Shown here one piece after another: positions 1 to 64,000 of a stretch of 64,000 nt of DNA. The DNA is from Massalongia carnosa (lineage: Eukaryota). The DNA lies in assembly GCA_965645245.1 (NCBI GenBank), contig OZ287071.1, positions 496,001 through 560,000 of the forward strand, in the 5' to 3' direction. How positions within the stretch are numbered: the stretch's first letter is position 1; each line of letters begins with the position of its first letter. The notes under the pieces are model-generated. The model was not told the origin of the DNA, made no database searches, and was given only the letters and a program-made list of their open reading frames with translations. The position numbers and the translations under genes were made by a program.

Positions 1-1919
1 AAATCGCCGCAGGTTGTTGTGGTCTGTAAGCACGAGGACTTCATGCTTATGACCTTCGAGATAATGCCTCCAATTCTTAAAGGCTTCAACGATGGCCAGT
101 AGTCCCCATCGTGAGTTTCGTAATGAGTTTCTGCAGGAATCATTTTCCGAGAAAAATACGCTACTGGGTGCCATTGGCCGGTTTCGATATCCAGCTGGCT
201 AAGAACGCCACCTATGGCGTAACCCGAGGCGCCCGTCTCAAGTCGAATGTGGCGCTCAGGGTCAAAATGTCGGAGGATCGGTGCTTCAGTGAACGCCTGC
301 TTTAATTAGGCAAAGGCTAACTTAGCGGCAGGAGTGAGGAAACAAGATTCTTCCTCTCCGCGCCTTGCCTTTGGGGATGGCCCAGTGTTGGCTACCAAGT
401 TTGTTTTGAGCATCGAGGTGAGTGGAGCAGCAATCATGCTGAACCCCCGGATGAACCGCCGGTAGAAGTTGGCGAATCCCATAAATACCTGGACGTCTCG
501 TACTGACTTGGGTTCTGGCCAGTTCTTGACAGCTTCAATCCTTTCCTCTTCCATACGAATTCCTTGGCCCGAGACAACGTAGCCTAGGAAGCGAACCTTA
601 TCCTGATGAAAACGGCACTTCTTTAGGTTGGCAAAAAGTCCGTTTTTTCGGAGGTTCTCCAAGACCCACTTAACAGTCTCAACGTGGCCTTGGCCTGAGT
701 CCTCGGTATAGATCAGGATGTCATCCAAGTATACGATGACGAAGATGTCGAGTTTCTCTGCTAGAATTTTGTTGATATAGCCCTGGAAACTAGCTGGGGC
801 ATTGGAAAGGCCGAAGGGCATAACTTGATACTCAAAATGGCCATATCGAGTCCTGAAGGCCGTCTTCTATTCGTCACCTTCTCGAATTCGCATCCGACGA
901 TACGCGTTCGTGAGATCCAGATGGGTAAATCGCTTGGCACGGCCTAGTCGATCAAGCGACTCTCCAATCAAGGGTAACGGGTACCGATTCTTGATCGTCA
1001 GGGTATTGAGTCCTCGATAATCCACACACAGGCGGAGACTACCGTCCTTCTTGCGGATGAACAGTATCGGAGCACCAGCCGGAGACTGGGAAGGCCTAAT
1101 AAAACCGCTGGCTAGGTTGGTTTCAATATAGGTTTTCAGTGTCTCTAGTTCCACAGGACCTAGGCTGTAGATTGGGCCATAAGGTGGCTGCTTACCATCT
1201 ACTAGGTCGATAGGATGGTCGTTAATGCCGGTGTGCTCCGGTAGCTCTACTGCGGAGTCAGGGGAGAAGACGTCAGAGAAGTCGGAATATTCAACGGGGA
1301 TCTTGGCCTCCTCGCTCACTAGCGAGGCTACTTGGGCCTGACGAGAGGCGTGGATCGGCATGGACGATGGCTTGCTTACGGCCATTACATGCACCACATA
1401 TGCCTCGTCGTCTCCTCCAAGGACCGCCGCCGCGAATTCTTCCTTATCGATGATCTCCACACGTCTGGTTGTTGGTAAAGCCTCGACAGCTGTGTAGGTT
1501 CTCCAGGCGAGCTCTCGCTCTACGAACCGTATATCCACACTGCTGAGTGTAAGAAAAGGCATTCCCAGGACCACCTCCAGGCTAATATCAGCCAACAAGA
1601 AGGTTTCCTGGAAGAATCGAACCTTCCCTAGCTTGTCCTTGACCGCGAACCCTGCGATAACCATACCGAAGGTATCCAGGTGAGATCCATCAATCTTTTG
1701 CGCCCCAGCATCTGTTTCCCTAACACGAAGCCCTAGTTTCGCGGCATAAGCGGGGTGCATTGCGTTGACCTCGCTGCCCGAATCTATCAAAGCCTGTATC
1801 TCGTCTTGATCCTTCCTCAAACGGACCGGATATCTAATACAAGGAACCCGCTCAAGATTAGCCTCCTTACTAGTTTCAGTCAGAGGCGCGGAGGTTGCCA
1901 AGACCGATACTAGTTTTTT
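1..1919 (-). pseudogene. pol: Gypsy pol (protease, reverse transcriptase, start of RNase H), disrupted
   Basis: ORFs 867..1946 and 306..821 share one frame, broken by TAG at 869-867 (GDE*KTAF, normally W) and TAA at 308-306. The frame continues into RNase H up to the window edge. Confidence 0.92.
1862..1919 (-). promoter_or_regulatory. -1 programmed ribosomal frameshift signal at the gag/pol junction
   Basis: Slippery heptamer A AAA AAC (1919-1913) directly before the gag TAG; pol is in the -1 frame. Downstream TAGTATCGGTC (1912-1902) pairs with GACTGAAACTA (1881-1871), and loop CCTCC (1894-1890) pairs with GGAGG (1866-1862). Confidence 0.8.
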
Positions 1920-3074
1920 GAGGCGTCCTTCTTGGACTCCCGACAAGTACTTGAGTAGTGTCCCTTCTTGTTGCAGTTGAAGCAGGTGATTTGGGACAAG
2001 TCCCTGCTGGTGCCGCTGGAAGTGTTGGCACCGGTGGCCGGAGTGGACTCCGAGCCTTTCCGATCTCGACCTTGATCAAGACGTCGCTGCCTTTTCTTTT
2101 CTCTCCGAGCTTTCTTGTCAGCAATCTCGCTGTTCTCTGGGCGCGAGGAGTTTGATTGCTTCGGACCCGACGGTTTGGGCTTTTCGCTAGGCTCGTCTCG
2201 AGAGTCTCGAGTAGAGGTCTGGGATTTGGCCACAGTGGCATGAGCGGGCCGGTTTCCATGTGGACAACGCTGATCCATCTCACGAAGGATCGATTGCGGC
2301 TGCAGGCTAGCTTTTGCCTCAGCATCGATCGCTTTTTCGACCAGCTCCTCCCAACTGTCTAGTTTCCTTCCTCGTTGTTCCAATTTGGGTATTTATCGAA
2401 GGCTTGAGGCCTTCACGAAGGAACCGGATAAGGTCCGACTCCTCTGGAGCTCCCTCAGCATCAAACTCCAGGAGTATCGATTGTATATGTTCCAGGTGAG
2501 AAGCCTAAGCCTGAACTTCTTCTTGTTGCTACTGGGAGTCTCGCTTGATCCTACTCCAGGTTGCGTCCACAAAAGCCCTGGAGTCTCCAAGATTCTTCCG
2601 AAGGAAAGCCTTGAACTCGGTCCAAGACAAAGGTCCTACCTCTTCGCCTTGGCTTCGATGTTTGTGCTGGTGCCAACGAAAGCTAATCTGGCCACGATGG
2701 AAAGATGCGGCAAAGGGTGTACGGTTTGACCCGGTGGCGCCGGCGGTGTCAAAGTGGTCTTCGCATTATTGGCAGAAATGGTAACACTCCATATGGGACT
2801 TTCCATAGTAGAGATCCGGGAACCGAGCTTTCAACTGACCTTCTCGGGGGCCTTCATGTCGACTACCTTGTGCCTGGAGGAACGACTCCATGCAGAGTTT
2901 TGTGATTCTCTGCAGATCTTCCTCCGTGTATTTAGCAGGGCCCGTAGCTTCCTCAGTGCTTGGTGTCGGTGACTCTTCGGCCTGGGGAGATCTTGTTGGA
3001 TCTTGCCGAACGTTCCTGCGAGGGCGAGAGCTTTGATGACATCGTTTACGGAGTTCAAAAACAGATGGCTCCAC
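1910..3074 (-). pseudogene. gag: Gypsy gag, disrupted
   Basis: Frame reads YYGKSHMECYHFCQ*CEDHFDTAGA...WTEFKAFLRKNLGDS. Stop at 2768-2766, two more stops near 2510-2535, a frameshift near 2384, and a C-terminal CCHC zinc knuckle ending DASKN-TAG at 1910. Confidence 0.85.
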
Positions 3075-3131
3075 TAGCTAAGCTTCCTCTAAACGGGCTG
3101 GCTGACCCGTAGGGTATGAGAGCAATTAGAA

Positions 3132-3405
3132 TTGTAAAGCGCTACGAGACCAGTAAGCTAATCACGAGCGACACTGATCTCGAAAGGGGAAATGCTCAGC
3201 GTGAGAGGTGGAAGATAGCTACTACGTTTGGGTCTCGGACGAGATCTCTTGGTCTAAACACTTCCACATCCGTTAGTTCTTTGGATCACGTATACTCTCG
3301 GAGACCAGCACGTAGTAGCTATCTTCCACCTCTCACGCTGAGCATTTCCCCTTTCGAGATCAGTGTCGCTCGTGATTAGCTTACTGGTCTCGTAGCGCTT
3401 TACAA
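3132..3405. repeat. Long inverted repeat (96-bp perfect arms, 82-nt spacer); probable palindromic 5' LTR TGT...ACA (3133-3404)
   Basis: 3132-3227 is the exact reverse complement of 3310-3405; GGTCTC/GAGACC extends the stem after 3 mismatches. It lies ~60-90 bp upstream of the gag frame. Confidence 0.9.
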
Positions 3406-3886
3406 AGAACCTCGGTCGTTGCCTCAGTATCAGACGTGCGTGGGTTCTAGGAGCCGTCTAAGCCCCTCCGGGTTAGCCTATTCCGCTAAGCTCCTTCGGA
3501 TTAGCGTCCCAGCTGACTAACATGGCTACGATAGCAACGTCCGAGCGCAAAACTAAATATTACGATCAGATATTCGTAATAAATCGTGTATTATTGCGAT
3601 TTTTCGACATTTTGACGTCTTGCTTTTTCGTTTGACACGGGCTATTTCTTCGAAAGAATTCAAGTAGAATTTGTATAGAAAGTTTCCTGAAATTCCTGTT
3701 CGTTGTAAAGTTCATGTGGGGCAATCTGATTGCACTTCGCATAGAAATCGAGAATCGACTTAACGAAAATAACAAGATGTATGTAAAATTGCTCTGCACG
3801 TTATAAACATAAATAAAGATTGAAACTTATTTATGAAAAATTCAAAAATACATCGATCATGTGTGATTCTCTTATTATGATCGTTA

Positions 3887-5804
3887 ATCGTGCTAAACCA
3901 CTTTCGGAATGGAAGGGCATTCCTTAGTGCTTACCATCTCAATGACGCATTGGGCTCAATGTCGTTTTTTTCACTATTACCCACCAAACAATTCACCACA
4001 TCATCAAAACAACCCCGATTGTGAATGTTTCAGTTTTGATACGTAGGGAATTGACTAATCTACCAAAGGTGTGTCGTTGATGAGAAAGGCTATTTGATTC
4101 AGCTGAGAGTTTTTTTTTTTCTCGGTCGCTTTCTCCTCCCTAGCCTTCTTCCGTTTCGCCTTTTCCTCCTCCTTCTGCTTTCTTTTTAAACAAAGCTCCC
4201 TACAACTGACTTACCTTGATGATTCCACCCTGAGAGGCCACCTGTCCACAAAGAACGGCTCGTTTCTGACGTGATGAAGCTGCTTCCTGCATGGCATGAA
4301 GGTCTCAAGTGGTCAAATCCAGAGCATGAGCGGATGCCACCGAACCGCGAACGAACCGTTCAACCTGTTGAACCTCCAGTTTATCATTGGGTCCCGCTTT
4401 GGTAATGGCTCTCTGAAGCTTTCGACCGTACCGAACAACCGATTCGGGCCCATGGGGTGTGCGTTGATTCAATGGAAGGGGGGGGAGGGAGTTCGAATGA
4501 CTGACTCCCTCAATCGTGCCTCCTTTTCTCGAATTTTGTCCAGGACAACGTTTGGGTCAAACGGTACGATACCGGTTGATTTGAACGCATGACGGATGGT
4601 GGATGGTTTGAACGTTTCATTTCGGAAGCCCTGAAATGCAGCGAGAAATTCCAGCTTACCAAACTGACAGTCCCCCAACCGGACAGCCCGATCTATTGCC
4701 TTGGTATGATAGTGTTTGAACGGTTGAAAAACACCTACGTCCAATGGCTGGGTGAGGTGAGTGGAATGAGCTGGTAATCGAAACAAAACGATGTTGTTGG
4801 CAGTGGCTACTTCAAAAAATGGGATGGTCATATGCGATCCAAAACCGTCAATGATTAAAAGTAGCCATGCACCTTGCCTTTTGCTACTCGTATGCTCGAT
4901 GAAGTGATTCAACCAGTCCATAGCTAAATCATCATTTGAATAACCACTGTCGCTGGTGCCAATGAGAATGTCATCATGTAGATCATTTTCCTGACACCAT
5001 TTATGCAAAATCTGCACCCCTGAAATGATGATCAAAGGGGGAATCACCTCCCCTCCAGAACTTATACACTCCACCGTCGTGATATAATCACGATTGTCCG
5101 GGTCCGTCATTCGCAAAGGCTTTTTCGGGTCCATGGTAATCACCATTTGAGCCCGCCCACAGCCAATGCGAAAGCCTGTTTTATCCATGCTCCAAACGTC
5201 CACGTCGGTAATGCCCTTGTTCTCAATAGCAGCCTTCAATTTATAGAAATAATCCCGCATATCTGTGAGACTGTGACTGTTTTTTCGATCCGTCGCCAGG
5301 GGCTTTTGTTTGCGCTTGTTGTACTGTGGATTTCGTTCAAGAAATCGATTGAACCACTGATGCCCCACCTTTCGATTCTCTGAACGAATCAGATAATTCG
5401 CCGCCCCCACAATCATCTTTGGCCTAGCGCACATATTGAACCGGTCACATCGATCAATATACTCGCGAATTGCCTCCTCTTGCTCCTCCGTAAGAGCTTT
5501 GTTGGTGCTGGGGCGGGTGCTTTTCGAATTGGACCCATTCCATCGTCTTTGAAGTTGACGAATGGGCACGTGGTATGCACGCGCAGCCTTGGTGCAATTC
5601 TTATATCAACCATCATGAAGCGCGTCGATGGCCTCTTCGATATGATTTTCGAGTTTATAATAAGAATCAGAAGGCATGGTGTGGGGTGTTTACGTGTCAA
5701 AGATGGTGGGTAGATGGTGAAAAAAACGACATTGAGCCCAATGCGTCATTGAGATGATAAACACTAAGGGATGCCCTTCCATTCCGAAAGTGGTTTAGCA
5801 CGAT
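3887..5804 (-). mobile_element. pogo/Fot1-type DNA transposon with ~100-bp TIRs and TA flanks
   Basis: 3884-3986 and 5704-5807 are inverted copies (4 transitions, 1 indel); TA at 3885-3886 and 5805-5806; encloses a DDE_1-type transposase. Confidence 0.85.
4100..5677 (-). pseudogene. pogo/Fot1 transposase (CENP-B-type HTH plus DDE_1), disrupted; 3' end approximate
   Basis: ATG at 5677, TGA at 5608-5606, motifs VGHQWFNRFL, MDKTGF (normally MDETGF), LIIDGFGSH, LPAHSTHLTQPLDVGVF. Frameshift near 4475 and a further stop near 4306. Confidence 0.88.
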
Positions 5805-5833
5805 TAAGCCACATCTGACCGTAATCTTGGCTC

Positions 5834-6123
5834 CAGACTTGCTACAGATGTGCTGCGTAGTCAGCCTGTTAGCCCGAAGGGGCTTAACGTTCTGTAAGGC
5901 TAACCCGAAGGGGCTTAGCCGGGCACGGCTGTGGTACTGAGGCAAGCATCAGACTTGCTACAGATGTGCTGCGTAGTCAGCCTGTTAACCCGAAGGGGCT
6001 TAACGTTCGGTAAGGCTAATCCGAAGGGGCTTAACGCTCTTTAAGTCTAATCCGAAGGGGCTTAACGTTCTGTAAGGCTAATCTGAAGGGGCTTAACGTT
6101 CTGTAAGGCTAATCCGAAGGGGC
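5834..6123 (+). repeat. Duplicated element end (period 116 bp) plus 31-bp tandem repeat
   Basis: CAGACTTGCTACAGATGTGCTGCGTAGTCAGCCTGTTA... starts at both 5834 and 5950. The unit CTAATCCGAAGGGGCTTAACGTTCTGTAAGG repeats ~4.5 times at 5985-6123. Confidence 0.92.
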
Positions 6124-7455
6124 GTCTGAGGCAACTCGGTCGCGCAAATTCCAACAACATAAAATATGTTTTCGGCCTAGCGCCTTGCATAGCCGCCTCA
6201 GGCATTTTTTCCTTCAGCTTATGTTGATACCTCAACAACTCAGCTTGCCCTCTTCCGTATGAGTTTCGCGGAAGAGCAAATGGAGGCTATGATCATCTTC
6301 ATCCAGCTGATTAGTCCAACAGCCGTCTCCTTCGCAACCAAAGTAGGTCGCTAGTAACCCGCCAAACGACTGTTGATTAGCCTGTTGACCGAATGCCACC
6401 CCCAAGCCAATTAGCAAGTGCCCCAACCAGCCTTTTGTGGATCAACCTTGGCTTGGTTCTGCCCTACCTGTGTAGCCGACTTGCTAAATGTGTACATTGG
6501 CGGAAGATCCAGTGATCATTCAACGACCCAACGTACCATAACCAGACAAGCAACTTCTGCCGACAGTCGTGATGTCCCCAAACCAGAGATTGCGCAGTCG
6601 AGATGCTATGCTACTGCGCGTCCTCTGTGTGACACTTTGGTGATTTCTCTTTTTTTCTCTCTGTGATGGCGTTTGAGTAGTCTCTTTCCATGCGGCTCCT
6701 GAAGGACCATTTACCATTTTCGAGAAACCCTACCCTCAGGTCTTTGGAATAGCCTAGTATGAGACTTACGATGAAGGAGATAGCTTCCATTGAGGCATTG
6801 CTAGTTCCTCTTAGGCTCCAATGCGCTTTCGTGTCTTTTTCCTTATGTTTTTTTTTCAGAATTACTTGCAACGTTTCTTTGTGACCTACAGGAGGAAGCG
6901 GCAAACTTCTACCTAGCGGTTTATCCTCTTCTAGCCCAGAAGTCTTCAGAGCCATTCCGACAATGTAGGCGAGAGCAAAATAAGCCCAGTCCGCAGGCAG
7001 CATCACGGCACTGCCCATTCTAACTCGAGAATGAGTTTGAAAGTGGAGGACTCCTTAGTACTTAAACCTCCTAATGCTCTCCAATTCCACCTGTCTTTCG
7101 TCCACAATTCACTTTCTATTGAGCGTACCTGCATTAACTGAATTGGAGTTACCTTTCGACTTACATTGCATTACAGTATCGGTCTGCACTTACGATCTTC
7201 CTGGGTCTCCACACCGTCTTTGCTCTTCATTATACTCATTGCCGTTCACACCAACCCTCGGCCTTGCTCTTCACTTGCAAGGACATTCAGCCTCCATCAA
7301 CCATCTCTGCTACACGTCACTAATCCTCATCACTCCAACCCCGCTGCCCTTATACCATACCATCGTCAACATCTAATTAAGCTTCTCGGTCCTCTGCAAA
7401 CCGGTCGCTACCAACGTCCATCACATACCCAATCCAACCCGCTACCTTTGCCAAA

Positions 7456-7780
7456 ATGCCTGAATATCGTTCAAGTAGCTATCACGACTCTAGCCGCTCT
7501 TCGTCATCCTCCTCCTCCTCCTCCTCCAAAAAGCTAGCCCCGGTTTACTCATCGTCGCGAGGTACGTTCTGAGACCCTCCTCACCTCAACACCCTATGCC
7601 TACAACCCCACCGCCACTTCTACCCCAAAGTTTACTAACCCTTTTATCCCATCTACAGATTCAAAATACGCCTCATCTTCAACCTCCAAATCAAAGTCCC
7701 CCCTCATCCACAACGACAGCCCCTACGCCAAGGATCCAACCCGCCGAAGCAAATACCAGGACGTGGGTTATTACTCGTGA
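7456..7780 (+). CDS. Small Ser-rich hypothetical protein, 75 aa, 2 exons (7456-7561, 7659-7780)
   Basis: CAAAATG start context; intron 7562-7658 with GTACGT donor, TACTAAC branch, pyrimidine tract and CAG. The spliced length of 228 nt is in frame to TGA. Confidence 0.65.
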
Positions 7781-10700
7781 TACCTTACGCTTGGCACGCC
7801 TTTCCGGTGGGGGGTGATGTAAGATATGATTCGATACGAGTTCGGGGATGGATTTGGGAAATGGTAGTTAATTGAATTGGTATTTGCATGGGGGAGTATT
7901 TTCGATGTAGGAGTTTAGGATGGGAGCTAGTGGTTAGATTTCGACTATTCTCTTCGAACTCTTTTTCTCTCTCTCCCTCTTCATTTCATGTGCCTAATTT
8001 TCCATTGCTCTGAGCATGAACAGAGGGGGATATCTAGACCATATCTTCTATCTGTGCTTCTCTCGTTGCCAATTTTTTGGGGGGTAAGGGGAGGAGCTGT
8101 ACGATGGGGATTTGGGTAGTCTGATATTATTAGATCTCGGCTATCGGCTATTTTTGGGCGTAGAAAGAGCCATGTATGGATTAAGAGCATTCTTGAATTT
8201 AGACCCGCGTGCCGCAATATTCGCCCGGTCGTGATGGAATGGGATGGATGATTGGGCTTGACATAACTTATCTAGTGATTGGGAAAATCTCTCATAAGCG
8301 GATTCTTTTCGTTCCAGTCGTCGCTTTCCTCCGTTGTCAGTCGTCTACCCCGTATCCCCCGATCCCCTTTCTTGGTTCCTACCTACAGATACGCTCATCT
8401 ATTCATAACCAAGCACTATGCTACCGCTAGTTATTATCGCCTACGTATGTCGTTCCGCCGCTTCACAATCCGCCCTCTCCGCCATTTCTTTTTCTTCGCC
8501 GCGAGATTTTAGAGGTGGCTTTGAAGGCGATCCAAGAAGGAAAAGGGGAGGGGTTGCAGAAAAGGAGAGAAAAAAGTTATAGAATGGTGGGGCAGAAGTT
8601 TTTACCGCCCATCGTGATCTCCCTTTTTGGAAGGTGTTCATACGGTGGCAAACCCGTCTAGCTTTTGCCATTGTCATCTGGTGCTGCGTGAGGGGCTTCT
8701 GTGGGCAGACGAGACTAGATGAGTGGCGTCAAATCCTAAAAGAATCCTGTTTTTTTTTCTTTTCCGTTATGCGGTCATCTTCTACAATATCTTTTCCCTA
8801 CAGCATTTGAAACAGATCCAAGCTCAATAGTTCGAGAGGGGAGATGGAGAAGGGTTTCCTGGGGGGACTGTATCGTAGGTGATGAGAGACTGGATCTTCT
8901 GTTTCAGCTACCAACCGCGTAAGAGTAGGCTTTTCTATCAGGGAAGGGGGCGTGGCGCGGCTGTTAGTCTTTTTTTGATAGGCCGAGGGTTTGGTGATGT
9001 GCAAGCTATAAGACGCAGCGACAGGGAGTCAAGATAGGAATAGACCATGTGATTTGCATTGAATGCGAGAGAGCGGATAGGAACGTTTCGGCTGCATCAG
9101 GTGGTGTAGCACGAGCAAGATATTGGTGACCCTGATTTACGGACTGCTAGATCTAGGTAGGTTAAGGGGGTTTCTTTCATGAAACAAGAGGAAAGGACCA
9201 ATGGATGTGAGTTCAACGTCTAGCTTTGGTTTGGATTGGAAGGAGAAGAAGAATGGGAATAGAGCTTATGCGGCGCATGGGAATTCCGAGCGGAATGGAA
9301 AAGGAAGGTATAAGCTGTCCCAGTATGAATAGAATATATAACCTTGATGGCTTTTTTGGTATGAAAATGCTGAATGAGTTGACTGCAATAGGTTAGGGGG
9401 TTTCGTAATGTGTCTTGTGAGGCAAGGGAGAACGAGTAAATGGGGTTGAAACTACTAACAATGATGCGAAGACAACCTGGTTCAACATCTCCGATCGGAT
9501 ATTGGGCTAAAGGGACGGGACAGGGATAGGCCTATGTGGGGTCTGTGAAGGATCTAGATAGAGGTGAGACAAGAGGTACAACGACGGCGGTTTAGTTGGC
9601 TGACGACGTTCAAACGGATTGCGTTTGGATAGGTTCGCATGGTAATACGTTCTCAACTGAGCTTCCACAAGGAGGGGTGAGATCTGCTTGATTGGAGGTT
9701 CCATAATACATATGGAGCAAAGCGATCGATGCTAGCTTGGACGTTTGAGACGGAAGATTCCGTGCATGAAAGTCCACGGCTCTACGGGGATTCTAACCTT
9801 GAATTCTACATATTCAGCTATTAAAGTTAGATTTAAGCCGAAGGATTGATTGGGTGGGGTGCTCAATAGATGTGTAACAGGATCGTAGTCGCTAGATACA
9901 TGACAGCTGAACTTGATCGACCCCGTGAAGATGATCCGCATGGGATCATTGCTGTCCATGTAGTATTAGGAAGGATGGACCGTAGATGCACATCATTAGC
10001 GTATATTTTGAGATCTCTTCTAACGAAAACGCCAGCCGGTTGGTTGTAGAAGCAGTCTTTCCTAATCATAGATCTTATAGAATCTAAGTTATCGGCTCGA
10101 GTAGGTAAGGAAGAAGACCCTTAGTGTAACAGAAAACCCTTTCTCTGAGAGGGCATGTTAAAGTTGTCGTGTTATTCTTAATCGATTTAGATCAAAAAGT
10201 ACCTTTTCTTAAGAAGTGTCAGTTTCATTGGTGTAATCACGTCCAAGGATAGACAACTCCATGGTTAGAATGCTCAGCGCTCGTGTGCTACTGCATGAAA
10301 GTTCTAATTTAGCCGCCTATGCACGACGCGTGGGTGACGGCATGACTCGTGTATGCGGCATGACCAGTTAGGATCCAATCAGTGTGGTTTGGCATTTGCA
10401 TTGATTGTCGATTCGTCAAGGATAAGAGGTCTATATTTGCTCATAGTATTTTGCCGAAGAATTTTGGCGAAGAATAAACAAAGGCCTGGGAGAAGCCTGT
10501 ATATGTTATCGGCGATGGCAGACTTTCCATGGGACTGAAAATCTTCTTATGGTGTTGCCCCAAACCATCGAGTACCAACATTGCCTTCTACCTAGTGCTT
10601 GAAGTTGGGCTCGACGCGGAGGGTTCTAGGAACCTCGATTAGATCGACTCCTTTAGGTAGCTGGTAACCTGTCGTTTCTTTTCCTTTAAGGCGAAAAAGG

Positions 10701-11797
10701 GTTCCAACCTCGTATTTACAGATGTTACTAAGGAGAATCTATCGCATTGCTGGTCAGGATAGACCAATGGAGTTGTATGTTGTCTTCCAATATGATTTTG
10801 TTGGGCTGCGATGATTGTGATTCTTCGGCAATTGTATTTGCTCCGTGTGACGCAACACGTTCTTGGTGCTTCGGTGGATCTTGACTTCGGTCGTGAATTC
10901 CACCAGCGTTTCTTTATACTGCGTGCAGCAGCGACTCCTTCCGTTTTGCATTGACCTTGGTGCCAGCTTCTAACATACTTGTAGGTTCAAGAAAAGATCG
11001 ACGACGACGTGGACGCAGAACACGGCATATATGAGCCACGTTCGATATTCCACAACATGCAGGCTGGACTTTCAGGCATGAGCAATGCATGTAGGTATCC
11101 GTTGGTTGAAAATGCTCGAACAAGATATCCCGTGGTGCAACAAGCACGTCGAGAGGCAAGAATGTATCAGTTAGACGTTGCATCGCGACCTTAGACGTGA
11201 CGGCAAAGGATTGGGAAATGGGCTGAACAGCGAGAAGCGGGACGGGAAGCGGGGGGGTTTGAGTTCAGGGTCTGTTGCTGACATAACTACTCTGTACTCT
11301 AGCTGACTCCAATTCGTGTCGATCGATGACTTATCATACATACATCCCGTACAGAGTGGCTGATTAACTGAACGTTGCTGAATAACGGGGTCGATGGCGC
11401 CATGTCCCCCTTCGGACCCTTTCCCCACATGACCCCAACAAGCTTACCGTGCCCTCGTGCCCTGACTAACCCTATCCTATCTATCCTATCCTATCCTATC
11501 TTACCCTAACTCACCCACTCTGTACCATGCCCTAAGCTACCTTCTTTAATGGCTCCAGGTTAGGATGTCCAAACGTTAACGACACACTCAGACCTCTTCC
11601 CCTCTCTCCGACCTCTCCCCCTAAAAGATTAAATACTTCCGTACGCCCGTCGCCACTTATCTCTATCCTATCTTTCCTTTTTCCTCAACAATATTCTCAT
11701 CCATCTCCTTTGCATACTATTTATTACACTTTCATCGTCCTCAGGATCCACGATCAAAGCTCTAAGAATACTTAATCTAGCATAGATAAGTTCTAAA

Positions 11798-12882
11798 ATG
11801 TCCACCAACATCGCCCATACGGCCAATGACCCCAACAAGGAGTACAGCTCGTCGCCTGCGAATGAAGTTCACCATGGTCATCATCCGAATATGAGCAAGG
11901 AAGAACACCAGGTCGCCCAGTCCGCTGCTCGCTACGGCTATGGACCACTGGCTCATGTCAACACCGCCAACTCTGGCCGTCTGCCAGCCTTCGGCGGAGA
12001 GTTTCAACCTGGTCTCTATCGTCCGGTCAAGGATCGCAAATTCGCAAATCCAGCCCCCTTAGGCCTGAGCGCTTTTGCTCTCACAACCTTTGTCTTGAGT
12101 TTGATCAACATGTCGACACGAGGTGTTGTCGAGCCAAACATCGTGGTGGGGCTAGCTTTTGGCTACGGTGGGCTGGTGCAACTGCTGGCCGGCATGTGGT
12201 ATGTTATGCATCCAGTTTGGATGGCCCTTCTAGCTTATCGAAGAAATGTCCAACGGCAACGCTGCTAACATCCGGTAGGGAAATGGCTGTGGGCAATACG
12301 TTCGGCGCCACTGCTCTGTCTTCCTACGGTGGCTTCTGGCTTTCCTTTGCCGTCATCCTGACTCCTGGTGGTTTTGAAATACCGGCATCCATCGAAGCCA
12401 CTGGAGGTCCTTCGGCTTTCTATAACTCGTTTGGCTTTTTCTTGATGGTGATTATTTATTTGTTCCAGCTGACTCTAGAGCACCTGCTGACATATCTACA
12501 ACACAGGGCTGGTTTATCTTTACGACCATCCTCTTGCTAGCCACTTTGCGCTCGACCGTCGCCTTCTTCATATTGTTCTTCACCCTTGACCTTGCCTTTC
12601 TCCTTCTCGGCATCGGCTATCTACATCGTAACACCGAAGATAAGCCAAACCTGCCGATCATCAAAGCTGGGGGGTTCTTTGGTCTTCTCGCCGCTTTCAC
12701 GGCGTGGTACAATGCTTTGGCGGGTATCGTGGATGATTCGAACAGGTAGGAAAACTTCGCTGCCTCCGGTTAGTGAGTGCCTGCTAATCATGTGTGGCAG
12801 CTTCTTCGTTATCCCTGTGGCCCATTTCCCATGGTCGGTAACTGGTATTGAGAAGCGCAAATCGGAGAAAGCTACCGTTTAG
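11798..12882 (+). CDS. GPR1/FUN34/YaaH (ATO/AcpA) acetate transporter; exons 11798-12198, 12279-12447, 12507-12745, 12801-12882
   Basis: AFGGEFQPG, FANPAPLGL, YGGLVQLLAGMWE, GNTFGATALSSYGGFW motifs. Three GT-AG introns give an in-frame 296-aa product. Confidence 0.93.
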
Positions 12883-13371
12883 GCGCCGTTTTCTTCATAC
12901 TTTGTATAGGAAATGCGAACAAGATAATCCATGAAAATGAGGTGGAGCTTCTTTCATTAGACTCATATTCCGCCACAAGGCTCATTAATGTACCATTGGT
13001 ATATCCCAACAGCGGTTGATTTGCAGCAGCTTGAACGAGCTGTGCATGGCATATTAATATACTCCCAGCTCCAACGCTTGGGAAATTTATTGCAGGGTTG
13101 GATGATGCGCTTTATTTTCTCATCTTGTGTACCCAACGTCTAGGTGCTGTATTTGTAAGATAAATGTTCGTCGCGCAGCGCAGCACAGCGCAGTCGAGAA
13201 AATCCAACTCGCTAGCTTTATACCCTGAGTCCATTCGGGCAAACAGCTCCTGGTTTGCAGCTCTTGTTTTTCAGCGCTCTGCCTACTCTCTTTCTCTTTC
13301 CTTTCTTTCCCATTAACCTAACCTATAATGCACATCTATCATATACACAAACACATTATCATCTTGCATAA

Positions 13372-13762
13372 CCCCCCCCCCCCCCCCCCCCCGGGAATTT
13401 TTTAAAAAAATCTTTCATCATAAAAACCACATGTCCTCACCTCCCGGGGATCCTATAGCCCTTTCTGGTTATTTCTTTCCGTCTCGTTCAATAACTTTCC
13501 CTTCCATATCCTTCCCTCCTAACCCTCTGACATCCAGCTCGCAATAGTCGATACCCGATTCCCGATACGATGGATAGAATGGGTGGGTGGGGATTGAGAA
13601 GGGGAGATTGAAAGAGGTGGTTTAGAAGAGAAGAGGTAGAGAGGGAGGGGTAGGATGAAGGGAGGTGGGGGGCGTTGATTGGAGATAGTGAGGTAGGGAG
13701 GTAAATAAATGAACAGGTAACCAAACATGGTTACAACACCTTAACCCCCCCCCCCCCCCCCC
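13372..13762. repeat. Two poly-C tracts (13372-13392, 13745-13762) in a low-complexity intergenic region
   Basis: C21 and C18 runs read directly; an (AT)n run lies near 13857-13874. Confidence 0.85.
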
Positions 13763-15216
13763 TTTCCCACAAATTCAATCCCTATAGCCTCATCCCTATC
13801 TCACCCAACCATAAACCGATCAACCCTTCACAAAACAGAAAACAAATAGGGTAAGGATATATATAATATATATAATAAACCGCGCAGTTAGAACCTCAAC
13901 CCGATGCATCCCGCATCACATCACATCGCCTAGCTCTCTCAAATTTCTATAGTAATCTCAATCTCCCCGCTTTACCCCGCCCCTTTTTACTTTCTTTCTT
14001 TCTGTGTTTCCCCCAACTAAGCTTATGTATGCAGGAACCCAGACCAAGAGACTAGGAAATCAAAGGGAAAGGAAAAGAGAAAGAGACGGATGGGTGGGTG
14101 GATGGGATAAAGGACGACATTCACTGGTTGGCTGGCTGGGCTGGATGGATAACGATTAACTAGGTAGTTGATTACTACTCACTGTACCTGTTAAATACCT
14201 AGCTAGTTAGATAAGTGACATGACTTGATTTGAGTAGATATGTACCTGGATTCTTATGCTTTTGTTGTTTTACTATCTTCTTTTCTGGGCAAAAGGGGAA
14301 ATGGGGGGTGAAAAAAGGGGGATGAGAGGATTTAGTATGTCACCGTCCTTTTTGGGGAACGAGATTCTTTCGTTTCTGCTTCATTGTTCGTACACTTGTT
14401 TTAGGATTAGGGACAATAAAGTTGTTGGGGAAGGGAGGGATGTGGGGGAAATTTAGTGGGGAAAGGGAAAATCGCTGGATTCTACCTTCTCATTTTCCCC
14501 CATGTTCCACGAATAACGTGGCAAATTCCGAAGGAGGAAAAAAGGTTTCTCTTGCTATTCTTCTGGAATTAACTTAGAGAAAGTTGTGTATAGCTAAAAA
14601 TTCCTAATGTACATTGTTGGGAATTTTTGGCGCAAAGAAAAAAAGCCAGGGTATCTCTCATGTGACAAAAGTGAAGAGAGAAAGCTGTAAGGGACTGGGC
14701 TTGCGAGACCCTAACTTCATCCAAATAGATGTAAGCCAAGGCCGGGAAAACAATAGATGCAGTAGAGTTTTCCTCCCCATAGCGTGAAAATAACATCCTC
14801 AATATCCTGAAGGATTGAAGTCTTCACTGCGCATAAATATGCTCTGGATAACAAGTATCCAACCTGTGAGACTAACCTAGCCGGGATGAATCTAATCGGT
14901 CGGTTTCTGGTGCTTTTGTTGTTCCTCCTATATCGCTTCAAAAGTGCTGCGTGATAAGTCCGACAATGTTGGACAAGATGAAGGAGAAAGAGAAATTGTG
15001 TGACGCTAGCAATGCAAGAGAGAAGTCGCTAATGTGAGTCGAGCATGAAGATCCTAATACATGAAAAATAACCAGTACTCCATGTGTACCTTCTGACGCT
15101 GGCCAATGGATGAGGGACAGCCTAAGTGAACCGACAAGGGGAAGCCCATAATAGACGTAGTAGAATGCTACGCCAAGCCAAGGGACGACGGTTTGAATCA
15201 GACAGTTGGCAGCTAA

Positions 15217-16521
15217 TCAAAACACTGGAGCTGATGGATTGATTGGGGGCAATGAGTATTGGGTGTCATATCGCCGTCCTGTTAGCTGGACCGATGGCTG
15301 ATGATAAAGGCTGGAATGCATGGATGGTTGATGGTAGCTTCCCAAACCAGGGTTATAGCCAACAAAGTCCGTCCCAACCGGGGTAATCGGAGGTGTCGGG
15401 CAGCCATTCCCATCCAACGATAGCATCTGTCCTTTTTGCGGTGTTATACAAGGTCCTTGCGCGCCGCGTTGAACGGCTCTTCCAATATCGGTTGGAAGAA
15501 GTTCCGAGGGCGGTGTTGGTGGTGTAGGATTGCAGCGTGCAATTGAAGCTTCTCGTGCCAAAAATGACTCTAGAGTCTTTGATACTCTGGTGAACTTCAC
15601 GGTCGAGTATTTCCGGGATAGAATTGGCGAAGGTCTGTGTAGCTGTTGGGACAAGGTGACCGCGAGTTCATCGAACCTCAAAGCCATGTTTCGTCCTAAA
15701 ATATACCTAGCCAACACCAAGGACGAACGCGCCATGTCGGAAGGTAACTCGGATATGAAATCTTTGGAGAATAGGGCAATCTCAGATATGTAACGGGCCA
15801 TATTCTGAACTTCAGGATCCGAAGGATGGCCTTCAAGATCAAGCTGTAAAAAAGCATCAATGGTTGGATGCCCGATAGCCCAACTGAGTGTCTGCAGAAC
15901 ATGCCACTCCATCTGAGTAAACATGTCATCATCATAGAGACCACAGCACATGCACCTGAGCTCCTTTATTGTAGGAACGTATTCCTTACGATCCCCGAAT
16001 TTCGCAGCAATGAGCAATGCTGCACATCCAACCAATTGATAGTGGCGTTTGTACACTATACGCCGTGAGCAGTATCGATCGAGGAGATTGATTGTCAGGT
16101 GCAGCGTTTCCGGCAACAGGCTGAAAGCGTTATGAGCTTCGATCAAGAAGTCAATCAGATAAGGACGCATGAACCATTGTATCTCCGTCTGAATCTCAAT
16201 GGCGGCAACGTCGGGGAGGGTTACTTTCTATTCCAAAATTAGCGGAAGAAATGTATTGAGAGATTCGCGGCCCTTGACCTCCATTTCCTTCATATGTTGT
16301 ACAACCTCGTCTCGATAATCATCACTGGTCTGTCGGGATAGATTCTCACCGATAGTGTTTTGTATTTCCAAATTTTCCGCTTGAATCTGATCCCTCATAG
16401 CTTGCTGGGCCATTGGGTGATTTGAGGCCGCTGCACTATGTCGGGATGTAACATTTTCTTGCCCTGATATGAATGGATCATCCGCGATGTAATTGTCGTA
16501 ACGTTGGTGTGAATAGGCCAT
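15217..16521 (-). CDS. G1/S-type cyclin (Ccn1/Cln/Puc1-like); exons 16521-16279, 16227-15217
   Basis: Cyclin box TLPDVAAIEIQTEIQWFMRPYLIDFLIEAH...LLDRYCSRRIVYKRHYQLVGCAALLIAAK; S/T-P-rich PEST-like tail; 51-nt intron. Confidence 0.9.
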
Positions 16522-19500
16522 GATTGTGGATGAGCACTCTGTTGACTTTCCAGAGGTCTAAATACTAGCTTTAGATCCTGCCGTTTAATAGAGGTATGAT
16601 TCCCCGCTAGAGGTAACCGTTTGGTTCTTGAAACTGTAAGAGACTGGACGTATGAACACTAATACGATTAAGGAGTGACTAAGGTCAGAAAGTTGTGTAT
16701 TAAAGGATCGTATCCAGTTAGAAAAGCTGAAAGATAAAGAAAAATTGGTGTTTGGAGCTTTCGTATGGTAGCTGATAACTTATAAAGTTTCGAAATCTGC
16801 TTGCTCTTGTTAGATGATGGCAAGGTCATATAGGGAATGGGAGTCCACCAACCTTGATAGGTTGGATGGCCGTCTGGTATTCCACGTCTCTGGAATGGTG
16901 AGCGTAAAATTGCGGTAGAGACGAGCTAACGCCTCCGCACAAACTAGGGATAGAGAATGTGACGACGCCGCGAGTGGAAACGGTCTGTAATAAAGTTTGT
17001 TAGATCCCGAGGGATTAATAGAAGCCATATAAGTCTACCTTCAGAAAATTGTCCTCGCGAGGTAAAGATATAACTTGATGTCAGCCTTAATGATAATGGC
17101 GGTTTCGAGACAGAGTTTGAAGGTTGGATAACTATATATTGGGGTCTTTTGTTAGCTACGTATCTGGAAACGAGAAGAATTTTTACGTGGTTCGCAATAC
17201 GCGAAGTGCCCGCAATCTATGATAGATCGCTGTCTTGAGCTCGAAATTCAACCATAAGCCAGACTAAACATTTTTGTACAGTCCAGGCGTGGGGGTTTTG
17301 GTGAAAGACTAGGGTGTTTCCCAGATTATGTAATGCATTAAACCGAGCAGACAAAACATGTAGAGTTTATGGTGAATAACTATCAGCTTGTGGTTGTCGA
17401 CACTATTCAAAAGTCCCTCGTTGGGCAATCTTGATGGGAGTATTATCCGAGCAATGTTCCCAGGTGTTCAACGATTTGGCGTGACCCACAAAGAGTAGCC
17501 ATGATAGAAGCATTCCAGAGTGGGTCCATTGGCTTGTGGTTTCTGGAGGTTGCAACCCCCTGGCCTGCTGGAAAGGGGCCGGCAAGGAATGCGAGGAAAA
17601 TAAGCTTATTAACTCACCAAGAAACTCCCAGAGTTATATCTTTCACCCAAATATTTCCAGTTATCAGTGAAGTATCAGATGACACAAGTGCTCTTGACTG
17701 GAGATCGTGAGTCGCGGGTGGTGAGGCCTTCGGGTGTAGGTGTCTAGCTGCCGGAAGGTACAAAGAGACAAGAGATCGACAAAGGCTGGGGCGATGCGAG
17801 AGGGTTTTTTCCCGGACGACAAGAATGAGGAGCTTCTCAAAGAATCAATGGAAATGGAGGACAGCTTGCTGTCGTGGGTGAAATAGGTGCCGGATTAGGA
17901 GTTGACACCGTGCACGACAGAAGGAGAGGAGACGGGAACGGACGTTGCTAGATCTTGGTCCAGCACATGTCACACAATCCCTGAGCCAACTTCAAACCTC
18001 TGTATGACTGCAGAGGGGAAGGGCAATGAGTGAGAGGAGAGAGAGGGAGGTTTGAGAGGAGAAAAACACCGTCCTGTGAAGTTGAACACAGGAGGAGAAG
18101 TTCGAGGCTGGCAATTGGCAATTGATTCAAGAATTGGAGACGGCTAATTTTGACAGGGGTCTCCCAACCTATCCGCACTCTGAATCCTCTAGCGACTGAT
18201 ACCTTGTAGAAGCATAAGGCACTCCGTACTGCTGGTCATGACCACACTTTTCGTTAGCGGTAATAAAGCGAACCCCGCTTGGGTTGAAAGGGATTAGCGT
18301 TTAATTCCTTTTTCTGCTCGCGTTTCTTCATTACAGTCGGAAGGGGCAATCTGATACGTACGGAGTACTCCGTCCACAAGTGCCAACGCCGTGTTCACTC
18401 AGCCCATGAAATAAGTGTTGTGTACCTATTTTACCAAAACAAGATGTCTAGGACTCCGCTAGGTATCTCCGCAAAGAAATGGCTAGCTAGCAAGAACAAA
18501 GTGGCCGCCGTTTCAACAATCTGATACGATGTTTTCCTGTGAGGTTCATACTCTAAATTCTGACCTCTCGGCACCGTTTCCTTGTTCTGCTCATGCAGTC
18601 TCATTGAACGTGTGAATTGTAAGTTTTGCTCTTGAACGGAAAACACTGCCAACTGTCTCACCCGATCTTGTGCAACTGGTGGGAGTTTACGGCGGGTGGT
18701 GATGCTGGGTGCTTGCTGATCGTAGGAGCGCGATGCCCGACCTGTTACGCTGCACCTTCGAGTCGCTTCCGAGAGGATCTTCTGTCGCGTCACCACCAAT
18801 TTACTGGTCAAATGAGAAGCGGCTCTTGGATTTGCAAACACCACCAAGGATGCCTTAGCTACCTGTACTCTGTAAACCTCGCCTATGGTTTTTCTCCTTG
18901 CCGGGGCTGCAACCAATGCGTAACCTCAGGAAAGACATGGTTCCCTGATTCTCAACCCTGCTCATGCAGAATGCAGCTTTATGCTGTTGCTTTTACATCT
19001 TTGCCAGCCGTTCCGGAGAAGTTCAAATACCCCAGCTTGCAATGATTGCTAAATGTTATACAAGTCTGTGATTGCTTAACTACCTTTCCGCCGCAAGTGC
19101 TAGCATGGCTTCCAACTCGCTCCGAGTTCAGATGACTCTGGCTTAAAGGCCGCCTACAGAATTGACTACCTACCTTTTCACGTTGTCTGACCTTCCATGA
19201 GTTGATGATGCCCACTATCAATCGGTAACTCACATATGCACCGAACACACTTGGGAACTTCAAGGGAAACAAGCATGGTCGACAATCCCGTTGTTTGCCC
19301 GGTTTTGTGTGTTCGACATTATCGAAAATGCTGACCCTTGCCTTGTCTTATGCCATCTTGAAGAGTCATTACTGGCTTGTCTGAGCTCCTAGAGAAAAAT
19401 ATCTTGAAGAATGACGTGAAGTTACTTCAGAGGCAAGAGCTGATACTCAACATGACTAGCCATGCCCGCGGTTGAAATCCCATTTCTTTGCCAGAGTCTT

Positions 19501-21675
19501 CCATTCATAAGCCCATTATATTCACAATTCTAGTACTACATGCTCTCCAATCGTTACAGTATCACAGAATAGAACTTCAGCAAGAGATAAATGCCCAAAT
19601 TCTCGTAGCTGCCTCGCTGCTGCTACGAGGGAAACGGCTCAACGCTGGCGGCTGGAATATTCAACCTCCGGCTGAGATTTCAAAGATTCCGTTACCCTCT
19701 ATAACTAATAATGAGCTATTTCACAGGCATGATTTGCTCAAATCCGTTTGAACACAAGTTATGTGTTTTTCCAGAACCAAGTTATATATACTGCTATGGA
19801 GTCAAGAAGTTCAACTAATTTAGTCACAAACTCCTTTCTCTAGGAGGTGCGCGCCGTATTTCTTTTAGATAAAGTACTGTGAAAAGCAAAAATAGAGATT
19901 TTTGCTTCTTATTCAAGATCCGGTTTGGGGGAATGGCGACATCAAGCACAATGCCCTTAGGATCATATATGCATGATGACGAGTGGTTGGGTTTCCCAAA
20001 GAAAAATACCGTCCAATTTGTACCGGTGATACAGATACCGCTCTACGCGTTTAGGACGCGTTCGTGGAAGAGTCTAAGCCGACTACGGAACGGACACATA
20101 ACCTCATGCAAGCCCCCCAAGACGCTTGGCATGGCTAATCCTAGAAAGCAGCCGAAGAGCAGCCACGTCGCTGGGTCGCGAGTCTCGATACCTGTCTAAT
20201 ATCACACAATTCGATGGAACACTCTGTCTTCATATACACAGGACATTTGAAATTCTGCAGATTTCTGTATGCTACTGGTGGTTCATACTTTAAAGCAATT
20301 TCTTGTTGAGAAATTGCCTTGTGTACTTTGTACTCTGCAAAGCTTAGGAGCCTCGATGATCGAATATGGCTCATTGTTATCCTCGCATGTGGCACAGACC
20401 CATCATATGCAAATCGACAGTAATCCTTAGACCAACAAAGCCCTGAAACCTAGGCAGGCAGGTAGCTTTCGCGACGAGCTCCACAGACAACCCGAATCCG
20501 GATAATGCCTCAACCGCTGTAGAGAGTAATCTGTGCATGTTGCAGATTTTTCGTCTTCGGTTTTTCTTTGTAATAACTATGCGACATGTCCCTTGTTTTG
20601 TTGGGGCGGTCATGATAAGTTGAATGCAGCATCGTCGGCAATAATGCAAGATCGATTAGATGTGCGGACGACAGCGATATAAAGATTCAAGTGTTATCGA
20701 GTAGCTCCGCGCGTCTTGGTTGCATATTCAGGGCCGTTCCTCACTGACAGTCGCATCATAACTCCCTTACATCGAGCGGCACGGCCTCGAGTTGGTACAG
20801 AAAAATGTTGCACCCCAAGGATTACCCTAGAATAAATAGATATTACAGTGTGGTTTCTGAAGAAGATCCATTCTCGTCAAGCGATTTGCCACTACTTCCT
20901 GCCATTTCTTAAGCTATTATATGCATGTCTCGCATCATGCTGTTTTTTTTCTCGTCAATTGTACACAATTTCTTGTGATAGCATTTGACACCTACCGGCT
21001 TTTGAAAAGATGATCCTTAGTTCCTGCTCTAACAACAAGGTTGTGAGTTTAAAGTAGCTCAGCAAGATTCTTACTTCCGTGGGTCTTGAATAGAGGTCGG
21101 ATATCTTTTTTAGGTTCATGTCCAAACTGTTGGAAATGCTTGGGAATTTGCATTCGGTGTGGCTATTTTGTGTCAAGTAGATTTCCTTAGGAAAGCAATC
21201 GTCCAAGCGGCATGGAGGCTTTGATAATTAAAAGAATCCCATACCTCTCGATACCAATTCTGTATCTTTCACTCAAGTGATACCTCCCACCAAATCCTAA
21301 AGGTATTTAATAGACTTCTTCAAGATATTTAGCTTCTTTACCCATAAATTGAATATTCAAGATGGTTTCAGCTCCGAATATACAACAGTAATAGTACTGT
21401 AGACAGGTGTTCAGAGTACTCCTGCTAAATATTTAGATTACTTTTGGCCCTAGTGCAATTACAATCCAACTTTTGAGGCCTTGTACTAACTATGTACGGA
21501 TTACACTCAAGGTATTCTGTAGTTCGTTAGAGTAAGCGAGCTCGGGAAAAACTTCCCTGTGAAGCTTTGAATATTTTCGATCACCAAGAGACAGTTTCTT
21601 GGTCCATGAACCACTGGTTTGTTCACCCTTAAATGCTTCGAGCTTTATAAACTATCACTGACTTCTATAAAGGAC

Positions 21676-24600
21676 ATGGATGTTCATCGCTGTCGATTTG
21701 TTCCATATCCGCCTTCTGCAATTAACGCAACTGCCTTTTCTCATACTTCCTCTCTCGCCTCAACAAGTAAAGGATTTCCTACGCTACGACTTGCAGTTGG
21801 TCGGGCTAATGGAGATATTGAGATATGGAACCCACTGAAAGGGGTTTGGCTCCAGGAGAGCATACTTCGAGGGGGCAAGGATCGAAGTATCGAAGGATTG
21901 GTCTGGACACAAGATCCAGATGATTTGGATAAAAATGGCTGGAAGACTCCGGGAAAGCTAAGGCTTTTTAGTATTGGTTACTCTACGTCAGTCACAGAGT
22001 GGGATCTTGCTCTTGGAAGACCTCTACGTCACTCCTCTGGAAACTATGGCGAGATTTGGTGTATAGCAGCGCAGCCAATAACAAAAATTATTGGGGAAGC
22101 CTCAAGTAGTGGACAGGAACTCGTAAAATCCGAATTGGATTCTCAGGAGCAAGATGTTGTGGCTGGATGTGCGGATGGCGCCATTGTGTTGATGTCTACT
22201 AGAGATGGCGATCTACGGTTTTCCAGGACACTGGCAAGGCCCTCTAAGAAAAAGGCGCGAGTTCTTTGCGCTACATATCAGAATCGGAACATTGTTATAA
22301 CGGGGCATGCTGACAGTACTATCCGGGTCTTCGACACTCGCAATAGCCAACAAATACGGAACATTTCTTTAGGAGCAGGCCCTGTTGAAGGCCCCAAAGA
22401 AACGCTAGTGTGGTCAGTGAAGTGCTTGCATGATGGAACTCTTGTATCTGGCGACTCAACAGGTACTATAAGATTTTGGGATGGCAAAAACTTTACCCTA
22501 ATGCAGCGCATCAAGAGCCATTTGGCAGACATATTAGATGTGGCGGCGAGTGCAGATGGAGAAACTGTCATTAGTGGTGGGATGGATCGAAGAACAACTC
22601 TCTACCGACGCATAGGCAATGGCAAGAAAGGAGCGAAGCGCCAGTGGGCAGAGCTAACTCATCGAAGACTCCATAAGCACGATGTAAAGACGATGGCTAC
22701 GTTTGAGACGAAAAACTTCAGCGTTCTAGTCTCAGGAGGTACGCTATGAACACTTATAATCTAGTCCATAGATCCTGATTAAAATCACATAGGTCTCGAT
22801 ACGAGCCTTATAATCATGCCTATTCAAAAATTTGGGAAGGAATTCCACCGGACGCTATCAGGTTTACCCCAACAGACTTGTATTGGTGGAGCTTCAAGTG
22901 AGCGATTAATGATGAGCTGGTGGTCAAGCGAAATACGGATATGGTGGATTCCAAGCTACGATCAATCTAATCATAGTGCTAGTCAGGAGGACGCATATGA
23001 TGAAGTCTTGACAAGGAAGTTGGCTGCCCGAGTTGCTATCCAGGTTAGATGCCGCAATGTACTCGTACGCCTCAAATGCTAATTCCATCGCAGGGCGAAG
23101 AGTCGCTTGTTTCCGTTGATTTGATGTCGAATGGTAGAATGCTTTCAGCATGCAGCATGTCCAACGTGAAACTCTTTCATCTGCGACGCAAAAGGAGTAA
23201 TACTCTCAAGGTGTCGAAGACTGGAATGCCCCTTAACGCCGGAGATGTCGGTGCTAAAATAGTTAAATTTTCGCCAGATGGAAAGTGGCTGCTAATAATC
23301 AGAACTGACAGTAGTGTTCAAATTTTTCGATTGCGAGAAGACGATGGGTCTAAATCACAGCTTCTCATTAAAAGTCCAATAGCTCTGCAGCGGCTGTCCA
23401 GAGATCCAGCCAAGACCAAACTTCAGTATGGGAGTCTTGGGGATTACGAAAGATCGATTAGCCGCGTCGCATTTTCTGCGGACAGCAGAATTCTCGTTGT
23501 AGGAGACCTCTCCGGGTATCTAGATACCTGGGTTTTGGAAGGCTACGAGGATCTTACGCAAGGCGACGAGGAGGCCGAGGCCTTGGGGCCATCTGCTGAT
23601 TCTGATGAAGACGCTGATGACGAGAGTCAACCCCGGATCATTTTTGGTCAACACTGGATTCGAAATCCCGCTGCTTCATTATTACCAAAGCTATCGGTAG
23701 CACCAATCATATTATCATTCCGGCCCTCGAGATTGGGTTCGACCGCTGCAACTAATGGTAATAGAGCTGTACATCCTACACGACGCACTCCTCATCCACA
23801 TTCCCATGACCTGCCGGACGGTGAAGATCGACTTTTTGTCTTCACAAGTGAGCATCAAATGTATGAGTTCCATATCATGTCTGGCAAATTGTCGGATTGG
23901 TCGCGGAGAAACCCTACTTCCAGCTTGCCTCAAAAATTTCGCGATATTCGAGATCGGGCTATGGGAGTGGTCTGGGATGTTTGGAGGCCTAAGGAACGAA
24001 TCTGGCTTTATGGGAGCTCTTGGCTCTGGATGTTTGATCTATCAGATGACTTGCAACCTGACATAGAGTTCATAAATCAAGTGAGGGATGAAAATCTTGC
24101 TATAGATTCTCCAAGTACCCCCGGGGCAAAGAAAAGCAAGCGAAAACGCGGGTTAGAGGACCTAACCATAGGGAAGGTAAGAAAGTTTAACACAGGCGCT
24201 GGGGGCAATATCCCCGAATGGGAGCTGGGCATCGGCATTGGGCAAAAGTTCCGCAAAATCGATGGGCCGGAGGCTAGTGATAGCCAGTGGATAAGCGCAG
24301 ATCTGGAGCAAGACCAAGCCTCTGATGATGATGACGCAGCCGATCTGACTACTCTCATTTCTTTGCGCAGAGGCTCTGGCGGTAATAGCCCCGTCACCAA
24401 TGTCTTTTCCGGAGACACTGCGACTATCGATGAGTCTAGCGGAGAGCCCCAGCGGGGTCATGGAGGAATATATGGTACCCAGCCTTATTGGGGCACTCAT
24501 AGATATAGAGACATCCTGGGTATTGTACCCTTGGGGAATGGTCTTTGGAAGTGTGACGATGGCGTGGAACAAGGTCCGGAGGATGATCAATCACCGAGAG

Positions 24601-24686
24601 GGGTTGAGGTTACATTGATCGAACGACCGATCGAGGAGGTGGACTTACCTCCACGATATTACGGTGACCAGGAATGGGGGGATTAA
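21676..24686 (+). CDS. UTP4: U3 snoRNA-associated WD40 protein Utp4; introns 22739-22792, 23044-23093
   Basis: Characteristic start MDVHRCRFVPYPPSAI, LAVGRANGDIEIWNP, WD40 repeats, C-terminal ERP...LPP. Confidence 0.9.
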
Positions 24687-26055
24687 TGAGCATCACAGTG
24701 GAATATCTCCATAACAGGCAACCGTTCTGGACGCCGCGTATTCCAATGTGGACCCAACTTCAACCTGAACACGGCATGTTGGGGGAGGCCCTGGATAGAT
24801 CTCAGTCTAGAATATCACGACGGGGGTGGGAGTTTGGATTTTAGTACATGCAGCTTCAGAGACAGATGTAACCTATCCCGGCTGCTACGAGAAGCTGTCC
24901 TCGAGCCCCTCTGTAAGGAAGAAAATGCAGCATATCGCCTTTTCCACATGGCCCTATGGGCCAACGATTTTTAGGTTCCATCAAAGAATGCCCAAACCCA
25001 CCCTCACTGCTTCTGTCGCTTGCAAAGCTTGGATTATGTAGTCGTCGACTTGTTTCGTAGCTACGTTGTGGAACAATTCAAGTATTTGAAATCCAAACAT
25101 TAAATTTTTCAAGGACGATGGCAAGCCGCGTAAGCAGGTCGGGAGTTCGCTGACAAGTTTAGTGCCTCGTGCGCACTCCGTGGTGCTTGGTACGTACCTG
25201 AGCTACCTTACTTTATACCTCCTGACTCGTAACGTCCTCGTCGTGAACAATGCGTGGAACTTTTAAGCATATGATGGACAGATAGATCCAACGGTACATG
25301 GAATCGTGACATCTAGTGGAAGTTTTCTTGGAATGGTACACGTCTTGATGTTCGCGCGTTCTAGACAAGCTTTCTAGCTAAGAAAGCTGATTTGTGATCC
25401 GAATTCACGACTAGATGCCTAGTATCTTCTTACCGGAATCCCAGACGTGTCCAGAACTCACAGTTTCGGTGTATGTTGGCCTGGTCGGAGTCGAGTTTTG
25501 TCGGTGAGACTGAGGTTCGAGAGGCTTACATATCCCGTGAGATCCTGAGACCAGAATGCTCGGATCAATACGTCAGGTGCAAGATTGACCAAAGATCTCT
25601 AGACCTAATCAAGTTAGAGACTTACGACGCAAAAGTCGTCAACTTCCGCCACCCAATCAACTTCTGAAGCCAAGAGAGGAGAAAGACTCGCTTTTCTCCG
25701 TCTCTTTCCAATTTCCTTCTCACGTCTTAATCAATCTTCAAGATCCAGCTGCATTGTGCATCGCGACAAAACTTCGCACATTCAACGCTATCGCTGTGGC
25801 CGGCTGAACTGCTCGTTGTCGTCAGTGGCTTTCGCACTGCATCTGATTGAGTTACCAAGGCGACACTCACCCAGGCAGTGCTGCGACTTCGCCTGCTTTC
25901 ATTGGGTTTCCATATTTTCACCTAAACTCACCATCCCCCTCATCCTCCTTTAAGTCTCGCACCTTCTACACTTACACCCGTTGTTGCTACTTCTTGATCG
26001 GCTTGTAGAGCAAGTGGAAATTTGGCCCTGCTTGCGGTGGGCCACAACAATCAAC

Positions 26056-27505
26056 ATGGCGGACCCGAATCATCTTGAACCTCAACGAACCACGCGAGAG
26101 TTTAATGCGACCGATTTAACCCGACAGTTTGAGCAGCTCCTACGTACTAGGCGCCTAAACAATCTTTCTGTCGCGCGATCGCGTTCACGATCTGGCTCAC
26201 CGGCGCCCCTCGGTCACGCCTCTTCCGCTTCCTCCTCGACGTTACGACCGTCATCCCATCATGCACATCGCCCGTCAGATAACTCAGCTGTACCACCATC
26301 CTATTCTTCACTCCGCAACCTTCCAAAAATCGCTTCACCACCTCAAGACTCAGCCTCCCTCAGGTTTCGCAATCAACTCCTAACGCTCTCGGTTGGACCC
26401 ACGAAATATGAAAACCCAGGCTTGCTTGACGAAGCCTTATCGGTCATTCCTTTGGACAGAATATATGGTGAGGCCGAAGATGAGAGCCAGTTGTTACAAG
26501 CTCAAGCCAACAGCATTGGCGACAACGTTAAGGCTGAATGGGGTTATCAAGACTGTGTTATCCGAGCGCTCTTAAGGTATTTCTTTTCCCGGGAATAACT
26601 TATCTATATTCGGCTCTGATTGTTACTTTAGATGGTTCAAACGCACTTTCTTTACCTTTGTTAACAATCCTCCTTGTCCTGTCTGCGCGTCACCAACAGT
26701 CGCATTGGGTATGACCCCTCCAACACCCGACGAGGCGGCCCGAGGGGCTGCTCGTGTCGAACTCTACCGATGTTCCGCAGGTGATTGTGGGTCATACGAG
26801 CGATTTCCACGATACGGAGACGTTTGGGCTTTACTCCAAACTAGACGAGGTCGCTGTGGCGAATGGGCAAACTGCTTTAGCATGTTGTGTCGTGCCGTTG
26901 GAGGTCGTGTCCGCTGGGTATGGAACGCTGAAGACCACGTATGGACTGAGGTCTACTCAGAGCAACAGAAGAGATGGGTACATGTTGACGCATGTGAAGA
27001 ATCATGGGATAATCCCCGATTATACTCAGAAGGTGATTATCCTGATAGATGGCCTTTATAAACGCTTACTAATATTTTTATGATAGGTTGGAACAAGAAA
27101 ATGTCATACTGCATCGCATTCTCCATCGACGGTGCCACTGACGTAACTCGCCGCTACGTTCGAAATGCCACCGCGTATGGAGCTGACCGCAATCGCGCCC
27201 CCGAGGAAGTCCTTATGTGGATTACGAACGAGATTCGGCGGATGAGACGAGAGCCCCTGTCTAAGGAGGAACGGCGGCGACTTATCGCCGAGGACGAACG
27301 TGAGGAGAAAGAGCTACGCGGTTATGTGGTGCAAGCGCTGGCGGCCGAGATCGGCAAGATGCTACCATCGCGGCCAGCTGTTTCTGGGGAGGAACAGAAA
27401 CTGCCAGGACGCCGTAGTGGTGCCCTTGCATGGCAGCAGGCAAGAGGCGAGGATGGTGCAGCTTCGGATGTTCCTGACCAAAATCCGCCACGTGAAGGCC
27501 ACTGA
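26056..27505 (+). CDS. PNG1: Cytoplasmic peptide:N-glycanase; introns 26577-26631, 27033-27086
   Basis: [53 protein letters not shown]: transglutaminase-like C/H/D triad and Zn-binding cysteines. Confidence 0.93.
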
Positions 27506-28840
27506 TTGCGTAAGCTGTTACTGGCTTCATCTTTGTTGGGCTCTTTGAGGTGATCCCTCTTAATCGACATCGGGAATCAACAATTTACGTTGTCTGAAAC
27601 TTAGCTCTACATCGATCTCCTCCCGTCAAAGTTACGAATACTTGTGGAATACCCCACGGCCACTGCCCCGGTGTGGCAAGAAGTCCGAGCACCCCGTAAC
27701 GCTGATGACGTCTTCTCAACTCGAATCACAGCTTTCGAGACTTATGAGATCTCTTGTTTCTTGTACAATTCATTACTTGGCGTTCGGAAAACTGCCAAGT
27801 ATGGCATCAAATTGTGCCTACCATTTTGCGCTTTATATCCTCAGTCGCTGCGGCTCGGCTCAAGGGGTTTAGGTCTTGCTCCTGGGTTGTTTATGTGTTC
27901 ACGGAGTTTTGGGGCCGGCGCATGCACCGCGAGAAGTCGCATATTACGGAAGGGAGTTAGTTTTTATAAGTCTGGTTTCTACGTTGTTTTTTCGAGGGTT
28001 CGTTGTTTCTTTATGGCGTTTCCAAGGTCGAGTAGGGCCACCGATCAAGGATCAATGATGTATGCGTAAGTATGTCCAAGAGGAATATGCAGGACAGGTT
28101 ATGTTGATGAGATGGGGACGTCTGGGGAGGAAGGTTTTTAGCATAGGTTTTGACAGGAGAACTGGAAATCAAACAATCCAACTTCAGGCACATAGAGATT
28201 TGAATGTGAGAATTGGGGTAGAGGGAATAAGTACAATAGACCGAAGCACAAGTTTCACCCTCAGCTAGCAGGTCTTCAGTAACCGATAAGCCTCTTCTAA
28301 AATTATGTCGGAAGAGGTTGTCGTAGATAGCCGAGGAATGAAGATATACAGACACGGTACCTTGTACAGAGCACATTCGCCTGCACAGCTAGCGATACTA
28401 CGAGTACTCGTGGGGTATTGACAGATCACATGACATGTATGCCATTTCTTTGGGCTCGCTCCTCTAGGCCGAATCTGGACTTACAAGGTACAATATATAC
28501 CGAATACCTACAACAAATTACAACGAAGGCTAATCTGCACGCGAGCTGTAGATAGCTGCTCGATCCTTCCTACCTTGAGACAATCGGATTGCACAGTCCC
28601 ATTATCCTCATTATTCTCGAGTTGATATTGATGTCTGTCTACTAACTCCAGCATATCGACGAAATCCTAAGAGGTTTCCCACTTCGCCACGAAGAAGCCG
28701 CAAGTGCCAGGTTTTCTCCGCAACTTCCTTTGACTTGCTCAGCATCGCCCGTGCTGCGTTCCGAATATTCCTTCCAAAAACCATTGCGAACCGAGCGGTC
28801 GCAACCGAGCAGCTCCTCTCAGCCATAGGCTACCTTAAAA

Positions 28841-29488
28841 ATGATGTCCGGCGAAGCATGGCTATATCTTTTATCGGTGCTCATAAATGCTGTAAACCTA
28901 TTTCTCCAGGTCTTTTTTACCATCATGTACAGCGATCTGGAATGGTGAGCTTATCCTCTGCCTCTCTCCCATCGAAACTTATCTTCTTGGGCTCTGTGCG
29001 CAACATGTTTTTTATCAGGTGCCGCATGACGACAAAATGCTAATTCCGCCTTGGGAGCAGCGACTATATCAACCCCATCGACCTATGCAATAGACTCAAT
29101 ACCTACATCGTTCCTGAGGCGGCCGTACACGCCTTTCTCACCATTCTCTTCCTCGTCAACGGATATTGGGTGGCACTTGTCCTTAATCTCCCATTACTCA
29201 CATATAATGCCAAAAAGTGGGTGGATCTGAGGGATGGCTTGTAGGCTCATCGGAAAGAGCTAATTGTTACCACAGGATCTACGAGAACCAACATCTTCTT
29301 GACGCAACGGAGATATTTCGAAAACTGAACGTACACAAAAAGGTAGGATAGTCTATTTCCAGCACCTAGCAAGTGCTAACTCGCCACGCCTTTAGGAATC
29401 ATTCATCAAGCTTGGTTTCCATTTGGTCATGTTTTTCTTCTACCTTTATTCCATGATAGTAGCATTAATCAAGGACGAGTCGCATTGA
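28841..29488 (+). CDS. ERV14: Cornichon-family COPII cargo receptor; exons 28841-28944, 29061-29216, 29276-29342, 29396-29488
   Basis: Spliced product of 139 aa: [48 protein letters not shown]...[11 protein letters not shown]...[14 protein letters not shown]. Absent from the ORF track. Confidence 0.93.
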
Positions 29489-30010
29489 CTACGAGCGGCA
29501 GCGAGCAGAAGCATGCAACAGGGCGGCTACTCATGAGCAATGTGTCGAATCCTTGGTCCCGGCCTCGTGCATATTGCGAAGGACAAATTCCAAAGGAGGA
29601 CATTTCACGCGAGGATTAGGGTTGTATATCGATAGGAACGCATGCTCTTTGAAGATTGGCTTAAGGAACGAGGTCAACTCTTTAGTGAAAGTCCACGCAC
29701 TTGGAGTGGTAGCCTGAGTATGATGGGATCGGGCTATGTCTTCTAATGCGCCTTTCAATATCTCGACGTTCGTACTTACGGATACCCCTTTGATATTGAT
29801 ATCTATATTGAATCTCGAAGTAATGCACGACTTGACTGCTTCTTGAAAATGAACTAGTTAATTGCCAGTAAAATAAATGTTGATTAGTGTTTTGCTTCGG
29901 ATCTTTTTAAGCGGTGAAAGTGGTTAAAGCGGTAATTTGTTCCCTAAATAGCCGCACATAGACATTCTCCAATCTTTGCTTTTGAGCGCACCTCGGGAGC
30001 TTCAACCATT

Positions 30011-31877
30011 ATGGCTTTGTTAGGGATTGAATACGCATCCAGCGATGAAGAACCTTCCTCCGGGGCGCTTAACCTCAACAACGTGGCCTCTGCGACGCCC
30101 GTCATTGCCGCTCCAGAGGTTTCATTAGATGTTTGGTCTTGCCAATTCCCGATGCTGAGCGCTAGTACTAATATCATGCAGGATCCAATGCGACTCCAAA
30201 TGATGCTGGCTAAGCCTACGGATACCTCGTTATCCTATAATGTTCCCTATGCCGATTTATCCCGGGCGGCCATGGGTCCCGCTAACCCTTTCAAATCCAC
30301 GGAGGGAAATGCGCTCAAGCGTAAAAATGTATTAACCGGTTATGCTGAGGAAGCCGTGGTAAGCGACGCGACCTTTACAACGCAGCATCGAACCTTTCAG
30401 AGCACGGGATATGCCCAGGATCCGGGTATGGTGGGCCGGTACGTGGGGGACCTGGCAAGCGCACAACGGCTGGAAGGACGAAATGTGGTGCAAATGAGAC
30501 CATCCAAAGAGGCAAGTCAGGCTTTCAGGCGGAAGCGGCAGAAGAAGGGAAACCCGGGCATAGTAGATGGTGAGGGAGCTTACCGCGGCCCCTGGGCTCG
30601 CTATGAAAGCCTTGATCAGGCATATGAAGACGAAGCGACTCTGGCCGGGGAAGAGCTTGCGAGCGATGAGGAATACATTGAAGAAGCTATCGTTCCCGCA
30701 AGAGCTCCTGCCATGAAAAAAGCGGCAACCGGCTACGAAGACGACGTATCGAGCGCGGAGACGACCGAGTTCCATGGTAGCCAGCTATACGATTATCAAG
30801 GAAGGTCATACATGCACGTGCCACTGGATTTGGATATTGATCTTCGCAAGGAGCTTGGAAGCGAGAGGAATTATCATCCCAAGAAACAAATCTTCAAATG
30901 GAAGTTTGGCAGCAAGCCAATCACTGCGCTCCGCTTCTTCCCCAGCTCCGGTCATCTCCTTCTCTCCGCCTCCGCTGACAGCAAGATAAAGCTCTTTAGC
31001 GTCTACAACGAACGGGAGCTGCTCCGGAGCTATTCAGGGCATTCCAAGAGCGTTTCCGACATCACCTTTTCCACCACGGGCACGAAGTTCCTCTCAGGCT
31101 CTTACGATAGGAAAATGGCCTTATGGGACGTTGAGACGGGAAAAGTGATATCGCGGTTTAACACAGGCAAAATACCCCATGTGGTTAAGTTCCACCCAGA
31201 CGAAAGCTCCCACGAATTCCTAGCCGGCATGTCGGACAACAAAATCGTCCAATTTGATACCCGATCTGGGGAAATGACGCAGGAGTACAACCATCACTTG
31301 GCCAGCATCAACAGTGAGCGCGCACCTGCCCCTTTTCTAGTTTGAGTCATGCTTCCCCTCCAAAGCACCATTTAACTCGTATGACTAACACGCCCAACCC
31401 TCAGCTATCACCTTTGTTGACGAAAATCGCCGCATGATCACCAGCTCCGACGACAAATCCATCCTGGCGTGGGAAATTGGCATCCCCGTCCCCATCAAAC
31501 GCATCGCTGAACCGCACATGTACAGCCTGGTGCGAGCGACCCCGCACCCGTCAGGCAAATCTGTCGCCTTCCAATCTAGCGACAATCAGATCGTCGTCTA
31601 CGCCTCCACAGACCGCTTCCGGCAGAACCGCAAGAAGGTGTTCAAGGGCCACAATTGCGCGGGGTACGCCATCGACGTGGACGTTTCGCCGGACGGTGCC
31701 TTCGTCATGACAGGCGATACCGGCGGCTTCGTCTGCTTCTACGACTGGAAGAGCACCAAGATGCTGCATAAGATCCTGGCCAGCGACGGGCCGGTCACGT
31801 GCGCGCAGTGGCATCCCCAGGAGACGAGCAAGGTGGTTACCGCGGGCTTGGACGGGGCGATTAAATACTGGGATTGA
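30011..31877 (+). CDS. PRP17: Pre-mRNA splicing factor Prp17/Cdc40 (WD40); introns 30131-30181, 31314-31404
   Basis: GPANPF, KRKNVLTG, GAYRGPWA, FHGSQLYDYQGRSYMH, FRQNRKKVFKGH, WHPQETSKV...IKYWD. Confidence 0.92.
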
Positions 31878-32610
31878 AGGAAGAGGGCGGGAGATGTTTT
31901 TGTTATTTCTCTCTCTCACTGTTTGTGTGTCGTATCGTGTCGTGTCGTATCGAAGGCGTTCTGGAGCCGCGGCGGCAAGGCAAGACCCCTGTATGCTATA
32001 GGTATACATATGTATTCCCCAACATCTGGATTCGGTTCTCAGGTTCGGGACGGATGGCTGACGAAGGACCGGTGGCGAACCAAACAAACAACCGGACGGG
32101 TTCATAAACGTCAATCAATCCTTGAAGCCCCTCCTCCTATTCCTTCTCCCCTCTTACTACTACCACCCAGCTCATCCTTCCTCACTCACCGCTTCGTTTC
32201 CCAGCTCCCCCCGCGCTCCCCTCACCCTTATCTATTTACCCAGTCCCATCCTGTCCCCATCCCATCTTGTGCTATTCCTAGCGGGGAAAAAGAATGCAGA
32301 TGCAGGAACCGAAAATCAAGATCGGGGTTTTTTTTGGTTATATAGAAATTTTGGTCTGTCCTGACTAGGAAAGTATGCAAGGATATGGTAACTGAATGCG
32401 AATGATTTAACCCTCCCCCTCCCCTTCCAAGAGAACTAAAACAATATGGGGAATCTACGCACGCAGACTACCCCCCCAAGCACCAGCATAAACCGCTAAA
32501 AATACACAACGCTTCAACCTCGCTACCTTACCTATCCCCGCTAGGCACGATCGGACGAGCAAAAACGCCCCACCGCTGGAAAGCCAAGCAAAACCCCTCC
32601 GACAAGGAAC

Positions 32611-35373
32611 CTAGAAACTCGCCATCTCGACCCATGACCCTGTGAACCCCAATGCCGACCCTTTATCGCCCATGAGGAGCTCCTCAAACTCCGAGAACGA
32701 GAGCCGGCCGGGACCGCCGCGGCGGGCGTCGGCTGCGTCGATGATGTCCATCGCGAGGAGGAACCTGAGGCGGTCGCGCGATGGAAAGGGAAGGGTAGGG
32801 TGCGCGGGTGCTGGAGAGGTTGGCGAGGAAGAGGGGGAAGAAGAAAAGGAGGTGTTACGCCGGTTCTGGGGGAGAGTGGGATCGAGGGGTTTTGTCGAGA
32901 GTGGTTCGGTGAAAATTGCTGATGCGGGTTCGGGGGGAGAGATTTCTGTCCCTTCGAGGATGGTAGGGAAGGTTTCTTCGTACGAGTATGATTCTGGGTG
33001 TGGAGCATGTTCTGTTAGGGAAGACTCGAGGTCTTCACGGTGTGCGTGAGTCCCCCAGGCATCGATGGGATCATGGGTGGCAGGGTGGGGGGATGCGGCT
33101 GGGTCGTCGCTGCTCAGCGCCCATCTTTCGAGATATGAGGCCTTGGGGGGCCGTGCGAGTGTTGATAAGTGAGATATAACTTCAAGATCGGCGGCCGGGT
33201 TCAATTCTCTCCTTAGCCAGTTGAAGAGCTCAAGCTCTTCGGTTGGATGGGTTCGCCGTAGGTTGCGCCAACCCAGCTCATAAATGTCGAGCGATCTCTT
33301 GATCTGTTCTCGGAGAGCGGTGGAGTCAATCGCAGAAATCTGAGAGCGGTACAGGTCCCTTTCGCGCTTGGTTCGCCGGACTAGAATGGCAAAGTCCTCT
33401 CGTTGCTGGAACATGGGGTCTAGAAGTTCATTTAGGCCCTCTTGAGCCACTTGGTAGAGAACCTCACGTCCAACGTCTTTCTCCGCTTCTGGTACCTCAT
33501 ACCCGCCCCAACGCTCGCCCAGGGGTATGCTTCGAGAGGACATTGAAGTTGCCGAGCGAGTCTCATGTTCGTCCTCGGTGGTCAGGTCGTCTTGAAAACG
33601 CACCTTGGATGACGATCTCGATCGACGTGATAGCGGCTGGGTTTCGCTAGTTCCGTCTTGACGAAAGCCGTTTGGAGGTAGTGCACCGTCTTCGTTGGCA
33701 AGATAGAACTGCTGTCTTTCCCACCTTTCCTGAATGCCATGATCTCGAATCGAATGTCGCATACTAGCAATTCCCTGGAATCTTTCGATGGCGGCTAGCC
33801 GTACCTTCTCGCGATCAGCGGGGTCTATAATTTCTTCAAGTGGCACTGGGAGTCCCAAAGCAGCAATCGCATCCTGAGTGTTGGCGTAGGTTGGGGGCCA
33901 GACGTCCCCAGTTAACTGCTCGTTGATTATTGATTCCTCCAAAAACGTGGCACGTCTAACCGTTCCAACACCAACGTTGTAGAACCGGGATTCGACTGCA
34001 TCCGCGACGGCCTCATTGTGATCTCCAAGGTCTACTTTTCCTTCTTTGACTGTTCTTCCATGGTCGTATATCACGTAGTCCCCGTTTTCATCTTGGCCCT
34101 TGCCTTCCACAGCCCTGGACCCATCACCGGGAAATATCTGGCCTGAGAAGGCTGAACTCAGTGGTTGACTGCCTGTGACAGCTTGCCGTGCTAGATTATC
34201 ATCATAACCATCGTCGTCCATAGCCGAAATCACATCCTTTGTCATCTCCTTGCTTAGAGCATAAAAGGCTCGGAACATTCTTAGAAAATCCTTCCGATCA
34301 ACGTAACCATCGTCATTGATATCATATCCATCAAAGATTTTTCTGCGCCGTTCGGCATGTTTTTGGTTGCTCAGGCTGGATAGTCCTCTGAAGAACTCGT
34401 TGAAGCCGATTAGGCCATCGCGGTTGGTATCGTAGAACGCAAACATGCGGTCATATATCAAATTTGGGGGTGGCGGTCTGGTCCTGCTGGCAGGAATGAA
34501 GCACTTGTCAAAAGTAGGCCGATCAATTGCCAGGCAATATTCGTCAGGATCATGGAGCCACTCTGTCGCTGCCAAGCATCTGAACTGCTCCCAGAGAGCC
34601 TCCACTTCGTGCCTCTGATATGCGCCGTCCTTGCAGTATTTGGCAATTATGCTCTTGCGTAAAGGGTGAAAGTCATCATTAGGCTTTCCCGGATACCATA
34701 GTGGCTGCGGCTCTCTTGGATTGCTCAGAAACGGCACTGGTATCCTGATTTTATAGAACAGATGGGTCTTGTTGTGGATCTGTAGCGCCTCGCACTGCTC
34801 ACAGAGGTCACAATCTGCACAGTTGGTACAGCGGTATCGAATCCCCTGAATCGGCATCATACTGCAGCTGTTACAAGTGACGCCTCGGTGAACATAACCG
34901 TCCTTCTTGGCTTGCTCTTCGGCGATTCGAAAGAGGAGATTCAACAAGCTCTGCCCTTCCTTACTGGTGTAGCGGCTATCGCTTGCATCCCGCCATGAAT
35001 GCTCACTCTCAGTACCGGCGTCCGTTTCTCTTCCTTCCAATTCCTGATCAGCTGGAGTTTCGTCGTCATATGCCACATCCCGGAGAGCGTCAAGGATTGG
35101 GTTCCTGGGTCCCGTGTCGATACGCAACGCAGCTCCATCTCTAGGCGACTCCTCATCCTCGACGCCGGATCCGGAAAGATCGGTTTCCCTCGATCGCCTA
35201 CGCCGTCGCCGAGCATTTGAACGATGGAGAGGATGTTGCCCTGAAGGTTGGAGAGGCTGGCTGTGTGTTGATACTGAACTGCGGATATAGAAAATCGTGC
35301 ATCCTACAGCCACTGCAGCCAAAGCCAATATGGCCGATCTGTATCGCACGAGGGAAGAGTTCGAGACACTCAT
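32611..35373 (-). CDS. ZZ-type zinc finger plus EF-hand protein with an N-terminal hydrophobic anchor, 920 aa
   Basis: HRGVTCNSCSMMPIQGIRYRCTNCADCDLCEQCE (ZZ finger); EF-hand loops DTNRDGLIGFNEF and DINDDGYVDRKDF. Confidence 0.85.
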   Translation of the reverse strand: MSVSNSSLVRYRSAILALAAVAVGCTIFYIRSSVSTHSQPLQPSGQHPLHRSNARRRRRRSRETDLSGSGVEDEESPRDGAALRIDTGPRNPILDALRDVAYDDETPADQELEGRETDAGTESEHSWRDASDSRYTSKEGQSLLNLLFRIAEEQAKKDGYVHRGVTCNSCSMMPIQGIRYRCTNCADCDLCEQCEALQIHNKTHLFYKIRIPVPFLSNPREPQPLWYPGKPNDDFHPLRKSIIAKYCKDGAYQRHEVEALWEQFRCLAATEWLHDPDEYCLAIDRPTFDKCFIPASRTRPPPPNLIYDRMFAFYDTNRDGLIGFNEFFRGLSSLSNQKHAERRRKIFDGYDINDDGYVDRKDFLRMFRAFYALSKEMTKDVISAMDDDGYDDNLARQAVTGSQPLSSAFSGQIFPGDGSRAVEGKGQDENGDYVIYDHGRTVKEGKVDLGDHNEAVADAVESRFYNVGVGTVRRATFLEESIINEQLTGDVWPPTYANTQDAIAALGLPVPLEEIIDPADREKVRLAAIERFQGIASMRHSIRDHGIQERWERQQFYLANEDGALPPNGFRQDGTSETQPLSRRSRSSSKVRFQDDLTTEDEHETRSATSMSSRSIPLGERWGGYEVPEAEKDVGREVLYQVAQEGLNELLDPMFQQREDFAILVRRTKRERDLYRSQISAIDSTALREQIKRSLDIYELGWRNLRRTHPTEELELFNWLRRELNPAADLEVISHLSTLARPPKASYLERWALSSDDPAASPHPATHDPIDAWGTHAHREDLESSLTEHAPHPESYSYEETFPTILEGTEISPPEPASAIFTEPLSTKPLDPTLPQNRRNTSFSSSPSSSPTSPAPAHPTLPFPSRDRLRFLLAMDIIDAADARRGGPGRLSFSEFEELLMGDKGSALGFTGSWVEMASF

Positions 35374-35712
35374 GGCTTGTGAGCGTCAGTTGCGGAAGTA
35401 TCATACATTTGGCTGGGTGAAGTGCCGATTTTCAGATGCATAGCATGATTCTTCACCGCTTTCATAGGCCATGTCTTCGGTTCAAGTTACAGAAGAGTGA
35501 AGAAATTAAGTCGGGTAGATGGAAAAAGGTGAGAACTGATGGATGGTGCTGTCGAACATTCTTATAATATACAAAAAAACGTTAAGCTTCAATCCTTATT
35601 TTCTCTTATACAATTGACAACACATGAATCATGATTAAGCAGGCGCGAAGGGCCATCTATGGCTTGGTCTTGAGTTTCATCATAGAACAACCAGTTGACT
35701 GAGACTGGTTCA

Positions 35713-37227
35713 CTAGTTAAGCTCCTCCAGATATTCGTCATCATTGGTCCCAAACTCGTTGTCGAAGCCTTCGCCAGCCAGCCAGCTCCAAACTTCCTCC
35801 CAGAGCCCCTTCTTGTGCGCCATGGCCAGCACCATGACGACTGGAAGATGCCAAACACTGGCCCAAAAAAGGCCTCTGGCGCTCCCCTTGTACCCCTCTT
35901 GTCTCCAGAACCTCCAAGCCTCGCGGACCATCCATGTGTTCACGATGCTGCTCGTGAACAGAAACCCCTGATCTGTAATCTGCCACCACCATAACCCCGT
36001 ACAAAGTGGGAACAGAAAAAGCGCGTATCGAAGCGCCACCCTACCATTCATTCGCGGATTTGTCCATGCAAGCATTCTGTAGCCTGCGTTCTTATACTCC
36101 TCCCTGATGTTCCAGCTCAAAGCATTGAAGTGCGGAAATTGCCACGCGTATAGTATCCCTGCGAGCAGCCAACCGCCAACGCTACCCTCGCTGAATAGTA
36201 ATTCATTCCACTCCCCGGTCCCGATGGCGCTCTGGCCGGCTGCTGCCGCCCAACCCATCAAGGGTGGGATCCCTCCCACGAGCGCACCGATCCAGGTATT
36301 TAAAACGGATATTCGTTTTACGGGTGTATACACTCCAGCATACAAGGCAATATTTAATCCTCCCAAGAATGCCACGGTTGGATTGACGCCAAACCATAGA
36401 CTTCCTATACCGATAGTTCCTGCGATGGTTGCAAACACCAGTGCCCCTTTCTTTCCAATAAGACCACGAACAATTGGCCGGTTGCGGGTCCGGCTCATTT
36501 TGGCATCGTGCTCCGGTTCTAACAGCATATTCAGTGCGTTCGCCGAAGCACAACAAAGGGCGGTGCCCGCTGTAAGGAACACGAGAGTTAATGTAGACAA
36601 AGAAGGGGATATAGTGGTGGTAGGGAGCAGAAGTGCTGGAACGGGGTATAGAGAGTAAGCTGCAGCCGTAGTAAGAACTATCATGAACGAAAGGCGAGGT
36701 TTTGATAGCGAGAGGCATGTTGTGAGAAGTCGGCGTATCGAGGCTGGGGGAAGGGAAGTGGAAAGGGATGTAAGGCGCGAGGATGCATCTAGGGCGATTA
36801 CAGACTCTTGGTCCAAGGCCAGTGTAGCTTCAGCTTTTAAGCGTTTCCGACGGCGATGTGGAAGCTCGAGGAACCTTACAGCGCCCAGAGAGCCACTGGA
36901 GTTGGAAAGAGACGGCAAACTTTGTGAGGGCGCAGATGATTCCACACTATGGCTAGATGCACTCCGGGCATCCTCATAACCGGTCCCTTTCCGTAAATTG
37001 TACTCTTGTGGCTGGCTCTTGAATAGGAAAATATTTCTATTGGCAGAGAAGTATTCTCGTTGAATTAACGGTGCTTTTGCAGCGATGGATTCACTTTTAC
37101 GTGACGATGCGCTGAAATGCCTCCGAGGAATTGTCCCTGTCCTTTTAGCTAGTCGAAGTAGGCATCTCATACAAACCGAATCTGCATCCAAGTTTTCCAA
37201 CCGCAGGGTTTTGCTATAGAGTAGCAT
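35713..37227 (-). CDS. COX10: Protoheme IX farnesyltransferase (heme O synthase), mitochondrial
   Basis: LSKPRL, ANALNM...DAKMSRTRNRP, YTPVKR, NTWIGALVGGIPPLMGWAA, WQFPHFNAL; Arg-rich N-terminus; first in-frame ATG at 37227. Confidence 0.93.
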   Translation of the reverse strand: MLLYSKTLRLENLDADSVCMRCLLRLAKRTGTIPRRHFSASSRKSESIAAKAPLIQREYFSANRNIFLFKSQPQEYNLRKGTGYEDARSASSHSVESSAPSQSLPSLSNSSGSLGAVRFLELPHRRRKRLKAEATLALDQESVIALDASSRLTSLSTSLPPASIRRLLTTCLSLSKPRLSFMIVLTTAAAYSLYPVPALLLPTTTISPSLSTLTLVFLTAGTALCCASANALNMLLEPEHDAKMSRTRNRPIVRGLIGKKGALVFATIAGTIGIGSLWFGVNPTVAFLGGLNIALYAGVYTPVKRISVLNTWIGALVGGIPPLMGWAAAAGQSAIGTGEWNELLFSEGSVGGWLLAGILYAWQFPHFNALSWNIREEYKNAGYRMLAWTNPRMNGRVALRYALFLFPLCTGLWWWQITDQGFLFTSSIVNTWMVREAWRFWRQEGYKGSARGLFWASVWHLPVVMVLAMAHKKGLWEEVWSWLAGEGFDNEFGTNDDEYLEELN

Positions 37228-37335
37228 AATTGATCCGAAAATCCTCGTTGACAATCGATTGACATGAATTCGGAACAAAGCTGCATATTGTCACGTGATT
37301 GGTTTGTGATCATCCCCCATTTATTAGCCGCATTA

Positions 37336-39206
37336 CAGAGGCGAATCTCAAAAGTAATGATAATACGCTAAAAGCTAGTGCCGTAATTTAAATTTTCCGT
37401 ACCGAGCAAAGTTTCCCCTTTTCTTTCCCCTTTTCTCATCCCAAATCATTGACGAACCAACATATGATCAAATCATCATCATGGTCAATAAATCTGCTGA
37501 TATTTCTTTGCGGGCTCAGGGCTTGACGTTGTCTTATTGCACCCCGGCCTCAATTGAATTTATTGCAGCTACTATAGGTTATTCTGTCCCCAACATTTAT
37601 CGTATTCGTCGCATTGCCAGGGATCGAGGATTTGATCCCGCCATTTCTTTGCAGGTGCTTGATAAATACGCCCGTCATGAAGAAAAATCTGGTCGACCGA
37701 GAAAGGCTACTACTGAGAAAGAAGATGAAGTCATTGATCTAGTCATAAAAGACAGATACGCCCGTGAAAAAACCAGTGCCCAGTTGGCAAGAGAAGTTGG
37801 ACTGTCCAGATGCACCGTGTGGAGAATCCTAAAACAAAGAGGCTATAAAAAAGTCAAACCGTCGTATAGACCAGGGCTTACTCCTGAAATGAAAGCGGCT
37901 AGACTGGCTTTTTGTCTCCTGTATAAAGACTGGACCGTGGAGGATTGGAAGCGGGTTATTTGGTCAGATGAAACAGCAATAGTGCTTGGTCACCGTCGCG
38001 GAGCTGTCAAAATTTGGCGTACAACCAAGGAAGGAAGAAGACCAGTCAAATCCACCGTACGTGCTAGGTGGCATGGGGCTCATGAATTCATGTTTTGGGG
38101 ATGCTTTTCCTACGATTGGAAGGGGCCATGTCATTGCTGGAAACCGGAGACAAAAGCGGAAAAAGCGGAAGCCAAAGCCAAGCTTGACGAGATGAATGCT
38201 GCATTGGAAGCCAGTGAGAGATTAAATTGGGAGCTGACCAATGGAATGAGACGTCTTTCAACTCGCAGTTTACCAGGAAAAAAGCCGCAATGGAAATGGG
38301 ATGAGGAACATGGAAAGATGATCAGAAAAGAAGGTAAAGGAGGCATTGATTGGTGGCGGTATCAAAACGTCATACTTCTGCCAAAACCGATTCCTTTTGC
38401 TCAGCAATGCAATGCAAAAAGAAGAGAAGCCGGATTGTCTGAAATGATCGTACAAGAAGATAAGGCTCTGTCTCATGCTTCCAAGCATCAGATTCCCATC
38501 TTCTCTCGTCATGGCATCGAGCGTCTTTTATGGCCCGGAAATTCTCCTGATCTCAACATGATTGAACCCTGCTGGCCCTGGATGAAGCGACGTACAACTG
38601 CCAAAGGTCCTCCTAGTTCTCGGTTAATTGCTGAATCTATGTGGCATCGCACTTGGGACGATCTACCTCAGGAGAATATTCAGGCATGGATTGAAAGAAT
38701 TCCACGTCACATTGCAAAAGTCATTGAATTGGAAGGTGGAAATGAGTATTGCGAAGGACGTTTGGACGTTGATGGAAGGACCAAAGAAGGAAAAATGCGA
38801 CTTCAACAGCTGAGGGAAGAATTGCTCAGTAATACAGCAAAACCAGCTTCTTCTTCTTCTTCTTCTTCTTCTTCTGTAGCGTCAACGAGACCATCATCCA
38901 GACAATCAAATGATGATGCACCCAGAACGTTGAATGTCAGGGCAGTTACCCCTGAGCCCCCTACACAGAAGCCATTGACACCCCCCTTATTGAGAAAAAG
39001 AGCCGATTTATCTCCGAAAAATTACCTTCCCCCACGCATTCAAAAGGTGGTTCGTACTGCAGCCAGTTTCAGACCAAAAAGACGTTGATTAGATGGTTGG
39101 TAATGGCATTTGTAGATAGTTGGTAGAATTTCAGGCTCGGTATGGAAAATCTAAATTACGGCGCTAGTCTTTAGCGTATTATCATTACTTTTGAGATTCG
39201 CCTCCG
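37336..39206 (+). mobile_element. Tc1-family DNA transposon, full length (1871 bp), 72-bp TIRs, TA target duplication
   Basis: 37336-37407 and 39135-39206 are inverted copies with 6 mismatches; TA at 37334-37335 and 39207-39208. Confidence 0.93.
37481..39088 (+). CDS. Tc1 transposase, DD34E, uninterrupted 535 aa
   Basis: SGRPRK, HTH region, VIWSDE, FMFWGCF, QED...WPGNSPDLNMIE with 34 residues between the second D and the E. Confidence 0.92.
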   Translation: MVNKSADISLRAQGLTLSYCTPASIEFIAATIGYSVPNIYRIRRIARDRGFDPAISLQVLDKYARHEEKSGRPRKATTEKEDEVIDLVIKDRYAREKTSAQLAREVGLSRCTVWRILKQRGYKKVKPSYRPGLTPEMKAARLAFCLLYKDWTVEDWKRVIWSDETAIVLGHRRGAVKIWRTTKEGRRPVKSTVRARWHGAHEFMFWGCFSYDWKGPCHCWKPETKAEKAEAKAKLDEMNAALEASERLNWELTNGMRRLSTRSLPGKKPQWKWDEEHGKMIRKEGKGGIDWWRYQNVILLPKPIPFAQQCNAKRREAGLSEMIVQEDKALSHASKHQIPIFSRHGIERLLWPGNSPDLNMIEPCWPWMKRRTTAKGPPSSRLIAESMWHRTWDDLPQENIQAWIERIPRHIAKVIELEGGNEYCEGRLDVDGRTKEGKMRLQQLREELLSNTAKPASSSSSSSSSVASTRPSSRQSNDDAPRTLNVRAVTPEPPTQKPLTPPLLRKRADLSPKNYLPPRIQKVVRTAASFRPKRR

Positions 39207-39460
39207 TACACATATTCATATTGCGGGTTACACCTTCTGGATGGTTTTTATATTATTGGCTTTTTTGAATCATCAACCATTCAGTCATTCAGTTCCTTAC
39301 CTCTATAATTAAAGGTCCTACTCGGCAGCGGTCCTGCCGGATTATCCTCTCCAAATCCTTGCTCCTGTTCGAGCTGACTCCATGATGTGGGGGTCTAGCC
39401 GGGTATCACAAAATCCATAGCGCAATTCAACAAACGCTCATCCAACACCTCCTTCGTGAT

Positions 39461-40914
39461 TCAGCCATCTGTAAAAAACTCGCCATGCTCCGAGCATCGG
39501 TGTTTGCAACCACAGAACCGGGCGCTGGGAAATAACATAAGTTAGAACCCGATCGTATAGGTTTGAGCTCTGAAGGGCGCATGGGATAACTTGAACTTAG
39601 AACTTACTCGGCACTCCACACTTCCTTCTGCCAAAGCTTGATTTCTTTGGGGTCTGTTAAGATGCCTTTTCGTTCTACAGCCAGCGTTTCCAGCCATTCC
39701 TCCTTCTGATCATCCTTGATGCATCCTTCAAACTCGACGTGGGGGACATCCCTTAAACACCTTCGAGCTGCAGCCCAGATCCATTGACAGACTGTTCGCT
39801 GGCATGTGTATCTTAAATGCTTGGTGGCTATATGCTCGCGTGGATGCGGAAAGTTAAAGCGTATATGCCGTAATCTGAGCCGATCCGAAAACAGGGATTC
39901 CCTGAAGTAGTAATCTGCCGTACTAAAGCCTGGAGTAGGGCTATGCCGAAATACCTGGGCGCCGAAGACGTCAAGAAAGTCTCTATGATCGAAATTTAGC
40001 TCTAGAGACCGTAGGGCGTAGAAGCTTGGTTTTGAAATGCATTCGAAGAAGCGCATTAGCTGGCCATGCTTGCGAAAGATGAAGGTTACTTGCGAGAAAA
40101 GTATCGAGATTGCTTCGTTTCGAAGTTGCTTGCTGGCGAGGAGTAGATTCGCATTCGGGGAAGGGAGTGGTGGAAGAGTCGATGGGCGGTAAACATTAGA
40201 GTATGGTTCGGTAGCGTCGCCAATAGCATAACCAAGTATCATATCACGTAGTTCGGGCGGAAGGTCCATAAACCTGAAAATATTGACTGACCACCATCTT
40301 TCGTACACCATCTGATGGAAACGTTTGGGAATCTCAAGCTGAGCAAGAACGGCTTGGCTTAGATTTACCCGCCTCCAGAACACATAGTTTTTGAAAGGTC
40401 CCTCCCAAGTACTGATTTTGAAGGTGTCGAGTAACTGAGGCAATGGCATGCTGATGCTGTTCTTCCGCACCATAACTTTTCCTCGTGCAGTAATCCAAAG
40501 ATGAATCCTCACCGGTAAGTTCCTTGGTGATCGAATGCTGTATAGATCCGTTGTGGATGTTCCACCATGTACGTATGGGATGCTGCTACTGGCTGGGAGC
40601 AGAACGATGCGGTCGACAAGGTTGTCCAGATTCTCCTCATTTCTTTGATTTATGAGTTTCTGTGCAGCCTTGAAAGCAGGTGTTACCTCGAACCGTTTGA
40701 CAGGCCATGGATCCCAACCGATTAACTTCGATGGGTCCTTGAGCAAGTAGAAACTTTTCCATGGATTTTTTGGTGAAGGCCGAGGGATGAGCTTTGAGGT
40801 TAACTTGGGGCTTTTCTTCGGGCTTGCTTTAGGACTGGCGTGAGGACTGAACTTGGGGCTGGACTTGGAATTTGGTGTCGAAACATACGGCGAAACAGGC
40901 CAGGAGCGAGCCAT
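39461..40914 (-). CDS. Hypothetical protein with an internal F-box-like motif; probable intron 39607-39525; 3' end uncertain
   Basis: Long ORF from MARSWP containing FRFMDLPPELRDMILGYAI and LLLASKQLRNEA; GTAAGT donor at 39607. Confidence 0.65.
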
Positions 40915-41932
40915 GGTACGACTCGAGTCGGAAACTGCTTTGCTAGAATTCTGAAATAAAGAAGTGAATGAGAGCGATGCGCAAGCCAGGAGGTAGAAAA
41001 GTATCGAAAAGTTTGTTCGAGTGTGAATCGATTTCCGGATCACTCGGAAAATCACCCTTTCGTCAAAAGCCACCGGTTGAAAGTTCAAAGCTCGCTCATG
41101 TTCCTCAACGTTCAGAAAGCCTACGCAAACGTGAATGACCCAGCAACTACCACCATCGACGTCTTTTCAAAGACACAACTCGACTGTCGGCATACCGAAC
41201 GCAGAGTCTCTAAACGAGTATCGCCTTTCCAAGTGACGCGGACAAGGTCGATAAGAAGTAATAATGGTTTGAACCGATTTTTGGCTTTTGGCAAAGGTCA
41301 CGTACTGCCTGCCCATATCATACACAGTCCGAAAGACCTTTCTACAGAAGGCTTGGCGTTGCGGCGCACAGCAACAAGAGGTCTAGCTTATTGTGTCCTT
41401 TAATATACATTTGCAAGAACGAGTGACATTCTTATGATATTTTGACGATATTCTCCCTTCGCGTTATGATGGTTTGCAGATACATACCGAGTGCCACGGT
41501 AGGTAGAAAGCCAAGGGGGACGTCACGTGTACATGCAACAGTGAACTGCCATTGATGACTACGCTCAGCTAATCCCGTTCAGAGCTGGACCTTAACTCGG
41601 ATTGCATCAGGCAATGACAACAGCAAATACACTTTCCATGCATTCATCGCCAGCGCTTTCCTCCTGGGCGGGGTATCATGGCTAATTCTACATATCCCAT
41701 AATAAAAACTACTCGCAGTCAGAAAAAAGCTTAGCAATCAGTAATCAGCAATCAGCTTTCAGAGCAGAACTGAACAGCAGAGAGAAGAAAGCGCCCCTCC
41801 CAAGAAAAAATATATCCGGCAACTTGCGACAGCAGCGTCGCAAGGGAAGAAATCATAGGTAGCTCTCAATGTTGTAAGAATAAGTTTTCTCTTTCCTTCT
41901 TCCGATTGCATGACTCGTACTTGGACCACCGT

Positions 41933-44824
41933 TCATCGTCCGACATGACTGTCGCTCTGGCAATGCCGCACTAGAATTCTCACGTTGTTAATGAATCCTC
42001 CGACGATCCCCTCATACTCATTCGCGTATCCGTCTTTCAACAGCAAGCCATGCCTGCGAAGTTCAGCGGATGAGACTTCGACTTCCAGCTCGTGTTCCTT
42101 TTTGGTTTTAGAATTTGCCTACAGTAGCGTAGTTCATCAGCTTTATTCTCAGTAATTGATTTACAGCGATTCAACGGCTAAGGCAATGAGCTTACTTCAC
42201 TTACATCAGCCGGCGTGACCTGCGTAAGATCAATCTGGTATGCCAAGTGCTTGTAGCTCATCCGATCCTTGTTGCGATCAGCCCTTCTCCCACTTCTCGC
42301 TGGTGGCTCCACGAAAGCCTGCATGTCACCTTCAAAGTTCATCTCGAGATTAACGCTTATACGCCAGTCGAAGGCCGTACGAGGGCTGTACACATCTAAG
42401 TCGTTGATGCGTACTTTAACGATTTTGGCAAGTTCTTTGCCCGTTTTTTGATCTGTGGTGATACGAACCTTGGCCTTGGAGTGACGCGGGTTGAGCTGAG
42501 AGCGAATGGAAGCGGGAAGAATGAGGGCGCCAGACTGGGACAGCTCGTAGAAGGTATCGCACTCGTATGTGTGAACGTAGGACATGGGGACGTATGATTG
42601 AGATGGAGGTGAGGTGTCCTTAGGGGCTTGAGACTTGACTAAGGCCGTGTTGAGAAATCCATTCAAAGATCGGTGCTGTGCCTGATTGGAAACATAAGTA
42701 ACGAATGAACTGAGCATGTCTCGAACTTACTTCAGTCATGGAGCTTTTGAAGGCTACCCGAAGAGTCGGATCATGTTTGTCAAGCACGCACTCTGTAGTG
42801 ATTGGTAGTCGAAGGCGTTCGTTGGTAGTTTTGTCGATTAGTTGCCCTATCTTTGCTTCAATCTCTATTATAGCACCTTTGCTCGATCCACCTCCTAAGG
42901 GTCCAGCGCCAACGTCATCCCTACCAACAACCTCTTGATAAAGAAAATCGGAAACAACTCGAGTGACTTCCTCAAATGGAATAGGCCCGAGTGTGTTGCA
43001 CACCCCAGGTATTGAAAATGCCGAGCCTGCAATATTGGATTGGGGTCTCACAGTATGACCGCCTGGGATAGGATGGCCATTTGTAATTTGCTTTACCTGA
43101 CTCGTTGATGGGGGGTTATGAGCACGTAGAGGAGCTGCGGCTGGCATAGGCGTCAAAGTCGCTGGGGTTTGCTGGATTGGCTGGCCGGGTAGCTGCCGTT
43201 TATTTGATGAAACTGGATGGCCGCTTGCTGATCGTTTCGCTGTACGAGCAGATTGAGCATATACTGGAGGCACAGCATAGCGCACTCGCTTTTTGACGGG
43301 TTGAGGTTCTGAGCTGATTAGAGGCTTGAGAGCGCCCAACACTTCCTGGTTTAAAGGCTGTTGCTTCGTTGTGTCGTATTGCGTTGATGAAGCGAGAACC
43401 AAAGATGGTTGCGGAGGTAGTGATGATTTTGAAACTGCCTCTGAGCGTGATATTTTTGGAGAAGATGTAATCTGCTGCGTTGAAGACTTTTCGCTGGATA
43501 CATTCATCGATATCACACTAGAGTTTCGAGAAGCATATAACTCTGGGATAGATGGGGTTTTTGGCATAGTGCTTGTACTGATATTTGACACTGCAGACCC
43601 TGTTGCGGAATCTGATTCCTCGGGTTCAGCGGCTTTGAATAAGCAACCTTTTGGAGTGATCATGAGCGGTTCCTTTGCATTGTTCATCACGTCACGTACA
43701 GGTGGCGCATTAATCAATGTCTTCATCTCCACAGGTCGAGTCCGTTTTGAATTGTAGAAGTCTGTTTGCTCTTGTGGCCCAATAACTCCTGATTTTTCTT
43801 CGCTTGTTATGTGGTTCGCAGAAGTCATCACATGCGTGGCTTGATCTATTCGCCTTTCCATCAACAGTCCCTCTGGTTGGCGAACGCTTGATTCACCTGG
43901 CAATTTAGTCTTGGGGCTGACGCTTAAACTCCTTTTACGTTCATACCTCTTTTGGTAACTTTGGGTACGTGAAAAAGATTGCTGAGATTCGGGAGCTAAC
44001 AGCGGTATAGCAGAGGTTACGGGCGGTTCTGCTTTAGGCGAAGGGGTTATTGGCTGTGACTGACCGTAAGATCCTGCAGAGAGATTACGCTGATGTTCGT
44101 ATGATTCTGGGGACTCCTTAACTAGATTCGAGGTGGGTCTGGCAAACACCGAAGGCGGTCCTAGCAGTGTCCCTGGTTGAGAAAGATAGTGTTGGCTTGA
44201 CTGCGATTGGGAAAAGCTTCGCGACTGAAACTGAGAGGCCTGAGGGGAGTCTCTGAAAACGTTGGGTAGCTGGTTCTGAGCAGATGTTGGAGTTGATACG
44301 AATTGTGTTGAGGTTTGACGGCTAGGATGGGGGGAGGCGTGTGAACCGGTCGGTGTCGTAACAGTTGGTTTCTGTGATACAGGTGTTTGCTGACCATAGG
44401 ACTGATAACTCGTTCCTATCGAAGCCATATGCCCCTCTCGTTGTGCAGATGGCGACGTTTGGATGCCATGCGTGGAGCCTTGTGTTGGATGCTGAGGGAA
44501 CGGATATTGCCCACCACTATGTGTGGAAGAAGGCGTGTGCTGGTAAGGCGATTGTGCGGAGTTGTGTGATGACCCCCCAGGAGAACGAAGGTCATTGTAT
44601 ATGGGTGGTTGAAGAGGGGGTGGTTGGGGAGGTCTTGACTCGCGCTGTCCCGTGTGGGCCGAAGACAACGCTTCATAAGGGCTACGAAGTCTTGGTGCCG
44701 CTGGTGGATATGGCGGTTGCTGTTGCTGTTGATATACTGGTATAGCCGTTGTTCTCTGACGTGAGACGGTCTTCGCCAAAGCTGCGTCGGATGTTTCGGT
44801 ATCGATGATTGATCGAATGTCCAT
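41933..44824 (-). CDS. CET1: mRNA 5'-triphosphatase (capping enzyme beta subunit); introns 42730-42682, 42204-42119
   Basis: Triphosphate-tunnel motifs IEIEAKIG, KVRITTD, DWRISVNLE, RNKDRMSY, QIDLTQV, HELEVE; PPVYAQ motif; long low-complexity N-terminus. Confidence 0.9.
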
Positions 44825-45651
44825 CGCAATAAGCTAGGTCAAACCTCCTCTACTATCCAAATGAGAACACCACACAAGCCCCAGTCCGTCCACAACCTTC
44901 CACTGTACCTGCTCCCAGATAAGCATGGATGAAGAGCTACAGTAGTGGAGACTCTTCAGGAAGCGGGAATATAGTCAAACGACGGCCTCTTCAATCCTTG
45001 GCTGAAGCCGCCTTTCCTATGAAATTCCAAACGTAGACTGCTTGAAATTCGAGGTTATAGTCGGGCTTCAACATTTATATACTCGTTGGCTGCGCTGGGG
45101 GCACTGATCAGATATAAACAGAACTGATGTTGTTAGAGCCCTCCATTCCTTACGCCACAATAGATAGACACATAACGTTGACCGCAAAATGCAGATAGGT
45201 ATGCTACGGTTGACAGAGGTACTAATGCATCACTTCCAGGCCACAAACAGCATCTACATACTCTTAGTTAGGTAGACGTAAATTCTACAGAGCACTCGTT
45301 TTACAGCGTATGACTTTCGAAAACTTGTGGCTGGCACACAGCAATTCAGCCGCATGACTAAGCATTATTTAATTCAGATCGCCTTGCAGGCGTAGCTTGA
45401 CGTGGCTACCTGAACTTATTCATCATTCGTTCATCAACTCGACTTTGCGCTATACTACCGCTGAATATCTTTTTCGGAAAGCATATTGGCAGCTTCTGTC
45501 TCCATCTAAAAATTAAACGTGATTCTTAACTTGAAGTTGGTGCTTCCAGACTATTTCTTCCATTTGCCTCGAATACCTTGACCTCCTCCTTTCATCGATT
45601 CTTGGTGGGCGCAAATATCTGCAACTCTTGACAGAAGTTCAAAAAGTAACC

Positions 45652-48600
45652 ATGGTCGGTCTCACCTCAGCTGCAGGTGTTGTCGGCTTTCTGTCGGAGC
45701 CGGATCCTGAGCTGCAAATATTTGCCTTACGGAAGCTGAATGAGCAAATCGACTCCCTCTGGACAGAGGTTGCTGGATCAGTAGGAGAGATAGAAGCGCT
45801 CTACGAGGATCCCTCTTTTCCCGAACGTGAACTTGCTGCTTTGGTCGCTTCCAAAGTCTACTACAACCTTCAAGAGTACAATGAGAGCATGGTGTTCGCG
45901 CTAGGTGCCGGGAAGCTCTTTGACTTGAACCACGAAGGGGAATATGAAGACACTATTATATCTATATGTGTGGATACCTATATCGCTCTTTCCGGTACTC
46001 CTCTTCCAAGTAATTCTAGCCAACCTCCTGCCCAACTCATTACGGCTTTTCCCTCAACAACAAACGGTGCTTCAAGCACATCTGCAAGCCTTGCATCACC
46101 AACCACCCCATTCTCACAGTCCACGTTACCCTCCAAATCTCTTCTCTCACGCCAAGATAGCACTACCACCTTTGATCCGTCGCTGCAAGGAGGTGGTGGT
46201 CAGGGTGTGCTGCCAACATCAGTTGCGTCTCAGAGTGGCGTGCAAAGACAGCTGAACGAGACAATTCATCAGCTATTTGAACGCTGCTATCAACAAGGAC
46301 GATATCGTCAGGTTGTTGGAATTGCGGTGGAAGCGCGTGAGTTGGACGTTCTCCGACGGACTATACTTCGGGCAAGTGAAGACGAGAAGAGGGAGAACAA
46401 GACGGATACAGATGTAATAGGGCGGGGAGAGGAGCTGATTGAGTATGTCCTGGAGATTTGCATGGACGTGGTACAGGAGAATGGTCTGCGTAACGAGGTA
46501 TGAGCTCCACATACGACTCACTTAATCATGGCTGACGGTTGGCCTGTAAAACAGCTGCTCCGTCTCATTCTGGACCTTTTGCATGAGATACCCTCTCCCG
46601 ACTACTTCTCGATAGCAAGATGTATCGTTTATCTTGATCATCATTCAATGGCCTCTGATATCCTGAGTCAATTAGTCATGAAAGGGGATTCGAAGTCTTT
46701 GGCTATTGCCTACCAGATTTCTTTCGATTTTTATGACAATAGCACTCAAAAGTTTTTGAAAAGGGTTAGGGAGGAGCTACCATCCGCCCCTAAACTACCA
46801 GCAGCGCCGCCAAAGGACAGCGAAAATTTCGTGGACGATGATAATCGCGTGAATGCTCAAGAGACGGACCAACTCTTACAGGATACTAACGACAATGCTG
46901 GACCTCTGCAAGCTTCGATTCAAGGATCTCCAACCAAAGCCGAACCTATGTCTCCAGAAGCCGCGAAAGCTTTCGACTCTATACGGGAAATCCTCCAAGG
47001 GACGAAATCGATCGAACTGGATTTGGAGTTTCTCTACCGTAACAATCACACGGATACAAGCATACTGAATAAGATAAAGGATAGCCTTGAGGCTAGAAAC
47101 TCGATTTTTCATACAGCTGTGACGCTGGCAAACGCCTTTATGCACGCAGGAACTACAAATGATAAGTTTTTTCGTGACAACCTTGAATGGCTTGGGAAAG
47201 CGGTTAACTGGTCCAAGTTCACAGCTACCGCAGCACTGGGAGTCATTCACCGAGGAAACTTAGGGCAAGGACAGAAGCTTCTAGATCCATATCTGCCGCG
47301 AGATACTATTACAGGCTCCAATAGTGGCTCAGCTTATAGCCAAGGAGGCTCGCTTTATGCGTTGGGCTTGATTTATGCTAACCATGAGACCCTTGCGCTG
47401 GACGTCATACGGGAGCATTTCAAAAAGGCGACCGAAGAGGTTGTACAACATGGTGGTGCGCTAGGCCTTGGTGTCGCTGGCATGGCCACTGGAGATCAGG
47501 GTATATATGAGGAACTGAAAGCAGTCTTATATACTGACTCAGCACTCAACGGCGAGGCTGTAGGAATCGCTATGGGTTTGATCATGCTCGGGACCGGCAA
47601 CATCAAAGCTCTTGAGGGCATGATTCAGTATGCACACGACACACAACATGAGAAAATAGTTCGTGGACTTGCTCTTGGGATGGCTCTTATCATGTACGGT
47701 CGACAAGAAGGTGCTGATGAGCTGGTGAATGGGCTTCTGGATGACCCCGACTCTATCCTGCGATATGGAGGCATCCAGACGCTTGCTCTGGCCTACTGCG
47801 GTACAGGAAGCAACAAAGCAGTACGAAAGCTACTGCACGTGGCAGTCAGCGATGTTAGTGATGATGTTAGACGAGTCGCTGTTATGAGCCTTGGCTTTAT
47901 CCTTTTCCGAAAGCCTAAAAGCGTGCCTCGTATGGTAGAACTGTTGTCAGAATCCTACAATCCACATGTCCGCTACGGAGCTGCCATGGCGTTAGGTATT
48001 TCATGCGCCGGTACCGGGTTGGATGAAGCTATCGATCTGTTGGAGCCAATGATCAAAGATCCTACCGATTTTGTGAGACAAGGTGCTCTTATCGCGCTTT
48101 CCATGATCATGGTACAGCAGAACGAGGCGATGAACCCGAAAGTGGGGACAATCCGCAAGACCCTTCAGAAAGCTATTGGGGATCGACATGAAGACGCGAT
48201 GACGAAATTTGGAAGTGCCATCTCAATGGGCATTATTGATGCTGGAGGCCGTAACTGTACTATCAGCCTACAAACTCAGACCGGGAATTTGAACCTGGCT
48301 GGCATTGTTGGAATGACTGTGTTTACTCAGTACTGGTACTGGTTTCCTTTAACTCACTTCTTATCTTTGAGCTTTACCCCCACGTCCGTAGTGGGCTTAG
48401 ATCAGGATCTTGAGATACCAAGTTTGAAACTCCACAGTGCAACGCGGCCCAGTCTCTTCGATTATCCTCCAGAGCAAGAAACCAAGACCGAGGATGCACC
48501 CGAGAAAGTCAAGACTGCAGTACTATCAACCACAGCACAAGCCAAACGGCGAGCGCAAAAGAAAGAGAAGCAGCAAAGACATGAAAGCATGGACATTGAC

Positions 48601-49236
48601 CAAACCCCTACTACGCCAAAGATCAGCAATCTGAGCGATAAGATGGATATGGACGAGCCCACAACAAGAGCTGACGAGGAGAAAGAGGGTGACAAGCAAG
48701 ACGGGGCAAAGAAGGACAGCGAGGAAACAAAGGATACGCTAGCTCAACCAGAAGGGTTGAGAAAGAGGATGGAAAAAGAAAAGGTGGGGTATAGCATCGA
48801 AAATATGTCGCGGGTCCTTCCGGCGCAATTGAAATTCATAAGCTTTCCCGACGGGAGGTATGAGCCGGTGAAAAAGGTATGATGCTCACATTTTAACCAT
48901 TATTGATAAACCCATAAGCTAACGGCCACACAGCCAACAGGAGGAGTTATCCTACTGATTGACACAGCACCTTCGAAACCCAAAACCCTCCTGGAGCTCA
49001 AAGCTAGGAAAAACACTAAGCCCGCCGCGGCCCCCGAAACCCTTCAAGACCGCGTGACGGCAGCCTTTAACGAGCAAGATGCTGCGGGGGGCATTGGACA
49101 GGGGCTCGGAGGCGCGGCGGAGGCTGTGGGGGTACTCACGGCGGTGGACGAGGATGGAGAGGGAGCGGAGGAGGCACCCTTACCAGCGGAATTCGAGTAC
49201 TTCTCGGACGAGCCACAGGACGAGGACTTAGAGTGA
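45652..49236 (+). CDS. RPN2: 26S proteasome regulatory subunit Rpn2; introns 46498-46554, 48877-48933
   Basis: MVGLTSAAG, FFRDNLEWLGKAVNWSKFTATAALGVIH, PC repeats, LSESYNPHVRYG, DAGGRNCTISL, ENMSRVLPAQ. Confidence 0.96.
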
Positions 49237-49735
49237 TGGATCCTACCGCCATTTTCGATTCGCTAGTGTCGCTACTATGTCCCCATTTTTCTCCACAGCC
49301 ACTTGGTGCGCCAAGCGTCCTGGCGGTTAGAACTGAAACGCCTGTTAGAATCGGGCTCGGTTTTCGAGCTGCTGCTCTGAGCAATAGATATTGTATTATA
49401 CCAGAGCCACCATAACTTAATCGGATCTATGTCGCACGTCACGGCAAAAGTCTCATGCTGAACCTGTTTATTACCCAATCAAAGACTCGCCTACACGAGA
49501 GATATCATCTCGCGTTCTCCCCCTCTTCCCTTCATCTTCTCTCCTCCATTTCCTCTCCTCGTTTCCATAAACCTTCATCACACGTCTTCCATGCCTACAT
49601 CATGATTCACTTTTAATGGACCTATCCGGAACCCATACTCATACCTACATACGCCCAAACTTCCCTCTGGAGCAGTCCGGAGCGGTAAGTAGGTCTAAGT
49701 CTTAGTCCATCCAACCCTTACGGAAAAGGTATTTT

Positions 49736-49818
49736 TTCTTCTTCTTCTTCTTCTTCTTCTTCTTCTTCTTCTTCTTCTTCTTCTTCTTCTTCTTCTTCTT
49801 CTTCTTCTTCTTCTTCTT
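49736..49818. repeat. (TTC)n microsatellite, about 27 units
   Basis: Read directly. Confidence 0.95.
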
Positions 49819-50303
49819 TTTGCCAACTTAACTGGAGGAGAAGGGAAGGAGAGGAGTGGAGGTTCTCTTGGGGTTTTACATATTTGTGCGAGATAGAAGA
49901 TACTGTATGTATGTATGTATGTAACGATATATGACTAACTGACTACCTCTCGGCCCAGGGGAACTGGCTGGGAGTTAACTGGTGGAACTATTTCTAATTT
50001 GGAAAAGGGGGGGGGGGGTGGATTGAATATGTCCATTTTCTTTGGGCGCGCCAACAGCAAGCGTTTCGGCCAAGTCCCCATCGACAGGGTTTTGGGTTGT
50101 TGTCTCCCTCTTACATATGCGGTTCGTTTTGGAGGTCGCTCTCTCCTTGCGAGAATGGAGGAAAGATATAAAAAGTGTTCCTATGAGTGAAAGGCTATGA
50201 ATGGGCAAAAGAAAGGGCCGTCTCCAACTGCAAGATGACCTCTAGTGGACCTCCCTAACCAATAACTCTACCAAACCAACCCCCCCTCCTCCCCGGGGGA
50301 AAC

Positions 50304-50852
50304 TCATCGCCTGCTTTTCTTCAACCGAACCATCCCAAACAGCTCCCTCACCCACTCATCCACCCTTCCCGTGCCATCGTCGTCTTCCATGAACCCGGCT
50401 GGATCGAGCCATAGCCGGTGGTCGCGGGGCAGGAACTGCTCGAACTCCTCCACCAGATCCCCGTCGTCCGGGAACAGCAGGAAGATGCGAATATAGGCTT
50501 CCACGATCGTGCCGGTGCCTTCGGTCTGGAGGTATTCAAGGATGCGCCGGAATTGGCGGAATAGTTGGGGCTCGTAGTTGATGAGGGACTGGAGAGATGA
50601 GGGGGGTTAAGAGGCTGGGGATTTCCTTAAGTTTGAAAGGGGGGAACAGTTAAGGCCGAGGACGGGGTGGAAGGGGGGAATGTGCTTATCGGGTTGGTAT
50701 ATTCTGGTTTTCCGGGAAAATAGAAAGACGGGAAATATAAATAATTATGCCCCAGCAAGGGACTCACCTCGACTCTTTCGAAATATCCAAGCACATTGGC
50801 TAAAGGAGTGAGATTGGATCGCAGCGTAGAAATTCGGTGACCGAGAGGCCAT
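50304..50852 (-). pseudogene. Stand-alone Sin3-type PAH-domain gene with an apparent 1-nt frameshift; intron 50767-50589
   Basis: Spliced frame ANVLGYFERVE|SLINYEPQLFRQFRRILEYLQTEGTGTIVEAYIRIFLLFPDDGDLVEEFEQFLP fits the PAH pattern. The ATG at 50852 is one base out of this frame. Confidence 0.65.
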
Positions 50853-51993
50853 GGCTATCGAAGATCTAATATACGGTACAGCCTTTATTGTTCGACTCTA
50901 TCGATGGACAAGGTAACACGAGGAAACAAAGGGGGGGCGAGGACGAGACAAGTTGTATGGAGGCTCCATTGAGCGTTGACTAAACAACGACATTAAATAG
51001 GCAGCTGCGTTTGGAAACGCGGCGTCGTAGCGCCCTGTCCCTATACGGTAGCATCTCTCATTGCATAAATATATTTTTAAATAGGGCGTCGTGTCCTACC
51101 CAAGAAGCTTTGGGATCGCGGGGCTTTTCGGGTGGGTTCAGTCTGGAGCTCTGCTCTGCCCCCCAGGTTCGGTTGGATCAAAGCGGCTACCATATGCCAG
51201 TTAGAGCAGTCTTTGTAGACGTTGAACTAGACAGGCAGAAAAAGAAGGATCCAATATCTGCATGTGCAAAATCCATCTAATTATTCTCCTTCACCCCCTC
51301 AGTTCTTTCCTCCGTCTGGATTGCCCCTTTCTTCAGTTCCCCTGCAAGACCACAACTCGAAATACTGTCAAGTCTCTCACAGAAGACGAACATGCAACTT
51401 TGAATCTCGTTCCCACCACCCTGGACCGTCCTCGAAGCAATGTACACCTCCTTTTTGTAAAGCGCCTTGCTCGGGCTACACCCATCCATTTTCGTCAAGA
51501 GCTTCCGAATTGGTGAAAACCCTCGGTATTACACGACAAGAGTTGTGGAGCATCTTTGCACCTTTGGACAAGCATGAATGACGAGAAAAGAACATCAAAA
51601 TCAGATACTGAAACGATAAGTCCATGCAACAACGAATATCGAGTTCTAGAGAAAGAAAAAATAGGAACCATCCACAACGTTAAGAGCCCCTAAAACGTAA
51701 CAATTAAATCAGCAAAAAGCTACAACAAGAGCCCTTGTAGTAGATGCATTTTTGCGGTGTCCATTAGATTTCTCAATGCTAGGGCGGAAGTGATTCTTGG
51801 AATGTGAAGTTTGCTGCAAAATCGAGTGTCACGTGCCACAAGTACTGGGGAATTCCCGCAGAAAAGAACAGCCTCGTTCTCTCACCTCAGCTCTTCCAAA
51901 CCACATCTCCAATTCCTACTCCACCATTACCTCAACTTCACCCTCTATGTAAAAAAAACCCACCTTCATATTCACCCGAGTCCCCAAAAAGAA

Positions 51994-52986
51994 ATGGAAA
52001 CCCTTCGCAGCACGCTCCTCCCCCTAACCCGTAACCTGCCCCCTCCCCTCAACAGCGCCGCCCTCTCCCTCCTAGGCACAAGCTGCCACGCCGCCCTCGT
52101 GCTCAACCTCCAGCCAACGCAGCAATGTCTCAGCCTGCTTGCCTCGAAGCTCCTCGGCGTCGCCATCATCGCCGCCAGTCCGCTCGTAAAGCTAGACCAG
52201 ATCCGGAAACTGCTCCTTGCCCGCTCCGCGGCGGGGCTGTCGCTGCTGTCGTGCGCGCTGGAGACGCTCGCGTTCGGCGTGGGGCTGGCATATAACGCGC
52301 GGCAGGGGCATCCGTTCAGCACGTATGGGGAGACGGCGCTGATCGCGGCACAGAACGTGGTGATTGGGGTGTTGGTGTTGACGTATCGGGGGAGGAGGGG
52401 CGCGGTGGTGGGTGGGGTTTTGGCCGGGTTGGGAGCGCTCGGGTGGGCGGTGGGGGACGAGAGGGTGGTTGGGGATGGATCGTTGAGGGCGTTGCAGGTT
52501 GGGGCAGGGGTGGTGGGGGTTTTGGCCAAGGCGCCGCAGATTTGGACGGTGTGGAGGGAGGGGGGAACGGGGCAGTTGAGTGCGTTTGCGGTAAGTGGTC
52601 ATGTCTTTGTTCTTTGGGCGTTGATACTCGTGTTTCTCTCACTTCGCTTCTCCTTGGAGGTTCGAAAACCACTACCTACGCTCATCTGCTGATTTCTGGG
52701 ACAGGTCTTCATGTACCTGGCTGGGTCGCTGGCGCGGATTTTCACCACAATGAGGGAAGTGGGGGACAAGTTGATTCTGTACGGGTTTGTAGCGGGGTTT
52801 CTGCTCAATGCGGTGCTGGCGGCTCAGATGGTCTACTACTGGAGGAGCACGAGCGCAACGGCAAAATTACACACGGTGGAGGACAAGTCAAGTGAACGTA
52901 ATGCTATAAACTCAAGTCCGATGACGACAGGGGCCGCGAATCAAGCCAAAGGTCCCAAAGGTCCCACCACGCGCCGCAGAGGCTAA
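51994..52986 (+). CDS. MPDU1: Mannose-P-dolichol utilization defect 1 (PQ-loop) protein; intron 52591-52704
   Basis: CLSLLASKLLG, SAAGLS, PFSTYGE, KAPQIW, TGQLSAFAVF, GSLARIFTT. Confidence 0.85.
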
Positions 52987-53058
52987 TTAGATAACTGCAC
53001 CGGTTAATGATGACATTTCTGTTCCATGGCTGGCACCATTCTTTCTACAACCGAGGTA

Positions 53059-53784
53059 CTAGGCACTGTACACGACCATGATTGAGACCTTGGGTAGGTT
53101 GTGCTTGAGGGTTGACTCCACGTTTCCCAGGACCCCGCAGTCCAATTGACGATCCTCAAACACCATCGTAAGAGTCTCCAGCTCCACCATGTGTTGGAAA
53201 CGCTGGGCCCATTGGTCCGTCACGCCAAGCATGAGAGGTGGCCTCGGTGTCTTCTTGACCCTGATTACCACCTTGGTGCACCCGTTGCGGAGAAAATGGC
53301 AGAAAGCCATCCAGTCGCAGCGGCCCTCCACGCTCCAGAACTCGCACTCGAAAACCTGAATCCATATTTTCCTTTCCATCAATAGATAGGCTGGATTCAT
53401 CAGGCGCAGGCGCGCCACGTAGGCGGTCAGCTGGCCCAAGGGGCCGTGGACGATACCAGCGGGTGGTTTCCAGTGGAAGGGAAACTCTCCCATATCGAGG
53501 TACGTCTGGCTAGAGACGTGCCGGAGACTACGCGGGTGCGGGTAGGGAGAAAGTTCGCCGTGGTTGCTTACAAAACCCCCCCGGGAAGCGCTGTCGGCAG
53601 AGACGGAAGCGGCGCCTCCAACGCTATGAGCCATTGCTTGGTGGGCTATTGGCCGGGTTTGGCCTGACGACAACGATGATCTAGCCGCATAGAGCGCTGA
53701 AGCTGGGGGTGGATAGAACCCCGGGCGAGGCGGTGGGTAGGATGAGCAAGCCATCCCGTCTTGGCTTGACGATGGTTCGGACAT
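53059..53784 (-). CDS. Hypothetical protein
   Basis: Open frame of ~240 codons from ATG 53784 (MSEPSSSQ) with a globular-looking C-terminal half; no recognised motif. Confidence 0.5.
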   Translation of the reverse strand: MSEPSSSQDGMACSSYPPPRPGFYPPPASALYAARSSLSSGQTRPIAHQAMAHSVGGAASVSADSASRGGFVSNHGELSPYPHPRSLRHVSSQTYLDMGEFPFHWKPPAGIVHGPLGQLTAYVARLRLMNPAYLLMERKIWIQVFECEFWSVEGRCDWMAFCHFLRNGCTKVVIRVKKTPRPPLMLGVTDQWAQRFQHMVELETLTMVFEDRQLDCGVLGNVESTLKHNLPKVSIMVVYSA

Positions 53785-54339
53785 GGCTACTCCTGGGCTG
53801 TCAGAGGACTGGCGTGATGAGATAAGGGGGTTTGTCTGACCTTGCGATAAGGTTTTAAATGATGGGTGTTGAATGCAGATATATTGAATGCAAAACTTTT
53901 GAATATAGTACTTTTGCAACCGCTAGGTATGGGGAGTGAAAGGCTTTATAGGTGAAGTCTATGGAAGTGTGTTGATAAAGCGCGATCGTAACTTCCTTTT
54001 TATATTTGTAAGTCGAGGGTGATTAAATGGGTGGGAATTTTCCTCTTTCGTCCCTCTAAAATGGGTGCCTCTTACCTTCATGTTCGATTTGTAGCTTGCA
54101 TGTGAAAAGGACCTTCGACCATGTGAAAAAACATACGCATCTTGACCGAATCCATGGTTCCATGCTGGAGAGCTCGATATCTGGGTACAAAAGTTGGATA
54201 TTGTGCGCCCGAACCGGTCTTCGAACGAATGTTGCACGCATCCGGGTAGATACACAATCATGCCAACCCAAGATCCCCTCCGGTCCAAGTGGTCCAAATA
54301 GACAAGTCGTATGCCCCAACAGAACTGTCTCCAATACAA

Positions 54340-55031
54340 TCATAATTTTACCTCAATGCCTGTAATGAGAAACTTTAGCACATGCTCTAATGGCATAATC
54401 ACACTTTCGTCCTCCCCTTTCACGTCCACCTCCTGGTCTTCCTCGTCCTCATCCTGTTCGCCATTTAGCCTCCTTCTCAGCCCGGTGACCACATTATCCA
54501 CGCCCCCTTCTCTCTCCTCGTTCGTAAACTCTCCTCCCCACTCGTGCGACCTCGCCAGTTCGTTCGCCGCACCCCCGGCCCAATTCCACAACCCTTGGAT
54601 CTCCATCTTCCTCTCCTCCTCCTCCTCTCCCGTTTTCAATCCGCTAGCAACCCAGTCATCTACGGCCGGCTCGAGTTTCTTGCGCAGGAGCTGCCCGAGC
54701 AGCGGTTCTTGTGTTTTCCCCGGGAAATTAGGGAGGGGAAATACAGCGAGCGAGTTCAGGAGGCGTGCGTGGGTGGAGAGATGTGCAGAAATGGAGGTTA
54801 AGTTTTGGGAGATCACAGAGGCAAGGGATTGGAGAGATGTCCTGCGACTTCGGTCAGAGTCATGCATCGCATATATTGAGCGGAGCCGACATGGGGACGA
54901 ACTTACCAAGGGGGCAGAGGATCGGATTGGAGGATGTTCTGCTGGAGAGAGGCGAGAGAGTTTGTGAGCTGAGAGAGACGCTGACGTGTTTGCTCAAGAG
55001 CTTTGATCTCTTGCGGGCTAAGTGTGACCAT
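54340..55031 (-). CDS. MED8: Mediator subunit 8; intron 54906-54842
   Basis: Spliced MVTLSPQEIKALEQTRQRLSQLTNSL...SDPLPPWTSLQS...VFPLPNFPGKTQEPLLGQLLRKKLEP...VLKFLITG. Confidence 0.88.
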
Positions 55032-56904
55032 TATTCTCGAAGATTGTAAAAGAGAGTTTAGTTGCCACCTCGATGGAGTGAGATTACTGACTTGGTAGGT
55101 ACACAGTTACCTGTGATTGGTCAGTTACCCGAACCCTACAAACCCTACAAACCCTAGATCGTGACGGCTGAAAATAGGCGTGCGTGGCGTCCACCGATCA
55201 TTATTATCAACAGTAACATCAAGTCTATCATGTTTATGCCCAATTCTACCTCTACCGCCACAATCTGGCAAACAAGATCGTAGTCTTATGAGTCAACTGA
55301 TGGCCAAAGGCCATTTGGAACGGGGTCTTACGAGCCAGTGTTGATTTACCATACTTTTTATACGAGAGACAGGGGTGAACATGGTCAAAAAACCCGTATT
55401 GGAACATGGTCTTGTAAGCTTAGTGGCCTTATGGGGCCCTTGAGCCTGGGATTTAAATCGCTGCACTACTAGTGCACCCATCCTTTCATCATCCTCTTTG
55501 ACAATCTGCAAGTATTCCAACAACCAGGGCCAGAATAGCTTAGCCGATCGGCTTGTAATGTTCTGTCATGACCCGTGTCAAGAGGTCTCGAATTCCTCTT
55601 GGGCCTTGAGGTCTCTTCCTCATAATACTGGCGGTACGAGTTCGTGGGAGTCCAGGCGTCAGATCCGAACCCATCAGCTATATAAGGCGTTCCTGATTAG
55701 CTTGATTGAGTTTCGCGGTGCTTGACCGCTCCGTAGTTGCGCTCTCTGTTCGGTGAGTTCTAAATAGAGATATCGCTGATTGAACCTCATCTAGCAAAGA
55801 ACCTTTTTTCCGCGGATGAAGCCATCGCAAGAGTGTAGTTCATTCTCCTTCCTCGCTTCGGAGGCTCCACGTCTTTTTCGCACCTTGGACCTTTTGTTAA
55901 TGCTTCAACAGGCACCTAATAGACGGGCCAGCAAACCTGCTCTCCTATCTCAATTCTGATATCGTTGGCTAAGCATTGTAACGAAGGTGTTTTCGCCCAT
56001 CGGTGGAGCCATTCTCGGGGTTGCAGCTTCCGTATGATTTCGCCTCTTCACAGCCATCGTCCAAGGAGAATGAAGGCTACATGGAAGAGAAAACAACAGT
56101 TATGGTATAGGAGGTCGAAACTGTTGGCGTTGTGACTAGTACTCGCTTCCACGCCGAAACTTGAGGGAAAAAACGATGTACCAAGTCTGTAACTACTGGT
56201 TTCTAGCACCTGCATGGCCGCCGTCTATTCGTTAAAAGCCCTTTCAACGGCATTCTCAATCAAAGCCCACGCTCGCAAGGGCATACTCCACAGGCATACC
56301 CAAATAATGCCTATCATAAGCCTATGTCTTCAAGGTCATCGGAAGCACCTTTTCTTTTGTCTATTCTATGACAGAAATAATTGTCACCACTCCATCGTCA
56401 CGTTGTAAAACTAGAATTTGGCGCCTTTGGTCTAGCAAAAATCGGTCTTAACTTGTAGAGTTCCTCACGGTAAGGTAGTTTCGGTTGTCCCTAGAGATCT
56501 AGAACTAGATCTTATAATCGTCGATCTTCGACTTCTCTATCTGCCCAGTAAATGAGCCCGTAGATCGTTGTACGGCTTCTCTCAATACAAGGCTGTGGTT
56601 GAAAAAGCAATCAATGTAGGCATTTTGGCTGGTCGTATTAATCTGTGGACGATTTCTAGTAAGAAACCAGTCGTCTGATCTCAAAGTCAGCGCCCGAATG
56701 AAAGTATTCAAGAAAAGCAACCCATTGATGGTACTTAAGTTCTCAGATCAATCATTTCATTCCTACAGGAACTTCAGTTAAACAGCATAGCTTATCCTTT
56801 GTCCTTCGTCTTGTCTAGATGTGTTGACGAGTCGTTTGGTTCAGCTGCTGTTAACTAAAAGTATTGGTTCGCAGATGAAAAAAAGGGAGAGAGGGAAAGA
56901 ACAA

Positions 56905-57126
56905 GAAAGAGAAAGAGAAAGAGAAAGAGAAAGAGAAAGAGAAAGAGAAAGAGAAAGAGAAAGAGAAAGAGAAAGAGAAAGAGAAAGAGAAAGAGAAAGA
57001 GAAAGAGAAAGAGAAAGAGAAAGAGAAAGAGAAAGAGAAAGAGAAAGAGAAAGAGAAAGAGAAAGAGAAAGAGAAAGAGAAAGAGAAAGAGAAAGAGAAA
57101 GAGAAAGAGAAAGAGAAAGAGAAAGA
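56905..57126. repeat. (GAAAGA)37 hexanucleotide microsatellite
   Basis: 222 bp of perfect repeat read directly. Confidence 0.97.
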
Positions 57127-58210
57127 AGAAACGGGAAAGACGAAAAGAAAACGAACGGGATGGACTGAAACGCATCCCATCTATGCCGCAAGGCAAAGCC
57201 AGGCCAAAGCACAAGGAACAAAACCAAGACCAATGGATTGGACCCCAGTCGAGCCGAAACGAAAGATCCTAGTTCATCCGTTGAACAAACCTGAGGATGA
57301 AAGAAAGAAGGGATTCTCAAAACCCTTTCAACAGAGCGAGTAAACTGTTCCGACTAGCCTCCAGGGGGGAACGAAGGGCGGACGGAGTAGAACAGTGAAC
57401 AGGTAGAAAAGAACCGATGAACGAGCAAAAAGACAGAGACTTAAAAAAGAGAACATAGAGTTGTGCCTCAACTGCGCTTTAAAAGGAGAAGAAGGGAAGG
57501 AAGAGAGGAAGATTTAGATATAGTATAATTAGGTAGGCAGGAAGGTAGATGAGGAGCTTGGGATATACGCGACAAGAAAATGACGAACGAAAGAAAAGGG
57601 AAAGGAAGAAGGAGGCAACGAGAGCACTACCATCCCTCCACCACGACGGTACCATATCACGAAAATGACTCTCTCTCGCCTGAGCAGCTGACTCCGTTGT
57701 GATTCCGCTATCCACCAAAACCAGCTCTGCTCACGCTGCAGAAACCTGCCTTTCTCTCTATCATGCCTCTACCCCCTAATATGTCACGCACCGTATCCAC
57801 TACATATATCCAACCCCCCTCTCACCAATATGCTGCTCCAAAGATAAATACAATATATACCCAGGGATAAACGTGAAAGGAAAGAAAAACATGGAAAGAA
57901 GAAAGGGAACTTTGATCCGATGGGTAGGAATGGACAGTATAGCTTGGACAGGTAGGTAGGTAGATATAGTATAACATGAGGGGAAGATCGAGTTTTTTGT
58001 TTTTAAAAAAAATGAAAAGGGAGATGGAAAGCTGATGTTGGATATCTTATGATAAGGAAGGAAATCAACCCCTACGATGAAGACAATAAAATCGATTCTG
58101 ACAACTCACCGTTCAACAATGAAGGTTCTTTACCTATAAAGTACCTCAAGAGCACTTTTCATATCAGACTGCGAAAACAACCAACCTGCCGTTGCGCAAG
58201 CGCCAATTCC

Positions 58211-60181
58211 TCACAGCTTCATGCCCAAGGCTTTATGCACCCTCAGCGCCTGCCTAATGCTCAAATCCAACATGATTTCCTCGCTCCCGCCCGGAATCGC
58301 ATATGCCCTAACGTCCCTATACAACCTCTCGACCTACATTTCAAGGGAATTCATGCAAATTAGCAAACACCGGTGATAACCCCAACAGAAACCCAAAAGA
58401 GGATAGAGACAGCATACCTTCCCCCCTTGCCCGCCACGACTGTAGCTTAAACCCCCAAATATCTGGCTCGCTTCCCGAGCGCAAAACTCAAACGTCACCG
58501 TTGCTTGCGCCTTCAAGCCTGCGATGGCGCCGCCGAGCTTGAGCATGGCTTCGGTCTCATGCATGACGTTACACTGGTAGACAACGTTCTCCAGCCAGTT
58601 GTAAGAGGCTTCAATTTGCCGTGCCATGTGGGCCAACTTAAGCCGGATAACCGGGTGGTCGATCAGTTTCTTGCCGAACGTGCGGCGTTTGTGCGCGTAT
58701 TTGACGGATTCCTCATAGCAAACACGGGAGAAGCGGATACATTGAATGATTATACCAATACGTTCATGATTGAAATTGGTCATAATTACTAGATTTGTGT
58801 CAGCATCAAAAGCTTTTGGGAACTTGACCGAAAAAGACTTCGCTACCTTTGAAACCTTGGTTTTCCTTGCCTATAAGGTTTTCCACTGGCACCTTGACGT
58901 CTTCAAACGTTATATAAGTGGTTCCGCTAGCCCAAACGCCCTGACAGTCCATCTTTCTGGTTTTTACCCCCCCATGCTCACGCTCTATGAGGAGACACGA
59001 AACTCCATTCATGCCCGGCTTTCCCGTACGGACAGCTGTTGTGAAGTAGTCGCACCAAATCCCGTTCGTGATCCACTTCTTCTCTCCATTGACGATATAA
59101 TGCTTCCCATCTTCGGTGAGTTTGGCTTCGCAGGTCAAATTGGCAACATCGCTACCGGCATCTGGCTCGGTAACAGCAAGACAGATTCTCTTATCTCCGT
59201 CTAGGATTCCCGGCAGTATCCTGTCAGTCAAGGATTTCTTGCCAAACTTGACTAGAGGCGGGCAGCCGATGCCAAAGCCACCGATTAGATTCCAGACAAG
59301 TCCTCCACTACCCGCTCTGGAGATTTCGTCCGTCACAAGCAGTTCGTGGAAAAGATCCCACTGCTCCGGCGGCACACTCTTTACTCGGTGACTGGTCAGA
59401 TGGGTTGGATATTTGTGAAGACCCATAAGTCCTGCTAAGTAGCCACGCTCGCCCATTTGCTTGTAGATTGTCTCGGGTACTCTCTTGGCCTCATCCCATT
59501 CTGCAACGTGAGGCTCAATCTCCAAATCTACCCACTCACGGACCTCCTTACGAAGGGCAGCATGGGATTCGTTGAAGTATGGTGAATGATACTATATGTC
59601 ATAAGCCAACGGCACCTTTGAGTAAGGGTTTTGCACACATACGCTGTGATACCACGATGGATCGGCGTATGGAATTATATCCCCAAATGCATCCAATGCC
59701 TCGGCATGCTCCTCCGCCTCCTTGCCGGGCATAGGTGCTACAGTTCCTGCCTCGGCTGATGGCCTTACAATCTCCTTTTCAGCCTTTGCTGGTGGTGAAG
59801 GGGTTGCGGGAGGTGTGGGAGGTTTAGCAGCCTGCTTCTTGCTATCCAATGATCCAACCTGCAGCTGGCCCTTGTATTTCTTGAGAATACCCTCGTTGTG
59901 GTACTTCCAGAATTGCTTCGATGCATCTTTGCCACCGACTCGCTGAAGGACTTAAGAGCAAGTTAGGTATAGTATGCTCTGAACAATGGAAGAGAGAGTC
60001 CATACTTTTCTGCCCGCCTGGTCCTTGTTAGCAAATGCAGCGTCTTAAAAGATTTACTTGGGCCACCTGGATGCTCCTCTTGAAACTTGGTCAGATCGTA
60101 GACGTCTTCGTCGACAATGATCCACAAGTCATTGGGCTTCTTATGTGCAGCAACATCACTCTGGGAGAAGGTCTTTGACAT
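58211..60181 (-). CDS. Acyl-CoA dehydrogenase with N-terminal cytochrome b5 domain; 6 exons including a 12-nt micro-exon
   Basis: LWIIVDEDVYDLTKFQEEHPGG (b5), CLAVTEPDAGSDVA, NGEKKWITNG, NFNHER, QIFGGLSY, AIPGGSEEIM. Introns at 60005-59951, 59642-59592, 58846-58789, 58417-58334, plus one ending at 60018. Confidence 0.92.
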
Positions 60182-61320
60182 TGTTCCGTATAGGTGATGA
60201 CGGAAGGTATGAATGCTGAGTTGTATGCACCGGCAAAGTCGCCGTTATCATACGCAACAAAGGAAAGGATTGGTGTAAGAGGATAGTGGTTGGGAGAAGG
60301 GGAAGGTTTGGATTCAATCACATGTCAAAGCCATCTAAGACGATTCCTCCGCCGCCGCCAGCCTCGGTCATTATCCCCGCTTTGGACCGTTGGAGTTTAC
60401 CTAGGTGATTACTTATTCAGGGACTCTGGACCACCGTCTCAAATCCAGATTGGCTAAAAACGTTCGTGTGACTATTCTCATTTCCGAGCGCATTCGTCAC
60501 TGGTTCTAGACCTCGGCAACACCAGATGTATGCCATCATGCATGCGTGGCTGACAGCCCCTATCTGCTAAAGGAGCGTGTGCTAAGCCCATATCAGCTAG
60601 GGGACTCGTATACATTTCAATTCACTCGTGAAAGCAAGTCTCTTTACGAAAGTTCTAAAGTAAGATTCTCCTCTACACCCCCGTTTAAACATCTACTCCA
60701 CCTTTAGAATCATTCGCATACTCATCACTCGATGAAAATCTAGCAATCTAGTCAAGCGCCATGTAACTATTGCTGGCTAAGGCTCCTTGTATAAAAAGGC
60801 TTGGGGTTTCCCACAGTTTTCGCCAACAGCAATCATAATGTTTGTTGAGGCTTGCGCTGTTAATTTATTTCGCCATTGCCATCATCGCGTCGACTAAAGC
60901 CGCCAGAATCTTCTCTCCATTTCCTTGGCCATGGAAGGTTCGTCTCAGAAAGAAGTCGAAGGCGGTGGATTAGAGGTCAAATCAACGGAAGGTGTGTGAA
61001 TGATATGATTACTGGGGAAATACCCTAGAGGAAGTCAACCAGACCTGGGAGATATCCATTTCTAGCTTGTATGGAAAGATCACTAGATATCAGATTATAA
61101 CCAAAAACGAGGTACGACTAGGTGTTTGATGACCAAATCGCTTTGAAAGGAACGGGAATGCAATGCCCTAGAAGTGATATATACCTTATATAAAAAAACA
61201 CAGCTAATGCTCAACCGCTGTGATAAGTAACGTCAGGCAAACAACGTACCAATCAACAAATATCAAAAACAAACCTATCAAATAGGTGTAGAGGTAGACT
61301 ATCTTAGATTGACTTTTCCA

Positions 61321-62906
61321 TCAGCTGGAGCTATGTTCCGGACACCTCCCTACTACCCATTTCTCCCATAGTTTTCGTTGATGGTAAAGTACATACGCTC
61401 CGTTATCGCCCAAGTCATCGGCACTGGCAGGATACGAGCTGCGCGAGCAGGTACAAAAAGGTAGGGATACAGGCGTATCAAGGGATAGGGCAAGCTCGTT
61501 CGCCTCCGGACCATGATCCGTATCGGCGTCACTATGATAGTCGGAATCTTCCTCTTCGCTGTCAATGTCGTCATCAGAGACGTTGAATTGCGTGGGAAAG
61601 TCGTCTTCGTTGTCGCTGTCGCTAGCGCCAGCCGTGGGATCATCGACCACCTCCATGCTTCCAGCCCATAGTTCATCAAAGTGCTTCGAGTAGTCCACTC
61701 GCCGTAGACTAACCCAATCCAGTAACTCCATCTCGGACCGAAGCATCGCAAGCACGTCTTTCCACATGCTGCCTTCTTTAAGATGTACGTCACGCAGCCG
61801 GAGTCCTCGAAGGGTCTTACTGTGCCGGCGCGCTAAGTTGATGATTTCGGAAGCGTCTAACCGCCAGGCCTGAATTCCAAAGGCCCGAAGTCGCTCCCAC
61901 TGCACATTGTGAAATATATCTTCGAGTTTTATGTCTATAGGCAGGCGCGAAGGAAAACCGATATGCAAAGCCTGTAGACTTTTTGCCGCTGAAAATACGG
62001 TTTTGAAAAGGTCTGACAACTCTCTCATTCTTTCGTTGAGATCCCAACCATCATCAAAATGAAGCTCGAGGCAGGTGAGACGAGAGGCAAGGAAGGAGAC
62101 GGTTTGCGGAATGCTTTTCTTGATGACTAGTGCACTTTGCGTATTCATCATCGGTCCCGAAAAGCGGCTGAATGGCGATCGGGTTTGCATTAGTGCCTCC
62201 CCGATCGTTTTCGTAGCGTGGATACAGGCAGGAGTCCATTTCAGCTCCACAATCGGTGCACCAGAACCTTCTCTCCCCTGTAGGAGATCAAGGAGGTACC
62301 TATCAGCCTCGTCTTGAACTCTGAGGATTTGTACATGTTGGAGAGACGTAAAAGCCGCCATTGCTTTATGAAGAATGCGAACGTCTTCTCCCGACTCCAC
62401 AATACTTTTTTGGTCTTCGGCTTTTCTTTTGATGTACGAAGCGTCTAGAGACGGCAAGCCCCCGGCATGAGCATGCAGTATGGTTTCCACGTGCTCGCCG
62501 CCTTGGTTTCCGTCAGCCTTGGCGCTAAAAGAGCGGATAAACGGTTTACCGCACCTTCACCATAGAAAAACGGAACAAGATAGCTAAATTTCCTCGTATG
62601 CTTAGCGAGATTGCTTCTGCTGCATATCCGCTCGAGTCTTCTCAAACCTGAAGGAGATAGACGTGTTGCGACTCGAGTCCATTGGTAGGGCGCTCCCAAC
62701 TCGGCGAACCTGCTACATACCAGGCGGAAGTGGCCAATGTCTTGCGCGCGAGAAGGTAATGGTGGGCTAGGAGGCCGAAAGCTTTCGACTGATAGATAAG
62801 CTCGACGGTCGATGCTCACTGAGATATCTGGGTCTGATTCGACGTGGTCGAGGATATCTTTAAGTAATTCGTTTGAGAGCTTCTGAATGTTTGCGGTCTT
62901 CGACAT
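61321..62906 (-). CDS. Conserved hypothetical F-box-like protein, 510 aa; intron 62554-62502
   Basis: IQKLSNELLKDILDHV...FRLVCSRF N-terminus, LRR-like LRGLRLRDV, acidic tract; splicing joins the two ORFs in frame. Confidence 0.75.
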
Positions 62907-64000
62907 TACGAACTGCGAGAGGCTTAAGCTTAAGATCTCAGCATGCGCGGTGGAATTACATGTGGGAATGTGAAAATGTTCGCAAAGGCAAACTGCATTC
63001 TTTCAGCACTCTCGAGAAGACGGGAAACAAGGGAAGTCAAGAGCGGCAAACGACGTCGCGAGGGAAAGGAAAGAGATGTGGATGTCAGACGACATGATGC
63101 CAACACACAAGTTTTAGGCACGGGAGCGTCTTTCCACTCTCGCTCGTTGAATCGAGGACGCACAGCAACAGATGTAGCAGGGCAGGCGCTACATGATGAT
63201 TAGGCCGTCAAGTAGAAAGACCAGAAGCACGCTGCAGGTGGGGAGTCGAGCAACGGCCACGGGCCACTGAGGGCTCGAAGCACACCTACCTAAAGTCACA
63301 TGACCTTACTTTCACCATCGGGAGGGTGGTCCCGCTGCATACTATCATTGACATGTAAACCATCCACAGCTGCTTGATTGATTCCGGTAAGTTCACTTTT
63401 TAATTTGGACGGCGGGTGCACTAGCCAACGTGCGAGACCTGAGAGGCACCGAGGCTCGAGATGATTCGGGGGGCGAGCGGTACAAGTAATGAGCTTGCAG
63501 ATGACAGATGGACGATACACCCTGCTGTGAACGCCATGCATTTGACTTTTGGACAGTTGGACGTTCAGTTATTCCTGTAGTCCGTGGGGTTCCGAAGTGA
63601 TCTACTCGTATAAGCAGCCGATGTCTAATATTCCCTAACATTCCCACCAGTCATGGTTTGCGCTTGGAAGAATGGCAGGATTTCTATTCCTGGGCGGCAT
63701 CGAAGGCAAGATGGGTGTGGAGGGGGAAAGTTGGAAGGCGGGGAACCTATTTCCAAACTGGACCGGAAAGAGAGAAGTTGAAAAGCCAGTGTGCCATTGC
63801 CCGAGGATATCCCCAATCTATATATAAGGTGCCCGCATCATTGACGGAAGGAAAGGATGTACATGCATTCCAATTCGTCACCAACTGCTCGTTCTGCCTC
63901 GTCCCCTGCGGCAATAATCGAGCGAGATGGCACTTCATTGGTGGAAACATGCTTTCCATCTAACTAAAAGAAATATAGAGCGCGTGGTCGGCGCTTGCTA

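What the first reader, a model, noticed from the sequence alone, without database searches (positions are those of the whole stretch)
3132..3405. Gypsy element whose 5' LTR appears to be a fold-back palindrome
Seen: a 272-bp TGT...ACA unit made of perfect inverted arms (3132-3227 / 3310-3405) around an 82-nt spacer, sitting where the 5' LTR should be. No TGG-type tRNA primer-binding site follows it (minus strand continues ATTCTAATTGCTCTC), and I found no Tf1-style self-priming complement within the unit. Known: LTRs normally have only short inverted termini. Inference: U3 would be the reverse complement of U5, so LTR transcripts would form a long hairpin. That could mean an unusual priming or strand-transfer route that keeps the arms identical, or a source of siRNA. 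The arms have no mismatches although gag/pol carry many lesions and nearby TIR pairs have diverged. Alternative: an independent MITE, since AGAA flanks 3132-3405 on both sides.
Basis: partly seen in the sequence, partly recalled or inferred. Interest (0 to 1): 0.8.

Follow-up and report, generated by a model that had tools for sequence, protein, structure and literature searches.

The report
Reverse-transcription snap-back fossil in retrotransposon
A fungal jumping gene carries a hairpin at its start that looks like a copying accident: the first piece of DNA it made folded back on itself. Such products are thought to be dead ends, yet three copies in this genome start this way.

Summary
The palindrome is real, but it is neither the family's LTR nor a MITE.

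The element is a fungal chromovirus. Its ordinary LTR is about 1.03 kb, with 5-bp TSDs, a PPT and a Tf1-type self-primer that matches the PBS. In the window copy the 5' LTR is replaced by the antisense of the last 183 nt of R-U5. This is joined, at the top-ranked natural stem, to the last 95 nt of U5, the PBS and gag.

Of 33 element 5' ends in the genome, 30 are ordinary and 3 start with inverted U5; two of those share this junction. Within each of those two copies, both arms carry the same rare family allele. The spacer orientation fits minus-strand strong-stop DNA that snapped back, copied U5 and the primer, and then served as the plus strand. It does not fit a chromosomal fold-back. The mechanism is inferred, not shown.

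Snap-back is described for HIV-1 in vitro as a dead end; eight literature searches found no integrated example. Arm identity needs no special upkeep (P about 0.08). All three copies lack a 3' end, so no TSD test was possible.

The parts
3133..3404 (.). 272-bp hairpin replacing the 5' LTR of a Gypsy/chromovirus copy
3133..3227 (-). Inner arm: last 95 nt of U5 in normal orientation, next to the PBS; inferred to be the snap-back extension product
   Evidence: (LTR 957-1063 hit ends at the LTR terminus)
3222..3404 (+). [quoted passage not shown]
   Evidence: spacer: 5 differences to the reverse complement of a sibling LTR, 46 to its sense strand
3222..3227 (.). Novel junction inside the CTACGT/ACGTAG hexamer that closes the natural R-U5 stem (6 bp + 3x3 loop + 6 bp)
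   Evidence: rank 1 of 173 possible 3' ends in 3 of 4 sibling LTRs
3310..3404 (+). Outer arm: inverted U5 ending exactly at the LTR terminus ACA, joined to unique host DNA
3121..3132 (-). 3-nt spacer ATT plus 9-nt primer-binding site CTAATTGCT of Tf1 self-priming type
1..3077 (-). Degenerate gag (zinc knuckle), protease, RT and RNase H; continues left of the window into integrase and breaks off at G000:C5:495108, with no 3' LTR in the 19 kb examined beyond
3419..6134 (.). Unrelated multicopy DNA transposon (TIR TTGCCTCAG) with 8-bp TSD CTCGGTCG at 3411-3418 and 6135-6142, inserted 6 bp from the hairpin end; contains a nested pogo/Tc5-type element (TIRs 3884-3977 and 5714-5807)

Best explanation
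The hairpin is the fossil of an aberrant reverse-transcription round of an ordinary self-priming chromovirus. (1) The 9-nt RNA self-primer starts minus-strand synthesis at the PBS. (2) The strong-stop DNA, ending at or trimmed to about 183 nt, fails first-strand transfer; its 3' end GAGACC-CAA-ACGTAG snaps back onto CTACGT-GCT-GGTCTC. (3) RT extends it back over U5, the 3-nt spacer and the still-attached primer, so the hairpin ends in a sense PBS. [quoted passage not shown] (5) The minus strand copies through the unfolded hairpin, giving a left end that is a second U5 end (ACA), which is joined to host DNA. The product has no U3, TATA or self-primer, so it should be dead on arrival, and it decays neutrally. 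Shown: the structure, the spacer orientation, the junction site, the recurrence and the shared alleles. Inferred: steps 2-5.
For: Spacer orientation: the spacer is antisense on the coding strand (5 vs 46 differences), as a fold-back of a strand whose 5' end is the U5 terminus predicts. Ends: the inverted piece stops exactly at the LTR terminus in both hairpin copies and, apart from one base change and a 2-nt alignment edge, in the third, and it lies wholly within the inferred R-U5 strong-stop range (primer at LTR 853-861). Junction: rank 1 of 173 possible 3' ends for snap-back stability in 3 of 4 ordinary sibling LTRs, and the unit's own first 183 nt fold with the terminal base paired. Recurrence: the same junction occurs at C5 and C20 with different flanks, and a third inverted-U5 start at C3 has a shorter fold-back. 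Shared rare alleles: the C20 allele is in 6 of 293 U5 matches, 2 being its own arms; the C5 terminal haplotype has 7 exact matches, 2 being its own arms. Precedents for the separate steps, from passages read: snap-back with elongation to the primer end in HIV-1 in vitro (PMC6088434, PMC4668388); about 50% of Tf1 cDNA carries a copied PBS (PMC11042837); proposed inter-molecular plus-strand transfer giving asymmetric LTRs (PMC9278108).
Against: All 3 copies lack an intact 3' end, so neither a TSD nor a U5-U5 full-length product could be shown. The C3 junction ranks only 9th to 36th of 173, and junction 183 ranks 15th in sibling L081. The fold-back point is 19 nt short of the inferred full strong-stop end, and the transcription start is inferred, not mapped. 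The C20 arms differ at 1 site, and the 10-nt C3 arms differ at several. The HIV review says self-primed products are dead ends and were not detected in endogenous reactions (PMC6088434). One common origin of C5 and C20 is not formally rejected (p-AU 0.166). Public contigs gave no listed piece across the hairpin junction (tables cut).
Confidence: 0.72

Rival explanations
1. Trans version inside the particle: a truncated strong-stop DNA from one RNA primes plus-strand synthesis by annealing to the U5' part of a minus strand made on the other RNA, with no intramolecular hairpin.
For: It gives the same junction and orientation. The arms of both C20 and C3 differ at LTR position -6, a family-polymorphic site. 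The only 5'/3' LTR difference of young copy L087 is at -5, hinting that PBS-proximal bases can come from a second template.
Against: The arms share rare alleles further inside. The intramolecular stem is the most stable option. It needs a minus strand that runs past the PBS into U5.
Confidence: 0.12
2. Genomic rearrangement: a second LTR inserted head-to-head upstream of an ordinary element, then a deletion at the inverted microhomology fused the two.
For: About 293 U5 ends are scattered through the genome. The outer ACA-host junction would be explained directly. All three copies are old and rearranged.
Against: An independent LTR carries the matching rare allele in about 4 of 291 (C20) and 5 of about 291 (C5) cases. 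Random U5 pairs differ by 3.0 nt on average over 1830 pairs, against 0 and 1 here, although 152 of the 1830 pairs are identical. It needs the same breakpoint twice.
Confidence: 0.08
3. Chromosomal break inside an integrated 5' LTR, healed by DNA fold-back.
For: Uses the same natural stem.
Against: It predicts a sense spacer on the coding strand and a palindrome running on into PBS and gag. The spacer is antisense in all three cases and the arm stops at the LTR end.
Confidence: 0.03
4. One reading: a family whose LTR is a fold-back palindrome, or an independent MITE.
For: The TGT...ACA ends, the position, and AGAA on both sides.
Against: 30 of 33 5' ends are ordinary. The junction occurs exactly only twice genome-wide and always next to the PBS. 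The left AGAA is part of the PBS region and C20 has another flank.
Confidence: 0.02
5. Assembly or library fold-back artefact.
For: No read-level view of the junction was obtained.
Against: There are two loci on different contigs, 96% alike, each with its own alleles in both arms, one with an arm mismatch. Their ends lie exactly at the LTR terminus, with non-palindromic flanks. The C5 copy's 3' junction is bridged in runs X1 and X4.
Confidence: 0.03

Closest known systems
Self-priming (snap-back) of HIV-1 minus-strand strong-stop DNA (PMC6088434, PMC4668388; passages read)
   Same: The 3' end of the strong-stop DNA folds onto an R/U5 stem and RT extends it back towards the primer.
   Different: Described in vitro as a dead-end or abortive product. 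Here the inferred product was rescued through its PBS, joined to gag-pol and fixed in a chromosome, in a fungal retrotransposon.
Tf1/sushi-group chromoviruses (PMC4600332; bioRxiv 10.1101/2022.12.06.519325; passages read)
   Same: Chromodomain integrase; PBS complementary to a sequence at the inferred start of R; LTR ends in CA; PPT; 5-bp TSD.
   Different: 3 of 33 copies have an inverted R-U5 instead of U3-R. The full three-duplex 'pretzel' was not demonstrated.
Asymmetric-LTR HIV-1 proviruses (PMC9278108) and aberrant strand-transfer proviruses (PMC12657518); passages read
   Same: Integrated products with unequal LTRs, explained by abnormal or inter-molecular strand transfer at the PBS.
   Different: Those are deletions. 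In the passages seen there is no inverted U5 replacing the 5' LTR.
Integrase-independent Tf1 insertion via a single-stranded PBS tail (PMC11042837; passages read)
   Same: Shows the self-primer is copied into a DNA PBS tail able to anneal elsewhere. One-ended capture with distal truncation could explain the missing 3' ends.
   Different: Yields tandem or PBS-homology insertions, not hairpin ends. Flank homology to the tail here is only 1-2 nt.

Membership tests
Ty3/Gypsy chromovirus (the element family) | PR-RT-RNase H-integrase order with a C-terminal chromodomain | tested here: met
   Window: zf-CCHC, aspartyl protease, RVT_1. Sibling L067 pol frame: RVT_1, RT_RNaseH, Integrase_H2C2, rve, SH3_Tf2-1, Chromo E=1.1e-12. 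The window copy itself breaks off before the chromodomain.
Ty3/Gypsy chromovirus (the element family) | Two direct LTRs, PPT and TSD | tested here: met
   Met for siblings: 10 of 13 two-LTR copies have a 5-bp TSD and 13 of 13 have the PPT. Not met for the window copy, which has no 3' LTR.
Tf1/sushi self-priming group | PBS complementary to the 5' end of the element's own RNA | tested here: met
   9-nt perfect complement at LTR 853, 34 nt after a TATA-like motif; chance expectation 0.004; it closes the MFE fold of the R-U5-PBS RNA in 2 of 2 copies folded. The transcription start itself is not mapped.
Tf1/sushi self-priming group | Three-duplex 'pretzel' around the PBS | tested here: inconclusive
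   Candidate flanking duplexes exist but are not in the MFE fold.
Snap-back product of minus strong-stop DNA | Antisense R-U5 starting at the U5 terminus, joined at a stem to sense U5 and primer copy | tested here: met
Snap-back product of minus strong-stop DNA | Direct detection as an RT intermediate | not testable with these tools
   Needs cDNA sequencing or an in vitro RT reaction.
Integrase-made insertion (hairpin copies) | 5-bp TSD around both ends | tested here: inconclusive
   All 3 copies lack the 3' end; C5 shows no TTCTT at its break.
MITE | Stand-alone multicopy TIR element with a TSD | tested here: not met
   2 exact junction copies, both next to the PBS; flanks are not duplicated.
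Family-wide palindromic LTR | Same hairpin at both ends and in most members | tested here: not met
   30 of 33 5' ends are ordinary; the other 38 of the 40 loci scored match only 181-184 nt of the unit.

The most novel reading that the evidence does not exclude
Snap-back of strong-stop DNA is a regular side route of plus-strand priming in self-priming chromoviruses. Because the self-primer stays attached, the hairpin gains a PBS and is rescued into integrable cDNA with U5 at both ends, in up to about a tenth of insertions. Each such insertion plants a near-perfect 95-bp U5 hairpin that could, by read-through, yield siRNA against some 290 family LTRs.
Probability: 0.2. Interest if true: 0.72.

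Novelty: new variant of a known kind. Interest (0 to 1): 0.5.

Why it matters
Self-primed strong-stop DNA is treated as a test-tube dead end that nucleocapsid suppresses. Three independent-looking genomic copies, with junctions at predicted stems, suggest it happens in vivo and can be rescued and inserted. They give an exact sequence signature (inverted U5 end + stem junction + U5 + PBS) that can be searched for in any LTR family or provirus set. Such copies are invisible to paired-LTR finders and can be mistaken for MITEs. They also show that an LTR element can end in two U5 termini and can create its own long inverted repeats. The finding is not a new class of LTR, so its weight is mechanistic rather than taxonomic.

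Tried and rejected
3' LTR or TSD for the hairpin copies: none found. For C5, 19 kb beyond the break were examined (L030, L098); for C20, about 26 kb beyond (L033, L117, L118); for C3, about 20 kb beyond (L115, L116). Both C5 flanks are single-copy, so no empty site was available.

Public runs: no RNA holder was listed. Laying contigs of 4 of the 14 listed runs showed no piece or joint across the hairpin junction, but 51 joints and 7186 pieces were not shown, so this is uninformative.

JGI metagenomes: 0 hits for the junction motif and 1 unrelated chance hit for the PBS motif.

Active arm homogenisation was considered and is not needed. The shared alleles also occur in ordinary LTRs, so they can be inherited.

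'All three lack a 3' end' is not treated as significant, because several equally old ordinary copies are also truncated (L077, L081, L088, L095, L097).

Both hairpin copies carry the stem-strengthening C allele, but this is confounded with subfamily and was not used. The third hit (L036) is an ordinary LTR fragment. A simple chromosomal fold-back was rejected on spacer orientation.

Full report
Observation. The palindrome exists as described. 3132-3405 has perfect 96-nt arms around 82 nt; the TGT...ACA core is 3133-3404. It sits 5' of a minus-strand gag-pol with zinc-knuckle, protease and RT hits. The window is G000:C5:496001-560000 of a 52-Mb, 25-contig genome.

It is not the family LTR. Of the 40 candidates scored out of 347, 38 match only the last 181-184 nt of the unit and two (C5, C20) match all of it. 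The ordinary LTR is about 1.03-1.06 kb. Among 13 two-LTR copies, 10 have a 5-bp TSD, all 13 have a PPT, and 7 have identical LTRs, so the family is young. A sibling's pol frame carries RT, RNase H, integrase, SH3 and Chromo domains. The PBS CTAATTGCT, 3 nt after the LTR, is perfectly complementary to AGCAATTAG at LTR 853, 34 nt after a TATA-like motif (chance 0.004). This fits Tf1/sushi self-priming as described in PMC4600332 and bioRxiv 10.1101/2022.12.06.519325 (passages). The start of R is inferred from this match, not mapped.

Census. A leader motif finds 33 element 5' ends, and all 33 were examined. Thirty have LTR sequence in ordinary orientation: 19 full length, 3 internally deleted, 3 truncated, and 5 of an older long-U5 subfamily. 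Three begin with an inverted U5 end. C5 (the window) and C20 read, on the coding strand, as the reverse complement of LTR 881-1063, then the last 95 nt of U5, ATT, PBS and gag. The junction motif occurs exactly at these two places only; a third, 3-mismatch hit is an ordinary LTR fragment. The C3 copy has about 52 nt of inverted U5, then the last 10 nt of U5 and the PBS. The MITE reading fails: the left AGAA belongs to the PBS region, and C20 has a different right flank.

What made it. [quoted passage not shown] First, the spacer is antisense on the coding strand (5 differences to a sibling's reverse complement, 46 to its sense strand). A strand that begins at the U5 terminus and folds back gives this; a broken chromosome folding back inside a 5' LTR gives the opposite and would run on into gag. 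Second, the inverted piece ends at the LTR terminus and stays within R-U5. Third, the junction closes the strongest natural stem, ranking 1 of 173 possible 3' ends in siblings L096, L068 and L073, and 15 in L081, which has a changed stem base. The C3 junction ranks only 9, 11, 17 and 36 in the same four, which is weaker support. Fourth, the arms of one copy share rare alleles. The C20 allele is in 6 of 293 U5 matches, 2 being its own arms; the C5 terminal haplotype has 7 exact matches, 2 being its own arms. Random U5 pairs differ by 3.0 nt on average (1830 pairs from 61 of 66 ends, 5 gapped ends dropped; 152 pairs identical), against 0 and 1 here.

Inferred pathway. The strong-stop DNA snaps back and RT extends over U5 and the attached RNA self-primer. 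The new PBS end makes the plus-strand transfer onto a minus strand, probably from the other packaged RNA. The minus strand then copies through the opened hairpin, and the resulting second U5 end is joined to host DNA. Each step has a separate precedent in passages I read. Snap-back and extension are described for HIV-1 in vitro, called dead-end and not detected in endogenous reactions (PMC6088434). An abortive product elongated to the primer end is reported in PMC4668388; its Supplementary Fig. S2 bears on this and was not viewed. A copied PBS is found on about 50% of Tf1 cDNA (PMC11042837). Inter-molecular plus-strand transfer was proposed for asymmetric-LTR proviruses (PMC9278108). The combination is my inference.

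Independence and age. Over 2.1 kb of 24 copies (9 of 33 left out as interrupted or too short), C5 and C20 share a 21-column indel with two ordinary-LTR copies and only 1 exclusive column. They group together in 2% of bootstrap trees, but one clade is not rejected (p-AU 0.166). Different flanks and different arm haplotypes favour two events. By reasoning, an element without U3 and self-primer cannot pass the hairpin on through normal reverse transcription. C5 and C20 have 26 and 19 private differences; from these, 4.1 arm mismatches are expected and 1 is seen (P about 0.08). The perfect arms are therefore compatible with neutral decay.

Against and open. All three copies lack a 3' end: C5 breaks in integrase, C20 jumps from RNase H into 229 bp of U3 and is then cut, and C3 breaks at about internal position 3500. 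No TSD can be tested, and integrase-made versus repair-made insertion is open. Truncation is also common in ordinary copies of similar age. The fold-back lies 19 nt short of the inferred strong-stop end. The C20 and C3 arms both differ at LTR position -6, a polymorphic site, and young copy L087's only LTR difference is at -5. This may mean that PBS-proximal bases come from a second template, which fits either step 4 or the trans rival. Public contigs bridge C5's 3' junction in runs X1 and X4 (two samples, one study) but gave no view of the hairpin junction. Expression and siRNA could not be tested. A younger subfamily with identical LTRs expanded after these copies arose, which does not suggest strong silencing by the hairpins.

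Novelty. Eight full-text searches found no report of an integrated element whose 5' LTR is replaced by a snap-back of strong-stop DNA. The library lacks most subscription and older papers, where aberrant retroviral or Ty ends may be described. For PMC12657518 and PMC10986323 I saw passages only; other listed papers were seen as listings only. Verdict: a real, recurrent aberrant product of an ordinary self-priming chromovirus, and a new variant of a known kind. Interest 0.5.

Noticed in passing
window 3419-6134: Multicopy DNA transposon with TIR TTGCCTCAG and 8-bp TSD (229 candidates); the 8-bp TSD suggests hAT (recalled). It carries 31-nt tandem repeats near its right end and a nested pogo/Tc5-type element (3884-5807). 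A piece resembling its end also lies next to the C20 copy's 3' break.
   Followed up: partly
L075, L077, L080, L088, L089 (e.g. G000:C12:35637): Older subfamily whose LTR has about 175-180 extra nt in U5, next to the stem where the fold-back occurs.
   Followed up: partly
L087 (G000:C20:1322450-1332350): Its two LTRs differ at one base only, 5 nt from the LTR end, and the 5' LTR allele is shared with other copies. This hints that PBS-proximal U5 bases can come from a second template.
   Followed up: partly
L095, L097: Internal 3' end - single LTR - internal 5' start arrangement, like tandem elements sharing one LTR.
   Followed up: no
L078, L085, L090: Three copies with an internally deleted LTR, PBS and leader but no gag-pol match: a possible non-autonomous derivative.
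   Followed up: no
L070, L072, L083, L086, L087, L092: Six copies share the same ~1-kb internal deletion (internal 3644-4635) across two clades, so a deleted form is being mobilised in trans or recombined.
   Followed up: no
L079, about 5745-6370 nt after the 5' LTR: Its 3' LTR (1-317) is joined to an inverted LTR piece (194-810): another inverted LTR junction, in U3.
   Followed up: no
window 37334-39208: A second TIR pair (74 nt, 92%) 1.7 kb apart, probably another DNA transposon.
   Followed up: no
window 56834-57181: Long (AAAGAG)n hexamer array.
   Followed up: no
L032 602-3619: About 3 kb tandem array with a 126-bp period, some 6 kb upstream of the C20 hairpin.
   Followed up: no
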